Assembly: GCA_963730935.1 (NCBI GenBank)
Contig: CAVSTP010000003.1
Coordinates: 224,001 to 288,000, forward strand
Origin: an uncultured Nitrospiraceae bacterium
GTDB taxonomy: Bacteria > Nitrospirota > Nitrospiria > Nitrospirales > Nitrospiraceae
DNA length: 64,000 nt
Reading direction: 5' to 3'
Both the position numbers and the translations under genes were made by a program. Each line of letters begins with the position of its first letter. The first letter of the stretch is position 1. Shown one piece after another: positions 1 to 64,000 of this stretch. The notes under the pieces were generated by a model that searched no databases, had not been told where the DNA came from, and saw only the letters and a program-made list of their open reading frames with translations.

Positions 1-21
1 TCCGATGTCCACAAGCTGGAT

Positions 22-1098
22 GTGCAAGCGGAGGGCGCCGTGTGGCTGACCGATTCGAGCCGCCATGGGCGCGCGATCCGCTCGAGCGCACATATCACCG
101 TGCATGGGAAAGGATTTCTGGTCAACGGTGTCCGCATGGCCCATGAACGGTTGACCATGCGGGCTGGCGAACAAGGGCTGACCTTGATGCTGGTCAAGCC
201 GAATGAGAAGGCGCCCAGCGCTGCGAACGATCAACGCTTCACCGTTCCGGTCAGCGGCTTGGTTCATATCGTGCGAAAGGGCAAGGGCTTCCTCGTCATC
301 AATCAGGCAGATTTGGAAGAATACGTCAAAGGTGTCGTTCCTGCCGAAGTCAATTCATCCTGGCATCCGGAAATGCTCAAGGCGCAGGCCGTGGCGGCAC
401 GCACCTATGCGTTGTACCAGCAAATGCTGAGCGCCGCGCGCGACTATGACGTGGTGGCCACGGTGCAGGACCAAGTCTACAAAGGCAAGAACGGCGTCGA
501 TGCAGCGGTCTCGCGAGCGGTCGACGAAACTCGGGGGCTCGTCCTTACCTATCAGAATGCGCCGATCTATGCCGCGTTCTCCTCGACAGCGGCGGGACTT
601 ACTGAAGACGCGATGAATGTCTGGGCAAAAGACTACCCCTATCTGAAAGGCGTCGAATGTCCGTTTGATTTGGACTCGCCGTATTACCATTGGACGGTCT
701 CGTTTCGGCTGGACAAGCTCGAGGAGAGCCTGCGTCAACAGGGGTTTGCGGTAGGGGCCATCGCCTCGATGGAACCGCTGTTGTTCAGCCGGGGCGGCCG
801 CGTCGCCAAGCTTCGGGTCGTCCATTCGGAGGGAGAGCTCATTTTGCGCGGCGAAGATCTCCGCAAAGCGGTGGGGTATTCGATCGTGCCCAGCACACAG
901 TTCACCATCGATTCCATCGGACAGGACATCGTGCTCTCAGGCTACGGCGCCGGTCACGCCGTCGGCATGTGCCAATGGGGCGCGAAGGAACTGGCCCAAT
1001 TGGGGTATCCTTTCTCGACGATTTTGTCCTACTACTACCCAGGGACAGAGTTACAGGATATGTCGCTCACCAAGCAGCCTATCCCGCCGAGTTCGTAA
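22..1098 (+). CDS. SpoIID/LytB domain protein (peptidoglycan lytic transglycosylase-like); probably 5'-truncated by the window edge
   Basis: LEEYVKGVVPAE, LKAQAVAARTYA, DQVY and GHAVGMCQWGA...ILSYYYPG motifs typical of SpoIID. Confidence 0.9.
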   Translation: MQAEGAVWLTDSSRHGRAIRSSAHITVHGKGFLVNGVRMAHERLTMRAGEQGLTLMLVKPNEKAPSAANDQRFTVPVSGLVHIVRKGKGFLVINQADLEEYVKGVVPAEVNSSWHPEMLKAQAVAARTYALYQQMLSAARDYDVVATVQDQVYKGKNGVDAAVSRAVDETRGLVLTYQNAPIYAAFSSTAAGLTEDAMNVWAKDYPYLKGVECPFDLDSPYYHWTVSFRLDKLEESLRQQGFAVGAIASMEPLLFSRGGRVAKLRVVHSEGELILRGEDLRKAVGYSIVPSTQFTIDSIGQDIVLSGYGAGHAVGMCQWGAKELAQLGYPFSTILSYYYPGTELQDMSLTKQPIPPSS

Positions 1099-1116
1099 GG
1101 CCTTCTCTCAAACGAG

Positions 1117-2157
1117 ATGCAGTTGTCCCAATTCAATTTCCCCTTCGATGCATCGCTCATCGCGACGGAACCGGTGCTTCCGCGGGAACAGGCGAGACTG
1201 CTTGTGCTGAACCCGCGTGATCGTTCCATCACCCATCGCCGGATTGACGATCTGCCGGACCTACTGACGCCGGGCGATCTGCTCGTGGTCAACGACACCC
1301 GCGTCCGGCCGGCGCGTGTGAAGGGACGGAAGCCGTCAGGACGATCCGTGGACGTTTTATTCGTAAAAGCGGTGACCGATCGAGACTGGGAGGTCTTGAT
1401 GAAGGGCACCTGGCGTGCGGGACAGGTCATCGAGGTGGCCCCTGATGCCTGGTTGACCGTTCTCAGCCGGGAAGGCGGCCGAACGGTGGTCCGCATCGAA
1501 GGAGCCCTTCCTGTGGCGGACTGGTTTCAAGCGCATGGCTGCATGCCCTTGCCTCCGTACATCAAGCGGCCGCCGACTGACCAGGATCGCGAATGGTATC
1601 AGACCGTTTTTGCCAAAGAGGAAGGGGCGATTGCCGCCCCCACGGCGGGCCTTCACTTTACTCCGGCGCTGTTGACCCAGTTGGCCACGCGGCGTGTCGA
1701 GGTGGCCAAGGTCACGCTGCATGTCGGGGTTGGAACGTTCAAACCCGTCACGGCAGATCGCATTGAAGAACATCGAATGGAACCGGAATACGTGGAAGTG
1801 GGGGCGGAGACCGTTCGGGCGATTGAAGAAACCAGGCGGCGAAAAGGAAAAGTCGTAGCCGTGGGAACGACGGTCGTGAGGGCGCTCGAATCAGCGGTTT
1901 CTGGACCGGAAACTCTGCAAGCCTATCGAGGAGAAACGCGCCTATTCATAAAGCCTGGGTATCGCTTCCAGATTGTTGAGGGACTGTTGACGAATTTTCA
2001 TCTCCCCCAAACTACTTTGCTGATGTTGGTGTCCGCCTTTGCCGGCACTGAATTTTTGAGGCAAGCCTACGATGAGGCGGTGCGGCTGCGCTACCGGTTC
2101 TACAGCTATGGTGATGCGATGTTGATCACCGGGCGTCAGGGGCTGGCCGGCAGCTAG
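1117..2157 (+). CDS. queA: S-adenosylmethionine:tRNA ribosyltransferase-isomerase
   Basis: PLPPYIKR, YQTVFA, AAPTAGLHFT, VGTTVVRALES, TNFHLP, YRFYSYGDAM. Confidence 0.97.
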   Translation: MQLSQFNFPFDASLIATEPVLPREQARLLVLNPRDRSITHRRIDDLPDLLTPGDLLVVNDTRVRPARVKGRKPSGRSVDVLFVKAVTDRDWEVLMKGTWRAGQVIEVAPDAWLTVLSREGGRTVVRIEGALPVADWFQAHGCMPLPPYIKRPPTDQDREWYQTVFAKEEGAIAAPTAGLHFTPALLTQLATRRVEVAKVTLHVGVGTFKPVTADRIEEHRMEPEYVEVGAETVRAIEETRRRKGKVVAVGTTVVRALESAVSGPETLQAYRGETRLFIKPGYRFQIVEGLLTNFHLPQTTLLMLVSAFAGTEFLRQAYDEAVRLRYRFYSYGDAMLITGRQGLAGS

Positions 2158-2852
2158 AGCACTTCTCGCCTGATGGTGATCGGAAGCGTCGCTTTGAGCG
2201 ATTGAGCGTAGGCGGCCAACGTCCGTTGTTGCTTTTGGAACAACACATCCTGGATGGCTCGGTCCTTTGCCGCAACGGCTTTAGCGGGGTCGGGATCCGG
2301 CTGCCTCAGCATCAGGGCTTGGGCCTCCGTCAGCTCCGCGGGCGTCAGGGCAACGGCCTCACTCACCACCATGCGGGCCTTGAGACTGAGCAGTTCCTTG
2401 GACTGCACCGCTTCGAACATCGAGGGCGTGAGGTGGTTCGCGGCCAGCAATCGTTGGTAGTGCTCTGGATCGAAGCGGCCGTTCCTCTGGAACTCAGGAA
2501 TTTGCATGATCGAGGCTCGTAAATCTTCATCGGAGACTGACAGACCCATGTTGTGGGCGGCGATGAGCCACACCCGGTGATCCACGAGTTGCTCGACCAC
2601 GTATTGCTTGATCGTTTCGTCTTTGAACTCTCCCGGCACTTTTTCTTTGTAGAACCGGTAGGTGTTTTCGTAGGCGCGCTTGAATTCCTCCGAAGAAATC
2701 GAAAGGTCGCCGACGGTCGCGACGATGGAGCCGGTATGTTCGCCGAAGCCCCACCAACCCATGCCCACGATGAAGGTGACGGCGATGAAGCCCATCGTGA
2801 TGGCTAAAAACCACGGGTATTTTTCATTTGCGAATCGAAGAACTTTGATCAT
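2154..2852 (-). CDS. SurA N-terminal domain protein (PpiD-like membrane-anchored chaperone without PPIase domain)
   Basis: N-terminal TM helix, VATVGD..IS..EF..AY, GLSVSDEDL..I..IPEFQRNGRFD. Confidence 0.8.
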   Translation of the reverse strand: MIKVLRFANEKYPWFLAITMGFIAVTFIVGMGWWGFGEHTGSIVATVGDLSISSEEFKRAYENTYRFYKEKVPGEFKDETIKQYVVEQLVDHRVWLIAAHNMGLSVSDEDLRASIMQIPEFQRNGRFDPEHYQRLLAANHLTPSMFEAVQSKELLSLKARMVVSEAVALTPAELTEAQALMLRQPDPDPAKAVAAKDRAIQDVLFQKQQRTLAAYAQSLKATLPITIRREVL

Positions 2853-2891
2853 CGATCAATCCGTCGTTGTCTTTTTGGAAAAGATCGCGGA

Positions 2892-3482
2892 TTGTACGGC
2901 AGCGTCGTGGCCAAAGGCAAGTCTCCGTCGTTCAAGGCGTCCATGGTTCGCAGCGTCAAAGAATGCCGATTCGTTTGTGCTAGGTGCTCGTCTTTGCTAT
3001 ACTTTGTCCCTAATTACGAGGAGATCCCTGGCGAGCAGGCGGGGATCCATCCATTGGGCACAGGGATCTACCCCAAGGCGACCGTTCTGAATCGGTTTAT
3101 TGCCAAGCTGATCGATGTGTTTCTCGCAGCAGCGGCGACGGAAGTCATTGCTTCTGTGGGTTTCCTTGCAGGGGCAGCCTATCTGTTCGTTGCGGACGGA
3201 TTTGCAGGCGGTCGAAGCATCGGAAAGCGGCTCATCGGGCTTCAGACGGTGCTGCCTGAGATCCGTGAACCGGCTGGATTTCGGGAATCCATCATCCGCA
3301 ATATTCCTTTTGCGGTGGCCCAGTTGCTCTTTGCCGTTCCCTATGTCGGGTGGCTGGCTTCGGCGGCGATTGTCGGCTTTGAAGCGGTCTTGATCATTGG
3401 CAACGAGCAGGGGCGCCGTTTGGGCGACGAATTGGCTGGGACGCAGGTACTGGATGCCGGCCGGTTGGCCTTGCCCGACTAG
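2892..3482 (+). CDS. RDD family membrane protein (true start probably downstream, about 3010-3055)
   Basis: RFIAKLID, GRSIGKRLIGL, SIIRN, GRRLGDELAGTQV. Confidence 0.8.
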   Translation: MYGSVVAKGKSPSFKASMVRSVKECRFVCARCSSLLYFVPNYEEIPGEQAGIHPLGTGIYPKATVLNRFIAKLIDVFLAAAATEVIASVGFLAGAAYLFVADGFAGGRSIGKRLIGLQTVLPEIREPAGFRESIIRNIPFAVAQLLFAVPYVGWLASAAIVGFEAVLIIGNEQGRRLGDELAGTQVLDAGRLALPD

Positions 3483-3522
3483 CAGGGAGCGTGGGCGTTC
3501 CCGGCTCCGTTGGGCGGTCTAG

Positions 3523-4584
<1,062 letters not shown>

Positions 4585-4601
4585 GGGTTCCATCCCGATA
4601 C

Positions 4602-5489
4602 ATGTGGATGGTCAACGTGCGTTCTCCCCACGGTGCTAGGCGTCTGGCGCTAGGAATGTTTGCCCTTCTCCTGGCGGCCCTCCTCCTGTTCCCAGGACAA
4701 AGTCAGGGATTGTTCGACTATCTCGACGGGCCGGTGGGTCAGCTGGTCCGTCTGCCGCTCGAAGCCGTGTCCTCGCTCGATCAAGGCATCTCCGCGATGT
4801 GGCACCAGTACGTGTCCCTGCAACACGTCGCCGATGAAAATCGTCGACTGAAGCAGGAAATGGACTGGCTGCGCGGGGAGAACAACCAATTGCGCGAAGC
4901 GGCCTCTGCCACACAGCGACTCACGTCCCTGCTTCAGTTCAGGGAACAGGCCTTGCCAGCCATGGTGGCCGCTCAGGTCATCGGGCGCGACTCGAGCAAC
5001 CGCTATAGATCGGTCATTCTCAACAAAGGGGAAAGCGACGGGATTCAGAAAGATATGGGTGTGATTACTCCGGCGGGTGTTGTCGGCCGTGTGGTGAAAA
5101 TCACCGGGGCCACCTCGGTCGTGCTGCTGCTAACTGATCCCAACAATGCCATTGCCGGGTTGATCCAGCGTACGAGAGACGAAGGCATCGTCGAGGGCGT
5201 GCCTCAAGGCCGGGCCAAATTGAAGTATATTCCCATGCTGTCGGCCGTCAAAGAAGGAGATCGTGTGGTGACATCAGGCTTGGTGGGTGGCTTCCCGCGC
5301 GGGCTGGCCATCGGGACCATTACCGCAATTGACCGCGAGGAGGGCGCCCTCTTTCAAACCGCCGAACTCGCCCTCGAAGTGGATGTGAACCGTGTAGAAG
5401 AGGTATTGGTCATTCAAGCGCCCCACAGTCCGTCCGCGGACCAGCCAACAACACCAAAACCTGGTCCCGTAACGAAACCACAGCCATGA
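4602..5489 (+). CDS. mreC: Rod shape-determining protein MreC
   Basis: TM helix, coiled coil, AQVIGRD, LNKGESDG, VVTSGLVGGFPRGL; follows mreB. Confidence 0.93.
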   Translation: MWMVNVRSPHGARRLALGMFALLLAALLLFPGQSQGLFDYLDGPVGQLVRLPLEAVSSLDQGISAMWHQYVSLQHVADENRRLKQEMDWLRGENNQLREAASATQRLTSLLQFREQALPAMVAAQVIGRDSSNRYRSVILNKGESDGIQKDMGVITPAGVVGRVVKITGATSVVLLLTDPNNAIAGLIQRTRDEGIVEGVPQGRAKLKYIPMLSAVKEGDRVVTSGLVGGFPRGLAIGTITAIDREEGALFQTAELALEVDVNRVEEVLVIQAPHSPSADQPTTPKPGPVTKPQP

Positions 5490-5992
5490 AGAAGTTTTTC
5501 GGATACGGCGGGCTGGTGTTACTTCTCGTGCCTGTCCAAACCACGTTGCTCCCGCATGTGGCCATTTGGGATATCAAGCCCGATCTTGGGCTCGTCCTCG
5601 CGGCGCTCATTGGAGTGCTCGCGGGCGAGTTGGAAGGTCTCATAGTGGGGTTGGCGATCGGATGGATCCTCAATTTGTATTCGGCCGGCGATCTCTGGTT
5701 GAATCTCGTCACGACCGGCGGGGCCGGACTGTTTGCCGGGTTGTTGGCCAGACAGGTTGCCGAAATCACCCCGACGATTTTGGCCGTCGGGCTGCTCTTG
5801 CTGTCGTTGGCCGGTGGTCTGGTGGCTGTGTTGAACATGAAGCATGCGACGATGGCTGACACGTGGTGGATGGTGCAGTTCGTGGTGGTGCCGCAAGCCT
5901 GCTTTGACGCCGCCGTGGGCGCCGGCCTACTCTGGTTTCTCGAGCAGCGGGTCGCTCTGCCACGCTTCGGGATATTGGATCGGTACTCGTAA
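5486..5992 (+). CDS. mreD: Rod shape-determining protein MreD
   Basis: Hydrophobic 168 aa with KPDLGLVL; lies between mreC and mrdA. Confidence 0.8.
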   Translation: MKKFFGYGGLVLLLVPVQTTLLPHVAIWDIKPDLGLVLAALIGVLAGELEGLIVGLAIGWILNLYSAGDLWLNLVTTGGAGLFAGLLARQVAEITPTILAVGLLLLSLAGGLVAVLNMKHATMADTWWMVQFVVVPQACFDAAVGAGLLWFLEQRVALPRFGILDRYS

Positions 5993-6006
5993 ATCAGTGA
6001 AATCCC

Positions 6007-7875
6007 ATGGCGACCTCCACTTTACAGGATTCTGACTTTGCCGAACTGCAGCGCCGATTGTTGGTACTGCGGGTCGGATTGTTGCTCGTCGTGGCCTTGC
6101 TGGCCTTGCGGTTGTGGCATCTGCAGATTCGCGAGGGGCCATATTATCGCGACCTGTCGGAAAACAACCGCACCCGCTCCGTGATCTTGGAGCCGGCGCG
6201 CGGCCTCATCTACGACCGCAACGGCGTCTTACTGGCCAACAACGTGCCGAGCTTCAGTTTGTATGTCTCGCTCGAAGACGTCAAAGACCGTGAGGTCCTC
6301 ATTGACGAACTCAGCGCATTGATCGGGATTGATCCAGAACTCGTTCGTAAAAAATTGGCGGTACGCGGATCGAAGCAGCTGCCACGCAAAATCAAAGACC
6401 GGTTGACCTTGAAAGAAGCGACGTTGATCGAATCGCATCGTCTCGACCTGCCCGGCGTCATGGTTCAAGTCGAATCACGCCGCAATTATCTCGGCGGGAT
6501 GGCCGCGTCGCACGTCTTGGGCTATGTAGGCGAAGTCTCGGCGGAGCAGTTGGAAAAGCCGGAGTTTGCGGAATTGCACCAGGGCAGCATCGTCGGACAA
6601 TACGGCGTCGAAAAATTTTTCGATCAGATCGTTCGTGGATTGGCGGGGCAGAAAAGCGTTGAAGTCGATGCGTTGGGCCATGAGAAGCGGACCGTGCTGG
6701 TAGATCAACCCCATGCAGGAGATGACCTGTATCTGACGATCGACCTGCGGCTACAGAAAGTGGCGGAAGATCTCCTCGGGCAGGAGTCGGGTGCCATCGT
6801 CGCCCTAGACCCCACCAACGGCGACATCCTGGCGATGGCTAGCCGTCCGGGCTTCGACCCCAATGTGCTGTCGCGAGAATTGACACCGAAGCAGTGGGTC
6901 GAGATCGTGCAAGACGAAGGGCGGCCGTTGAACAACAGGGCCTCGCAGGGCCAGTACCCTCCCGGCTCCACGTTCAAAGTCATGATGGCCGCCGCCGCCC
7001 TTGAATCCAAGACGGTGACGCCTTCTTCAACCGTCTTCTGCAACGGAGGGTATCAATTCGGCCGGCGCGTGTATCATGACTGGAAAGCCACCGGACACGG
7101 CTCGGTCGATCTGCGCAAAGCGCTGATCCATTCGTGCGATGTCTATTTCTACACCGTCGGACAGCGTATGGGCATCGATACCATGGCCTCCTATGCGCAT
7201 CAGTTCGGTCTCGGCGAAGAAACCGGCGTCGAACTGCCGTCCGAGCGGATCGGCATTGTGCCCTCGACGGAATGGAAGCAGAAGGCGAAGCACGAACCGT
7301 GGTTGCCTGGTGAAACGATTTCCGCAGCGATCGGCCAGGGGTATGTCACGGTCACGCCGCTGCAGATGGCCAGCCTGATCGGTACGGTGGCCAATGACGG
7401 GGTGACGTATCGGCCGCGCTTGGTGCAGGCGATCATGGATCGGACGACGGGACAGCTCCAGCAGTTGCCGACGGTGGCCAAAGCCAAATTGAACGTGAAG
7501 CCGGACACGCTGAAGTTGATTCGAGAAGCGTTGGCTGCCGTGGTGACGGAAGGCACCGGCGGAAGAGCCAAGTCCTCTCTCGTGACGATCGGGGGAAAGA
7601 CGGGTACGGCGCAGACCGCCGCACTCCGAACGGGCCCGGAAAAGGACATTCCCAAGAAATTCAGAGACCATGCGTGGTTTGTGGCCTTCGCGCCTGTCGA
7701 GAACCCCAAGATTGCGGTAGCCGTCCTAGCCGAACACATGGGCCATGGCGGTTCCGCGGCCGCCCCCCTTGCCAAGGAGCTCATCGAGACTTATATCAAA
7801 GTGACGGCGGCTAAACCTTCGACTCCCCCGGCTCCCACGACGCCAGCACAAGTGGCCAAGGCAGGGACGCCATGA
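6007..7875 (+). CDS. mrdA: Penicillin-binding protein 2
   Basis: PARGLIYDRNG, SxxK (PGSTFK), SCD, KTGTAQ; operon context. Confidence 0.95.
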   Translation: MATSTLQDSDFAELQRRLLVLRVGLLLVVALLALRLWHLQIREGPYYRDLSENNRTRSVILEPARGLIYDRNGVLLANNVPSFSLYVSLEDVKDREVLIDELSALIGIDPELVRKKLAVRGSKQLPRKIKDRLTLKEATLIESHRLDLPGVMVQVESRRNYLGGMAASHVLGYVGEVSAEQLEKPEFAELHQGSIVGQYGVEKFFDQIVRGLAGQKSVEVDALGHEKRTVLVDQPHAGDDLYLTIDLRLQKVAEDLLGQESGAIVALDPTNGDILAMASRPGFDPNVLSRELTPKQWVEIVQDEGRPLNNRASQGQYPPGSTFKVMMAAAALESKTVTPSSTVFCNGGYQFGRRVYHDWKATGHGSVDLRKALIHSCDVYFYTVGQRMGIDTMASYAHQFGLGEETGVELPSERIGIVPSTEWKQKAKHEPWLPGETISAAIGQGYVTVTPLQMASLIGTVANDGVTYRPRLVQAIMDRTTGQLQQLPTVAKAKLNVKPDTLKLIREALAAVVTEGTGGRAKSSLVTIGGKTGTAQTAALRTGPEKDIPKKFRDHAWFVAFAPVENPKIAVAVLAEHMGHGGSAAAPLAKELIETYIKVTAAKPSTPPAPTTPAQVAKAGTP

Positions 7876-8993
7876 TCGACCGGATGATGGACCGCCGGGG
7901 GCTCGACAACTTCGACCTGCGGTTTCTTGGCCTCATCTTTGCCATCCTATCGATCGGCGTGCTCTCGATTTACAGCGTCACCCATGATCAGGGCGGACCC
8001 GGGGTGCCTTTTTTTGCGAAGCAGCTGTTATGGATTCTGCTCGGAGCGGTGGCCTTCCTTATTATGCTGGTCTGGGACTACCACCGCATCGCACGATTAG
8101 CGTATCCTGCCTATGCAATAGTCTTGATCCTGTTGGCGGTTGTGCTCTTTGAGGGGAAGACGAGCCGTGGAGCCCAGCGCTGGATTCCCATCGGCCCCTT
8201 CGCCTTTCAGCCGTCGGAGTTTGCGAAGCTGGTGTTGATTCTCGTAATGGCTCATTATTATTCCAAAGCGCCCAGGGTCGGCTGGCTGCAGCGCGTGGTG
8301 ATTCCCGGCGCCTTGATGCTTCCCGGGTTGTTGTTGATTCTGAAGCAGCCAGATCTCGGCAGCGGTTTGAGCTTCATGGCCGTGTATGCCGCGATGCTGC
8401 TGATGGTGGGCATGCGCTCGCAGGCGTTAGGCGTGATCTTACTGTTTTCACTGATGCTCTTTCCCTTCGCGTGGGAGGCCATGTGGGGTTCGTTGCATGA
8501 TTACCAGCGCCAGCGCATCATGGCCTTCGTCGACCCGAACTATGACCCGGGCGGAAAGGGTTATCACGCGTTGCAGTCCCGGATCGCCATCGGCGCCGGA
8601 GAATTGACCGGCAAAGGGCTATACGGCGGCACACAGAGCCAATTGAAATTTCTCCCGGAAGGGCATACGGATTTCGTCTTTTCGGTATTTGCGGAAGAAT
8701 GGGGATTTCTCGGGGTGCTTGTTTTGCTCCTCTTGTTCGTCGCGCTGATCTGGCTGTCTCTGGAAATTGCGACGCGCGCGAAGGACGAGCTGGGCGCTCT
8801 CCTGGCGGTCGGCGTCATTGCGATGCTGTGTTTTTGCGTCGTCGTGAACATCGGCATGACCGCCGGCATGTTCCCAATCGTCGGCATCCCGCTTCCGCTG
8901 ATGAGTTACGGCGGCAGCGCCACCATCATGACGATGGCCTCGCTCGGGCTGTTGCTGAACGTGAAACGGCGGCGATTGAGTTTGTTTTATTAA
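7872..8993 (+). CDS. rodA: Rod shape-determining protein RodA (SEDS family)
   Basis: GAQRWI, QPSEFAK, QPDLG, LPEGHTDF, PLMSYGGS. Confidence 0.95.
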   Translation: MIDRMMDRRGLDNFDLRFLGLIFAILSIGVLSIYSVTHDQGGPGVPFFAKQLLWILLGAVAFLIMLVWDYHRIARLAYPAYAIVLILLAVVLFEGKTSRGAQRWIPIGPFAFQPSEFAKLVLILVMAHYYSKAPRVGWLQRVVIPGALMLPGLLLILKQPDLGSGLSFMAVYAAMLLMVGMRSQALGVILLFSLMLFPFAWEAMWGSLHDYQRQRIMAFVDPNYDPGGKGYHALQSRIAIGAGELTGKGLYGGTQSQLKFLPEGHTDFVFSVFAEEWGFLGVLVLLLLFVALIWLSLEIATRAKDELGALLAVGVIAMLCFCVVVNIGMTAGMFPIVGIPLPLMSYGGSATIMTMASLGLLLNVKRRRLSLFY

Positions 8994-8998
8994 AATGA

Positions 8999-9034
8999 GT
9001 GGCGGTCCATTGAGGTGCCGCCACCAATTTTTTT
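8999..9034 (+). terminator. Intrinsic terminator after rodA
   Basis: GTGGCGG-N12-CCGCCAC stem followed by CAATTTTTTT. Confidence 0.6.
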
Positions 9035-9145
9035 GATTGTGCGGATCATCGAATCGACGAGGACTTGAGTGACATCGGAACCTGGGTTCGCCCGCGTTCC
9101 ACCCTCACGTCGGTTCGAAGATTCTGCTGAACGGAAGGAGTCAGT

Positions 9146-10654
9146 ATGGGTGTGGAAATTGCGATAACCGTCGCACGGGAAGAAACCCGTGTTGCGGTGT
9201 TGGATAACGGCGTGGTCACGGATCTCTTCGGCGACCGCGCCAAGCACAAAGATTTTGTCGGGAACATCTATAAAGGCAAGGTGGCCAAGGTGTTGCCCGG
9301 CATGCAGGCCGCCTTTGTGGACATCGGCCTAGAAAAAGCGGCGTTCATGCATGTCTCGGACTTGTCTCTGGATGCGGAACCCAATGATACGTTGTTGGAT
9401 TCCGATGACGACGATAAGGACGGCGACGAAATGCGCCCCCGACGGGAAAGCAGCAAACCCATCGAACAGTTGCTCACCGAAGGACAGGAGTTGATGGTGC
9501 AGATTTCGAAAGGGCCGATTGGAACGAAAGGCCCTCGGGTGACGACGTATGTCTCGCTGCCCGGACGGTACTTGGTCTTCATGCCGAACGTGGAGCACAT
9601 CGGCGTCTCTCGCCGCATTGCTCGCGACGAAGAGCGTGCGCGGCTGAAGGACATCATGAAGCGGGTGCGCCACCCAGGCTGCGGGTACATCGTGCGGACG
9701 GTCAGCGAAGGGGTCAAGGAGGACGAATTGCGGTCCGACGTCGATTTCCTCCATGTCCTCTGGCAAGACATCAAGACCAAGCGCGATCAGCAGCCGGCGC
9801 CCGCCTTGTTGCATACCGATCTGAGTCTCAGCTTCCGCGTGGTCCGCGACCTCTTCGGCAAAAAGGTGGAGCGGCTGTGGATCGATTCCCGACAGGAATA
9901 CGATGCGGTGCGCGATTTCGTTCAGCGCTTCTCGCCGGAGCAGACGTCACGGATTCACTTTTATGACAAGGATGAAAGCCTGTTCGAGTACCTCGGCGTG
10001 GAGCAGGAAATGGCGCGGGCGTTGAGCCGCAAAGTCTGGCTCAAGTCAGGCGGTTATCTGGTGATCGATCATACGGAAGCGATGACCGTGATCGATGTGA
10101 ACACGGGCCGCTTCGTGGGAAAACGAGATCAGGAGGAAACGATTTTGCGCAACAATCTGGAAGCGGCCAAGGAGGTAGCCTACCAGGTGAAACTGCGCGG
10201 AATCGGCGGCATTATCATCGTCGATTTCATTGATATGGAGCGGGAGAAAAACCGGGACAAAGTCTACCACGCCTTGATGGATGCCATGGCGTCGGACAAG
10301 GCTCGGACCAGGGTCTCCCGCATCTCCGACCTTGGATTGATTGAAATTTCCCGCGAGCGCGTGCGCGAAGATCTGTTGCGCTCGCTCTCAGAACCCTGCC
10401 GCTACTGCGAAGGCCGAGGGTATACCAAGTCGCCGACGACGGTGGCGTATGAGATCTTCCGCGAGATCAGAAAAATCGGAAAAGCAAATGAACAGCAGCG
10501 GATCGTCGTGGGCGCCCATCCTTCCGTCGCTGGACTGCTTCAAGATGAGGAACGGCAGGGCGTTGAAGCCCTCGAGCGCGAATGCGCCGCCAAACTCCTT
10601 GTCATGCCGGATGAACAATTGCACCTAGAGCAATACGATCTCGTCGTAATGTAG
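9146..10654 (+). CDS. rng: Ribonuclease G (Rne/Rng family)
   Basis: VGNIYKGKV..VLPGMQAAFVDIG, IDVNTG, GGIIIVDFIDM, CxxC; 502 aa, no RNase E C-terminal extension. Confidence 0.93.
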   Translation: MGVEIAITVAREETRVAVLDNGVVTDLFGDRAKHKDFVGNIYKGKVAKVLPGMQAAFVDIGLEKAAFMHVSDLSLDAEPNDTLLDSDDDDKDGDEMRPRRESSKPIEQLLTEGQELMVQISKGPIGTKGPRVTTYVSLPGRYLVFMPNVEHIGVSRRIARDEERARLKDIMKRVRHPGCGYIVRTVSEGVKEDELRSDVDFLHVLWQDIKTKRDQQPAPALLHTDLSLSFRVVRDLFGKKVERLWIDSRQEYDAVRDFVQRFSPEQTSRIHFYDKDESLFEYLGVEQEMARALSRKVWLKSGGYLVIDHTEAMTVIDVNTGRFVGKRDQEETILRNNLEAAKEVAYQVKLRGIGGIIIVDFIDMEREKNRDKVYHALMDAMASDKARTRVSRISDLGLIEISRERVREDLLRSLSEPCRYCEGRGYTKSPTTVAYEIFREIRKIGKANEQQRIVVGAHPSVAGLLQDEERQGVEALERECAAKLLVMPDEQLHLEQYDLVVM

Positions 10655-10720
10655 CAGGAACGCTCTCCCGGCAGAACCATGAGGCGGTGCAATCCTCCGT
10701 CCGTCTCCCTGTGAGGGATC

Positions 10721-11863
10721 ATGAATCGTGTGGCCGATCGCTTTTCCTCGTCCGCGTCGCTCGAAGCGTGGATGAAGCTTCGTGCCATTGAAGGAGTGGG
10801 CGATCACATCGTGCTGGCGCTCGTGCGGGAATGGCAGAGCCCCGATGCGGTGCTTCGCGCATCGGCCGGCGATCTGATTGAGAGAGGCTGCAGCGCCAGA
10901 CTTGCCGAGAAGATCGTCCGCGGGCCGGATCGCGACGCCTGCCGGCGCATTGCCAGTGAACTCCATGACATCGAGCGGACGGGCATCGAGGTGCGGAGCA
11001 TGCTGGATGCGAATTATCCTGCGCGGCTTCTCATGATTCCCGATCCGCCTCCTCTCCTGTACGTTGCCGGGTCATTGCAAGCGTCGGACGAGCTGGCTAT
11101 TGCGGTGGTCGGCGCACGCCGCGGAACAGCGGCCGGGCGTGTGGTGACGGAACAGTTGGCCGGCGGCTTGGCTGAGGCTGGGTTCACGATCGTCAGCGGG
11201 TTGGCACGAGGCGTCGATGCAGCCGCGCATCGAGGCGCGCTTGCGGCCGGCGGTCGAACCGTCGCTGTGCTCGGCTGCGGTCTTGGACGAACGTACCCGC
11301 AAGAGCATCAGCGGCTTCGTGACGAGATCGAAGAGCACGGTGCCGTGGTATCAGAACTATCCTTCGACGCCCCTCCACACAGCGGGCATTTCCCGCGCAG
11401 AAACCGGATCATCAGCGGTCTGTCGTTCGGCGTGATCGTGACCGAAGCTGCGATCGACAGCGGCTCATTGATTACGGCACGGTTGGCCGCCGACCAGGGG
11501 AGAGAGGTCTTTGCGGTTCCCGGATTCGTGAACGAAGAAACGAGCCGCGGTACGCATGCCTTGATCAAAGAAGGGGCCACCTTGGTGGAACAGGCGCAAG
11601 ATGTGATAGATGTCATTGCACCACAGCTCGAACCGGCGATGCGATCGCGCGTGTCGGCCGTACGCACGCCGCACGTTCCCGTCGAGAATTTTGGAAATCA
11701 TGAACGGGTGGTGTACGATGCGCTCTCGTACGAACCGCTTACCGTGGACCATCTTCTCGAGCGGACGCGGTTGCCGGTGCCCTCAGTGATGGCGTCGTTG
11801 TTGTCGCTTGAGCTTCGGCGACGCGTGCGACAACTGCCCGGGCAACGGTATCTGAGAATGTAA
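10721..11863 (+). CDS. dprA: DNA-processing protein DprA
   Basis: IVSGLARGVDAAAH, FPRRNRIISGLS, SGSLITA..A..QGREVFAVPG; upstream of topA. Confidence 0.95.
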   Translation: MNRVADRFSSSASLEAWMKLRAIEGVGDHIVLALVREWQSPDAVLRASAGDLIERGCSARLAEKIVRGPDRDACRRIASELHDIERTGIEVRSMLDANYPARLLMIPDPPPLLYVAGSLQASDELAIAVVGARRGTAAGRVVTEQLAGGLAEAGFTIVSGLARGVDAAAHRGALAAGGRTVAVLGCGLGRTYPQEHQRLRDEIEEHGAVVSELSFDAPPHSGHFPRRNRIISGLSFGVIVTEAAIDSGSLITARLAADQGREVFAVPGFVNEETSRGTHALIKEGATLVEQAQDVIDVIAPQLEPAMRSRVSAVRTPHVPVENFGNHERVVYDALSYEPLTVDHLLERTRLPVPSVMASLLSLELRRRVRQLPGQRYLRM

Positions 11864-11950
11864 ACCTTCCATTTTCAGGCCGCCGGTTGCACTCATCTGC
11901 TATATTTGGTACGGATGTTACAGTAAGCTGTTTGCGAGATTGGAGTCGAC

Positions 11951-14290
11951 ATGGCGAAATCGCTGATCATCGTTGAGTCTCCCACCAAAGCCAAAACGAT
12001 CACCAAATACCTTGGACGAGGGTATACCGTGATGGCTTCGGTCGGACACATCAAGGATCTGCCGACCAGCAAACTGGGTGTAGATCTCGACCACAACTTC
12101 AAACCACAGTACGTGACGATCAAAGGCAAGTCCAAGGTTCTGGCCGATATCAAAAAGAAAGCGGAAGCCGCCGACAAAATCTTCCTTGCTCCGGACCCCG
12201 ACCGTGAAGGGGAGGCGATTGCCTGGCATCTTGCCGAAGAGCTGCGGGGAAAGTCGAAGAAGAAAAACGACGGGAGGGTGTTTCGCGTGCTCTTCAATGA
12301 GATCACCGAGCGGGCGATCAAGCAGGCGCTGCAGTCTCCCGGACAGATCGACATGAAGCTCGTGAACGCGCAACAGGCCCGGCGCGTCCTCGACCGCATC
12401 GTCGGCTATCAGGGCAGTCAGTTGTTGTGGAACAAGGTGCGCCGCGGGCTCTCGATGGGACGGGTGCAGTCGGTGGCCGTGCGGCTCATGTGCGAGCGAG
12501 AGGCTGAGCGGGAAGCGTTTCGTGCGGAAGAGTATTGGTCGATTACCGCCTTACTTACCGGGTCCAATCCTCCGCCGTTTGAAGCTAAGCTTCATAGTAT
12601 TAATGGTGAAGAGGCTTCGATCGGAAATGCCGAACAGGCCCAGCACGTCGTCAACGCGATTCAGGGGAAAGCCTTCGTCGTCACGTCGATCGAACGGAAG
12701 GAAAAGAAGCGGAACCCGGTGGCCCCATTCATCACGAGCCGTCTGCAGCAAGAGGCGGCCCGTAAGCTTCATTTCACGCCGAAGAAGACCATGACGCTCG
12801 CGCAGCAGCTGTACGAAGGCGTAGAAATCGGCTCTGAGGGCTCCACCGGACTCATCACGTACATGCGGACCGATTCGCCGCGGATCTCCCAGGAGGCGAT
12901 GACCGATGCCAGACAGGTCGTCCAAGAGCGGTTCGGCGCCGAGTATCTTCCGGACACACCGAACGTCTATAAGACCTCAAAGGCTGCCCAGGAAGCGCAT
13001 GAGGCCATCAGGCCCACGTCGGCGGCGCGGGATCCGGAATCGATCCGTGCCTATCTTGAGCAGGATCAGTACAACCTGTACAAATTGATTTGGAACCGGT
13101 TCATTGCCTCGCAAATGGTGCCGGCCATTTTGGATGTCACCCGCGTCGAATCTTCGCCGGTGGACACGACTGCCAGGTATCTGTTCCGTTCCAGCGGCAC
13201 CATCGTGAAGTTTCCGGGTCATACGATTGTGTACATGGAAGGCGTCGACAAGGAGCTCTTCGCGCAGAAACAAAAGCAGGAAGAGGAACCCGAGGACAGT
13301 GCTGAGCGGCAGCTGCCTGAATTAACGGAAGGCGAGCGGCTGCGCCTCGTTGAACAGGCCGAGCAGACCATCCCCGGCGTCACCTCCAAGCAACACTTCA
13401 CTCAACCGCCTCCACGCTACAATGAAGCCTTGTTGATCAAGGAGCTCGAGGAGAAGGGCATTGGACGGCCGTCGACTTATGCGGCCATTATTTCGACTAT
13501 TCAAGAACGGAAGTACGTCGAAAAAGTAGAGGGACGGTTTTTCCCGACTGAAACGGGAAGGACCGTCAACGATTTTCTGGTCAAGGGGTTTCCGGATGTC
13601 GTCAACGTCGATTTTACGTCACAGCTCGAAGCGGAGCTTGATGAAGTCGAAGAAGGCAACAAGCCCTGGGTGGATGCTGTGCGCGACTTTTATAACCCCT
13701 TCGCTGCCGACCTCGAGAAAGCGAAATCCATCCCGGGGCCGAAGGACACGGTCGAGCCTCCCACCGACATTCCCTGCGAGAAATGCGGCCGGATGATGGA
13801 AATCAAATGGGGACGCAACGGCAAGTTTCTGGCATGTCCCGGCTACAAGGACGATCCGCCCTGTAAAAACACCCAAAACTTTGAGAAGCTGCCCGACGGC
13901 ACGATCAAAATCATTCCGAAGCAGGAACTCACCACCGATCAGGTCTGCGAAAAATGCGGGAGCCCAATGGTGGTGAAGACCGGCCGTTTCGGGAAGTTCA
14001 TCGCATGCTCGGCCTATCCGGAATGCAAGACGACGAAACCTCTGGCGCTCGGTGTGAAATGCCCCCAGCCTGGTTGCGGAGGGGATCTTGTCCAGAAGCG
14101 AACGCGCAAGGGCCGTTCGTTCTTTGCCTGCAGCAAATATCCAGCCTGCGAATTTGCCTTGTGGGACCGTCCCATTCCCAAAGCCTGTCCGACCTGCAGC
14201 GCGCCTTTTCTTATCGAAAAAGTCAGCAAGCAAGCCGGCCGCAGCGTGCAATGCCGAAACGAGGACTGCGGTTACCGCGAAGCCGGATAG
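11951..14290 (+). CDS. topA: DNA topoisomerase I with C-terminal zinc ribbons
   Basis: IVESPTKAKTI, DPDREGEAI, GRVQS, ITYMRTD, GIGRPSTYA, repeated C4 zinc ribbons. Confidence 0.97.
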   Translation: MAKSLIIVESPTKAKTITKYLGRGYTVMASVGHIKDLPTSKLGVDLDHNFKPQYVTIKGKSKVLADIKKKAEAADKIFLAPDPDREGEAIAWHLAEELRGKSKKKNDGRVFRVLFNEITERAIKQALQSPGQIDMKLVNAQQARRVLDRIVGYQGSQLLWNKVRRGLSMGRVQSVAVRLMCEREAEREAFRAEEYWSITALLTGSNPPPFEAKLHSINGEEASIGNAEQAQHVVNAIQGKAFVVTSIERKEKKRNPVAPFITSRLQQEAARKLHFTPKKTMTLAQQLYEGVEIGSEGSTGLITYMRTDSPRISQEAMTDARQVVQERFGAEYLPDTPNVYKTSKAAQEAHEAIRPTSAARDPESIRAYLEQDQYNLYKLIWNRFIASQMVPAILDVTRVESSPVDTTARYLFRSSGTIVKFPGHTIVYMEGVDKELFAQKQKQEEEPEDSAERQLPELTEGERLRLVEQAEQTIPGVTSKQHFTQPPPRYNEALLIKELEEKGIGRPSTYAAIISTIQERKYVEKVEGRFFPTETGRTVNDFLVKGFPDVVNVDFTSQLEAELDEVEEGNKPWVDAVRDFYNPFAADLEKAKSIPGPKDTVEPPTDIPCEKCGRMMEIKWGRNGKFLACPGYKDDPPCKNTQNFEKLPDGTIKIIPKQELTTDQVCEKCGSPMVVKTGRFGKFIACSAYPECKTTKPLALGVKCPQPGCGGDLVQKRTRKGRSFFACSKYPACEFALWDRPIPKACPTCSAPFLIEKVSKQAGRSVQCRNEDCGYREAG

Positions 14291-14390
14291 ACCCTCCCAC
14301 GACCTCCTTTCAGCTCTCTGTCCACTCCGTTGATTGATGTCGACTTGTCGATCATTCGGTATTTCTGTGCCTCGCGGCGATCCTTCGATC

Positions 14391-14409
14391 GAAATTGAGA
14401 ACTCATGTC
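14391..14409. promoter_or_regulatory. Possible Fur-like box upstream of the bfr promoter
   Basis: GAAATTGAGAACTCATGTC; shares GA[AT]ATTGA[GT]AA with boxes at 21177 and 28511; 11/19 to the E. coli consensus. Confidence 0.4.
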
Positions 14410-14535
14410 GTCGAAACTGAGAGATGAAATCAAAACGGCGCCATCATGTGAGTTGACGTGTGAGCCCAGGGCATGCTGATAATAACTTAAGGGAATGAAA
14501 AAACGGCGTCTTACTCTTTCGGAAGGAGAACCATC

Positions 14536-15012
14536 ATGAAGGCAAAAGAAGGCGTGGTGAACATTCTCAATAAGATTCTTACGGCCGACTTGACGGCCAT
14601 CAATCAATACTTCGTCCATGGAAAGATGTGCGAAAATTGGGGATATGACCGCCTCTATCACAAGGTGAGGGAGCGCAGCATCGATGAGATGAAGGATGCA
14701 GACGAACTGATCGGCCACATTCTCTATCTGGAGGGTGTGCCGAACGTTCAGCGGATGAATACTGTCCACGTCGGGGAGACCGTGCCTGAACAGTTCAAGC
14801 TCGACTTAAAGGCTGAACAAGAGATGCTCGCCCTGTTGAATGACGGTGTCGTCCACTGCACAAAGGTGATGGATTTCACCACCCGACACATGCTCGAGGA
14901 TATGGCAAAGGACGTCGACGATCACATTGATTGGATCGAAACGCAGATGGAAACGATCAAGCAGATCGGGCTGGAAAACTACCTCGCCGAGCAGATCAAG
15001 AAAGAATCATAA
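14536..15012 (+). CDS. bfr: Bacterioferritin
   Basis: 158 aa; AINQYFVH, SIDEMK, ILYLEGVPN, HIDWIE, IGLENYL; AGGAG RBS. Confidence 0.93.
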   Translation: MKAKEGVVNILNKILTADLTAINQYFVHGKMCENWGYDRLYHKVRERSIDEMKDADELIGHILYLEGVPNVQRMNTVHVGETVPEQFKLDLKAEQEMLALLNDGVVHCTKVMDFTTRHMLEDMAKDVDDHIDWIETQMETIKQIGLENYLAEQIKKES

Positions 15013-15056
15013 AGAAGGAAGGCGGGAGGCCCCAGGAGGATGCAAGGCCTCCCGCC
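15011..15056. terminator. Hairpin between convergent bfr and the peroxidase-family gene; likely minus-strand terminator
   Basis: GGCGGGAGGCC...GGCCTCCCGCC inverted repeat followed on the minus strand by TTCCTTCTTT. Confidence 0.6.
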
Positions 15057-15105
15057 ACTGAGCGGGGCAAGTCGTCTCCCGCTCGTATGCTGATCGCAAC
15101 CCTCC

Positions 15106-16833
15106 CTATTGATAGTCCTCGTTCAACGCTCTCAGAAACGCCACCAGTGCCGTGGCGTCTCCTGCCGTCAACGCGATGCCCTGCAGCTCTGGAGCTCCAT
15201 TTCTCAGGGTCCCCGCTCGTGCGAGCGTCGAAGTATCGCGATAGAACGTGATGATGTCGTTCAGCGTGTTGAACTGGCCGTTATGCATATACGGTGCGGA
15301 ATGACTCAAGTCGCGAAGTCCAGGCGTTTTGAAACGAGCGATGGCACGAAGCAAGAGCACATCATCGGCCGGGCAGGGCATTTGGCCATCGCACAGTATC
15401 GCCCGAATCTTCGTCTGAGGGGCCGGCATGTCATCGTTGCGAAAGACATTCCACACTCCCAAATCCGTCAGCGTGGTACTGGCCGATGGAATCGATCGGA
15501 AGCGTTCGCTCGCCGTGGGATGCTGTTCGGTGGCCGGAAGGTCGTTGGCTGTTCTGGCGGCAAGGATAGGAATCGGTAGAGTGAAAAAATCGCCTGTAGC
15601 ATGCAAGCTGTCGTATTCTCTCTGGGTCGTGCCGGTATTGTGCAGCTTGAAATCGGTAAAGTTGGGCGCCATATGGCAGGCAATGCAATTCCCGACCTTC
15701 CCCGCCGTCAGTTCTGCCGGTGAAGCGACCGGGGCCGCCGGTTCCGCAAGGAACATCTTCAAGCCCTCCAGTTCAGTCGCACCGAATTCGAATGGTTGAG
15801 AATGAAATTGGAATTGGCCATCGGGTCTGTTGGGGTTGGACGTCACGAATTGAGGAGCGAAACCAGGTGCATTCACGAGCGTTCGTAGGCGTCGGCTGTA
15901 GTCGATCGGAGACTCGTTGGGATCCGGTTGTTGAGGAAGCCCGTTTATTTCGAGGAACACGTCGAACGGCGAGCGAATCGGAGCGCCGCTGTCCTCGGTC
16001 TGCGAAAACAGCAGGCCATTCACGTATGCGGCCACGACTTTCACCACGGCATCGAAGATTTCTTGATCCGTGGCCGATGCGATGAACGCGCGGAATTCGG
16101 GTGATAGACGAGACTCATCTGGGATCGCCGGATTGCTACCGGTAAACAGGATACGGTAGGAGAGCCCGCCGAACTGATCGGACGGGTCGAACGATCCGTC
16201 ATCGCCTCGAACCACACTCGCGATGTGCGCAATGGCCTGTGCTCGCTCGCCCGGCAGCCAGCCGAAGTTTCGGCCGGTGAAGGTTCCGGCGACCAGATCT
16301 TCCATGGAGTTGAATTCTGCGTCGAAATGGAAAAGGACACCGCCCGGCCGATCGAGCGCCGAATTGACCAGCGGAGGCGAATTACGGGGCGTATGGGTCT
16401 TGCCGTCGGCGCGAGCGGGGATCGGACTCCGTGATGCAAAATCAGTATAGGTACGCATGCTGCCTCCGGGAGCCGTCAGGAGGTCGTCGACAAAGTGACA
16501 GGACCGGCAGTTCATCGACATCCCTTTGAAGGGCGCTTCGGCGGTAATTGGGGCTCCCAAGGTTTCCACTGAATCCACGACAGGGTCACCTGCATTCGGA
16601 TCGTTGACGTCTCCTCCGCTGTCCAAAAACGCCTTGAACGCCTGGGCAAATCGGGTTTCCATGAACAAGCGCTCGCCGACGGCCTGTTCCGCTCCAGGGG
16701 TCCCTGTGGTCCTGGCGGTGGCAGGAGCACCAGAATTTCCGCTGCCTGAACAGCCTGTCGCGACCATGGTGGTAATAAGTAGGAGTCTTAAAGTAGACAG
16801 AAAAAATCCGCAAGGCGTTGGGAACATGATCAC
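15106..16833 (-). CDS. Diheme cytochrome c peroxidase/MauG superfamily lipoprotein
   Basis: Lipobox-like VATGC, GERLF.E.RF, CRSCH, RNSPPL, CIACH, FKTPGLRDL..SAPYMHNG. Confidence 0.85.
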   Translation of the reverse strand: MIMFPTPCGFFLSTLRLLLITTMVATGCSGSGNSGAPATARTTGTPGAEQAVGERLFMETRFAQAFKAFLDSGGDVNDPNAGDPVVDSVETLGAPITAEAPFKGMSMNCRSCHFVDDLLTAPGGSMRTYTDFASRSPIPARADGKTHTPRNSPPLVNSALDRPGGVLFHFDAEFNSMEDLVAGTFTGRNFGWLPGERAQAIAHIASVVRGDDGSFDPSDQFGGLSYRILFTGSNPAIPDESRLSPEFRAFIASATDQEIFDAVVKVVAAYVNGLLFSQTEDSGAPIRSPFDVFLEINGLPQQPDPNESPIDYSRRLRTLVNAPGFAPQFVTSNPNRPDGQFQFHSQPFEFGATELEGLKMFLAEPAAPVASPAELTAGKVGNCIACHMAPNFTDFKLHNTGTTQREYDSLHATGDFFTLPIPILAARTANDLPATEQHPTASERFRSIPSASTTLTDLGVWNVFRNDDMPAPQTKIRAILCDGQMPCPADDVLLLRAIARFKTPGLRDLSHSAPYMHNGQFNTLNDIITFYRDTSTLARAGTLRNGAPELQGIALTAGDATALVAFLRALNEDYQ

Positions 16834-16842
16834 TCCTCCTGA

Positions 16843-17517
16843 TCAGTTTAAAATAAGGTTCGGTCGTTGCAGGCAGTGCCCACACATCTCGACAAGCTGA
16901 GGATCGAATTGTGTACCCGATGCGACGGTGAGAATACGGTAGGCCGCTATGTTACGTGCGTCCTGATCGATCGCTCCGGGGATCTGGATGGCGTCGAAGG
17001 CGTCCGCAATTGCGAGGACACGAGCCTCGATTGGAATGAAGGTTCCTCGTATCCCATAGGGATATCCTGATCCATCCCATCGTTCGTGGTGGTGTGCGAT
17101 GATCACCGACGCATTTCCGAGAAACCGGTATGGTTCAAGCCATTGAGCACCGGTTCGTGGATGGCATTGGACGGCAGTATACGATTCACCATCGAGATAG
17201 CCGGCATGCGCATGCAGCCTGCTGGGCAATGCTAACAGACCAATGTCGTGGAGCAGTGCCGCGAGCGTCAAATGGTGCCATGCATCTCGACAGAGACCTG
17301 CGGCTGATCCGATGGCCTGTGCCAGGGCGGCGGTTCTCCGCGCATGTCCTTGCTGCCATGGCAGGGCCTGATCCATTATCTTCGCCACTTGCCGGACGAG
17401 AACGGCTTCGATATGGGGCCGGGCTGAACTGGGTAGCCGAAGGACATCAATCGTTCGAAGTGCCAATCGGATGCGTTCCAGTGCTGAATCAGTGCTGATC
17501 ATTGGAATCGACTGCAT
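16843..17517 (-). CDS. HD-GYP domain protein (cyclic dinucleotide phosphodiesterase-like)
   Basis: LLHDIG, HP, HHERWDGSGYPYG, AIADAFDA, GTQFDP. Confidence 0.88.
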   Translation of the reverse strand: MQSIPMISTDSALERIRLALRTIDVLRLPSSARPHIEAVLVRQVAKIMDQALPWQQGHARRTAALAQAIGSAAGLCRDAWHHLTLAALLHDIGLLALPSRLHAHAGYLDGESYTAVQCHPRTGAQWLEPYRFLGNASVIIAHHHERWDGSGYPYGIRGTFIPIEARVLAIADAFDAIQIPGAIDQDARNIAAYRILTVASGTQFDPQLVEMCGHCLQRPNLILN

Positions 17518-17530
17518 GACGTGCGCTCGC

Positions 17531-17568
17531 AAACAAAAAGCCCAAGATCCTGTCTCGATCTTGGGCTC
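17531..17568 (-). terminator. Intra-operon intrinsic terminator/attenuator upstream of the HD-GYP gene
   Basis: Minus strand AGCCCAAGATC-GAGACAG-GATCTTGGGCT (11-bp stem) followed by TTTTGTTT. Confidence 0.8.
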
Positions 17569-17604
17569 TGGGTGAACAACCGCTGGCCTCTACAGATATT
17601 TACG
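17563..17604 (-). repeat. Copy B of a conserved intergenic motif (AAATATC..GAGGC.CAGC...CCAGAGNCC)
   Basis: CGTAAATATCTGTAGAGGCCAGCGGTTGTTCACCCAGAGCCC; aligns with copy A at 20914-20964. Confidence 0.7.
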
Positions 17605-17620
17605 GACTGAAGTTCGAATG

Positions 17621-18139
17621 CTAGCTCTCTTCTCCTCGCTTCCCTGCCATCAACGGTTGCCCCAAGATCCACATCTCATACAATGGCACAGCCATCATGA
17701 CGAAGAAGCTGAGCATCATGAGGGTGTCTCCCGTGAGCATGGTCAACACAAAGACGGGGGAGACATAGCTGATCAGCCACGGCGAGATGAGATCGAGAAT
17801 AACGCCGCCGAATCCTGACCAGGTCAGGGCAGCCTTCAAGGCATGGCTGGCATTGGTGAGGAACATGACGTGCACCAAAATTATAAACACGACCGGCATC
17901 GTGAAAAGGTGAAAGTGCGTGACCTCGGCCAATTCGCGGAACGACATCGGTTCGCCGAACGTCGCGTCTGACCCTCGATAGTGATCGGCAATGCCTGATG
18001 GCGATAATCCGGTCATACTGTGGGCCCAAAAAAAGGAAAACAAGAAGCCGGCCAACATCAACAGTAAGAACAACGTGTACAACAGCCGAATATGACGATC
18101 GGAGTCACGGAGCCTGAATCGCTGATTGAAGTTGCGCAT
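17621..18139 (-). CDS. Hypothetical 4-TM membrane protein with intramembrane histidines
   Basis: Four hydrophobic segments; THFHLFTM...LVH. Confidence 0.75.
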   Translation of the reverse strand: MRNFNQRFRLRDSDRHIRLLYTLFLLLMLAGFLFSFFWAHSMTGLSPSGIADHYRGSDATFGEPMSFRELAEVTHFHLFTMPVVFIILVHVMFLTNASHALKAALTWSGFGGVILDLISPWLISYVSPVFVLTMLTGDTLMMLSFFVMMAVPLYEMWILGQPLMAGKRGEES

Positions 18140-18161
18140 GCGGGACGCGTGGTCCGCTTTC

Positions 18162-18851
18162 TCAATTACCGAACACCGAGCCCCAAAAACCCTTTTCGGC
18201 TTTTCGCGCGGCGATGGTGTCGCTGCCTAATCCGACAGGTTTTAAATAAAATTCATCAACAAGGACCAGGACGCGCTTAACTCCAGCGCTGAAAGAGCGC
18301 ACAGACATGGTGGCTCCGCTGATGTTGATGATGTCTTTATTGATGCGGATCGGATCGTGAACTGTCTTGCCTTCGTACTGGACATTGAATCGTTTGGTGC
18401 GTACCTCGCTGCCTTTGGCCTCTCGGAAGACGAGCAGTTCGACATCGGTGCAAGCGCCCGTTGGGTCGACTCCGACCATATAGGTCATGGGCTTATGCTT
18501 GCCGATCGTGTTCTGAATTAACGCATATCCGTCAACTCTGGTGCCGGTTTCGCCAACGAAGACTTCAAAAGATTCCTCAGGAAATTTCCACCCGATTCGC
18601 TCTTCGATCTGAGCTTTCTTTTCCGGTGTAAGCCGGATGACATCCTGCCGAATGCGTTCGGAATTCGGCAACATGATTTTGAGTGCCTCCTCCTCCGTCA
18701 GAAAAACCTCCGCATGAGTCATTTCTTGTTCGGTCAGGAAGCGTTTGAGTTCGGCATCCCAAATGCGCTCGCTCCAGGCCGGCGTTGCAAATGCGATAAA
18801 CAGGCATAGGCTGCTAAGAAATGAGGCCAGAGGTTTCATGATGTTGCACAT
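18162..18851 (-). CDS. Exported FMN-binding domain protein (probable ApbE flavinylation substrate); start may be 18839
   Basis: Signal peptide; DIINISGATMS matches the [S/T]GA[S/T] flavinylation motif. Confidence 0.85.
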   Translation of the reverse strand: MCNIMKPLASFLSSLCLFIAFATPAWSERIWDAELKRFLTEQEMTHAEVFLTEEEALKIMLPNSERIRQDVIRLTPEKKAQIEERIGWKFPEESFEVFVGETGTRVDGYALIQNTIGKHKPMTYMVGVDPTGACTDVELLVFREAKGSEVRTKRFNVQYEGKTVHDPIRINKDIINISGATMSVRSFSAGVKRVLVLVDEFYLKPVGLGSDTIAARKAEKGFWGSVFGN

Positions 18852-19297
18852 CCTTTTTCGTGTAACTTAGAGTTCAATTGGTTGGAAACATCGTTCAGCA
18901 CCTCTTCCGAGGGGTCGATTGGCCACCACCGGGTAGCTGCCTGCGTAACCCCGCCCTTTGCATGCCACCGCTGGCGGGTTTCCAAAATGCTGACCGCTGC
19001 TACGTCATCCATGCGTTTGACCGCCGCGCTGAGCCGGGCGCGTTCGCGGTTGCCGAATCCTTCCCTTCCGAAGGCCCCGTAGGTTCGTTCCTTACCTTCC
19101 ATTTCAATCCAGGCGGTTTCTATGACGCCCTTTTCTTTGTTTTGGCTTGTGATGGAATGGCCTTTGAGCGTATCGATGGCCGCATCCCATACGGTGTCGT
19201 ATGCGCAGGTGTAATAATGATCATGACTGCCGCTTACCGCGGCGCATCCAGCGGCGAGCACCAGGAAGGAAAGACAAACGATGTTGTTCACGCTCAT
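18836..19297 (-). CDS. Hypothetical lipoprotein
   Basis: Lipobox LAAGC; overlaps the next gene of the operon. Confidence 0.75.
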   Translation of the reverse strand: MSVNNIVCLSFLVLAAGCAAVSGSHDHYYTCAYDTVWDAAIDTLKGHSITSQNKEKGVIETAWIEMEGKERTYGAFGREGFGNRERARLSAAVKRMDDVAAVSILETRQRWHAKGGVTQAATRWWPIDPSEEVLNDVSNQLNSKLHEKGCATS

Positions 19298-19319
19298 GTT
19301 GTACCTGAATGTGGATCAT

Positions 19320-19353
19320 GTGGGGCTCTTTCATTCGCACGAAAAAGCCCCAC
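19320..19353 (-). other. 15-bp RNA hairpin with GNRA tetraloop directly after the porin-like gene
   Basis: Minus strand GTGGGGCTTTTTCGT-GCGA-ATGAAAGAGCCCCAC including two G-U pairs; no U-tract after it. Confidence 0.7.
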
Positions 19354-19362
19354 GATAACGAC

Positions 19363-20865
19363 CTAGAAATACGTCGCTGCTGAAATGACAAATGCGTTGT
19401 CGTGAATACGCTGACCGGAGTTTGGATTAAAAGACATCGGCAGATATTGGTAACTCATCTTGAATACGCAATCTTCGATGGGCCGGTAGTTCAAGCCGAA
19501 CGAGATTTGCTCCAGGTTGCCCTCGTTTTCCCCTTTGTTATCCATGTTGAGGTTAACTCGGTCGTACCGAATGACGGCCGTGAAGGTTGACCCCTCGCCG
19601 AATCGTTTCGGTGACCAGTTGGCCAGGAACGCAGGCATGAAATGATAGTTTGCTTGGATGTAGTACCCTTGCATTCGCTGTGGTGGAGCGGCAAACGAGT
19701 TCAGCGTGTTGACCCCCGTGAGTAAGGAACCAGGACTGAAACCGAAGGTACTCCCAGGGATCGCCCGGGAGTTACCGCGAGCATAGGACCAGGCTGCTTC
19801 ACCGATGAGTTCAAACGGACCTTTTTGAAGTGTCCAGTCGATTGCTGTGATACTTAAGGGGTTATAGCTGGATGGAGAGGCATTGCCAAAATATCCCGAT
19901 CCGGCAACCTCCACGCCAAGCATCGGGCTGAAGGCCAGACGACCTGAGACAGCCTTTCCGTTATTAATGTCAAGCCCGTCAGCGGTCTGTTCACATTTCC
20001 GTTGGCGAGTATTCTTTGTCCCGTTTTCCTCGTTAGCACGTGGGGACCCGTCACTGTTATACCCACAAGGGCCTGTTGTGAAGTACAACTCATAGTCCAG
20101 CTTACTGGTCCTTCCCGGGTAGAATGTCCCGTAAAAGCCTGCGCCGGTTTCTGACATGGTTGATGGGACGACGAACTGGGCGACAAGTGGCCGATCGGTT
20201 AAGTCGTTCAAGGGCGAGTCGTGCAGCAGGTTGAACTTGCCGATTGGAATGAGCAAAATTCCTGCCCGAATATTGAAGGGTTCATTCACCAGGTAGTCGA
20301 TATGAGCGAACTCCAGACTAATTTCGATTTCACCGGCCCCTCTAATCCCATGTTCGATCTCAAGTTCTGATGCGAACTTCACATGCTCGGTGATGTCGGC
20401 GTAAATGAATGGCACGAAACGCTGCTGGTCGAATCCGTTGGTCGTACCCTGGTCACCCCGTATAGCGTTATAGTCTCCCGTTTCGAGGACACCCTTTTGG
20501 TGACTCCGATATTGAATGTCCATGTAACCGCCGACAATGGCTTTGGGCGCAGCCACGAACGGTTTGGCGTAGACCAAGCGGCCTGATCCGGTCGATCCAA
20601 AGCCTAATGGAACTTTTTCCTCCCCCTTCCGCTCGACTCTGACCTCGCTCATCGGACCTGTGGGTACCGGGTACTGAGGAGCAGCTTCCTTCTGTTCCAT
20701 ACTTCGCTCGGCTGCGCCTTCGCGTCGTTCGTGCTCCTGCATCTTCCTGTTGACTGCCTCATCAACCATCTTTTGAATTTCCTCGGGGGTCATGTCGGCG
20801 GCCAGGGCCGGCATCACCGGCAAGCTTGCGATCACGAGAGTCCCGAGGATTGACCTGATCCTCAT
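19363..20865 (-). CDS. Outer-membrane beta-barrel/porin-like protein with N-terminal helical extension
   Basis: Signal peptide, amphipathic strands, ELEIEH / LEFAHIDY acidic-His motifs, C-terminal ...AATYF; GGAGGT RBS. Confidence 0.75.
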   Translation of the reverse strand: MRIRSILGTLVIASLPVMPALAADMTPEEIQKMVDEAVNRKMQEHERREGAAERSMEQKEAAPQYPVPTGPMSEVRVERKGEEKVPLGFGSTGSGRLVYAKPFVAAPKAIVGGYMDIQYRSHQKGVLETGDYNAIRGDQGTTNGFDQQRFVPFIYADITEHVKFASELEIEHGIRGAGEIEISLEFAHIDYLVNEPFNIRAGILLIPIGKFNLLHDSPLNDLTDRPLVAQFVVPSTMSETGAGFYGTFYPGRTSKLDYELYFTTGPCGYNSDGSPRANEENGTKNTRQRKCEQTADGLDINNGKAVSGRLAFSPMLGVEVAGSGYFGNASPSSYNPLSITAIDWTLQKGPFELIGEAAWSYARGNSRAIPGSTFGFSPGSLLTGVNTLNSFAAPPQRMQGYYIQANYHFMPAFLANWSPKRFGEGSTFTAVIRYDRVNLNMDNKGENEGNLEQISFGLNYRPIEDCVFKMSYQYLPMSFNPNSGQRIHDNAFVISAATYF

Positions 20866-20897
20866 TCCAAACCTCCATAAGGTAAGTGGTAGTGGTC

Positions 20898-20964
20898 AGA
20901 CTCGGGACTCGACGGTCTCTGGTCATCTTGATTTCAATACGGCTGTGCCTCGACGATATTTCCG
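20898..20964 (-). repeat. Copy A of the conserved intergenic motif, with three tandem GAGNC[CT] hexamers
   Basis: CGGAAATATCGTCGAGGCACAGCCGT...CCAGAGACCGTCGAGTCCCGAGTCT on the minus strand. Confidence 0.7.
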
Positions 20965-20977
20965 AAAGCCTCCTTTC

Positions 20978-21163
20978 TCATAGCCGACTTGATGATGGGG
21001 CGTTCCTCCATCCCTGGATCGAGGAGAAGGGAATGACCACGATGCGTTTACATCGTTTGCATTTCAGCTCCAAGCTTTGGCCTCTGACTTTTGCGATTAA
21101 TTGGCCGCATTCGCAGCGGGTTTCAGATGTTTCGGCGATCGCGTGTGAAGGACCAGTGATCAT
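20978..21163 (-). CDS. Small 4-Cys zinc-ribbon protein resembling phage Mu Com (61 aa)
   Basis: RCECGQLIAK...LELKCKRCK; AGGAAG RBS 7 nt before the ATG at 21163; first gene after a strong promoter. Confidence 0.75.
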   Translation of the reverse strand: MITGPSHAIAETSETRCECGQLIAKVRGQSLELKCKRCKRIVVIPFSSIQGWRNAPSSSRL

Positions 21164-21176
21164 AAGGCGACTTCCT

Positions 21177-21195
21177 GATATTGAGAACAATTATT
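21177..21195. promoter_or_regulatory. Fur box
   Basis: GATATTGAGAACAATTATT, 14/19 to GATAATGATAATCATTATC; lies between the -10 element and the RBS. Confidence 0.7.
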
Positions 21196-21208
21196 AAAAT
21201 CGCTGGCG

Positions 21209-21237
21209 AGTATAGCGACGTCCTCCTACACTGTCAA
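21209..21237 (-). promoter_or_regulatory. Sigma70-type promoter of the Com-like/porin operon
   Basis: TTGACA-17 nt-TATACT on the minus strand. Confidence 0.8.
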
Positions 21238-21298
21238 GAGGTGTCCCTCGAGGGATCGTGCTCCCCTTGGATCGAGGCGATGCCGTATAATCACGGTA

Positions 21299-21910
21299 AT
21301 GGTGCCTATGTCATCCGTATGGCGGTCCTGTGCGGTAGGACTCATCTTCCTGCAGGGCTGCCTAAGTGAACTCCCTGCCGTGCCTGAGGAGGGGATCGTC
21401 CAGTCGAATGTTGCTGTCGGGCGGGTCGTTGCTGTGCTCACCGGCGAGCGGAGGCGGATCTACGAGCCAGCTGTCAGATCGTTCGAGGTCCAGAATAGGC
21501 AGACCAAGGAACGTTTTACGGTCGAGATAGAGTCGGACGACGAACGATTCATTCTGCCACTTGCCCCAGGTGAGTATGAATTGATCCGCGTTCAAATCAA
21601 TGAAGGCCCTTTCTTGTCGATCGCCCAACTGGCGTCGACGTTTTCGATTGGCCGAGATCCGGTCACCTATCTGGGAACCTGGAGGTTCGGAGTTGATTCT
21701 CCGAAATATGGCCGGATGGTATCTGTGTCCATGGTCAGTGACGAAGCAGACCGCGCTCACGCAATCGAAACACTCACACACGAAGAGCCGTCGTGGGAGG
21801 CTGGCACTGTTCCCACTGTGCTGCCTGATCCGACAGAAGTGCAGGCGCGTCTGTACGAAGTCATGCCTTATCCCCGAGTGCCCCGCTATTTCCGTCGCCA
21901 CTGGTGGTGA
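21299..21910 (+). CDS. Hypothetical lipoprotein
   Basis: Lipobox LQGC; overlaps the apbE start; TATAAT 7 nt upstream of the ATG. Confidence 0.7.
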   Translation: MVPMSSVWRSCAVGLIFLQGCLSELPAVPEEGIVQSNVAVGRVVAVLTGERRRIYEPAVRSFEVQNRQTKERFTVEIESDDERFILPLAPGEYELIRVQINEGPFLSIAQLASTFSIGRDPVTYLGTWRFGVDSPKYGRMVSVSMVSDEADRAHAIETLTHEEPSWEAGTVPTVLPDPTEVQARLYEVMPYPRVPRYFRRHWW

Positions 21911-22965
21911 AGCCCTACTACATGAGCCTCAAGCGCACCATGGCCGTTGTCTGTCTGGGTGTTGCAATTCTGTCTTGTGCTAAAGGCGGGTCTCCTGAAC
22001 TTCTCTTGGTGACGGTGAAACGGACACAGATGCATATGGGCACGCTGGTGTCCATCACCGCGGTTGGACGGACACAAGAGGAGGCCACTGCCGCCATTAC
22101 CGCCGGGTTTCAGGAAGTGAAGCGCCTCGAACAATTGCTGAGTACATGGATTCCCGATAGCGAGCTCTCACAGGTCAATGCTGCTGCAGGGCGAAGCCCC
22201 GTACGGGTCAGCTTGGAAACCATGGTGCTTGTGAGAAAATCGCTCCAGGTTGCCGAAATGACCGAAGGGGCGTTCAACATCGCCATTGGCCCGGCCGTCG
22301 ATGCGTGGAATATCTCGGCCGAACCTCGGCTTCCGACTGCTGAAGAATTGGCCGCTCTCAAGCCGTTGATAGATTTACAGCATGTGCATACGGACGTCTG
22401 GGAGCGGACGATTTACCTGGAAAAGCCCGGTATGCGCGTCGACGTGGGAGGTATCGGTAAAGGCTATGCTGCCGATCAGGCCGTTCTGGTGATGAAAAAG
22501 GCAGGAGCGGTCGCCGGCGTCGTGGCATTGTCTGGCGATATCAAGGGCTTCGGACGTTTGCCGGATGGTGGAGCTTTTCGGGTCGGAATCCAGCACCCTA
22601 GGAAGGAGGGCGAAATCATAGCGGAGATCAATCTGCAAGACGAGGCCATTTCAACTGCCGGCGATTACGAGCGGTTCTTCGAAAAGGATGGTATCCGATA
22701 TCATCACATCCTGGATCCCAACACGCTGCAACCGGCTAGGGGCTGTCAAAGTGTGAGCGTGATTGCCAAGGAAGGAATTTGGGCCGACGGCCTTGATACC
22801 GGCATTTTCGTGCTGGGCGCTGAGCGAGGCATGGAACTGGTCGAGCAGTTGGAAGACGTCGAAGCGATCATCGTCGACCGAGATGGCCACGTGCTGATCT
22901 CATCCGGACTGCGAAACCGAGTGCGATTATCGCTCCGACTCGACGAGTTGAAACTCAATCACTAA
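21904..22965 (+). CDS. apbE: FAD:protein FMN transferase ApbE
   Basis: MGT, DSELSQVN, TEGAFNI, DVGGIGKGYAAD, STAGDYER, HHILDP, ADGLDT. Confidence 0.93.
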   Translation: MVKPYYMSLKRTMAVVCLGVAILSCAKGGSPELLLVTVKRTQMHMGTLVSITAVGRTQEEATAAITAGFQEVKRLEQLLSTWIPDSELSQVNAAAGRSPVRVSLETMVLVRKSLQVAEMTEGAFNIAIGPAVDAWNISAEPRLPTAEELAALKPLIDLQHVHTDVWERTIYLEKPGMRVDVGGIGKGYAADQAVLVMKKAGAVAGVVALSGDIKGFGRLPDGGAFRVGIQHPRKEGEIIAEINLQDEAISTAGDYERFFEKDGIRYHHILDPNTLQPARGCQSVSVIAKEGIWADGLDTGIFVLGAERGMELVEQLEDVEAIIVDRDGHVLISSGLRNRVRLSLRLDELKLNH

Positions 22966-22993
22966 CATTGGACAGTCGTTTTATCGGGTATGG

Positions 22994-23870
22994 CTAAGGC
23001 TCAAGTCGATAACTCATCGGAATCTTCACGGTCATCTGAGGTTTCTCCAGTGGACGAGGGAGGTGGAAGGGTGCGGCGAGATTTAACAATTCGACTGCTG
23101 CCAGATCCAGGCTTTGATGGCCTGAACTTTGAAAGATTTCAACGGCCTCAATGCTCCCATTGCTTCGGAGAAGCGCTTTCAAGACCACTTTCCCTTCTGC
23201 CCGCTCGAGTCTCGCCTCCGTCGGGTACCTTTTCAGTTCCTGCATGCGGCGCATGATCGTCTCAGACAACCACGCATAGTCGGCGCGCGGGGTGGAAGAG
23301 GCAACAGGTCCTGGGGTTTGCGCCGACAAACCGGCTTCCTGCTCTTGCGACAACGGCTGCATTGTCGGAACTCAAGTCTGATGCCAGCTCCGGCTGTGGA
23401 CTGGACAGTTGGGGAGTCGAGGGCGGTGCCTGCGCCGGTGCAAGGGCTTGTTCAATCGCCTGTTCAGGTTCGGTGCTTTCCACGGGTGGAGGGCTGTCTA
23501 GGGCCTGCGGAGCCTGATTTCTGCGATCCATCGCTTCCGCCGCGCGCGGCATCGTCGGTTCAGCGGTCATGGCTCTCATCGAACCGGCGTCCCGCGCTGG
23601 TGCTGGTGCTGGTGCAGTGCTTGCTGATCGCGCCGGTGATGGAGGCTGGTTGAGAGGCGGATGGATGGTTGTCGTAGGGCTGGCCGATGACTGGAGTGGC
23701 CCGGAAGGCTCAGTGACCATGGCGACGTTCCATGTGAAAGGAACCGGTTGAGGGGCGAGCGTCATGCGTTGTGTGACCACCAGTGCGCCGAAGGCCAACG
23801 TGGCATGCAGACAAAGCGAGGTGAGCCATCCAATCGAGTGGGCACCTCCCGATTGTCCGGCGACAATCAT
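22994..23870 (-). pseudogene. tonB: Energy transducer TonB split by a frameshift near 23262-23371
   Basis: 23262-23870 encodes the TM anchor (SLCLH) and Pro-rich linker; 22994-23362 encodes the TonB C-terminal domain (YPTEARLERAEGKV, SSGHQSLD) in another frame. Confidence 0.8.
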
Positions 23871-24241
23871 ATGCGGACAACCTCTAGACTCACATGTTGG
23901 AATCCCAGTCCTCTCACGTCGTCGACAAGTGAGACAAATCGTTCGAGCAATGTCGTCTTATCCGCGCGAACCACCACTGCCGACTCACGGTCTTCCACCC
24001 GCAGAGTCTCCTTCAATCCGTCCGCAGTTACTGGTCGGTCATTGACGAACAAATGGCCTTCGGCGTTGAGCGTGATCACGATCGGCGCATCTTTTCGATC
24101 GCCGGCCTCCTTCGCTTTGGCGAGATTGACGGGAATCTGACCGGTACTGATGAATGTGGCAGTCGTCAAGACGATGACGAGCAGCACGAGCATCACATCG
24201 ACAAGGGGTATGACGTTGATTTGATCAAGCTCGCGATCCAT
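23867..24241 (-). CDS. exbD: Biopolymer transporter ExbD
   Basis: INVIPLVDVMLVLLVI, VRADK. Confidence 0.92.
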   Translation of the reverse strand: MDRELDQINVIPLVDVMLVLLVIVLTTATFISTGQIPVNLAKAKEAGDRKDAPIVITLNAEGHLFVNDRPVTADGLKETLRVEDRESAVVVRADKTTLLERFVSLVDDVRGLGFQHVSLEVVRI

Positions 24242-24656
24242 GCGTCACCTTGTACTGGGCCATCAGTTCACTCACTTTCCGGCGCAGAATGTTGTTCATG
24301 ACGACGCAAGGAATGGCCACGAGCAGTCCCACCGCCGTCGCTTTCAATGCGAGGCTCAATCCGATCATGATCGTATTGACGGCCATGGTCCCCGACGTTC
24401 CCATGGTATGAAATGTGAGCATGATGCCCAGGACCGTCCCGAGGAGGCCGATGTACGGCGCGTTGGCCGCCACCGTACCAATCACGACGAGCCGCTTAGT
24501 AAGCGCGATTTCCAGGGTTTGTTGCGACGCAAACTTCGCCAGGTCGATCCGACTGTAGTACAGCCAACGTTCAACCGCAATGGCGACCGACCAGACACTC
24601 AGAGCCAAGAGCAGGCCGATAATGCCATAGTCGACTGCATTGTTCAGCGCGTCCAT
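24225..24656 (-). CDS. exbB: TonB-system energizer ExbB (short type)
   Basis: APYIGLLGTVLGIM, ALKATAVGLLVAIP. Confidence 0.92.
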   Translation of the reverse strand: MDALNNAVDYGIIGLLLALSVWSVAIAVERWLYYSRIDLAKFASQQTLEIALTKRLVVIGTVAANAPYIGLLGTVLGIMLTFHTMGTSGTMAVNTIMIGLSLALKATAVGLLVAIPCVVMNNILRRKVSELMAQYKVTHGSRA

Positions 24657-24757
24657 CAATCGGCTCCTTCTCCGCTTCGGTGTGGGAAGACGGTGGGTCG
24701 CGGGCCCTTGGCTGGTGACTGTGCCAGAAGCGGAAAACCGCTGTCAACGTGAGGATC

Positions 24758-25873
24758 TTACGTTGGCCCGGCGCCGGCCTGCTTGAACAGCACGGTATGA
24801 GTAGCCAGCACACGCAACTCGACGGGAGTGCCTTCTTGATACACACTCGTCGAGCCCTGACTGCTGTGCACGACCTGTCCGGAGGAAAGGCTCACGGCGT
24901 AGATATTTTCCGATCCCCTGAATTGACGTGAAAGGACGTGTGATGTGGCGGTCTTTGTGGGCACCAAATGGATGTCGTCCGGGCGGATCATGACCACGAC
25001 CGACGTTCCGTCCTCGCAGTCAAGCGTGTCCGGGAACTCTCCCAGTTCTGTGTGCACCATCCCGCTGGACACTGTGCCGGGAATAAAGTCGGCCTGTCCG
25101 ACGAAATCGGCGACGAACGGCGTCGCCGGCATGTGATAGATGGTTTCCGGCGTGTCGAACTGTTCCAGCCGACCCTGGTTGAGCACCGCGATGCGATCGG
25201 CCATGGCAAACGCTTCGTCGTGATCGTGCGTGACGAGGATCGTTGTGGTCTTCGTGCGGCGCAGCAAGTCATGCAGTTCCTGGCGCATCCGCCCGGCCAT
25301 ATCTGGATCAAGGTTGCTGAAAGGTTCATCGAGCAGAAGTAAGACGGGATGTTGCACCAACGCTCTAGCGAGAGCCACGCGCTGCTGCTGACCGCCGGAC
25401 AACTCATGCGGGTAGCGACGTTCGAAACCTTCCAGGCCGACCAGACGGAGCATGTCCTGCACACGCATTTTCCGCTCGCTCCGGCTCAGCCGGCGCAGGC
25501 CGAAGGCAATGTTCTCCTGAACACGGAGGTGGGGGAACAACGCGTACTCCTGAAACACCATGCCGACGTGTCGGTCTTCGGTCGGTATCATTTGATCCGG
25601 CGATGACACCAGCTGTCCTGACAAAAAGATCTGACCCGACCGGACGGGCTCGAATCCCGCGATGGCGCGCAAGATAGTCGTTTTCCCGCATCCTGATGGA
25701 CCCAACAAGCACAAGATTTCACCCTCATGAGCAGCGAACGCGATGTTGCTCACGGCCGGACGCCCAACGTCGTACGCGCACGAGACGCCGCGCAATTCCA
25801 ACACGGAAGAAGCAGGCCGATAGAGATCGGGCTGTAGGTTGGATTCACTCATGACCGAGGGCCGGGGTTTCAT
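24758..25873 (-). CDS. Fe(III) ABC transporter ATP-binding subunit (FbpC/FutC-like)
   Basis: GPSGCGKTT, LSGGQQQRVA, LLDEPFSNLD; context. Confidence 0.9.
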   Translation of the reverse strand: MKPRPSVMSESNLQPDLYRPASSVLELRGVSCAYDVGRPAVSNIAFAAHEGEILCLLGPSGCGKTTILRAIAGFEPVRSGQIFLSGQLVSSPDQMIPTEDRHVGMVFQEYALFPHLRVQENIAFGLRRLSRSERKMRVQDMLRLVGLEGFERRYPHELSGGQQQRVALARALVQHPVLLLLDEPFSNLDPDMAGRMRQELHDLLRRTKTTTILVTHDHDEAFAMADRIAVLNQGRLEQFDTPETIYHMPATPFVADFVGQADFIPGTVSSGMVHTELGEFPDTLDCEDGTSVVVMIRPDDIHLVPTKTATSHVLSRQFRGSENIYAVSLSSGQVVHSSQGSTSVYQEGTPVELRVLATHTVLFKQAGAGPT

Positions 25874-25889
25874 GGTCTTTCATCTCTTG

Positions 25890-27473
25890 TTATGCCGCTC
25901 GCCAATCCTTCGACAACAATAGCAGTAACGTCGGCAGCCCGAGCAGCACGATCAGCAGTGCTGAGGGGGCGGCCAACTGATAATACTCTTCGCTGGCTTC
26001 CATCCAGACCCGAATTGCCAAGGTGTCGAATCCGACGGGACGCAACAGCAAGGTTGCTGGAAGCTCTTTCATCGTCTGCAGGAACATGAGCACCCAGGCT
26101 ACAATAAATCCATTGCGCATGAGCGGCAGCGTCACGCGCTTCCAGGTCTGCCGCACGCCGAGGCCGAGCGTACGGGCCACTTCCTCCAGGTTGGGCGTAA
26201 TCTGCTGCAAGGCGGGCTCCAGCGACTGCAGTCCGGCGGGCAGGAAATGGATCACATAGGCTACGATGAGGACGAGAACCGAGCCGTACAGGAAAGGTGT
26301 CAGATTCAGGCAGAGAACCAGGACTGCCAACGCAGCGACAGGTCCGGGTAGGACATAGCCAGCATAGGCTGCCTGTAAACATCCAAGGTTCAGCCAGCTG
26401 GGACGGCGGTTGGCCATATAGGCGAGCGGCAGGCCGATCAACACCCCGCCGGTGGCCGCACAGGCAGCCAGGAAGCCGCTATTCCACAGAAAGCCGAAAA
26501 AACGGCTGTCGATGGTGGCTTGGGCTTCAGGAGAGAGACACCAGACGACGAGCAGGTACGCCGGCAGCACGAACGACGCTCCTACCACGAACATGAGGTA
26601 GCCGGTGACCATGGAGGTTCCAAGCCATCCATAGCGATGTCGTTCAGGGCGGCGATACCGTCCGGTCGTCTGGTAAAACCGGCTTCGATGGCGAAACCAC
26701 CGTTCGGTGACGAGAAACAACAGCGCCAATCCGACGAGCAGGAGACTCAGGATGCTGGCAGCCGTGTTATCCGACCGACCGGTCATCTGTTGGAACACTG
26801 CATAGGTCAGAGTTTGATACCGCAGTAGGGAAACCGCTCCAAAATCCGAAACCACATAGAGGATGACCAGCGCCAATCCGGCAGCGATGGACGGGCGCAT
26901 GAGGGGAAGCGTGACCAGCCATAACGTCTTCATCCGAGAGATGCCGCTGGCACGTGAGACCTCTTCGAACGAAACGTTCAGATTGAGAAGTGCGCTGCGG
27001 CTGAGTAGATACACGAAGGGGAAGGTATCCAGCGTCATGACCAGGGTGGCGCCCAAGTAGCTATGAGGCGAAAAGATGCGCGCCTGGGGGCCGGCGACCA
27101 GCTGCCAGACGTGCTCGACAGGACCGCCGAATCCTAGAAGATACGAATAGATGTAGGCCAGCACGTAGGTCGGCATCGCCAGCGGCAGCACCAGCGCCCC
27201 TTCCCAGAGCCGACGCCCGGGGAACTCTACCCTCGTGACAAGCCAGGCGGTGGAGACCCCAAGCAGGAGCGTCAGGCAGGCCACGCTGGCTGCCAGCCAG
27301 ATCGTATTCGTCAGTAGCTCGGGGATACGCGTCGTCCACAGGCGGCTCCAGACGGCCGGATCAGCAGACAATGCCTGGGACGTGACATACCCGAGGGGCA
27401 GCAGGATGAGCGTCGCGCTGGCCAATGTGACGAGCTGCAAAGGTGAACTGAGGTGGGCGCGAAGAGTGGTCAC
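25890..27473 (-). CDS. Fe(III) ABC transporter permease (FbpB/FutB-like)
   Basis: Two EAA-type loops, LPLAMPTYVLAY, MKELPATLLLRP. Confidence 0.9.
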   Translation of the reverse strand: MTTLRAHLSSPLQLVTLASATLILLPLGYVTSQALSADPAVWSRLWTTRIPELLTNTIWLAASVACLTLLLGVSTAWLVTRVEFPGRRLWEGALVLPLAMPTYVLAYIYSYLLGFGGPVEHVWQLVAGPQARIFSPHSYLGATLVMTLDTFPFVYLLSRSALLNLNVSFEEVSRASGISRMKTLWLVTLPLMRPSIAAGLALVILYVVSDFGAVSLLRYQTLTYAVFQQMTGRSDNTAASILSLLLVGLALLFLVTERWFRHRSRFYQTTGRYRRPERHRYGWLGTSMVTGYLMFVVGASFVLPAYLLVVWCLSPEAQATIDSRFFGFLWNSGFLAACAATGGVLIGLPLAYMANRRPSWLNLGCLQAAYAGYVLPGPVAALAVLVLCLNLTPFLYGSVLVLIVAYVIHFLPAGLQSLEPALQQITPNLEEVARTLGLGVRQTWKRVTLPLMRNGFIVAWVLMFLQTMKELPATLLLRPVGFDTLAIRVWMEASEEYYQLAAPSALLIVLLGLPTLLLLLSKDWRAA

Positions 27474-27488
27474 GTGGGTCTCGTCAGA

Positions 27489-28526
27489 TTAGCGAAGCCC
27501 CACTTGTTCGATGAGTGTGAGGGTCGGTTCCCGCAGTTCCGCCAGCCTCGTCAAGGGCACCTGTGCTGCTCGGAAATTCTTACGTTCCACGAGCGCGGGA
27601 TCCGCTTTCACCTCGGGGTGGAGCGGATACTCTTTGTCCAAGTCGGCGAAGAGTTTTTGTCCCGCTTGGGCGACAAGGAATTCAACCAAAAGCTTGGCCG
27701 ATTCGAGATGCTTGGTAGATCTGACGATGCCCACTCCAGCGACGTTCATGATTGCACCCATCCCGCTCTCCTGCTGATCAGGCATGAAGGCGGCGATCGG
27801 CGCCGTCGGTTGGGCGGCGAGATGGCGATAGATATAGTAGTGGTTGACGATGCCGAGCGAGGCTTGTCCCTTCGCAACGGCTTCCACGATTTGAGAGCTT
27901 TTTTGGTAAACCTGGGCGCCGGCATTGTCCTTCAGCCCCAAAAGGAACTCCTTGGTTTTTGCGTCTCCGTGACTGGCACGGATCACCGACACGCCGGCCT
28001 GCAGATATTCGCTCCCGGCGTTGGGAATGGCGAGCTTTCCCTTCCATTTCGGATCGGCGAGATCCAACAGTGATTTCAGTTCATCCGGTTTGACCAGCGT
28101 CTTGTTGTAGACAATGATCCAGAACCGACCGGACAGGCCGATCCAGGCATTATCCGGCGCGCGGAACTGCGGCGGGATCGCGCGGTCGACTTCCCGCATA
28201 TTCAAGGGCCGGAGAATCCCAGCCGCCCGAGCCTGCTCAAGGCTGCCGGCATCGTTGGTCAGGAAAAGATCCGCCGGGGTTCGATCGCCCTCTGCCTTGA
28301 GCCGATTGACGAGTTCCGTTGTTCCGGAAGAGAGGAGATCCACTTGAATGCCGGTCTTCGAGGTGAATTCGTCCAAGACCGGTTTGATCAATCGTTCGGA
28401 GCGGCCCGAATAGACCGTCAGCTTGTCGGCGGCAAAGACCGTGACAGCATGCGCAAAGAAAGCGATCAGGCAGGCGAGTCCGAGCAGTCGTTGGGTCGAG
28501 CGTGGAAATTGAAATTGATAAGCCAT
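27489..28526 (-). CDS. Fe(III) ABC transporter substrate-binding protein (FbpA/FutA-like)
   Basis: VYSGR, EGDRTPADLF, VNHYY tandem Tyr iron ligands, EYPL; start reassigned to the ATG at 28526. Confidence 0.9.
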   Translation of the reverse strand: MAYQFQFPRSTQRLLGLACLIAFFAHAVTVFAADKLTVYSGRSERLIKPVLDEFTSKTGIQVDLLSSGTTELVNRLKAEGDRTPADLFLTNDAGSLEQARAAGILRPLNMREVDRAIPPQFRAPDNAWIGLSGRFWIIVYNKTLVKPDELKSLLDLADPKWKGKLAIPNAGSEYLQAGVSVIRASHGDAKTKEFLLGLKDNAGAQVYQKSSQIVEAVAKGQASLGIVNHYYIYRHLAAQPTAPIAAFMPDQQESGMGAIMNVAGVGIVRSTKHLESAKLLVEFLVAQAGQKLFADLDKEYPLHPEVKADPALVERKNFRAAQVPLTRLAELREPTLTLIEQVGLR

Positions 28527-28561
28527 CTCAAAATGATACCAAAAGCTGGGGCAATCGTCAA
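28511..28561 (-). promoter_or_regulatory. Sigma70 promoter with overlapping Fur-like box for the Fe(III) ABC operon
   Basis: TTGACG-17 nt-TATCAT (extended TG) on the minus strand; GAAATTGATAAGCCATCTC (13/19) at 28511-28529. Confidence 0.7.
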
Positions 28562-28995
28562 TGACGGCAGCGGGAGCAGAGTCCGTAGAGTTCAAGGCGG
28601 TGGGTCTGGATGGTAAAGCCGTTGCGGGCGGCGACCTCCTCCTGCAATTTTTCGATCTCGCAGTTTTCAAATTCGACGATTTTGCCGCAACCTGTGCAGA
28701 TGAGGTGATCGTGATGCCCCTTATGGGCGACGTTATCGTATTGCGTTTGTGAGCCGAAATGCCTGGCCTGCGCGATGCCGGCGTCGCAAAACAAATTCAG
28801 TGTCCGATAAATCGTCGCCAGTCCAAGATGAGGATCCGTCTTGGCGAGTTGATGGTACATGGCCTCGGCGGTGATGTGTTCCTGCCGTAGAAAGGCCGTC
28901 AGAATGAGTTCCCGCTGGCGGGTGAATTTCAGCTGGTGCTTGCCAAGGTGTTCCTTCAGCACGTTCATCTCTTTCGCGAATTTGCCTGCCGGCAT
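28558..28995 (-). CDS. fur: Ferric uptake regulator family protein
   Basis: TRQRELIL, H.TAE, LATIYRTL, HHDHLICTGCG, C-terminal CSRC; adjacent to iron uptake genes. Confidence 0.88.
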   Translation of the reverse strand: MPAGKFAKEMNVLKEHLGKHQLKFTRQRELILTAFLRQEHITAEAMYHQLAKTDPHLGLATIYRTLNLFCDAGIAQARHFGSQTQYDNVAHKGHHDHLICTGCGKIVEFENCEIEKLQEEVAARNGFTIQTHRLELYGLCSRCRH

Positions 28996-29128
28996 ATCAA
29001 CGTGTCTCCAGCCGGTGATCATTAGAAACAGAAACACGTGATGCGGTCAAGGGGGCGATTGACGGGTTTTCTGCGCTTGTCTATAGTGCAGCGCCCGTCC
29101 GGGCGTTGACGAGAAGGATTCCCAGCCG

Positions 29129-29692
29129 ATGCGCCAGCCTCATCAGATTGCCGTCGACCGCGCGCTCCTGCTCTATGCGCTCCATCTGGCTGAACCTCAC
29201 GGGCTGCTGAGCGACGTCAAACTTCAGCAGCTCTGTTTTCTCTGCGAGCTGCAGATGTTCGGAAAGGGCCTCAAAGGGTTTCATTTTGAGTTTTTCCGGT
29301 TCGCCTATGGCGCTTTCAGCAAGGATCTGGACAACGATCTCACGTCGCTCCGTCGGAAGGAGCGCGTGGAGAACTTTACGCTCTCCGATCAGGCGCAGGA
29401 GGCGGTCCTCCCTTTGATTGAACAAGGCGTCGCCGACATCGAAACCAATGAAAAGGTCATCGAGATTCTGAAAGCCGTCATGGCGACCTACGGGCCTCAA
29501 GACAGCGGTGCCATTACCTCATCCGTCGAAGCAGTCGAATTGAGTACGCCGCAGGATCCGGAATTCAAGATTCCTATCCGCGACATCGTGTTTCACACGA
29601 CGCTGCTTGTGCCTCATCGCATCGAGGTGCAAGCGGAGTTTGCGTTCGCGCCGGCACTCCTGGGGAAGCTGAACCAGGCAATGGGCTATTAA
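29129..29692 (+). CDS. Hypothetical protein resembling Panacea/SocA (DUF4065)-like antitoxin domains
   Basis: KLQQLCFL...F.F.RFAYGAFSKDL pattern. Confidence 0.5.
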   Translation: MRQPHQIAVDRALLLYALHLAEPHGLLSDVKLQQLCFLCELQMFGKGLKGFHFEFFRFAYGAFSKDLDNDLTSLRRKERVENFTLSDQAQEAVLPLIEQGVADIETNEKVIEILKAVMATYGPQDSGAITSSVEAVELSTPQDPEFKIPIRDIVFHTTLLVPHRIEVQAEFAFAPALLGKLNQAMGY

Positions 29693-29743
29693 AGGGAATC
29701 GCAGACAGCGAAGGGCGGTGATGCGATGGAAGGAATGAGACCG

Positions 29744-31285
29744 TCAGGCCTTGTCGAGCCGGTAGAGCTCTCCGTACTTCCGTTCGATATAGCGTAAAAA
29801 TGGTTCTGGGCTGAGACTCACGCCGGTCACTCGCTGGGCCAGGTGATCGGGGGTGAACATGCGACCCCAGCGATGAATCTTCTGGCCTAGCCAGCGGCGC
29901 AACACCATCAACTGTCCCGCGGCGATTTCATCTTCGAGGTGAGGGATCTCCTGTTTCGCCTGTTCGTAAAACTGAACAGCATAGAGATTGCCCAAGGTAT
30001 ATGTCGGGAAGTAGCCGAAGGCTCCCATCGACCAATGGACATCCTGTAACACGCCTTCTCCGTCTAGTGACGGAACGATCCCCAGATACTCCTTCATCTT
30101 GTGGTTCCAGATGCCGGGAAGCTCCTCCGGGTTCGTCGTGCCCTCGATCAGGTCCTGCTCGATCTCGAAGCGCAGCATGATGTGGAGGTTGTATGTGAGC
30201 TCGTCGGCCTCGACGCGAATCAACGAGGGTTTGACTCGATTGATCACAGCGTAAAACTGTTCCATCTCCACCCCGCGCAGTTGATGATGGAACGTGGCTT
30301 GGAGGATCGGATAAAAAAACCGCCAGAAGGCGCGTGAGCGGCCGACGCAGTTCTCCCACAATCTCGATTGACTCTCATGCATGCCGAGCGATACGGATTC
30401 GCCGAGCGGAGTTCCATAGTGCGTTGGGTCGAGCCCCTGATCATACAGGCCGTGGCCGCCCTCATGGATGCAGCTAAAAAGGCACGAGGGCAGGTCGTGT
30501 TCGTACACGCGAGTGGTGACGCGGACGTCCGTCGGATGGAACGACGTGGTGAAGGGATGGGCCGACAGATCCAGCCGGCCTTTTTCGAAGTCGTAGCCCA
30601 TCGCGATGAGCACCAGACGGCCGAACTCCAGCTGCCGGGCCTGGTCATAGGCATGGTACAAAAAGGTGTCGTCGATCTGGACGGAGCTCTGTTGAATGCG
30701 CCTTAGTAATGGGACGAGCCCGGTCTTCAGCTGTGCAAACAGCGGCCGCAACCCGGCGACTGTCGATCCCGGCTCATAGACATCGAGCAGCGCATTGTAG
30801 GGCGTGCTTTCAAATCCAAGATACTGGGCTTCTTCCCGCTTGAGCGACAACACCGTGCGCAGGTTGGGCAGAAACGATTTGAAAGTATTTTGGGTCTTCG
30901 CTTCTGCCCAGACTTGTTGCGCCAGGGAGCATTCCCTGCTCAACCGGATCACGAAATCTGACGGGAGTTTTCTTGCGCGACTGTAGTCACGCCACACTTC
31001 ACGCAGCAGGGCATTGGACGATTCATCCCAGAGTTCCCCGTCCTGTTCGAGCGCAAGACCCGTCTGGAGATTGAGCCATGTGCCAAGGAGCCGCTCGGTG
31101 TCGGACGACACCAGTTGCTGATGCGCGATTCCCTGAAGTGTGGCAATTTGCTCTGCGCGGGCCGTACCTCCGCCCGCCGGCATGTAGGTTTCTTGGTCCC
31201 ACGACAGGACAGAGGCCGCGCTGTTGATCCGCTGAATTTCCAGGAGCCGGTTCGAAAGCGGCTCCAGCGTTTTCAGGGTTTTCAT
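29744..31285 (-). CDS. Carboxypeptidase, family M32
   Basis: WDQETYMP, HPF, DVRVTTR, HEGGH, HESQ, IRVEADE, QDVHW, GYFPTY. Confidence 0.95.
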   Translation of the reverse strand: MKTLKTLEPLSNRLLEIQRINSAASVLSWDQETYMPAGGGTARAEQIATLQGIAHQQLVSSDTERLLGTWLNLQTGLALEQDGELWDESSNALLREVWRDYSRARKLPSDFVIRLSRECSLAQQVWAEAKTQNTFKSFLPNLRTVLSLKREEAQYLGFESTPYNALLDVYEPGSTVAGLRPLFAQLKTGLVPLLRRIQQSSVQIDDTFLYHAYDQARQLEFGRLVLIAMGYDFEKGRLDLSAHPFTTSFHPTDVRVTTRVYEHDLPSCLFSCIHEGGHGLYDQGLDPTHYGTPLGESVSLGMHESQSRLWENCVGRSRAFWRFFYPILQATFHHQLRGVEMEQFYAVINRVKPSLIRVEADELTYNLHIMLRFEIEQDLIEGTTNPEELPGIWNHKMKEYLGIVPSLDGEGVLQDVHWSMGAFGYFPTYTLGNLYAVQFYEQAKQEIPHLEDEIAAGQLMVLRRWLGQKIHRWGRMFTPDHLAQRVTGVSLSPEPFLRYIERKYGELYRLDKA

Positions 31286-31387
31286 ACTGCCACTTCCTCC
31301 GTCACAGCATGCTATCATCGTGTCGCTGATCAGATTCATGCAGTCTCGCACGCAGCAGGCCATTTTTCAAACGGGGAGAATGCGCAC

Positions 31388-32032
31388 ATGAAGGCATTAG
31401 TTTCCGCTGAAATCGAAGCCTATGCGACGGCACATTCCATGGGCGAGTCCGAGATCTGCCGTGCCCTGCGTGCGGAAACGCACCGGCAAATGGACTGTCC
31501 TCAGATGCTTGTCGGACCCCTGGAAGGTGCCTTTTTGAAACTGTTGACCCAAATCGTGCGGGCCGCCCATGTCCTGGAAATCGGCATGTTTACCGGCTAC
31601 AGCGCCCTCTGCTTCGCCGAAGCCCTCCCCAAAGAGGGTGTCGTAACGACCTGTGAAATTGACGAAACATCGGCAGCGGTGGCCCGCCGTTATTTCGCGA
31701 TGTCACCGCACGGTCAAAAAATCACCGTTCGTATGGGACCTGCCCTTGAGACCATGCGCGTACTGAAGAGCCGCTATGACCTCATCTTTATCGATGCCGA
31801 CAAGCAAAATTACCTGAACTACTATCGGCGCGCGAAAGAGCTGCTCTCGCCCAACGGCGTCATCGTCATCGACAATGTGTTGTGGGATGGGGACGTGTTG
31901 TTGGAACCGCCTCCCGATGAACGAACGGCAGCCATTCAGGAACTGAATCGGGCGGTCGCCTCGGACCCCGACGTGTCAGCCACGCTTCTCACGATCAGGG
32001 ATGGCGTACTTCTGATACGCAGAAAGGTGTGA
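31388..32032 (+). CDS. O-methyltransferase (caffeoyl-CoA/COMT family)
   Basis: LEIGMFTGYSAL, FIDADK, DNVLWDG. Confidence 0.9.
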   Translation: MKALVSAEIEAYATAHSMGESEICRALRAETHRQMDCPQMLVGPLEGAFLKLLTQIVRAAHVLEIGMFTGYSALCFAEALPKEGVVTTCEIDETSAAVARRYFAMSPHGQKITVRMGPALETMRVLKSRYDLIFIDADKQNYLNYYRRAKELLSPNGVIVIDNVLWDGDVLLEPPPDERTAAIQELNRAVASDPDVSATLLTIRDGVLLIRRKV

Positions 32033-32048
32033 CTGCGCCTCTATGTAG

Positions 32049-34448
32049 TCAGCCGTTGTGTGTCAGGTCTATGTTGTGTCTACGATTCGGGCGCTCGGCA
32101 AAGGGTTCCTCAGGTGATAGCTTGACCTCTTCCTCCTCATGACGGATCGTGAGTCCGCCTCCGGTCTTGAGCCGATATCTCGTCGTGTCCTGCCCGACAT
32201 CGACTTCGAGCGTCCGGCCTTGAAACATGAGATTGAATCGGATGCAATGGAACACGTCAGGGAGAGCCGGCCAGAAGCAGAGCTCTCCGCCGTAATCGCG
32301 TAATCCGGCAAATCCGTAGACGAAAATCATCCAGACGCCCCCCATTGCGGCGATGTGACATCCGTCTTTGACGTTCCCCGCGACATCGCCCAGGTCCATG
32401 AGCGTCGCCACGCGTGCGTACTCCAGGGCTTTGCCCATCTCGCCGACTTCAGCCGCCATGATGCTTTGGATGCAGGCTGAAAGCGATGAATCGCCCGTCG
32501 TAATCGGGTCGTAGAACTCGAAGTTCCGCCGTTTCAGATCGGGAGCGAACTCGTGACCGAGCAGAAACATGGCCAGGACGAGGTCGGCCTGCTTGATGAC
32601 CTGGTAGCGATAGATGGTCAGGGGATGGAAATACAGAAGCAGCGGATACCTGTCGGTCGGTGTCCGGTCGAAATCCCATGGCTCTTGTTCCAGGAACTGT
32701 TCGTCCTGGGGCGTGATCTGGAGTCGCTGATCATAGGGGACGTACATGCGATCCGCGGCCTGCTTCCATTCCGCCACTTCGGAGAGGTCGAGCCGTGTCT
32801 TATGCACTAACGCAGTAAAGAGATCGGGACGCCGGTCACGCACGCGCTCCACCGTCTCTGCTGCGAAGCGGAGGTTCTCCTTCGCCATGAGGTTCGTATA
32901 GACGTTGTTGTCGACCACCGTGTTGTATTCGTCGGGACCGGTCACACAGAGGATGCAAAACTGGCCGTCCTTTCTGGGTGAATAAAACCCGAGTGACCGC
33001 CAGAGCCGCGCCGTCTCCACCAGCATCTCGACGCCTTCGTCGAAGAGGAATTCGTCCTCCTCCGTCGCCTGGATATACTTCTTCAACGCGTACATGATGT
33101 CTGCGTTGATGTGATACTGCGCGGTGCCCGCCGCATAATATGCCGACGCCTCTTCGCCGTTGATCGTCCTCCAGGGATACATGGCCCCTCGCTGATTGAG
33201 CTGGCGCGCCCGTTCGCGGGCCTTGTCCAACATCCCGTGCCGGAACCTCAACAGATTCTTGGCGATGCGCGGCGCGGTGTAGGTCAAGAACGGCAACACA
33301 TAAATTTCCGTGTCCCAGAAGTAATGGCCTTCGTAGGCGGCTCCGGTCAGTCCCTTCGCGGGCACGCCGCTGTTTTCCGCCCGTGCGCTGGCTTGGAGCA
33401 CATGAAAAAGGTTGAATCGCAGGGCCTGCTGGACGGCCGTCGTCGAGGCTTTCGCCCGATCGGGATTGGTCATGATCTTGACGTCGCTCCGCTCCCAGAA
33501 ATCCTCCATGAACCGTTCCTGGCCGGCCAATAATGCGCTAAATCCTATCGCCACCGCGCGGTCGAGTGTGCGTTCCGCACGCGCACAGACCTCTTCAGGG
33601 GGCGCCGTGTGGCTCGTATGGTACACGATGTACTTCATGAGCGTGATCGATTGCCCGGCTTCCGCATCGATGCTGGCGACCACTTGGCCGGCGTCGGGGG
33701 TGTAGTTGGTTTTCCACGTCACGCGCAGCGAGGTGTCCAGCACATGGTCGGTCGCACAGGCGAGAACGATCCCACTCTTGTTCGTAGCGTGGCACAGCAC
33801 GATCCGCTGGCCCTTTGCATAACTGAGCCGGTGGTTCAGTACTTTCTCGTTGAACACCTTCGCTTGTCTCGGATCGTAATTGGCCCGCCGGGGGGCGGGC
33901 TCGTTGGCGATCATTTCCGAAGAGAGCACGACCGGTGCCGCGGCATTCAAGAGCGTGATTTGATAAAAGATGGCGGCCACATGACGGTGCTCAAAAGACA
34001 CGAGCCGGCGTGACTTGACCGAGACCCGTTTCCCGGCAGGCGTCTCATAGACGATCTCGCGATCGAGCGTCCCGGACTTCATGTTGAGGCGCCGGTCGAA
34101 GCTCCGCACGTTGGCGTTTGGAAGCCAGAAGGGCTCGTCATCGACATAGAGCTTGATGATCTTGCTGTCCGTGACATTAACGATCGTTTGACCGGTCGTC
34201 GCAAGCCCGTAGGCTTCCTCGGGATAGATGATCGACCAAGTTTCATAGAAGCCATTAATGAACGTGCCGTTCTGTCCGATGGGTCCACCTTCCTCGAAGC
34301 ATCCCCGCATGCCCAGATATCCGTTTCCGAGCGCGAACATGGTCTCGCCCTGCTCAAGCAAGTCGGGCATGAAGCGTTTCTCGGTCAGGTTCCATTCGTC
34401 GGGCGGATAGATGTGCGGAGGCGGATGGAACCGAGGACGATGGATCAT
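32049..34448 (-). CDS. Glycoside hydrolase family 65 phosphorylase (trehalose/maltose/kojibiose-type)
   Basis: LGNGYLGMRG, KGLTG..YEGHYFWDTE, GPDEY, IKQAD, DSSLS. Confidence 0.93.
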   Translation of the reverse strand: MIHRPRFHPPPHIYPPDEWNLTEKRFMPDLLEQGETMFALGNGYLGMRGCFEEGGPIGQNGTFINGFYETWSIIYPEEAYGLATTGQTIVNVTDSKIIKLYVDDEPFWLPNANVRSFDRRLNMKSGTLDREIVYETPAGKRVSVKSRRLVSFEHRHVAAIFYQITLLNAAAPVVLSSEMIANEPAPRRANYDPRQAKVFNEKVLNHRLSYAKGQRIVLCHATNKSGIVLACATDHVLDTSLRVTWKTNYTPDAGQVVASIDAEAGQSITLMKYIVYHTSHTAPPEEVCARAERTLDRAVAIGFSALLAGQERFMEDFWERSDVKIMTNPDRAKASTTAVQQALRFNLFHVLQASARAENSGVPAKGLTGAAYEGHYFWDTEIYVLPFLTYTAPRIAKNLLRFRHGMLDKARERARQLNQRGAMYPWRTINGEEASAYYAAGTAQYHINADIMYALKKYIQATEEDEFLFDEGVEMLVETARLWRSLGFYSPRKDGQFCILCVTGPDEYNTVVDNNVYTNLMAKENLRFAAETVERVRDRRPDLFTALVHKTRLDLSEVAEWKQAADRMYVPYDQRLQITPQDEQFLEQEPWDFDRTPTDRYPLLLYFHPLTIYRYQVIKQADLVLAMFLLGHEFAPDLKRRNFEFYDPITTGDSSLSACIQSIMAAEVGEMGKALEYARVATLMDLGDVAGNVKDGCHIAAMGGVWMIFVYGFAGLRDYGGELCFWPALPDVFHCIRFNLMFQGRTLEVDVGQDTTRYRLKTGGGLTIRHEEEEVKLSPEEPFAERPNRRHNIDLTHNG

Positions 34449-34475
34449 CTAGCGCACCTCACCATGAACGGTTCA

Positions 34476-35399
34476 CTACGGCGGAGAAGAAGATTCAAGT
34501 TTGCCCGGCAAGAGCTCGCTGAGATCCTCCACGACGACATGTGCGCCCTGCTCGCGAAGAGCATCGGCCTGGCTCCTCCGGTCCACGCCAATCACGAGCC
34601 CGAACCCGCCCGCATGCCCGGCCCGCACACCTGCCAGTGCATCCTCGATAACGATGGCGTGATGTGGTTCGACGGCCAGACGCCTCGCGGCTTCCCAGAA
34701 CGCATTCGGGGCCGGCTTTCCGGGAAGACGAAGCCGATCAATTTCATGGCCGTCGATGCGGACGTCAAACAGAGGCGTCAAGCCGACGGCTTCCAGGACT
34801 TCGGTGCAATGATGGCTGGAGGACACGACGGCCAGTTTTAATCCCGCACGTTTGGCCAGATGCAGGAACTCCACCGTTCCGGGATAGACGTCCACACCGG
34901 TCTCACGCATGGCCGCCTCGAAATAGGTGTCTTTCTGATTGCCCATTCCATAGAGGGTCTCGCGGTTGGCGCGGTCGCTGGGATCACCGAGGGGAAGGCT
35001 CAACCCCCTCGACTTCAAGAAATCGCGCACGCCGTCGTGGCGTGGTTTCCCATCCAGGTGCAATCGATAATCCTCTTCAAGGTCGAACGACGTGTAAGTC
35101 GTTCCCGTTTGAGCGGCGACGTGTGCGAGGTAGGCGTCAAAGAGCCGCTTCCACGCTGCGGCATGCAAGCGAGCCGTTTTGGTGATGACGCCATCCAAGT
35201 CGCTTAAGACGGCTTCATACTCTGCAAGGTTCAGGGGGCCGATGGCTTTCGTAGCGACCGATCCCGGACGCGATGGCGGACTGTTCATGCTTCCATCAAA
35301 CGGAATTGAACCCTCAAAAACACCTAGCAAAGTCCCGAGCGATAGCGGCCAAGCTGATTCCGCGTCGCCTGCGGCGACCAGAGTCGTGTTCTCAGCCAT
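34476..35399 (-). CDS. Beta-phosphoglucomutase-family HAD hydrolase (start uncertain)
   Basis: DLDGVIT.TA..HAAAWK, VSSS, GKPAP, IEDALAGV; upstream of GH65. Confidence 0.85.
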   Translation of the reverse strand: MAENTTLVAAGDAESAWPLSLGTLLGVFEGSIPFDGSMNSPPSRPGSVATKAIGPLNLAEYEAVLSDLDGVITKTARLHAAAWKRLFDAYLAHVAAQTGTTYTSFDLEEDYRLHLDGKPRHDGVRDFLKSRGLSLPLGDPSDRANRETLYGMGNQKDTYFEAAMRETGVDVYPGTVEFLHLAKRAGLKLAVVSSSHHCTEVLEAVGLTPLFDVRIDGHEIDRLRLPGKPAPNAFWEAARRLAVEPHHAIVIEDALAGVRAGHAGGFGLVIGVDRRSQADALREQGAHVVVEDLSELLPGKLESSSPP

Positions 35400-35483
35400 G
35401 ACATTGTGGATCAGCGTTTTCGAACCACCATGGTCGAGCAGAATATGCTTGACCCTTACGGTGAAGGACTGTATGCCCTGGTC

Positions 35484-36389
35484 ATGACTAAAGGATCTCT
35501 AGCCATCGGATATGGAGCGATCGTCACTGCTGCCGTGTTGTGGGGCGGGTCGATCGTCGCGCAGAAACTGGCGTTGAGTGGCTTTTCCGCCGTCGAGGCC
35601 TCGGTGCTGCGGGATTTGGGCGGACTCGTGCTCCTGATCATTACCTGGTGGTGGCAGGGCGCCTCGCTGGCTCCCCTGACGCCGCGGGATTATCGAACGC
35701 TCGCACTCTTAGGCCTGGGAGTGCTCGGGAATCATCTGTTGATTCTCATCGGTCTCAAGTACGTGAGCGGCGCTGTGGCGGGTGTCATCATCGGCTCTCT
35801 GCCGGTCGTCACCGCCTTGTTGACGGCGCTCTTCATCCGGGACGTACCGCTTCGAGCCGTGTGGGCGGGAAGCCTGCTGTCGTTCTTCGGAGTGGGATTG
35901 GTGTCCTCGGCTGGTTTCAGCGCCGCAGGGGAACAGCCTCTGCTCGGCGGGACGCTCGTGTTTCTCGGCGTCGCGAGCTGGGCAGTGTATACGATTGGCA
36001 GCAGGGCGATCATGGACCGCGTCCCGGCTTTGACTGTGAACTGGACGACACTCCTGGCCGCGACGCTGCTACAGATCCCACTCCTCTGGACGGACCAAAA
36101 GATGCTACGCACCGGGTTTGCCTCAGTTGCGCTGACTGATTGGCTGGCCCTGGCCTATCTTGTCGTGTTTGCCACGGCCATCGCTCAACAGGCCTGGCTG
36201 TTCGGGGTCAAAGGCATCGGTCCGTCGCGCGCGTCGGTGTTCGGCAATCTCACGCCGGTCGCGGCGGTCGCGCTCTCCGCTCTCATCCTGAGTGAAGCCG
36301 TCGGCCTAGTCGAGGTCATCGGTATTGTCTTCATTCTCTGCGGTGTGTGGGTCGTGCATCTCCAGACGTCCAGACTCGCTGTCTCCTAG
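35484..36389 (+). CDS. DMT/EamA family transporter
   Basis: About 10 TM segments in two repeats; LWG, GPSRASVF.NLTPV. Confidence 0.88.
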   Translation: MTKGSLAIGYGAIVTAAVLWGGSIVAQKLALSGFSAVEASVLRDLGGLVLLIITWWWQGASLAPLTPRDYRTLALLGLGVLGNHLLILIGLKYVSGAVAGVIIGSLPVVTALLTALFIRDVPLRAVWAGSLLSFFGVGLVSSAGFSAAGEQPLLGGTLVFLGVASWAVYTIGSRAIMDRVPALTVNWTTLLAATLLQIPLLWTDQKMLRTGFASVALTDWLALAYLVVFATAIAQQAWLFGVKGIGPSRASVFGNLTPVAAVALSALILSEAVGLVEVIGIVFILCGVWVVHLQTSRLAVS

Positions 36390-36466
36390 CCCGCCCACTC
36401 TTCTCTCGCTCTCCAGCCGTTGATTCCAGTATGATATCGCGCTTGATCGGGGCGGGTTCTCCGAAA

Positions 36467-36889
36467 ATGAAGCCGAATGAGCCAGAAAGGATCGGCGTGC
36501 TCGAACGACGGATTCAAGAAGTGACGCAAGCCAACCGGAGGTTCTATGACGCGTTTGAAAGTCTCGACATTGCAAAGATGGACAAGGTCTGGGCGCATCT
36601 CGAGTATGTCACGTGTGTGCATCCGGGCTGGACGCTCCGCTCAGACTGGCCAGCCGTGCGGGACTCTTGGGTTTTGATCTTTAACAACACGTTTTCAATG
36701 AAGTTTGAGCTGACAGAGTCCATCGTTCAGGTTGCGGGCGACATGGCCTGGGTGATCTGTGTGGAAAACATTACCAGCCAGCAAGCCGATGAGCCGCAGC
36801 AGGCTCGCGTGCTTGCCACCAATCTCTTCGAGCGCATTGGCGACGAGTGGTTGATGATTCACCACCACGGCAGCCCGGTGATGGGGTGA
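36467..36889 (+). CDS. SnoaL/NTF2-like domain protein
   Basis: ANRRFYDAFE, CVHPGW, ATNLFE, W.MIHHHGSP. Confidence 0.85.
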   Translation: MKPNEPERIGVLERRIQEVTQANRRFYDAFESLDIAKMDKVWAHLEYVTCVHPGWTLRSDWPAVRDSWVLIFNNTFSMKFELTESIVQVAGDMAWVICVENITSQQADEPQQARVLATNLFERIGDEWLMIHHHGSPVMG

Positions 36890-36986
36890 CGAGGGGGAAA
36901 ATACGGGCCTCACGTGTGTTTACGCCGCTGAGAATGTGAATCGGCACGGCAAACGCTAATCAGAGAGACAGGTGCGAAAACCGGGC

Positions 36987-37226
36987 CTACGACTTTGGTG
37001 CTGGCCCGGTAGGTGCCTCGATGATGGACACGGTTTTGGACCATTCGGCGGCGATGGGGTCCCGATGCTCCATGGTGAGGCCAGCATAGTGGATGAACAT
37101 CTGCTGGCCTTTGCGGCGGCGCCAGGTGAGGAAGCTCAGGAAATGCTCTTTGCAGACGTGCTGGGTGCCGGCGGGGGAATACACCCTCGCTTGGCAGCCT
37201 TCGATCATACAAGCTAGATCGTTCAC
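36987..37226 (-). CDS. Small hypothetical protein with a CX4C...CXXH putative zinc finger
   Basis: AGGAG RBS before the GTG at 37226; CMIEGC...VCKEH. Confidence 0.6.
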   Translation of the reverse strand: MNDLACMIEGCQARVYSPAGTQHVCKEHFLSFLTWRRRKGQQMFIHYAGLTMEHRDPIAAEWSKTVSIIEAPTGPAPKS

Positions 37227-37320
37227 AATGGCGACTCCTAATAGAAGCCAGTATGCAGGACACACCGTCCGATTTTCAACCTTGACAGGGGCATGGTACC
37301 TCTCCGATGCTGTTGCCGCG

Positions 37321-38778
37321 ATGTGCGTTGTGTCCCTTGCCTTTTCGAGCTGCGTCTCGCCTTCGAGGGAAGGGTTACCGCCCGGCAGTCCGTTTACCGA
37401 TCAGGTTGAAGTGAGGAAACCCAGTTTGCCTGCCGGAACAGCGGTGGGTGACATCACGAGTCATTCCGCCGAGCTGTGGCTCAAAACCCACGGGCCGAAA
37501 CACATACAGATTGAATGGGCTTCCGTTGAAGCGTGGAAACGGATATCCGCGATGGCCTCCGTGCAGTCGCCGGCGGCACGGACGCCGCCGGTGCTGACAG
37601 GCCCTGAAGCCGATTTCACGCTGACGGTGTCCATCGACCACCTCTCACCGGCCACGCGCTATCGCTACTACGTCCTTGTAAAGGATCCGGATCAACACGT
37701 GAAGGAAGTCCGACCGCATGTCGCTGCACAGGGCGAGTTTACGACCCTGCCGGATCCTGCCGCTTCCGTGCCCGTCACATTTGCTTGGAGCGGAGATTTG
37801 GGCGGGCAGGATCGTTGCCGGCAAGGGGAGGCGGGTTACCCCATTTTCGACAGGATCCGCGAGCAAAAGCCCGATTTTTTCATTTTTCTTGGCGACACGA
37901 TCTATGCCGACTTTGTCTGCGTGTCGCCGCCGAATGAGCCTGGCTCAAGCGTCATCGCGACGGAGTTGGCGGACTATCGTGCCAAGCATCACTACCAGCG
38001 GGGATCTGCAGCGTTGCGGCGGTTATTGGAAGCGGTGCCGGTATACGTCACGTGGGACGATCATGAGGTGAAGAACAACTTTGCGGGGCCGTTCGAGGAG
38101 CAAATGCCGGCGGGCCGGCAAGCCTTTCGCGAATACTGGCCCATCCATACCGACCTCTCCGAACCGAACCGGCTGTACCGAACAATTCGATACGGGTCAG
38201 ATTTGGAGATCTTTTTGCTCGACACCAGGCAGTATCGCAGCCGCAATGCCGATTTCGATAGCCCGGCCAAGACCATGCTTGGCGACGCTCAACTCCAGTG
38301 GTTACTCAAGGGTATCGCCGCTTCTACAGCGACGTGGAAAGTCATTGTCACCAGCGTGCCGCTATCCGTTCCCAAAGCCGGCGGGCCGGCCGTGCCCGGC
38401 TACGACGGTTGGGCCGGCGGGACGGATGGTACGGGTTTCGAACGTGAGCGCCAGGTGATCGTCGATGCCATCCTTGGGAAGGGGATCCGCAACGTCGTCT
38501 TTCTCGGCGGAGACATCCATTGGGTTCAGGGTAATGTCTATGATCCCGATCAGGACGGTGTGGCGGATTTTCACGAGTTCGTCAGCGGGCCTTTGTCAGC
38601 GTACCCCGGCCGTCCCACGGCTCCAAGTCCCGCCTTGCATCCCGCCACGCTGATCAACGAAGGAGGGTATGACAACTTCGGTTTCGTGCGCGTGACCAAC
38701 GAGGAGTTCGCCGTGTCGATCATCGACGGGACCGGCAAGACACGGTTCTTCTATCGGGTCCTTGCTCGGAATGGTTAA
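37321..38778 (+). CDS. Alkaline phosphatase D (PhoD) family protein; start uncertain
   Basis: FLGDTIYAD, WDDHEVKNN, LDTRQYR, MLGDAQLQWL, GDIH. Confidence 0.88.
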   Translation: MCVVSLAFSSCVSPSREGLPPGSPFTDQVEVRKPSLPAGTAVGDITSHSAELWLKTHGPKHIQIEWASVEAWKRISAMASVQSPAARTPPVLTGPEADFTLTVSIDHLSPATRYRYYVLVKDPDQHVKEVRPHVAAQGEFTTLPDPAASVPVTFAWSGDLGGQDRCRQGEAGYPIFDRIREQKPDFFIFLGDTIYADFVCVSPPNEPGSSVIATELADYRAKHHYQRGSAALRRLLEAVPVYVTWDDHEVKNNFAGPFEEQMPAGRQAFREYWPIHTDLSEPNRLYRTIRYGSDLEIFLLDTRQYRSRNADFDSPAKTMLGDAQLQWLLKGIAASTATWKVIVTSVPLSVPKAGGPAVPGYDGWAGGTDGTGFERERQVIVDAILGKGIRNVVFLGGDIHWVQGNVYDPDQDGVADFHEFVSGPLSAYPGRPTAPSPALHPATLINEGGYDNFGFVRVTNEEFAVSIIDGTGKTRFFYRVLARNG

Positions 38779-38835
38779 CGGGCATGGTCGCCTCTTGCAT
38801 TCTTGGTTGTCCACCGGTTACCGTACCTCCTTTCC

Positions 38836-38884
38836 CAGGATGCTGAAACAGCCCACTCGGCTTCGTCTTGCATCGCCTCAACGC
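38836..38884. repeat. Truncated end of an intergenic inverted-repeat element
   Basis: CAGGATGCTGAAACAGCCC...GCTTCGT...CCTCAACG resembles the left half of the 46066 element and the 59227 element ends. Confidence 0.55.
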
Positions 38885-38966
38885 ATTTGAAACAGAGATG
38901 GGAACCCGGCGTCGCCAAAAGGGCGGGGAGGGACGGTGACATCAGTCTGTTTCAGAAGGGATCCGC

Positions 38967-39206
38967 ATGCTGTTACAAGTGATGTCCATCGTCGGGGCCC
39001 TGATGGTTCTCGCCGCGTATGGAATGAATCAAGGAGGAGTCTGGCGGGAACTTCATGCCGGATATCTGACCCTGAACATTGTCGGTTCGCTGATGCTGGG
39101 CGTGGTCGCCATCGTCGACCAACGGGCAGGGTTTATTTTGTTGGAGTTCGCGTGGGCCGGCTTGGGATTGATCGGTGTGGCACGCGCCATGCGAGTGAAA
39201 CAATAG
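38967..39206 (+). CDS. Small 3-TM membrane protein (CBU_0592-like)
   Basis: GALMVLAAY...YLTLNIVGS...FILLE..W. Confidence 0.7.
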   Translation: MLLQVMSIVGALMVLAAYGMNQGGVWRELHAGYLTLNIVGSLMLGVVAIVDQRAGFILLEFAWAGLGLIGVARAMRVKQ

Positions 39207-39237
39207 CACTAGTCACATTCAATGGAGGAGTACCGTC

Positions 39238-39723
39238 ATGGCAGGGTTGATGTCTGCAGAAGAAATCTTTGAGAAGGCACAAACCGCAGCAGTTGCGGCG
39301 ACGAGTCCGGACGAGAAGGCCCTGCAGATCGATTATCCGGCGTTGCAGGAAAAGATCCGCGCCGCCCTGGCCGATCGCAAGGTGGCCCTATGCCACGTCA
39401 ATACATTCCTGCCGGAAGGTTATGAAGAGCAGGGCCGGTTCAACATGCTGTTGTTGACGGCCGGCAACGTGCTGTTCGACATGGTGATCGGCGATTCGTA
39501 TTTCCGGTACGACATCGTCTCGGTCGGTCAACTCGACAAGGTGCAGGTGATCGACGCCATGTGGGACAACAAGGAAAAGCGGAGAGAGGAGCCCTTTCTC
39601 AGTTTACGCCTCATGCACGGAGAAGAGGCCCATCTGCTGCTGGCGCTCGATGACCAGGAACGCGCGAGCCTGCTCAATTTTGCTCGAGCCGTGTCTGCCG
39701 CGCGCAATCCGGAACGCGCCTAG
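39238..39723 (+). CDS. Hypothetical protein
   Basis: GGAGGAG RBS, 161-aa ORF filling the gap. Confidence 0.75.
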   Translation: MAGLMSAEEIFEKAQTAAVAATSPDEKALQIDYPALQEKIRAALADRKVALCHVNTFLPEGYEEQGRFNMLLLTAGNVLFDMVIGDSYFRYDIVSVGQLDKVQVIDAMWDNKEKRREEPFLSLRLMHGEEAHLLLALDDQERASLLNFARAVSAARNPERA

Positions 39724-39733
39724 CGTCCCGATC

Positions 39734-40834
39734 CTAGGATGCTGCCTGGCGGAAGGGAAGGGGCTGCACGGTGGCCTCGTAACGGGCTCCGTCTGCTTCG
39801 ATGGTTAAGGTGGTCCCGGCCGCGCTGAAATCCCGCAAGGGAAATCCAAATGCAATCGGCGCCTTGAGTGCCGGCGACAGGGTCGCACTGCTCACCCATC
39901 CCACTTCTCGAGTCCCGGTGAACAGCTTTGCGCCTTTTGGCGGCACGACCGACCCTTTCACGACCAAGCCGACGAGACGGCGGCGTACCGAGCCGTACGT
40001 ATCCATGCGCGCGACCACTTCCTGCCCTGGATAACAGCCCTTGCTCAAACTGAAGGCCTTGTCTTCGAGATTGGCTTCCGGCGGCACGATCTCTTCATTC
40101 AAGTCGGGCCCGGCCTTGGTGATGCCGGCTTCCATGCGAAGGGCTTCACGCGCCTGACTCCCTACCGGCGTGATCCCATGCGGTGCCCCGGCCTCCAGGA
40201 GCCGCTCCCACGCCGGGACCAGGCCGTCGGACGGAATCAAGATTTCATAATCACGCTCGCCGGTTTCCTCGGTGCGGATGACCAGGGCGGTGAGACCACC
40301 AATGGCGGCGGAGATGAAGTTGACCGGTTTCAGCTCACCGACGTCCGTGCCGAACGCCGCCTTCAAGGCCACCGCAGCTTTAGGGCCGCTGACCAGCAAC
40401 AGTCCCCAGCTCTCCCGGCAGTTCTCCATTTTGGCTTTGGTGCCGTAGAGCAGAAATTTCCTCAGCGCGGTATAGGTTTGATCGCCGATCTCACCCACGT
40501 CCTCCAGCATGACGGCATCGGGCTGCATGTAGCAGCGGAAGTAGGTCAACATTTTCCCTTTATGGGTCAAAAAGCTCGAGTACCGCCCCTGGCCGGGCTG
40601 CATGGAGAGGAGATCGTTGCTGATCACGCTTTGAAGCCACTTCACCCGATCATCGCCGGTCACGCGAAGTTTGCCCCGATGGGAGAGGTCGGCGATACCG
40701 ACCGCTTCTCGTACGGCGCGGTATTCCGCGAGCATATCTCCGTAGTGCAGCGGGACTTGCCACTCGGTGACCTCCTCGAACGTGGCCTGTAATTTCGAGT
40801 GGTGGTCATGGAGGGGGGATTGTTTCATGGTCAT
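39734..40834 (-). CDS. GcvT/YgfZ-like folate-binding aminomethyltransferase family protein
   Basis: DLSHRGK, LRMEAG, KGCYPGQE motif. Confidence 0.88.
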   Translation of the reverse strand: MTMKQSPLHDHHSKLQATFEEVTEWQVPLHYGDMLAEYRAVREAVGIADLSHRGKLRVTGDDRVKWLQSVISNDLLSMQPGQGRYSSFLTHKGKMLTYFRCYMQPDAVMLEDVGEIGDQTYTALRKFLLYGTKAKMENCRESWGLLLVSGPKAAVALKAAFGTDVGELKPVNFISAAIGGLTALVIRTEETGERDYEILIPSDGLVPAWERLLEAGAPHGITPVGSQAREALRMEAGITKAGPDLNEEIVPPEANLEDKAFSLSKGCYPGQEVVARMDTYGSVRRRLVGLVVKGSVVPPKGAKLFTGTREVGWVSSATLSPALKAPIAFGFPLRDFSAAGTTLTIEADGARYEATVQPLPFRQAAS

Positions 40835-40856
40835 TCCTGATCGAGTCGCCCAGCGT

Positions 40857-41273
40857 TCACGACGCTGCGCGGGACATGATCCCTTCTACCAGATCCTTGG
40901 TTCGCATCGAAAACTCATTCCTGGAGACTATCTTCGTAACGCCCATGGACTTGGCTCGATTCCAGGTGTCGACCTCTTCGTGGTTGGCGAAGGCCAGGAT
41001 CGGCAGGTCCTGAAATTGCGGGTTGGTTCGAAGGGTCTCCAGGGCCTGGAACGCGTTCAAGATTTCATCATTCATATTGAGAATGACGGCAGCAGGGTGT
41101 GCGGCGGACGCCTTGAGGGCAATCTCCTCCTGAGACCGAGCCCGCTCGAGTGTGTAGCCGTTCGGCAGCAGCGCATCCCGAACCTTAGTATAGAAAAAGA
41201 TGTCGGTCACGGCGACGAGCACGGTCTTTGGGCCTGCACCCTTTAGATGGTTTTTCTCTGAATCCTTGGTCAT
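40857..41273 (-). CDS. Receiver-like single-domain protein lacking the phospho-acceptor Asp
   Basis: CheY-like pattern (TVLV..D, P..VIL, LPILAF) with N at the acceptor position. Confidence 0.6.
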   Translation of the reverse strand: MTKDSEKNHLKGAGPKTVLVAVTDIFFYTKVRDALLPNGYTLERARSQEEIALKASAAHPAAVILNMNDEILNAFQALETLRTNPQFQDLPILAFANHEEVDTWNRAKSMGVTKIVSRNEFSMRTKDLVEGIMSRAAS

Positions 41274-41296
41274 TGTTGGATCGCAGTCATGCGACT

Positions 41297-41812
41297 TCAG
41301 TTGAGCATGCTGACCAGCCGGCCAAGCGACCGCTTTGCCAGCACGTAGTCAGGATTCAGCGCGAGGGCCTGCTTATACGAGGCAATAGCCTCCGTCCAAT
41401 TTCCCTTTTTTTCGTGCACCCTGCCGAGATTCAGATGGGGAAATGCCGGGCTTTCGTATCGCTTAGCGTGCATGGCCTTTTGGAACCAGGGGATCGCCTC
41501 GTCGAGTTCGCCTTTCTCGATCAAATAGGCGCCGATGTCGTTGTAGGGGTTGCCAAACTCGGGGTCGCGCGCAATGGCGCGATGGCATTCTTCGATCGCG
41601 TCGTTGAGGCGTCCCATGAAACTATAGGTCCAGCCCAGGAAGGTATGAGCTTCGGCGGTCGGGTGGGCTGCGAGTGATTGCCGATACAGAGAAACAGCCT
41701 CCTCCAATTCGCCTTTCATTTGCTGTTGATAGGCCTTTTGGAAAAGTTCCCACGCCTCGCGCTTGTCTTCTTCGCGGCCCTCGCCCTGTATTAGGAAATC
41801 CTGGACATCCAT
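41297..41812 (-). CDS. Tetratricopeptide repeat protein
   Basis: Repeated A...LG..Y...G....A...A....P patterns. Confidence 0.88.
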   Translation of the reverse strand: MDVQDFLIQGEGREEDKREAWELFQKAYQQQMKGELEEAVSLYRQSLAAHPTAEAHTFLGWTYSFMGRLNDAIEECHRAIARDPEFGNPYNDIGAYLIEKGELDEAIPWFQKAMHAKRYESPAFPHLNLGRVHEKKGNWTEAIASYKQALALNPDYVLAKRSLGRLVSMLN

Positions 41813-41857
41813 AAAGCGGCTTCTGAAAAACGCCTTCTCACCCGGAGAAATTATAGC

Positions 41858-42658
41858 TCATTCGTTCTTGAGCTTTTTCTTGATCAAGTCTGCTCCATAC
41901 CGACCTGACAACAGCATGGACCCGAAGGCCGGCCCCATACGCGGCGTCCCATACACAGCGGCAACGGCCAAGCCGATCACGAAACAATTGGGATACACCT
42001 CGCCGGTATGATCCATGACATCTTGTTCAGAGCGGGAGACCCACATGGCGCCGTTGCCCGGCACTTCGGTGTACAGGTTCCGCCGGTGGAGCAGGTTCAC
42101 GACGACCGCGTCGTGCCCTGTCGCATCGACCACGATCTTGCTCTCGAGCGCAATCGGATCCACGTGAATGATATCGTGGCCGGCCATCTCGGCGGTTGTA
42201 TTGTTGACGACAACGCCTTCGAGGACTCCTTCACGGCGGACGATCAGATCGACAACCCGCGTCAAATTGAGCACTCTCGCACCGGCCGAGTAGGCGGCGG
42301 CGATGAGCGCGCCGGTGGCATGGGGCGGATCGACGATATACATGCCCTCGCAGTCTTTGACTTTCTTGCAAGGCACGCCGATTTCTTCGAGAATTTTATG
42401 GGCCGGGGCGCAAATGGTGGCCTTATTCATGAGATAGCCGCCATGCCAGAAGCCGCCGCCGAGGGCGAGGCTTTGCTCAACGATCACGGTGCGGAAGCCC
42501 ATGTCGGCCAAGTCCCGGGCGCAAATGAGGCCTGAGGGACCGGCGCCCACGATGATTACGTCGCTTTCGATCAGCTGATCGAATTCCTTATAGTATTCGC
42601 GCGCAATCTGCCTGGTGATATCGCGCTCGCGCAAGGGGGCAGGTTTTGGTTTTCCCAT
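41858..42658 (-). CDS. thi4: Thi4-type thiazole synthase, sulfide-dependent (non-Cys) form
   Basis: GAGPSGL, LGGG.W.GG, HVDP, DATGHD, PRMGP.FG.MLLSG; downstream of thiC. Confidence 0.92.
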   Translation of the reverse strand: MGKPKPAPLRERDITRQIAREYYKEFDQLIESDVIIVGAGPSGLICARDLADMGFRTVIVEQSLALGGGFWHGGYLMNKATICAPAHKILEEIGVPCKKVKDCEGMYIVDPPHATGALIAAAYSAGARVLNLTRVVDLIVRREGVLEGVVVNNTTAEMAGHDIIHVDPIALESKIVVDATGHDAVVVNLLHRRNLYTEVPGNGAMWVSRSEQDVMDHTGEVYPNCFVIGLAVAAVYGTPRMGPAFGSMLLSGRYGADLIKKKLKNE

Positions 42659-42719
42659 GAGAATCACTCCTCAGCGGATGCTCGAACACACGGCTTTCCG
42701 CATCTGCCTGACATCCCGG

Positions 42720-44690
<1,971 letters not shown>

Positions 44691-44700
44691 TCAACGGTTA

Positions 44701-44790
44701 ATCCGCTTCCCTACGCTGGTATTACCCAGGTCAGGTTCCAAGGGTCATCCGATTGCTCGGATTCTCAGCCTTGTGGCGCCCCTAGCTCTG
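44701..44790 (-). ncRNA. TPP riboswitch (THI element)
   Basis: Minus strand AGGGGCGCC..GGCTGAGA...ACCCTTGGAACCTGA.CTGGGTAATACCAGCGTAGGGAA. Confidence 0.96.
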
Positions 44791-44961
44791 GAACTCGATG
44801 GTATCGCCCGCTTCCCATGAAGTCAACGGGTCAATAGGCCTAGGGCCACATGGCACCGAATGGTCCAAGGCAAGAGGTCTTCTGCGCGGGCGCCGTTTCA
44901 TTGATTGGTCAAGGATGCGTGTCGTACAATGCAGTTCTACAGAGTAAACCTGAGGCGCCTT

Positions 44962-46065
44962 GTGAACAGCGTTTCGACACTGCCAAGACCCATCACTGAC
45001 TATCAGTCGATATCGCCTGAGGAACTGTTCCGCCGCATTGCCGACGCCAAACGGGCGCTGGGCAAGCAAGTGATGGTGCTAGGGCATAACTATCAACGGG
45101 ATGAAGTCATCGACCATGCGGACTTCCGCGGCGATTCGCTGCTGCTTTCGAAGCTGGCGGCCGAACGGTCCGAGCGGCCCTATGTCGTGTTCTGCGGGGT
45201 TCACTTCATGGCCGAAACTGCCGATATCCTGAGCCGAAGCAACCAGACGGTCATTCTGCCCGACATGGCGGCCGGCTGCTCGATGGCAGACATGGCGGCG
45301 ATCGAGCAAGTCGACCAGTGTTGGGAGACGCTCGGCCGCGTTGTGCCGGTCGAAGAGACAGTGATGCCGGCGGTCTACGTGAATTCGGCGGCCGTGCTCA
45401 AGGCGTTCTGCGGCGAGCACGGAGGCATTACCTGTACTTCGTCCAATGCCAAAGCCGTCATCGAATGGTGCTGGGCCAGGCGCGAGAAAATTCTCTTTTT
45501 CCCTGACGAACACCTCGGCCGCAATACCGCCAACAAGATGGGCCTTCCGCGTGAACAGATGATCGTCTGGGATCCGTTTCAGCCGAATGGCGGCAATACC
45601 CGGGACGCGATCCTGCGAGCGAAGCTCATTCTGTGGAAAGGTCATTGCAGCGTCCATCAAATGTTTCAGCCGGTCCATGTCGATCATTTCCGCAAGCAGT
45701 ATCCGGCTGGCAAGGTCATTGTGCATCCGGAATGTCATGAGGATGTCGTGAACCGGGCGGATCTGGCGGGGTCTACGGAACTCATCATCAAGACCGTCAC
45801 GGCTGCACCGGCCGGCTCCGTATGGGCGGTAGGGACTGAGCTCAATCTGGTCAATCGCTTGAAGCGCGACCTGACGGACAAAAAAGTCTTCTTCCTCTCG
45901 TCGACGGTGTGCCAGTGCGCGACCATGTTTCGGATCGACGCCGCACACCTCTGCTGGGCGATGGAGAATCTCGCAGACGGTCAGGTGGTGAACCACATCG
46001 TCGTGCCGGACGATGACAAGTACTGGGCGAAGATTGCCTTGGATCGAATGATGTCGGTGAGCTAA
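44962..46065 (+). CDS. nadA: Quinolinate synthase
   Basis: GHNYQ, FCGVHFMAETA, AGCSMADM, YVNSAA, CTSSNA, PDEHLGRN, HPEC, GTE. Confidence 0.96.
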   Translation: MNSVSTLPRPITDYQSISPEELFRRIADAKRALGKQVMVLGHNYQRDEVIDHADFRGDSLLLSKLAAERSERPYVVFCGVHFMAETADILSRSNQTVILPDMAAGCSMADMAAIEQVDQCWETLGRVVPVEETVMPAVYVNSAAVLKAFCGEHGGITCTSSNAKAVIEWCWARREKILFFPDEHLGRNTANKMGLPREQMIVWDPFQPNGGNTRDAILRAKLILWKGHCSVHQMFQPVHVDHFRKQYPAGKVIVHPECHEDVVNRADLAGSTELIIKTVTAAPAGSVWAVGTELNLVNRLKRDLTDKKVFFLSSTVCQCATMFRIDAAHLCWAMENLADGQVVNHIVVPDDDKYWAKIALDRMMSVS

Positions 46066-46178
46066 CGGGATCGTGAAAAACGGCCTCCAGCTTCGTTCTC
46101 GCTTCTCTCAAACCCTCAACGTACATCAGACCACCGTACGCCTCGGGTTCTCGCTCGCTGTCGTTTTTGACGATCCCG
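46066..46178. repeat. Non-autonomous inverted-repeat (MITE/REP-like) element
   Basis: 19-nt imperfect terminal inverted repeats CGGGATCGTGAAAAACGGC / GTCGTTTTTGACGATCCCG; internal CGTAC...GTACG. Confidence 0.7.
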
Positions 46179-46258
46179 CATGAAGACCTAGGGCTAGTAC
46201 CTCGCTACCCAATCCGGTATATTCGCTCCCTAATTCAGTTGGTGATCCGAGCCGATTC

Positions 46259-49078
46259 ATGGACTATAAGTCGACGCTGAATCTCCCCAAAACCGACTTC
46301 CCGATGAAGGCCAATCTGCCGCAGCGGGAACCGGAGCTGCTCGCCTGGTGGGACCAGGTCCGGCTCTATGTGCGCATTCAAGAGGCAGGCAAGGGACGAC
46401 CGCGCTACCTGCTGCACGACGGCCCGCCCTATGCCAACGGGCGCATCCACATCGGTCATGCCCTCAATAAGATTCTGAAAGACATCATCGTGAAGTCGAA
46501 AACGATGGCCGGGTTTCATGCTCCCTACGTGCCAGGGTGGGACTGTCATGGATTGCCGATCGAGCATCAGGTGTTGAAAGATTTGGGTGAGAAGAAGCAT
46601 TCCCTTGATGCCATGGCCATCCGGAAACTCTGTCGCCAGTATGCCGACAAGTTCCACAACATCCAGCGTGAAGAGTTTCAGCGATTGGGTGTGCTCGGCG
46701 ACTGGGAGAATCCGTACCTGACGATGCATCCTGCCTATGAGGCGACGATTGTGCGTGAGTTTGGAAAATTCGTCGAACGCGGGGGAGTCTACAAAGGACT
46801 GAAACCGGTCCTTTGGTGCACCCAGGATCAGACGGCACTGGCGGAGGCGGAAGTCGAGTACGAAGACCACGTCTCGCCGTCGATCTACGTGAAGTTCCCT
46901 GTGGCGGGCGGTTCGACTGCAGTCGCTGCGAAGTTCCCCACGGTGAACCTTCCTCCCGATGTCACATCAGTCTCGGTTGTCATCTGGACGACGACGCCGT
47001 GGACGTTGCCGGCCAACCAGGCCGTCTGTCTGCACCCTGACATCGACTATGCCTTCGTCCGAACCGGCTCTGAGGTGCTCATCATCGCGGAGAAACTGCT
47101 GGATGCCGTGGCGAAGGCTTGTAAGCTCGAAGAGTACCATGTCGTCGCCGTAAAAAAGGGCGGCGAAGGATTCGAAGGATTGGAGACCCAGCGGCCGCTG
47201 ACCACCGGCCTTTCACCAGTGCTTCTCGGGGATTTCGTCACGCTGGAGCAAGGTACAGGCTGCGTCCATATCGCACCCGGGCACGGCATGGAGGACTACC
47301 TGCTCGTCTTGGACCACAACGCGAAAGCATCACCGGGGGAACGGCTCGAGATTCTGGCGCCGGTCGATGATGCGGGCCGGTTTACGGATGCGGTTCCGGA
47401 ATTTGCCGGTCAGCATGTCTTCAAAGCCAACCAGGCGATCGTCGACGTGCTCCGATCGAAAGGCCGTCTCCTGGGCCATGGCTCCTTGGCCCATTCCTAT
47501 CCCCACTGCTGGCGCTGCAAGACTGCCGTAATCTTCCGGGCGACGGAGCAGTGGTTCGTCTCGATGGACATCAACGACCTGCGCAAGCACGCCTTGGCGG
47601 AGATCGATCGGGTCAGATGGATTCCGCCCTGGGGAAAGGATCGGATCAACGGGATGATCGCCAATCGTCCCGACTGGTGTCTCTCGCGGCAACGGGTGTG
47701 GGGCGTGCCGATTCCCGGTTTTACGTGTAGCGCTTGCCGCCAGGTGCTGGCTGATCTGGTGGTGATCGAGCATGTTGCCTCGATCATGGATCAGAAGGGA
47801 GCCGATGTCTGGTTCACACAGCCGGCGGCGGCGTTGTTGCCGCCGGGAACCTCTTGTGCCCAGTGCGGCGGCACCGATTTCGAAAAAGAGCGGGACATCC
47901 TGGACGTCTGGTTCGAATCAGGCGTCAGTTACGCGGCAGTGCTCAAGCCCTGCAAATGGTGGCCGGCTGATCTCTACCTTGAAGGCTCGGATCAGCATCG
48001 AGGATGGTTTCACAGCGCCTTGTTATCCGGTGTCGTAACTGATCGCCGGGCTCCTTACGAGGCGGTGCTGACTCATGGGTTCGTGCTGGATGGGCAGGGT
48101 AAGAAAATGTCCAAGTCGGCCGGCAACGTTGTGGCGCCGCAAGACGTCATCAAGCAATCAGGCGCGGAGATCCTTCGTCTCTGGGTCTCAGCGCAGGACT
48201 ACCGGGATGATGTGCGCATCTCACCGGAGATCCTCAACCATCTCATCGAAGCCTACCGGAAAATCCGCAACACCTGCCGGTTTGTGCTCAGCAATCTCTA
48301 TGATTTCGATCCCGCGCGGCACGGCGTCCCCTATGCGCAACTGCCCGAGCTCGATCGCTGGGCGCTCATGCGGCTGGAGGATCTGAAAACGAGAGTGCGC
48401 CGCGCCTATGAGGAGTTCGAGTTTCACGCGATTTATCATGCGCTGAATAATTTCTGCTCTGTCGATATGAGCGCGGTCTACCTCGACATCCTCAAGGATC
48501 GGCTCTATACCTTCCGCGCCGACTCTCCGGCACGTCGAGGGTCGCAAACCGTCCTGTACGAGATCATTCTAAGCATGACCAAGCTCATGGCGCCAATCTT
48601 GAGCTTCACGGCCGACGAGATCTGGCGGTCGCTTTCCGGTCAGTTTGGCGCTTCACCGGAGGCCGAGAGCGTGCATATGACGATATTTCCTGAGGCCAAG
48701 CAGGAGTGGCAGGATCCGGGGCTGATGAAGAGATGGGATCGGCTCCTGGAGGTTCGCACAGCGGTGCAAGCCGCTCTCGAAGAGCAGCGCCGCAATAAGG
48801 TGATCGGATCTTCCCTCGAAGCCGTCGTCGAGATACAGGCCAATCCGGACACGTACGGATTTCTCAAACCCTATGAGAGTGACTTGTCCGCCTTGTTCAT
48901 CGTGTCAGGAGCGAAACTCAAAGAGGTCCATCATCTGACTGAGAAGCCTGATGTTCTGGTGACCGTGTCGAAGGCAACGGCGAAGAAGTGCGAGCGTTGT
49001 TGGAACTATCGCGAGGCGGTCGGGACCAATGCGGCACATCCGACGCTCTGCGACCGTTGCGTGGAGGCGCTGCAGTGA
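46259..49078 (+). CDS. ileS: Isoleucine--tRNA ligase
   Basis: HDGPPYANG, HIGH, WTTTPWT, GSDQHRGWF, KMSKS, C-terminal CERCW...CDRC. Confidence 0.98.
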   Translation: MDYKSTLNLPKTDFPMKANLPQREPELLAWWDQVRLYVRIQEAGKGRPRYLLHDGPPYANGRIHIGHALNKILKDIIVKSKTMAGFHAPYVPGWDCHGLPIEHQVLKDLGEKKHSLDAMAIRKLCRQYADKFHNIQREEFQRLGVLGDWENPYLTMHPAYEATIVREFGKFVERGGVYKGLKPVLWCTQDQTALAEAEVEYEDHVSPSIYVKFPVAGGSTAVAAKFPTVNLPPDVTSVSVVIWTTTPWTLPANQAVCLHPDIDYAFVRTGSEVLIIAEKLLDAVAKACKLEEYHVVAVKKGGEGFEGLETQRPLTTGLSPVLLGDFVTLEQGTGCVHIAPGHGMEDYLLVLDHNAKASPGERLEILAPVDDAGRFTDAVPEFAGQHVFKANQAIVDVLRSKGRLLGHGSLAHSYPHCWRCKTAVIFRATEQWFVSMDINDLRKHALAEIDRVRWIPPWGKDRINGMIANRPDWCLSRQRVWGVPIPGFTCSACRQVLADLVVIEHVASIMDQKGADVWFTQPAAALLPPGTSCAQCGGTDFEKERDILDVWFESGVSYAAVLKPCKWWPADLYLEGSDQHRGWFHSALLSGVVTDRRAPYEAVLTHGFVLDGQGKKMSKSAGNVVAPQDVIKQSGAEILRLWVSAQDYRDDVRISPEILNHLIEAYRKIRNTCRFVLSNLYDFDPARHGVPYAQLPELDRWALMRLEDLKTRVRRAYEEFEFHAIYHALNNFCSVDMSAVYLDILKDRLYTFRADSPARRGSQTVLYEIILSMTKLMAPILSFTADEIWRSLSGQFGASPEAESVHMTIFPEAKQEWQDPGLMKRWDRLLEVRTAVQAALEEQRRNKVIGSSLEAVVEIQANPDTYGFLKPYESDLSALFIVSGAKLKEVHHLTEKPDVLVTVSKATAKKCERCWNYREAVGTNAAHPTLCDRCVEALQ

Positions 49079-49602
49079 AGAGAGGCTCCCGTTATCTGCT
49101 TCTGGCGCTGATCGCTGTCACCGTGATCATCCTCGATCAAGCCACGAAATACTGGGTCACGCAGTCGATGCGACTGCATGAGTCGATTCCCATCATCCCG
49201 AATCTTTTTAGCTTCACCTACATCCGCAATCCCGGCGCGGCATTCGGCCTGTTGGCGGGCAGCAGCAATGCGTTTCGGACGGTGTTTTTCGGCGTCACGT
49301 CCCTGTTCGCCTTGGCGCTCCTGGGTACGATTTTGGTGCGATTGCCCGAAAGGGATTGGATTGGGCAAGTCAGCATCGCCGGAATCCTCGGTGGAGCAAT
49401 CGGAAATCTGATCGACCGTCTGCGGTTCGGAGAAGTGATCGATTTTCTGGATGTCTATCTGGAGTCCTACCACTGGCCGGCGTTCAACGTGGCCGACTCG
49501 GCGATCAGCGTCGGGGTCGTCTGCTTGATCATCCACTTTGCGTTCGAACGGAAAGAGGCGCCGCTTCCCGCGCCGGATACTCCTCCGCCGACAGGCTATT
49601 GA
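49075..49602 (+). CDS. lspA: Lipoprotein signal peptidase II
   Basis: DQATK, NPGAAFG, GAIGNLIDR, VIDF, FNVAD; overlaps the ileS stop. Confidence 0.96.
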   Translation: MKRGSRYLLLALIAVTVIILDQATKYWVTQSMRLHESIPIIPNLFSFTYIRNPGAAFGLLAGSSNAFRTVFFGVTSLFALALLGTILVRLPERDWIGQVSIAGILGGAIGNLIDRLRFGEVIDFLDVYLESYHWPAFNVADSAISVGVVCLIIHFAFERKEAPLPAPDTPPPTGY

Positions 49603-49629
49603 ACAGGATCCCCGAAGCGAAAGCCTCGC

Positions 49630-50508
49630 CTAGAAGCCGAAGATATACAGCACGACCAGTCCCATGACAATTCGATAGTACGCAAAAGGGCGCAAACTGT
49701 GACGCTTCACGAACGTCAGAAAGGCGGCGATGACGATCCAGGCGATGAGAAAGGACACCAGGAGCCCGATGCCGAGGGCCAGAAAATCCTCGGAGCGAAA
49801 GACGTCGCGGGACTTCCACATTTGGTAACACGTGGCGATGATGAGCGTGGGGAGGGCGAGAAAAAACGAATATTCCGTCGCGACTTTCCGGTCAAGACCG
49901 ACCAGTAACCCGCCGATGATCGTCGACCCCGAACGCGACATGCCAGGGATGAGTGAGGCGCACTGTGCTAGGCCGATGAAGACGGCATCCCGAAGTCCCA
50001 CTTGTTCGAGCTGTTGAACGGTTACCGGCGTACGTCGTGCCTCGACGATAAGAATGATAATGCCGCCGATCACGGAGGTGATGGCCACCGTCTGGGGGCT
50101 GAACAAATGGACTTTGATCCAGCCGTGCGTCGCGAAACCAATCAGGCCGGCGGGGAGGAATGCGGCTCCTAATCCGATCAAAAACCACAGGTGTGGGTGC
50201 AAAGCCATGGAACGGCGCAGCAGGGCGGACCACGATGTGTGGGTCGGACTGTGCAGAAATTTCCTCAAATCCGCCTGTTCACCGACCGCCCGGGAGAGCA
50301 GCGTTTTGATCTTCTCCCGTTCATATGCCACGACGGCGAGGATGGCACCCAGTTGAATGGAGATTTCGGCGTTGGCGGCGACCTCGCCGGTGAATCCCAA
50401 AGCGTGGCCGGCCAAGATCAGGTGGCCGGTGGAAGAGACCGGCAGAAATTCTGTCAGTCCTTCGACGATGCCGAGAATCACCGCAAGGGCCGGGCCCCAT
50501 TCATTCAT
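49630..50508 (-). CDS. uppP: Undecaprenyl-diphosphate phosphatase
   Basis: EGLTEFLPVSSTGHL, IQLGAILAV, PGMSRSGSTI, EYSFFLALP. Confidence 0.95.
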   Translation of the reverse strand: MNEWGPALAVILGIVEGLTEFLPVSSTGHLILAGHALGFTGEVAANAEISIQLGAILAVVAYEREKIKTLLSRAVGEQADLRKFLHSPTHTSWSALLRRSMALHPHLWFLIGLGAAFLPAGLIGFATHGWIKVHLFSPQTVAITSVIGGIIILIVEARRTPVTVQQLEQVGLRDAVFIGLAQCASLIPGMSRSGSTIIGGLLVGLDRKVATEYSFFLALPTLIIATCYQMWKSRDVFRSEDFLALGIGLLVSFLIAWIVIAAFLTFVKRHSLRPFAYYRIVMGLVVLYIFGF

Positions 50509-50625
50509 AGGACGTCCATGGTGAGTGAAAGGCGCAGGTGGTGCACGCAGGTCCCTGGCATAATCACAAAGTGCCGGTGATCCGTCAAGGGAGCGACGAA
50601 ACTGTGAACCGGCGGCCGTCCCAAA

Positions 50626-50655
50626 TTGTATTGACAACCGATGTTGTATTGACAA
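50626..50655. promoter_or_regulatory. Tandem TTGTATTGACAA direct repeat, probable operator or promoter
   Basis: Exact 12-mer at 50626 and 50644 (18-bp period). Confidence 0.55.
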
Positions 50656-50769
50656 AGGATGGGGCTTGGCATACACAGAAGACGATACTCTGGGCGCACG
50701 GCCAGATGCGTCAATGAGCCGGCGACCGGGCAGTTTTAAGGCTACGTGACGAGGGAAGGGGAGGTTCGC

Positions 50770-51462
50770 ATGAATCCTGTGTGGATGGCGGCACTCATCA
50801 TTGCAGGGACACTGACCATGGCCGGTTGCGTCTCTGACCGGAAGTACCAGGAGGCCCTGGCCGAGACTGAGTCCGCCAAGACGGAATTGGCTACCACGCG
50901 GGCGCAAAAGAGCGCACTCGAACAACAGGTCAAAACGCTCAAAGATCTCAATGTGAAATTCGGCAACGAAGCGCAGGCGGCTCGCGACGAGCTGGACCGC
51001 ATCCAGTATGGCCGCGACAAGGAACGTGGAAGCGCCGAAGGCCGGACCAAGGAGCTTGAAGAGCGGGTGAAGCAGCTCGCGGCCCAGAATCGGTCATTGC
51101 GGCTGGAATATGAAGACACGAAGCGCCACAACGAGACCTTAAAGTCACTGGTCGCGCGCTATCAAAAGGAATTAAAAGACCAGTCCCGTTCTGCCGGCGG
51201 AAGTCTGGCCCCAACCATGCCTCCGCCTCCCGGTGGTTCTGGTGCGCCGGCCCCGTCCGCTGCCGCTCCGGCCGGTGGAATTATGAATGTGAACCGGGCT
51301 TCCTCGAGCGAAATGGTGCTCCTGTTGGGGCTGCCGAAGGACGTGGCAGACCGAATCGTCAGTAATCGCCCCTACAAGGTGAAAGGCGAGCTCGTGGCCA
51401 AGAACGTCGTGCCTAAGGAGACGTTCGACATGATCAAGGATCGGATCAGCGTCAGCCCGTAG
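50770..51462 (+). CDS. Lipoprotein with long coiled coil and C-terminal helix-hairpin-helix (ComEA-like) domain
   Basis: Lipobox MAGC, heptad-rich region, Pro/Ala linker, NVNRAS..E...LG....A.RIV..RPY. Confidence 0.7.
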   Translation: MNPVWMAALIIAGTLTMAGCVSDRKYQEALAETESAKTELATTRAQKSALEQQVKTLKDLNVKFGNEAQAARDELDRIQYGRDKERGSAEGRTKELEERVKQLAAQNRSLRLEYEDTKRHNETLKSLVARYQKELKDQSRSAGGSLAPTMPPPPGGSGAPAPSAAAPAGGIMNVNRASSSEMVLLLGLPKDVADRIVSNRPYKVKGELVAKNVVPKETFDMIKDRISVSP

Positions 51463-51517
51463 CCGGAAACCCTTGAGGTATTGCTGGACGCTACCCGCTT
51501 TACAATGTGAATTCTGG

Positions 51518-51555
51518 CAGGCCGTCCGCCGAAAGGCGGACGGCCTGTTCCATTT
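51518..51555 (+). terminator. Perfect 13-bp hairpin with GAAA loop, probable terminator
   Basis: CAGGCCGTCCGCC-GAAA-GGCGGACGGCCTG then TTCCATTT. Confidence 0.6.
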
Positions 51556-51624
51556 CAACAGCCGGTGCACCGGGATGATTCATCCCGTCCTTCTTGCTAG
51601 AATAGACCGGCTCTGAAGCGACTG

Positions 51625-52902
51625 GTGACTACGCCTATGCGCCGTTTTCTCCTCATCAGCGCCGTCTTGCTCATCGGACTCGCCATCGGCGGGTATGTGT
51701 TTTTTAACGGAGAGCGAAAGGCGCCTGTCCGCTACCGGACTGCGGTCATCGAGCGCGGGTCGGTTGTCTCAGTTGTGACCGCCACCGGTTCGATCAATCC
51801 CGTGGTCTCCGTGCAGGTGGGGACCCAGGTGTCCGGCATGATCAAAAGTTTGCACGCCGATTTCAACTCCATCGTGAAGGCAGGGGACATCGTCGCGGTC
51901 ATCGATCCCGAGCCGTTCCGTGCGCGACGGGACCAGGCGGCCAGCAATCTTGAAATGGCGAAGGCCAATGTGGCGAGGGCCAAGAACGAGCAGGCGCAAC
52001 GCCAGCGCGAACTCAATCGTGCAAAATCTCTCGTGGCGCAGCAATTCGTTTCTCAGAATGACGTCGATATGGCGGTGACCAATGCTCAGGGGGCCGATGC
52101 CCAGGTCAGCGTGTCGATGGCCCAGGTGAAGCAGACCGAAGCGGCCTTGAATGCTGCCGATCTGGATCTCAGGTACACGACGATTCGCTCGCCCGTCAAC
52201 GGCATTGTCGTGGCGAGGAACGTGGAGGTGGGACAAACAGTGGCGGCCAGTTTTGCGACGCCCAACCTCTTCCTCATCGCACTCGACCTCACGAAGATGC
52301 AGGTCGACACCTACGTGAGCGAATCGGACATCGGGGGAATTACAGAGGGCAAAGATGCCTCGTTTACCGTCGACGCCTATCCGGGTGTCCCCTTTGCCGG
52401 GACCATCCGCCAGGTGCGATTGGCTCCGATTGCAGTGCAAAATGTGGTGACCTACAACGTGGTGATCGGGGTAGACAATAAGGACCTACGCTTGAAGCCC
52501 GGCATGACGGCCAACGTTTCCATGGTCGTTGCGCAGCGGGACAACGTACTGAAAGTCCCCAATGCCGCCCTCCGGTTCATGCCGCCGAAATCGGAACTCG
52601 CGTCCCATCCGATGGAGGGCACCCTTGCGAAGGAGGAAGCCGGAGGTCGCTCGCTCCCGGTCGGCGGTCCGCAGGCCCGTCAGATCTGGAAACAAACGGA
52701 CAACGGCGAGCCGTTGTCCGTGAAGGTGCAGACCGGCATTTCCGACGGGACCTACACCGAGATTGTATCGGACGGCGTCGCTGCCGGCGACGAGGTCATC
52801 GTGGGAATCGAGCAGCTTCGTGGAGTGAGAAAGGCCAATGACCTCCCTCCGGGATTTGGCGCTCCCGGCGGACAGCGTCGGTCTCGCGACAGAGGCTTAT
52901 GA
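51625..52902 (+). CDS. MacA-like periplasmic adaptor (membrane fusion protein)
   Basis: VGTQVSG, IRSPVNGIV, VGQTVAAS, LKPGMTA. Confidence 0.9.
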   Translation: MTTPMRRFLLISAVLLIGLAIGGYVFFNGERKAPVRYRTAVIERGSVVSVVTATGSINPVVSVQVGTQVSGMIKSLHADFNSIVKAGDIVAVIDPEPFRARRDQAASNLEMAKANVARAKNEQAQRQRELNRAKSLVAQQFVSQNDVDMAVTNAQGADAQVSVSMAQVKQTEAALNAADLDLRYTTIRSPVNGIVVARNVEVGQTVAASFATPNLFLIALDLTKMQVDTYVSESDIGGITEGKDASFTVDAYPGVPFAGTIRQVRLAPIAVQNVVTYNVVIGVDNKDLRLKPGMTANVSMVVAQRDNVLKVPNAALRFMPPKSELASHPMEGTLAKEEAGGRSLPVGGPQARQIWKQTDNGEPLSVKVQTGISDGTYTEIVSDGVAAGDEVIVGIEQLRGVRKANDLPPGFGAPGGQRRSRDRGL

Positions 52903-52969
52903 CGGGCCTCCTTCAGCAATTGGGAATTGCGCCCACCTGAGCAGGTTTTTCTCCGCTTGTCGAACTGCT

Positions 52970-53680
52970 ATGAGCAGTCTCATCGAATGCGACGGCATCT
53001 GGAAGCAATATCGCTTGGGCGACGTGGAAGTAAACGCGCTCAGGGGCCTCAGCCTCACGATCGAGCAAGGTGATTTCGTCGCCGTGATGGGGGCCTCCGG
53101 GTCAGGGAAATCCACGCTGTTGAATATTCTGGGATGTCTGGATCACCCGACACAAGGACAGTATCGGCTCGACGGCATCGATGTCGGCGGTCTGGGGTTT
53201 GATCAACTGGCTGAGGTTCGGAACCGGCAAATCGGATTCGTCTTTCAAAGTTTCAACCTGATTCCCCGCACGAGCGCACTGGAGAATGCACAACTGCCCT
53301 TGTTCTACCGGGGACTGCCGCTGGGCGAGCAGAGGGTGAAGGCCGCTGCGGCGCTGAAGCGGGTGGGGCTAGAAGGCAGAGAGCAGCATTTTCCCACCCA
53401 ACTCTCAGGCGGCCAGCAGCAGCGCGTGGCGATCGCCCGCGCCCTGATCACTGCGCCCTCGCTTTTGTTGGCAGACGAGCCGACGGGAAACCTCGATACC
53501 GAGTCAAGCCGGGAAATCATGACTATGTTAGAAGGACTCAATCGAGAGGGCATCACGATCATTCTGGTGACCCATGAAGCCGATATTGCCGCCTATGCCC
53601 ATCGCGAAATTCTGTTGAAAGACGGTCACGTGTTGAGCGACCGGGCGACGAGGCGGACGTCGGGGACCGTGGAGGTCTGA
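52970..53680 (+). CDS. MacB-type ABC ATP-binding subunit
   Basis: [33 protein letters not shown]. Confidence 0.92.
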   Translation: MSSLIECDGIWKQYRLGDVEVNALRGLSLTIEQGDFVAVMGASGSGKSTLLNILGCLDHPTQGQYRLDGIDVGGLGFDQLAEVRNRQIGFVFQSFNLIPRTSALENAQLPLFYRGLPLGEQRVKAAAALKRVGLEGREQHFPTQLSGGQQQRVAIARALITAPSLLLADEPTGNLDTESSREIMTMLEGLNREGITIILVTHEADIAAYAHREILLKDGHVLSDRATRRTSGTVEV

Positions 53681-54916
53681 ATGCCGGCCTTTGTGTGGAT
53701 GACCGTGCTGACGGCGTTGCGCATATTGGGGCGCAATCGTCTGCGCGCCGGCCTGACCATGCTCGGCATCGTCATCGGCGTTGGAGCAGTGATTGCCATG
53801 GTCGGCATTGGGGAAGGCGCGAAGCGGGCGGTGCAGGCGCAAATCGCGACGATGGGCACCAACGTCATCATCATCTGGCCAGGCGCCACGACAGTCAGCG
53901 GTGTGCGCAGCAGCCAAGGCGGCGCCGTGACATTAACTGTTGCCGATGCGTTGGATCTGAGAAAGAAGATTCCCCTCCTTGCGGAAACGGGATGGGCGAA
54001 ACGCGACGCCATGCAGATTGTCAACGGGAACAAGAACTGGAACGGTCCGATCAACGGGATCTCTCCCAGTTATCTCACGATTCGCGACTGGTCGTTTTCG
54101 AGCGGGGGACCGTTCACCCAGGCGGATCTCGACAGCGCCGCCCGCGTTGCACTCATCGGCCAGACCATCGTAGACAACCTGTTCGATGAAGGCGAAGAGC
54201 CGGTGGGGGCCGTCATTCGCATCAAGAATGTGCCGTTTCGTGTGATCGGGGTCCTCTCTCCGAAGGGTCAATCGGCCCAGGGCTCAGATCAGGATGACGT
54301 GATCTTTATTCCCTTCACGACAGCGGAGCGCAAGGTGTTCGGCACGGCGTTTCTGGGCTCGATCGGAGCGATGTTTGCGTCCACCGACAGGGCGGAGGAC
54401 CTCCCTGAGGCCGTCGATCGCATTCGCGAAGTGCTCCGCGCGCGCCATCGGCTGCAAGGTGAGCAGAACGACGACTTCACGGTAAAAACGCAGGTGGACA
54501 TCGGTCGCGTGCAGGAAGGCACCGGCCAGACGCTGACGATGATGCTCTTTTCCATTGCGTCCGTCTCTCTGCTGGTAGGGGGGATCGGCATCATGAATAT
54601 CCTGCTTGTATCCGTCACCGAGCGGACAAGAGAGATCGGCGTCCGCATGGCCGTGGGCGCCAAGCGCGGTCATGTGCTGATGCAGTTCCTCATCGAGGCC
54701 ATGACCTTGAGCCTGCTAGGAGGAGTGTTGGGGATCGTGCTGGGCGTGATTGGTGCAAAACTGACGACGGTGGTGGCCGGCTGGCCCACGGTCATCTCGA
54801 TCGACGTGATTGTCATGGCGTTTGGGTTTTCTCTCGCGGTCGGACTCTTTTTTGGCCTGTATCCCGCCAACAAGGCCTCGCGGCTCAACCCCATCGAAGC
54901 GTTGCGATACGAGTGA
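53681..54916 (+). CDS. MacB-type ABC permease
   Basis: LTMLGIVIGV, VGGIGIMNI, ERTREIGVRMAVGA, PIEALRYE. Confidence 0.92.
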   Translation: MPAFVWMTVLTALRILGRNRLRAGLTMLGIVIGVGAVIAMVGIGEGAKRAVQAQIATMGTNVIIIWPGATTVSGVRSSQGGAVTLTVADALDLRKKIPLLAETGWAKRDAMQIVNGNKNWNGPINGISPSYLTIRDWSFSSGGPFTQADLDSAARVALIGQTIVDNLFDEGEEPVGAVIRIKNVPFRVIGVLSPKGQSAQGSDQDDVIFIPFTTAERKVFGTAFLGSIGAMFASTDRAEDLPEAVDRIREVLRARHRLQGEQNDDFTVKTQVDIGRVQEGTGQTLTMMLFSIASVSLLVGGIGIMNILLVSVTERTREIGVRMAVGAKRGHVLMQFLIEAMTLSLLGGVLGIVLGVIGAKLTTVVAGWPTVISIDVIVMAFGFSLAVGLFFGLYPANKASRLNPIEALRYE

Positions 54917-54947
54917 CTGCGGCAGATCTACGGTAGGTCTCCGCCGA

Positions 54948-55496
54948 CTACGAAAGGGTTGCCGGCGTGAGGAGGACTTCGATCCGTGGGTTTTCCCGGT
55001 CGACGTGCTTATACAAGTGCGTTTCGACAATCCGGTTATCGTTCAAGCCGAGACCTTCGCAAAGCGCATCCTGCGCAATCTTCAGCCCCCCATCCACATC
55101 ACGCCGCAGAGCGGACGTAAAATAGAAGCGGATCGATAGAGCGAGACACGTCGACTGCAGATGGGACAAGAGGGCAGTGCGATGAGGGACTGCTGTCAGG
55201 GTCAACCAGACGAGCTCCCCCACCTGTGCCTTGTACGAACGTCCGGTCGATGAGAGCAGGCGGCGCCCGTTCACGGTCGCGTATTGATGATTGATGCTGG
55301 GCGGAACAGGCAATGTGAAGGCGATCGACTGCTGTTCCGGATCGAGCTGCATCGGACGGTCTGTTGATTGAGACGGCGACAGCGGCCGCTTGGCAGCCCG
55401 TCCCCGTCCGGCAACAGGAGCGTAGAGGTGAAGCCCAACAAGATGAAGCGGAAGTTTGGAAGCCGGGATCGGAATCGGTCGGCGGTATGTGGGCAT
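54948..55496 (-). CDS. RusA family Holliday junction resolvase (start uncertain)
   Basis: LPVPPSINH, RRDVDGGLK...DAL, NDNRI, PRIEV. Confidence 0.8.
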   Translation of the reverse strand: MPTYRRPIPIPASKLPLHLVGLHLYAPVAGRGRAAKRPLSPSQSTDRPMQLDPEQQSIAFTLPVPPSINHQYATVNGRRLLSSTGRSYKAQVGELVWLTLTAVPHRTALLSHLQSTCLALSIRFYFTSALRRDVDGGLKIAQDALCEGLGLNDNRIVETHLYKHVDRENPRIEVLLTPATLS

Positions 55497-55581
55497 AGCG
55501 TTCGCGAGCGTTCAGGAATGAAAATTCAGACGCTCAGTGGAGGCAAAGGAAGCAAATTCGGGAGGGTGGCTCAACGCTGAC

Positions 55582-56022
55582 CTAGAGAAGATTGAGAATT
55601 TTGGCCATATTCTGTTCGTAGCGGTCTTCGGAGCGCGCAATATAGCGCCGCCATTCGCTGGGGTTCCAGATCTCCATACGATGGTAGAGACCGACGAGAA
55701 TGATTTCCTGATCCTCGTCCAGCGGTACGAGCTTTCGCAGCTTTCCCGGGATCAAGATCCGGCCAGCCTTGTCGATTTCTGAAGTCCCTGCTTCCGACAC
55801 CACGAAATGCATGAAGAGCCGGCTTTGCTCCTCATCGAGCGTGTTCTTCGTCCGTTCGAGCACCTGCTCCCATTCTTTCATCGAATAGATGAGGATGGAT
55901 TCTTCCGGGCCTTTTAAAAAGACCACGGATTGTCCTTGCGATTCGATCTGCTCCCGAATGGGCGAGGGAACAATGAACCGCCCCTTTTCATCGAGCTTGC
56001 AGTGGTATTCGCCGGCGAACAT
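55582..56022 (-). CDS. mraZ: MraZ family transcriptional regulator
   Basis: MFAGEY..KLDEKGRFIVP and IDKAGRILIP (two DXXXR motifs), EIW. Confidence 0.88.
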   Translation of the reverse strand: MFAGEYHCKLDEKGRFIVPSPIREQIESQGQSVVFLKGPEESILIYSMKEWEQVLERTKNTLDEEQSRLFMHFVVSEAGTSEIDKAGRILIPGKLRKLVPLDEDQEIILVGLYHRMEIWNPSEWRRYIARSEDRYEQNMAKILNLL

Positions 56023-56038
56023 CAGTGCCAGGTTTCCT

Positions 56039-56236
56039 TCACGACACCATCGGACGTCTGGTGCGCTCTCGGATCCACTGCTCCAGATCCGAACGTACGA
56101 ATCGCCATTCTTTCCCAAGCTTGAAGGCGGGTATCTGATGGTTCTGAAGATAGCGGTAGAGTGTCCGTTGGGTAATCTTCAGGTAGCGGCACGTCTCCTC
56201 CGCCGTCATCAATTCGCTGTTGGGCTCTCTTACCAT
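56039..56236 (-). CDS. Excisionase-like (HTH_17) DNA-binding protein
   Basis: LMTAEETCRYLKI..RTLYR....QIPAFKLGKEWRF. Confidence 0.85.
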   Translation of the reverse strand: MVREPNSELMTAEETCRYLKITQRTLYRYLQNHQIPAFKLGKEWRFVRSDLEQWIRERTRRPMVS

Positions 56237-56288
56237 TGGACAACCATCTGAAGATGGTCATAGGGGGTACCGCTCCAGGATTGCCATG

Positions 56289-56343
56289 AGGGTAAGAAAA
56301 TCAAGGACATATGTCAAGCGAAATTATATGACAATGTATGTCA
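56289..56343 (-). promoter_or_regulatory. Promoter of the HTH-mraZ-rusA operon with palindromic operator candidates
   Basis: TTGACA-17 nt-TACCCT on the minus strand; GACATATGTC and TGACA-N5-TGTCA palindromes. Confidence 0.6.
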
Positions 56344-56685
56344 CATACCCTCAGATTCGTCCAGTTCAGAATGATTTTCATCTGAAGAGTCAACGGCTTC
56401 TGCCATTTCATGGCTGACGTCTTCGCCCATTTCGTTGCCCATATGCTTCATCAGGCGTTCCACGTCGGCCGGATTCTGTTCGTCAAAGCCGGCTAACGCC
56501 TCGTCGTCGGCGAAGGATTCCATCCTCGCCTCGTCTGATTTCGGAGCAGCGAAACGGGACAGCAAGCGTTCGAGCCGGGGACTTTGGCAATGCGAACACA
56601 CCGGGGGAGGAGAAGCAGTACGGCTCAGCAGAAGAATGCTGCTTCGCTTGCAACAATCCTGGCACAGGTATTCGTAGATCGGCAC
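56341..56685 (-). CDS. FmdB family zinc-ribbon protein
   Basis: MPIYEYLCQDC...CSHCQS..LERLLS. Confidence 0.85.
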   Translation of the reverse strand: MPIYEYLCQDCCKRSSILLLSRTASPPPVCSHCQSPRLERLLSRFAAPKSDEARMESFADDEALAGFDEQNPADVERLMKHMGNEMGEDVSHEMAEAVDSSDENHSELDESEGM

Positions 56686-56686
56686 G

Positions 56687-57505
56687 CTAACTCCTTGGAC
56701 CAGCAAATCTCCGTGCGGAGTGCTCCGCCAAAAGTCGGTCTGGCACCAGTCTGGAATTCATTGTCCGCGCCAACGTGAGCGCCGAGACCGAAGCCGCGCC
56801 GGCAGAACGCAAGACCTTGGCGCATTCATTGAGCGTCGCTCCAGTGGTAAAGACATCGTCGATGAGCAGGATGCGCCGGCCGGCAAACGGTTCCGCATTG
56901 CGGACTCTGAATGCACGGCGCAGGTTCCGCAGACGCTCGTGCCGTGTGAGAGACGTTTGCGGTTCCGTGGCGACAGTGCGGACGAGGGCGTTCGTGGATA
57001 CCGGCCGCATAAGGTATCTTCCCAGGCGGTCAGCCATGAGCAGGGACTGGTTGAACTCGCGCGCCCGCAGTCTGGAAGGATGTAGTGGGACAGGCACGAT
57101 CAGATCGGCCTCCAACTGTTCCGGCAAGGCGCGGATCATCAGAGCCGCCAAAGGCCTCGCGAGCCCAAACACGTTCCGGTATTTGAGCGCACAAATCGCA
57201 TCCTGGAGGGGTGGAATATACGGATACAGTGTCCACGCACGATCATACGCCGGTGGCCGTTCAAGACACGGTTGGCAGCGGTGGGCTGGTGACCAAGTGT
57301 TCGCGGCGTTCGAGGCGAAGGGTTGATCGCAGCGCGCGCAACGAGGTCCCGAGATCGGCGTGATCCGGTCCCAGCAGGCGTCACAGACATAGGGTATCTG
57401 ATCCATGCGCAGCGGCCGCGCACAAGTGATGCAATCGATGGGAAGCATGGCGCGGAGCGCCAGCCGGCACAATCCCAGCACACCCAACAGGCCAGGGGGC
57501 ATCAT
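56687..57505 (-). CDS. comF: ComF family protein (double zinc ribbon plus PRTase domain)
   Basis: Four CxxC pairs, PVPLH, REFNQS, LIDDVFTTGAT. Confidence 0.88.
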   Translation of the reverse strand: MMPPGLLGVLGLCRLALRAMLPIDCITCARPLRMDQIPYVCDACWDRITPISGPRCARCDQPFASNAANTWSPAHRCQPCLERPPAYDRAWTLYPYIPPLQDAICALKYRNVFGLARPLAALMIRALPEQLEADLIVPVPLHPSRLRAREFNQSLLMADRLGRYLMRPVSTNALVRTVATEPQTSLTRHERLRNLRRAFRVRNAEPFAGRRILLIDDVFTTGATLNECAKVLRSAGAASVSALTLARTMNSRLVPDRLLAEHSARRFAGPRS

Positions 57506-57601
57506 GGGAAACGTTTAGGGGAACCGGCGTTGACTGTCAAGGTTGTCGCGTCCCGAAATGGTGTGATATACGAAACTAGGCGCCAAAGCGCCGTCTCGCC
57601 G

Positions 57602-58300
57602 ATGGTCACACTCACAGAGGTGTCAAAAATCTATACCAGGGGAGCAGACCGTATCTGTGGTTTGGACCGTGTGAGTCTCGATGTCTCGGCCGGGACCTTC
57701 TGTGCCTTTGTCGGCCCGAGCGGTTGCGGCAAGAGCACCCTGCTCAATCTGATTGCCGGTCTGGATGTGCCGACCTCCGGAACGATCCATCTCGATCAAC
57801 GATCAACCGCCGGATTCAGCCCGGAAGATTGGACCAGGATTCGCCGGCAATCCATCGGCATTGTCTTTCAAGCCTTTCACCTGATCCCCGGTCTAACCGT
57901 CGAAGAGAACGTGGCCTTTCCGCTCTTGCTGCGAGGAGAGCAGGGGCTCAGAGTCCGGGAACGCGTCGCGCAGGTCTTGGGGCTTGTGCGCATGACGCAC
58001 CGCGCCGCGCATCGGCCGAGCGAGCTTTCCGGGGGAGAGCAGCAGCGGGTCGCGGTGGCACGGGCGATCGTGCATGAGCCCAAGATCGTTCTGGCCGACG
58101 AGCCGACGGGAAATCTCGATTCGCAGCACGGCGCGGAAATCATCGGACTGCTGCGGCAGTTAGTCGACCAGTTTCGTCACACGGTGCTTCTGGTCACTCA
58201 TAGCACGGCCGCCGCTAACGCCGCCGACTACATCTGGGCGATGAAGGATGGACGGCTCATGACGCGGACGATGCACGCGACAGCCGCTCAAGGAGTCTGA
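57602..58300 (+). CDS. LolD/MacB-type ABC ATP-binding protein
   Basis: [28 protein letters not shown]. Confidence 0.9.
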
Positions 58301-59226
58301 TGGATTTGACCGTGACCATTGCCGGAGTGAAATTTCCGGTCTGTTTCATGAACGCGTCTGGCGCCTTATGCGTGACGCACGAGGAACTGTCCGCGTTGGG
58401 CCGTTCCCGCTCGGGGGCGATCGTCACGAAGTCCATGACCGTCGAGGCCCGGCAAGGTAACCCCCTGCCGCGGTACTACGGGTTCTCCGGGGGTTCGATC
58501 AATTCCATGGGGCTGCCGAACCTGGGCTACCGTGCGTATGCCGAGCTGATTCCGCAATTGAAACAGTTCGGCAAGCCGGTCATCGCCAGCGTGGCCGGGC
58601 TCTGCGAAGACGATTTTCCGGTCATTGCACAGGCCATCAACGAAGCGGGCCCCGATCTCATCGAGGTGAATCTGTCCTGTCCGAACATTCCCGGCAAGCC
58701 ACAAATCGGCTACGATGCAGATGCTTCAGAACGTCTCATGAAACGGGTGCGCCCGCTGATCACCGTCCCGATGGGCGTGAAGCTACCGCCGTATTTTGAT
58801 CCAGCACACCATCAGCTCATGGGGGAGGTCATCGGCCGTTGCGGCGTGGATTTCCTCAATCTGATCAACTCCGTTGGAAATGCGCTGGTGCTCGATCCGA
58901 ATGAAGAAGCGGTCGTGATTAAACCGAAGGGCGGATTCGGCGGGCTGGGTGGAGCCATCATTAAGCCCGTCGCACTGGCCAATGTCCGCGCGTTCTACAA
59001 GCACTTCAAGGGAACCCTGCCGATCATCGGGACCGGCGGCGTCGTAAGCGGAGGGGACGCGTTTGAGCATCTGCTGTGCGGCGCCTCTGCTGTGCAAGTG
59101 GGGACGGCCCTGGTCGAGGAAGGGGTCGAAGTCTTTGCACGCCTGGAGAAGGAGCTGGCCGCCTGTCTTGAACGGAAGGGCTACAAGTCGGCCGAAGAGT
59201 GCAGAGGTAGGTTGAAAGAGTTATAA
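58300..59226 (+). CDS. pyrD: Dihydroorotate dehydrogenase, class 1A-like
   Basis: NASG, TKS, NSMGLPNLG, NLSCPN, KLPPY, KPKGGFGGLGG. Confidence 0.9.
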   Translation: MDLTVTIAGVKFPVCFMNASGALCVTHEELSALGRSRSGAIVTKSMTVEARQGNPLPRYYGFSGGSINSMGLPNLGYRAYAELIPQLKQFGKPVIASVAGLCEDDFPVIAQAINEAGPDLIEVNLSCPNIPGKPQIGYDADASERLMKRVRPLITVPMGVKLPPYFDPAHHQLMGEVIGRCGVDFLNLINSVGNALVLDPNEEAVVIKPKGGFGGLGGAIIKPVALANVRAFYKHFKGTLPIIGTGGVVSGGDAFEHLLCGASAVQVGTALVEEGVEVFARLEKELAACLERKGYKSAEECRGRLKEL

Positions 59227-59353
59227 CAAGTTGCTCAAAAAACCCTCTGTTCCACCCGCCCACCCCGAAGCGCCGAGACGCTTTCGATCGGTGAGCGCGC
59301 GCCCTGGCCCGCTTGGGTGAGAGGGGGAGGCTAGAGGGTGTTTCAGCAGCTTG
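59227..59353. repeat. Non-autonomous inverted-repeat (MITE/REP-like) element between convergent genes
   Basis: CAAGTTGCTCAAAAAACCCTCT ... AGAGGGTGTTTCAGCAGCTTG imperfect terminal inverted repeats. Confidence 0.65.
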
Positions 59354-59356
59354 AGG

Positions 59357-59623
59357 TTACTTGCCGAAGGATTTGGACAGCAATCCGAGTTGAAGCGCTC
59401 GCCTGAGCAGTTGTGCGACGTTCCGCACGTTGAGCCTTCGCATCAAATTAAAGCGATGCACTTCCACTGTTCGCACGCTGATTTGCAGCATGTTCGCAAT
59501 CTCGCGGTTCGTATGGCCTACGGAGACCAGCCGCAGAATATCTCGCTGTCTGGGAGTCAGTAAGTCCAGATCGACGGGCTCCTCGATCAGCGCATCGGGT
59601 TTTCGTCGCAACGCGGTCTTCAT
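59357..59623 (-). CDS. Stand-alone LuxR/GerE-type HTH regulator (88 aa)
   Basis: LTPRQRDILRLV..G.TNREIA..L.ISVRTVEVHR.NLMRRL. Confidence 0.88.
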   Translation of the reverse strand: MKTALRRKPDALIEEPVDLDLLTPRQRDILRLVSVGHTNREIANMLQISVRTVEVHRFNLMRRLNVRNVAQLLRRALQLGLLSKSFGK

Positions 59624-59803
59624 TTGTTTTCCCACCTTCGATAGCCAGCGATAACTTGAAGCGAGTCTAGCAAAGGGATGGAAGTCTGTAAACGAAACTG
59701 CCGATTTGTGCAGGCCCTCGGCGGACCCGCATGAACTCTGGCCTTGGCGGAGGGGCGGCACCGTTAAATTTGCTACGTATTTTAACTAGGGTGTAATCCA
59801 TCA

Positions 59804-62419
59804 ATGACTGCGTCCATCGTCCTCGCCCGAACGTTGATCGGCGCCCATGCGTTTCAACAGCCGTTCCGAACTGCCCTGACCGTGACGGGGGTGGCCCTTG
59901 GCGTGCTGGCGTCGGTCGCCATTACGGCGGCCAATGTCGAGGTGCTCCGTGGATTTGAGCAGGCGGTGGTGACGGTCGCGGGATCCGCCACCCTGGAAGT
60001 GTCGGCCCACGATCTTGGCCTCGACGAAACAGTCCTCCAGGTCATCCGACAGACGCCAGGTGTCGTCAAGGCGTCGCCCCTGATTGAGGAAGCGCTGATG
60101 TTCCGGGAAGGCCCGCACGGTCCGGAAAGCGTCCAGGTCTATGGAGTGGACCTGCTTGCCGAAGCCGATCAACTCGGTTTCCGCCTTGAGAGAGGTGGAG
60201 GCGAGGACGCGTTGAATGATTTGCTGAAGCGCGACAGTGTTTACGTCGGACGGCAGTTAGGTGCCGACTGGAACTTGCGGCGGGGAAGTACGCTCGAGGC
60301 CAGGGCCGGATCCCGGTTGATGCGTGTCCGCGTGGCGGGCGTCCTCGAGGGTACCGATCGGCCGGGATCCTACTGGAATCGTGTGGTGATCATGGATGTG
60401 GCGGCGGCGCAGGCGGCCTTCGACATGGTCGGCAGGTTGGACCGGATCGAGATCGTGACGGCACCTGACCGCACGGCCGACGAAGTTGCCGTCGCCCTGC
60501 GGGCCGTGTTACCGCCCTCTGTCGTCGTCGAGCGGCCGGCTCAACGCACCGCCCAGGTGGAACACATGGTAGGGGCGTTTCAACTCAACCTGGCCGTCCT
60601 CAGCTGGGTTGGTTTGTTGGTCGGCATGTTCCTGGTCTACAACACCATGAGTTTTTCGGTGGCTCAACGACGGCGCGAGATCGGTATCTATCGAACCCTC
60701 GGTATGACGGAACGGCGCGTGGCGGCCCTGTTCCTGTTGGAAGCCGGGGTCTTCGGCTTCATCGGCGGCGCGCTGGGTGCTGTCGGAGGGCTCTGGCTGG
60801 CACGAGGCCTGGTGATGCTCGTCAGCCGCACCATCAGCGATCTCTACGTGCCGTTGACCTCGAACGGAGCCTTCGCCGGTTTCGATGCACAGAGCCTGGC
60901 ATTTGTGGCGCAGGGCATCTTGGTCGGTGTGGTGGTGTCCATGGCTGGGGCGATCGGACCCAGCATAGATGCCAGCCGTACCGTGGTCACCAAGGCTCTT
61001 GCACCAGGGGACTACGAACAAACTGAAACCATCCGGAGCGGGCGCTACGTGCGATGGAGCCTGGTCTTCATGGTAACCGGAATACTCTTCGCTCTGGGTC
61101 CGCCCATTAAGGGCCTGCCCATCCTCGGGTATGCGGCGACCTTGTGTCTGTTGGGGGCGTTCGCCTGCCTTTCGCCCGTTTGCATTGCCGCATGGCGGTG
61201 GGCGATGCAGCGGACCGTGCGGAGCCCGGTGCTTTCCGGAAATCTTAAGCGAATGGCGGCTGACCATGTGGCGCGTCATCCTGGGCGGAATGCCGTGACC
61301 GTGTCCGCGTTGTTGGTCGGACTCGCTATCATGATTGGCGTGGTCGTTATGGTCAGGAGTTTTCGTGACACGGTCGAGGCCTGGGTCGATCAAACCGTCA
61401 TGGCCGATCTCATTATCGCGCCGCCCGCATGGTTGCACGGCAAGCAGGCCGGACACGCGTCCCGGACATTGCCCGGCTCCTGGCTTCCTGCTCTGACGGC
61501 CGTCGAGGGCGTGGCGGCGGTCGACACCTATCGCGATGTGCAGGTGGATGTGGGGAGTCAGTCGGCGGCATTGGTGTCGCGCGATTTGCGGCTTCATGCA
61601 GAACGTGGCCGCTACCTGATGGTCAACGACGACTGGGTCAGCGTTCTCAGGCGGGCTGCCGAAACGGGCGGAGTGGTTGTCTCCGAAGTGCTGGCCAACC
61701 GCCTGGGACTCGAGCGGGGTGGAACAGTGACCATCACCACGCCTGCTGGACCGCACACCGTTCCCATCGAAGGCGTCTTCTACGACTATGCGACCGACGG
61801 TGGAAAGATGGTCATGGAGCGAACGCTCTACCGCCGCTTGTGGAACGACGAGCGCATCACGGTTTTCGCGCTCTACCTCAGTCCCGGTGCGGACGAATCA
61901 CGGGTCAAGCGCCTCATCGGCGAGGCGCTCAACCGCCAGGAGAGTTCTCTGGCGCCGCCGCTCATGATCAGCAATGGAGAGCTTCGCCGTGAGATCCTCA
62001 ATATTTTTGACCGCACGTTTGTCCTGACCTATGTGCTCGAGGCAATCGCCGTCTTCGTCGCCGTGCTCGGAATCGTCAATACGCTGGTCACCGCTGTCTT
62101 GGAACGGCGACGCGAGTTGGCGACTCTGCAGGCGATCGGGGCCAGCCGTGATCAAGTTGAGCGGTTGGTCCAGTGGGAAGCCATTTATTTAGGTCTGATC
62201 GGCGCCCTGTTGGGCGTCGCGGGAGGGTTGGCACTGGCTTGGGTCCTGATCGCCGTCATCAACAAGCAATCGTTCGGGTGGACCATCCGCATGACGGTTC
62301 CTGTGGAAGTGCTCGTTCAGGCCGTAGCGTTGGCTATCGGGGCCGCATGGATGGCCGGCTACCTGCCTGCACGCTGGGCCGCACGGCAGCCTGTCGGAGA
62401 AAGCCTGAGAGAGGAATAG
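59804..62419 (+). CDS. Duplicated FtsX/MacB-type ABC permease
   Basis: Two RRREIG..RTLG / RRRELATLQAIG repeats with periplasmic domains. Confidence 0.9.
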   Translation: MTASIVLARTLIGAHAFQQPFRTALTVTGVALGVLASVAITAANVEVLRGFEQAVVTVAGSATLEVSAHDLGLDETVLQVIRQTPGVVKASPLIEEALMFREGPHGPESVQVYGVDLLAEADQLGFRLERGGGEDALNDLLKRDSVYVGRQLGADWNLRRGSTLEARAGSRLMRVRVAGVLEGTDRPGSYWNRVVIMDVAAAQAAFDMVGRLDRIEIVTAPDRTADEVAVALRAVLPPSVVVERPAQRTAQVEHMVGAFQLNLAVLSWVGLLVGMFLVYNTMSFSVAQRRREIGIYRTLGMTERRVAALFLLEAGVFGFIGGALGAVGGLWLARGLVMLVSRTISDLYVPLTSNGAFAGFDAQSLAFVAQGILVGVVVSMAGAIGPSIDASRTVVTKALAPGDYEQTETIRSGRYVRWSLVFMVTGILFALGPPIKGLPILGYAATLCLLGAFACLSPVCIAAWRWAMQRTVRSPVLSGNLKRMAADHVARHPGRNAVTVSALLVGLAIMIGVVVMVRSFRDTVEAWVDQTVMADLIIAPPAWLHGKQAGHASRTLPGSWLPALTAVEGVAAVDTYRDVQVDVGSQSAALVSRDLRLHAERGRYLMVNDDWVSVLRRAAETGGVVVSEVLANRLGLERGGTVTITTPAGPHTVPIEGVFYDYATDGGKMVMERTLYRRLWNDERITVFALYLSPGADESRVKRLIGEALNRQESSLAPPLMISNGELRREILNIFDRTFVLTYVLEAIAVFVAVLGIVNTLVTAVLERRRELATLQAIGASRDQVERLVQWEAIYLGLIGALLGVAGGLALAWVLIAVINKQSFGWTIRMTVPVEVLVQAVALAIGAAWMAGYLPARWAARQPVGESLREE

Positions 62420-62453
62420 CCGCACATCAAGACCACGCGGGGGCGCCAATCTT

Positions 62454-62699
62454 CTAGCGGGACAGCGCAATCACAAACGTCATCAGCGACAGGATCAGGC
62501 CGGCGGCGACGAGCAGTGTCAGCCGCCGGAGTTTTTTCTCCACGGCGTCGGATCGCTCGGCGAGCCATTCGACCGATTGCTCGACGACCGCCAACCGTCC
62601 GTCCTCCGTCTTGCCCCGTGCAGGTTTCTCCAACATGGCCTTGACCACGGGTAGCAATTTCGGCAGATGCTTGATCAGGAGGGTGAAGAACGGGTTCAT
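62454..62699 (-). CDS. Small hypothetical protein with C-terminal TM helix
   Basis: GAGG RBS, coiled segment, hydrophobic tail. Confidence 0.6.
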   Translation of the reverse strand: MNPFFTLLIKHLPKLLPVVKAMLEKPARGKTEDGRLAVVEQSVEWLAERSDAVEKKLRRLTLLVAAGLILSLMTFVIALSR

Positions 62700-62716
62700 G
62701 GCAACAACATCCCTCG

Positions 62717-63601
62717 CTATTTGGGTGTATGTTTCCGGTCCTCGGCCTTCGGCGCCACTTGAGGACTGATCAGTTCGATGCTAAGAATCGGCCCCATGAG
62801 CTGCAATGGGCCTTCGAATCGCACGAAACTCGGCACCTCGTCTGCCAGAACATAGCAGTCGTAGTGGAAATCGGCCGGCAACTTGCCCAACATGGTCCCC
62901 AGAATCTTTTTCACGGGGCCGATGTCGGGTTTAAAGGCGTATTGCCAGGCTTTGCGGGATTGGTCGCCGACGCGGATGACCTGTTCGCCCACGAAGGCCA
63001 ATTCGAGCGCGATCGCGGTCGGTTCCGGCACAAAGGCCAAGACGTTGATGGTTTCGTTGGCACCTTTCGGCAGGTTCAACAGCGTCATCACGATCATGCC
63101 GTTGTAAGCATCTTTCGGCAGATCGATCTCTCCCGTCAGCACTTTTTCCGCTCCGTTTTCTCCCGCCTTCGCTCTGACCTCATAGGTCGAGGTGCCCCGA
63201 TCGACCACCACATCCATCTGCTCGGGAAACGACGGGCCGCGTTGGGTCAGTTGATACCGGATCAGCGTAAACACACGCTGCTGTGAAAACGCGACCTTTT
63301 CGTCGTGGAGCGAGCCGTCTTTGAAACGGAACACGAGTCGGCTTTCCGCCACTCCCCCCTCCTTCACAGTTTGGGTCAGTTCTCCGTACGCGACAATATC
63401 TCCAGCCGCCGATCGGACGAGCAGAAACCCATGCGTCAGCCCTTCAGGGAAACGCACCGATACGGGCGCGGACTCGGCGGCATCCCGCGTAAACCCAATC
63501 GTCGAGAGAAGCAGGGCGAGGACGACGCAGCAAGAAGTCAGGCCGACTGAGGAACTGCCGCCGCGCAACGAGAGGACGCATCTGTCAGCACGGTCATTCA
63601 C
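62717..63601 (-). CDS. Hypothetical exported beta-rich protein
   Basis: Hydrophobic N-terminal segment; overlaps the upstream gene's stop. Confidence 0.65.
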   Translation of the reverse strand: MNDRADRCVLSLRGGSSSVGLTSCCVVLALLLSTIGFTRDAAESAPVSVRFPEGLTHGFLLVRSAAGDIVAYGELTQTVKEGGVAESRLVFRFKDGSLHDEKVAFSQQRVFTLIRYQLTQRGPSFPEQMDVVVDRGTSTYEVRAKAGENGAEKVLTGEIDLPKDAYNGMIVMTLLNLPKGANETINVLAFVPEPTAIALELAFVGEQVIRVGDQSRKAWQYAFKPDIGPVKKILGTMLGKLPADFHYDCYVLADEVPSFVRFEGPLQLMGPILSIELISPQVAPKAEDRKHTPK

Positions 63602-64000
63602 TCAGCAACTCCGCCAAAGGCTGCAGGTCTTCGATGCGGTCGGCAAACACTTTGAGCATTCCCATGATCGGAATGGCGAATAAGAGTCCCCACACGCCCC
63701 AGAGCCAGCCCCAGAACAAGAGTGCGACGAAAACGGCGGTGGTATTCATCTTGGTCAGCTTGCCGCTCATCCAGGTGACGAACACGGTACCGACCAGCGT
63801 CGCGATCGCGAGGGAACTGAAAGAAACGAGCACCGTCGTAGACAAGGATTCGAATTGCATGAAGGCCGCCATGCCGGTGGCGAGCGCTGTCAATGCCGGT
63901 CCCAGGTACGGAATGAAATGCAGCACGCCGGCCGCAACGGCCCAAGCCCCTGCATTGTCCAGGCCGATCCACCGGAACACAACCCACGAGAGCAGTCCGA
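63594..64000 (-). CDS. AI-2E family transporter, C-terminal part (extends beyond the window)
   Basis: FIPYLGP, LFWGWLWGVWGLLFAIP. Confidence 0.85.
   Translation of the reverse strand, partial: GLLSWVVFRWIGLDNAGAWAVAAGVLHFIPYLGPALTALATGMAAFMQFESLSTTVLVSFSSLAIATLVGTVFVTWMSGKLTKMNTTAVFVALLFWGWLWGVWGLLFAIPIMGMLKVFADRIEDLQPLAELLSE

Follow-up and report, generated by a model that had tools for sequence, protein, structure and literature searches.

In Bgl/Sac-type antitermination (LicT, SacY), the RAT is a hairpin that overlaps a terminator and is stabilised by a protein of the CAT/PRD type. In phage Mu, the Com protein activates translation, and its site is described as CC(N)2-3GAG in a six-residue loop, in which the first C is paired and the GA is protected (PMC6483171). 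Here, we analysed a window of 64,000 nucleotides from an uncultured Nitrospiraceae bacterium and propose that a small Com-like protein probably controls porin translation as well as terminator read-through via two hairpins. No earlier description of this system was found in the literature searched.

The features of the locus are collected in Table 1. The order given by the initial annotation, i.e. a promoter-like site followed by an AT-rich box and the ORF for a 61-aa protein with four Cys residues, was recovered. TTGACA is kept in 30/30 aligned upstream regions, while the -10 element overlaps the AT-rich box instead in most relatives. The box core TTAATAATnGTTCTCAAT was found in 30/30 loci, a variant of it is also present in a sister family, and a scan of this genome that allowed up to 3 mismatches detected no second copy of the box. 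The box matches the E. coli Fur-box consensus at 13/19 positions, and its family-majority form matches it at 15/19 positions. Most of the 29 loci, as well as the sister family, have AAGGAGG directly after the small-gene stop; by eye, no start codon lies at SD distance 3' of GAAAGGAGGC. The porin gene is next after the small gene in 29/29 loci, and the HD-domain gene, for which the ATG at 17517 is the more likely start, comes after the operon in 13/16 complete loci. Pfam searches gave only weak, sub-threshold matches for the lipoprotein, and searches of Pfam and NCBIfam assigned no family to the membrane protein. Finally, the divergent neighbours encoding the 203-aa protein and ApbE are conserved among relatives. 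We conclude that the small gene lies in a cellular, conserved iron-uptake operon of Nitrospira-type genomes and not in a phage, which bears out the non-phage setting proposed initially.

Table 1. Positions of genes, signals and RNA elements in the window
Feature	Coordinates	Strand	Basis or remark
Promoter-like site TTGACA-17-TATACT	21209..21237	(-)	TTGACA 21237-21232, 17-nt spacer, TATACT 21214-21209
Fur-like AT-rich box GATTTTAATAATTGTTCTCAATATC	21177..21201	(-)	putative, by sequence
61-aa Com-like 4-Cys zinc-ribbon gene	20978..21163	(-)	ORF; first Cys pair CxC, second CxxC
SD-like GAAAGGAGGC directly after small-gene stop	20968..20977	(-)	sequence conservation
Copy A of the initially proposed motif, 26-27-mer	20939..20964	(-)	variable part of leader
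Hairpin A (H1), GAC-CA-G-A-GAC[C-GUC-GA]GUC-C-C-GA-GUC	20899..20924	(-)	porin leader
Shine-Dalgarno (SD) GGAGG of porin gene	20872..20876	(-)	conserved; porin ATG at 20865
CUCGGGACUC, porin codons 7-10	20838..20847	(-)	fully complementary to GAGUCCCGAG (20910-20901) within the 3' half of hairpin A
500-aa outer-membrane porin (Porin_O_P-like)	19363..20865	(-)	Pfam PF07396, 23 bits, cut-off 20.9
153-aa putative lipoprotein	18836..19297	(-)	conserved position
229-aa FMN_bind (RnfG-like) protein	18162..18851	(-)	Pfam PF04205, 33 bits; weak NCBIfam RnfG matches
172-aa membrane protein, last gene before terminator	17621..18139	(-)	75-97% identical in relatives
Hairpin B, GGC-CA-G-C-GG[UUGUUCA]CC-C-A-GA-GCC	17564..17588	(-)	same basal design as hairpin A
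Intrinsic-terminator-like hairpin, 12-bp stem and U run	17531..17568	(-)	MFE fold, region z = -2.4
HD-domain (HD_5) protein gene 3' of terminator	16843..17532	(-)	Pfam PF13487, 116 bits
Divergent genes for 203-aa protein and ApbE flavin transferase	21299..22965	(+)	Pfam ApbE, 280 bits

The initial annotation had made its proposal depend on conservation of the small ORF. We found 614 homologs of the protein and detected the gene in 127/151 family genomes; the Cys residues at positions 17, 19, 35 and 38 of the 61-aa protein are invariant in the family. Moreover, in the 36-codon core of 29 orthologs, 508 codon differences are synonymous only vs 74 that change the amino acid. We conclude that the small ORF is a real gene under purifying selection.

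The proposed likeness of the protein to Com was also upheld. Using hhalign, the family profile matched the zinc-finger part of Mu Com (residues 4-35) with a probability of 86% and an E value of 4.9e-6, the PHROG 'gpCom control of modification' was matched by 25/25 family members and the PHROG 'translational regulator' by 24/25, and, among the homologs listed, 18 of 120 carry the JGI name 'phage FluMu protein Com'. The cut-off of the Pfam Com model was not reached, 4/25 members matching it with E values of 0.02 or worse, and a search of a viral fold library with a structure model of moderate confidence (pLDDT 70.6) returned no Com-named match. Judged by these profile comparisons, the small protein is a remote, chromosomally encoded relative within the zinc-ribbon family of phage Com.

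The apical part of hairpin A consists of a 3-bp stem and a six-residue loop, C-NNN-GA, closed by a C-G pair; together, loop and closing pair read CC-NNN-GAG. The hairpin is nearly invariant across 30 loci, is also predicted by RNAalifold, and, over 31 distinct sequences, 99.1% of its cells are paired. At two pairs, A-U has been replaced by G-C in a compensatory manner, G-U intermediates were observed as well, the covariation score was reached by 0/500 shuffles, and a covariance model gave a 45.9-bit match in the window. In distant genera, as judged by eye, the outer stem GAC/GUC is replaced by GGU/GCC or AGC/GCU and the inner stem by GGAC/GUCC. Because the G-U variants (A-U to G-U in 8 sequences, C-G to U-G in 5) keep the pairing, hairpin A fits an RNA, i.e. 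the transcribed strand, and not DNA.

The 3' half of hairpin A can instead pair with porin codons 7-10 in a long-range 10-bp helix (CUCGGGACUC/GAGUCCCGAG), and the two structures are mutually exclusive. In 29 distinct sequences, 96% of the cells of this helix are paired, and at least 7/10 pairs are present in the minimum-free-energy (MFE) fold of 25/30 sequences. The third positions of porin codons 6-8 are invariant in 27 sequences vs 1.2-1.9 bits at codons 10-15, and these invariant synonymous sites support the helix. RNAalifold also paired the GGA of the SD with the UCC of porin codons 6-7. Forcing hairpin A in silico cost about 11 kcal/mol and did not open the SD, the mean unpaired probability of which was 0.34 in the free fold vs 0.18 with hairpin A forced and was lower in 26/30 sequences. 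Thus, as modelled SD accessibility is slightly lower with hairpin A forced, an effect at A may have either sign, and the modelling does not bear out the role of translational activator that had been assigned to the protein at this site.

Hairpin B follows the membrane-protein gene in 16/16 complete orthologous operons, and its outer GGC/GCC stem is present in the MFE fold of 27/29 aligned sites, while the inner stem varies between GGU/ACC, GGC/GCC, GGAC/GUCC, GGAA/UUCC and GGGU/ACCC. A strict hairpin B pattern was found in 73/151 family genomes vs 9 backward-control matches. Alone, hairpin B is weak (-4.0 to -8.3 kcal/mol) and does not outperform shuffled sequences, and the terminators overlapping B-type hairpins reach -24 to -35 kcal/mol. 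The 5' arm of the terminator and the 3' strand of hairpin B have 5 nt in common (17568-17564), and in most collected sites the terminator follows and overlaps the B-type hairpin. This overlap is as expected of the antiterminator postulated by the initial annotation and suggests antitermination at B. The GA is missing from the apical loop of most B-type hairpins; therefore, the likeness to the Com motif at B is confined to the basal CCAGAG or CC(C)AGAG elements. We conclude that both hairpins and their competing structures are conserved.

Alternatively, these boxes might serve a transcription factor, perhaps the small protein, as operators at the DNA level instead of forming RNA structures, as might be supposed from the imperfect inverted repeat that hairpin A forms between two genes and from the ability of zinc ribbons to bind DNA. 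However, variation that maintains pairing through G-U is meaningful only for the transcribed strand, the stretch of the porin coding region that is complementary to the box holds synonymous sites fixed, and hairpin B overlaps a terminator stem. We consider DNA operators highly improbable.

Contigs from RNA libraries, which may contain DNA and do not show transcript ends, gave weak indications. One such contig covers the small ORF together with hairpin A and the 5' part of the porin gene, two contigs, which come from two studies, extend across the terminator into the HD gene, and three contigs, from as many studies, stop at 20891-20902, where the 3' foot of hairpin A lies.

The recognition site had originally been drawn as a 27-nt motif together with CCAGAGNCC. 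Copy A begins 13 nt past the small-gene stop and copy B begins 16 nt past the stop of the last gene, and their alignment in this genome was reproduced with 22/27 identical columns and a local score of 25, as were CCAGAGACC at 20922-20914 and CCAGAGCCC at 17571-17563. A score of 25 was reached in 0.001 of 2000 mononucleotide shuffles, a fraction that refers to this single A/B pair, where many other intergenic pairs could have been compared. CCAGAGNCC is conserved at both sites, in the 5' strand of hairpin A and in the 3' strand of hairpin B, and the conserved GAG/CC-type elements at both sites fit the published Com recognition motif (PMC6483171). By contrast, the 27-mer at A is variable in 29/29 orthologous loci, including the closest relatives L012, L017 and L024, which rules it out as a conserved element, and no further copy of either 26-mer was found in the 4.05-Mb genome, where the best matches elsewhere are exact runs of 12-14 nt, i.e. 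at chance level. Moreover, the positions of the two copies do not correspond: at B, the 27-mer includes the 5' strand of hairpin B, while at A it is placed upstream of hairpin A, at a distance of about 15 nt. The identities between the copies and the activating function of Com in phage Mu (PMC6483171) would agree with a protein that recognises this composite site and activates at A, and that might also sense metal through its Cys4 site; nevertheless, given the variability, uniqueness and unequal placement of the 27-mer and the lack of SD opening in the modelling with hairpin A stabilised, we regard this version as very unlikely.

Com-like genes and the hairpins were also compared across genomes. 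A strict A box was found in 78/151 genomes, with 2 control matches, and in 0/24 genomes without a detected small gene; box and gene are physical neighbours, so their joint occurrence carries no independent weight, nor do related genomes count as independent samples. Second porin genes have their own A-type box. Genes of another protein subfamily (48-60% identical) have a B-type hairpin with a terminator directly 3' of them, and an HD gene comes next; this module was seen in L054, L060, L061, L075, L077, L078 and L109, and G114 has this module only. In the sister family, two minimal hairpins of the form GAG-G-stem-C-N2-4-GA-stem'-CC come after the small gene, close to the porin SD on its 5' side, and their stems covary. 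One Com-like gene and two hairpin types are present in the genome of the window; in other genomes, a dedicated paralog adjoins B, and some relatives carry several Com-like paralogs per genome. In independent modules, also in other families of the phylum, Com-like paralogs lie immediately upstream of B-type hairpins. No clear hairpin was found near the distant paralogs L099, L101, L105, L107 and L110. We conclude that the association of Com-like genes with these hairpins extends over several types of module. The similarity of the 27-mers alone could be due to chance in view of the many possible comparisons; however, that the features as a whole are chance similarities without function is already contradicted by the conservation of hairpins and gene in 35/39 genera of this family, as well as in other families, and its probability is close to negligible.

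The hairpins could also be real cis-regulatory RNA acting without the small protein, switching by themselves, via translation of the upstream ORF, or by means of another factor, a small RNA or an RNase, with the zinc-ribbon protein serving an unrelated role, e.g. as a partner of the porin system or in metal handling. The conserved alternatives (hairpin A vs the codon 7-10 helix, hairpin B vs the terminator) could switch alone, adjacency alone explains the co-occurrence of gene and box, the contig ends at the foot of hairpin A are weakly compatible with a processing or 3'-end site, and Pfam does not put the protein in the Com family. On the other hand, the apical loop of hairpin A matches, both in its form and in its sequence, the Com site defined by experiment (PMC6483171), the paralogs upstream of B-type hairpins recur in independent modules and other families, and unaided hairpins are too weak to compete with the terminators. 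We consider regulation without the protein doubtful, if clearly less remote than DNA operators.

We find it reasonably probable that the protein binds the hairpins and thereby brings about antitermination at B and a translational switch, of either sign, at A. What weighs against this reading is the Pfam result, the CxC form of the first Cys pair, the structure model, the GA missing from most B-type loops, the cost of forcing hairpin A, the single Com-like gene beside two hairpin types, and the distant paralogs that lack a clear hairpin. In this mechanism, the Com-like gene would head an iron-uptake operon of porin, lipoprotein, FMN-binding protein and membrane protein genes with a Fur-like box at its promoter, and its product would bind and stabilise two weak hairpins, each competing with a stronger alternative structure. 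Bound hairpin B would block the terminator and permit read-through into the HD-domain gene or, in some relatives, into a second porin gene. At A, the 3' half of the hairpin would otherwise be sequestered by porin codons 7-10; with the ribosome-binding site enclosed by this helix, protein binding would refold the region in which porin translation is initiated.

An Rfam 15 scan of the 6-kb region at E values up to 10 gave no match apart from five at chance level, to eukaryotic or viral models, and thereby placed hairpins A and B in no Rfam family. Site B resembles the RATs of LicT and SacY in that a weak hairpin has its 3' part in the 5' arm of an intrinsic terminator and, as in RATs, would win only if stabilised by protein. 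It differs in that the candidate binder is a Cys4 zinc ribbon without sequence relation to CAT/PRD proteins, and in that the present sites lie at the operon end or between modules as well as in leaders.

With Com-mom of phage Mu, in which the Com zinc finger, a hairpin of the mom mRNA and a translation inhibition structure take part, the system shares a protein of about 60 aa with an N-terminal Cys4 zinc ribbon (pattern RC..C..L.AK......(I/L)E(I/L)(K/R)C.RCKR), a regulator gene directly upstream of its target in one operon, and a short hairpin with a six-residue loop CC(N)3GAG that adjoins or overlaps a start-enclosing structure (PMC6483171). Unlike Mu Com, the present protein is cellular, is encoded in an iron-uptake operon conserved in Nitrospira-type genomes, has CxC instead of CxxC as its first Cys pair, and scores below the Pfam Com cut-off. 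At the base of the hairpin there is an additional conserved portion containing a CA/GA internal loop, and the structure competing with it at A is the long-range codon 7-10 helix and not a local hairpin. Finally, a second site here overlaps a terminator, a role not mentioned for Com in the available part of its description (PMC6483171), and in some relatives several paralogs are present per genome.

The minus-strand operon opens with the small gene, which encodes a Com-like protein with four cysteines; the promoter-like site, the AT-rich box and this 61-aa ORF are present where the initial annotation had put them. The porin gene lies directly 3' of the small gene in 29 of 29 orthologous loci (porin identity 48-89%). 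The AT-rich box, which we take to resemble the Fur-box consensus, overlaps the -10/+1 region and is kept at 30 of 30 loci. At ≤3 mismatches the window's own genome has no other copy of this box, and the box search yielded no Fur regulon; expression data for iron limitation were not found in the parts of the literature accessible to us. Because genes for a ferritin-like protein, TonB_C, ExbD, ExbB and an ABC/TOBE ATPase lie near the operon together with ApbE, we consider this an iron-uptake neighbourhood. The genes downstream of the small gene are cellular ones (porin, lipoprotein, FMN_bind and membrane protein), none of them a mom-type modification gene, and 29 of 29 loci agree in gene order.

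Positions of the operon features and of neighbouring elements (window coordinates unless a contig is named)
Feature	Position	Strand	Remark
Promoter-like site	TTGACA 21237-21232; TATACT 21214-21209	-	17-nt spacer; read in the sequence
AT-rich box	21201-21177	-	3' of the promoter-like site
Small gene	21163-20978	-	61-aa ORF; Cys at 17, 19, 35, 38
SD-like GAAAGGAGGC	20968-20977	-	0-13 nt past the small-gene stop
26-nt box, hairpin A	20924-20899	-	GACCAGAGACC-NNN-GAGUCCCGAGUC
GAGUCCCGAG	20910-20901	-	Within the 26-nt box
CUCGGGACUC	20847-20838	-	Porin codons 7-10
Porin gene		-	500-aa Porin_O_P-like protein; 3' of the small gene
Lipoprotein gene		-	153-aa putative lipoprotein; follows the porin gene
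FMN_bind gene		-	229-aa FMN_bind protein
Membrane-protein gene		-	172-aa membrane protein without known family
Hairpin B	17588-17564	-	Overlaps the operon terminator
HD gene		-	HD_5-domain protein; beyond the terminator-like hairpin at the operon end
203-aa gene and ApbE gene			Divergent, opposite the operon
575-aa ORF	15106-16833	-	Beside the ferritin-like gene
B-type hairpin in own genome	C5:1587-1562	-	In a leader, C5 about 1720-1230

Three observations concern the surrounding genes. The 575-aa ORF contains two CxxCH haem-binding motifs (by eye) and matches no Pfam family at E ≤1e-5. The divergent 203-aa gene has matches in three successive reading frames at L051 and L052 (complete genomes G001 and G040), which suggests frameshifts or decay there. 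Finally, a second porin gene is present between the terminator and the HD gene in four of 16 complete operons (L042, L043, L050 and L055; genomes G088, G149, G061 and G146); these second porins are 69-74% identical to the window's porin, each is preceded by its own A-type box, in some with GCG replacing GAG, and the window's porin is closer to them than to the first-position porins of the same genomes.

The proposal that the operon encodes a Com-like protein held up. In the family (25 sequences), C17, C19, C35 and C38 are invariant and form two knuckles near the N terminus of a protein of ~60 aa. The family profile aligned to Mu Com (AF083977) in hhalign with a probability of 86% (E 4.9e-6; 30 columns, Com residues 4-35). 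The alignment contains a gap of one residue, since the first Cys pair is CxC: this knuckle reads RCECG-like CxC in 25 of 25 members, and the CxxC spacing of Com is absent. Among phage protein families, phrog_13819, "gpCom control of modification", matched 25 of 25 members (window protein E 0.0022) and phrog_6417, "translational regulator", 24 of 25 (window protein E 6.8e-5). The Pfam model Zn_ribbon_Com (PF10122) left the window protein unmatched and matched four of 25 members at E 0.02 or worse, below the curated cut-off; as a control, Mu Com scored 36.8 bits against this model (cut-off 22.9). NCBIfam and Pfam searches with the small protein returned nothing usable, the family profile found no relevant structure among PDB sequences, and a viral fold library gave no match at E ≤0.001 and no Com-named entry in its top 50. 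The AlphaFold model (mean pLDDT 70.6, ~86 for residues 21-50) has three strands and is compatible with a zinc ribbon.

In total, 614 homologs of the small protein were found, whose names place the organism among Nitrospira; a protein search of the window's own genome gave no paralog. The small gene was detected in 127 of 151 family genomes and 35 of 39 genera, often with two to three paralogs, and in a phylum sample it was present in 45 of 201 genomes (home family 27/28, sister family 12/12, a third family 2/2). The 151-genome counts of the small gene and of the strict A and B patterns described below take in G006 and G076, two genomes flagged as unpublished that contribute counts but no sequence. 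Across a 36-codon core, 29 orthologs show 508 codon differences that are synonymous only and 74 that change the amino acid.

The initial annotation had also proposed a 27-nt motif shared by the regions after the small gene (copy A) and after the last operon gene (copy B). Its alignment could be reproduced, with 22 of 27 columns identical and two gaps. Of 2000 mononucleotide shuffles, a fraction of 0.001 attained its score, a figure for that single pair uncorrected for multiple comparisons; blastn-short found no further copy of either 26-mer in the 4.05-Mb genome. The stretch corresponding to copy A in the porin leader (70-138 nt) varies in all 29 orthologous loci, and the 27-mer is thus not the conserved element. 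Moreover, the copies are positionally non-equivalent because the 27-mer at B contains the 5' strand of a hairpin, hairpin B. A repeated GAG/CC element does exist at both A and B, but the sequence named as the motif was the wrong one.

What is conserved in the porin leader is three pieces: an SD-like AAGGAGG close behind the stop codon of the small gene, a 26-nt box with hardly any variation, and the porin SD. RNAalifold predicts a hairpin from the box, hairpin A, in which 99.1% of cells pair (MAFFT alignment, 31 distinct sequences). Two of its pairs show compensatory changes from A-U to G-C (in five and four sequences) with G-U intermediates, and the covariation score was reached by none of 500 shuffles, a control that kinship of the sequences can inflate. 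In more distant genera, GGU/GCC or AGC/GCU takes the place of the outer stem and GGAC/GUCC that of the inner stem (by eye). The apex consists of a 3-bp stem (GAC/GUC) and a six-residue loop C-NNN-GA with a C-G closing pair, and thus reads CC(N)3GAG; some relatives have four variable residues (N4) in the loop. Two further matches were rejected as chance: an A-box pattern match with two mismatches elsewhere in the genome (C4:379750), with no related gene nearby, and a weak covariance-model match inside a coding region (window 42240-42266, 14.8 bits).

Hairpin A has a competitor. The exact complement of GAGUCCCGAG is CUCGGGACUC in the porin coding region, and the resulting helix, which encloses the SD and AUG and is mutually exclusive with hairpin A, is 96% paired across 29 distinct sequences; for 25 of 30 sequences, the MFE fold contains at least seven of its ten pairs. 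Third positions of porin codons 6-8 are invariant (27 sequences, three loci of a divergent subgroup being left out), while those of codons 10-15 carry 1.2-1.9 bits. With hairpin A forced in modelling, at a cost of ~11 kcal/mol, the SD has a mean unpaired probability of 0.18 instead of 0.34, with a decrease in 26 of 30 sequences; in either modelled state, pairing of the SD predominates. Since modelled SD accessibility falls with hairpin A, the role of translational activator previously assigned to the protein at A finds no support in modelling. On the basis of folding, we hold any direction of effect at A with low confidence. As a separate observation, most of the 29 loci, and the sister family too, keep SD-like GAAAGGAGGC, which has no start codon at the spacing of an SD; possible roles are to retain ribosomes at termination or to serve as a decoy for the anti-SD in porin codons 6-7.

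At the operon end, GGCCAGAGG-loop-CC(C)AGAGCC followed by a terminator is found 3' of the membrane-protein gene in 16 of 16 complete orthologous operons and in the window, where the 5' strand of hairpin B reads CCAGCGG, a variant common to other genomes. Hairpins A and B share a basal design, which at B comprises an outer GGC/GCC stem, a CA/GA internal loop and a short variable inner stem; the match to a Com-type site is partial at B, with CC-CA-GAG on the 3' strand and apical loops mostly without GA. The A-type covariance model R1 detects B-type sites weakly and misses the window's own. The outer stem is present in the MFE fold at 27 of 29 sites, and B-type hairpins are weak (-4.0 to -8.3 kcal/mol; z -1.7 to +1.0 vs shuffles). 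The terminator (12-bp stem, 7-nt loop, UUUUU) is predicted to be of the intrinsic type and has an equivalent at most of the 29 B sites. Its stem overlaps hairpin B by 5 nt in the window and by up to 8 nt in relatives, so that the two structures are mutually exclusive, in keeping with the earlier suggestion that B resembles an antiterminator site. According to the folding models, the terminator prevails unless hairpin B is stabilised. An Rfam scan of 16500-22500 at E up to 10 gave five chance-level matches only.

We also compared the occurrence of the small gene and the hairpins. The strict A pattern is present in 78 of 151 genomes vs two backward-control matches; the 24 genomes in which no small gene was detected all lack it. 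The strict B pattern is present in 73 of 151 genomes vs nine control matches. Two genomes, G130 and G049, have a B site without a detected small gene; because their contigs break inside the operon, upstream of the lipoprotein gene, they are not counterexamples. A second protein subfamily (RCLCGQLVAR...KCKRCRRLVTIPFSRI) is followed after ~20-40 nt by a B-type hairpin with terminator and then an HD gene (L054, L060, L061, L075, L077, L078 and L109), and genome G114 carries this module only. In three further families (L096, L097 and L098), a small gene lies upstream of a B-type hairpin and a porin-like gene. Finally, sister-family hairpins read GAG-GA-CC-N3-4-GAG-UC-CC, a bipartite arrangement. 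A relaxed B-type pattern, searched throughout the phylum, was uninformative: outside the home family it is as frequent as its backward control, which is no evidence either way, and the three matches inspected (G169, G188 and G302) lie inside coding regions.

Individual loci add variants of this layout. L054 (G118:C5:128500-142000) contains three Com-like paralogs within 10 kb, which precede a porin operon, TonB and TonB-dependent-receptor genes, and a duplicated HD gene, respectively, and the junctions carry B-type hairpin-terminators at 4358, 5425 and 10562. At L048 (G077:C1:3420000-3430200, same genus), the porin operon is absent 3' of the best small-gene match, and a B-type hairpin with terminator lies ~680 nt downstream of that match. 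The window's own genome has another strict B-type hairpin, on contig C5. It overlaps a terminator and lies ~65 nt 3' of a promoter-like TTGACA site with a palindromic ATTGAGA...TATCAAT box; a different 57-aa 4-Cys ORF (CxxC...CxxC) and a 180-aa ORF follow 3'. This hairpin may be a trans target of the Com-like protein.

Contigs assembled from RNA libraries (soil and rhizosphere runs) were scored for presence only, their gaps in cover and depths not being interpretable. One contig of 1640 nt spans 19620-21258, and contigs of two studies (17420-17581, without differences, and 17080-17591) continue across the terminator into the HD gene. Three contigs covering the small ORF, each from a different study, stop at 20891-20902, no more than 12 nt from the hairpin A 3' foot, and a fourth runs through; these ends could be a 3' end, a processing site or strain variation breaking assemblies. 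As the contigs record presence only and could derive from DNA, they are weak hints.

In the best-supported model, a cellular Com-type RNA-binding protein would stabilise two weak hairpins against stronger alternative folds. We are largely confident that the hairpins are functional RNA elements; that the small protein binds hairpins A and B is, judged from sequence, the somewhat favoured expectation. More tentatively, and with the odds rather against the combination, cellular Com-type zinc-ribbon proteins could be a family of RNA-binding regulators in Nitrospirota that forms an RNA-level layer beneath Fur. The hairpins that they recognise would share one design, GRCCAGAG...CNGAGYC, in which a CC-NNN-GAG loop may be present or absent. 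In porin leaders they would serve as a translational switch, at operon junctions as an antiterminator, and possibly they also act in trans at unlinked sites such as the C5 leader; the Cys4 site might couple the switch to metal status.

If this combined reading is true, it would give the Com fold its first non-phage function and its first antitermination role. In the literature as far as accessible to us, Com is described solely as a phage Mu-type activator of one gene, no paper was found on a cellular Com homolog, on PF10122/COG4416 in such a context or on this operon in Nitrospira, and neither there nor in Rfam was a Com-like protein/hairpin system described. Here, nitrite-oxidising Nitrospira-type bacteria and their kin have a Com relative fixed in the chromosome, at the head of an iron-uptake operon; it is accompanied by hairpins A and B, two conserved RNA elements outside RNA family libraries. 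Should the protein bind them, phage translational control would have been domesticated for cellular metal homeostasis, antitermination would be a new mode of action for the Com fold, and the tuning of outer-membrane permeability and iron uptake after Fur derepression would become testable in organisms that are hard to manipulate genetically. Even should the protein not bind them, the hairpins are candidate new cis-regulatory RNA families.

According to PMC6483171, selection by Com yields GAG(N)2CC, in most cases as a bipartite motif. Its target is a short hairpin with a C-G closing pair and a six-residue loop carrying CC(N)2-3GAG, the first C being paired; the loop GA is protected upon Com binding, and the site adjoins the mom translation inhibition structure. 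The Mu record contains the site that this paper quotes for Mu. The apex of hairpin A has this target form. As to a counterpart of the mom start-region structure, hairpin A is modelled to exclude a helix around the porin SD and AUG, and the SD is predicted to be mostly paired either way. Mu Com is a phage protein, while the small protein belongs to an iron-uptake operon of cellular genes. In the sister family (L091-L094, L103 and L104), a conserved UCGUC-CGAUGC-GACGA directly follows the porin SD, 12 nt downstream of the second Com-type hairpin, and by eye could fold into a hairpin whose loop holds the AUG; this layout, a Com-type hairpin followed by a candidate AUG-enclosing hairpin, is very like the Mu mom arrangement.
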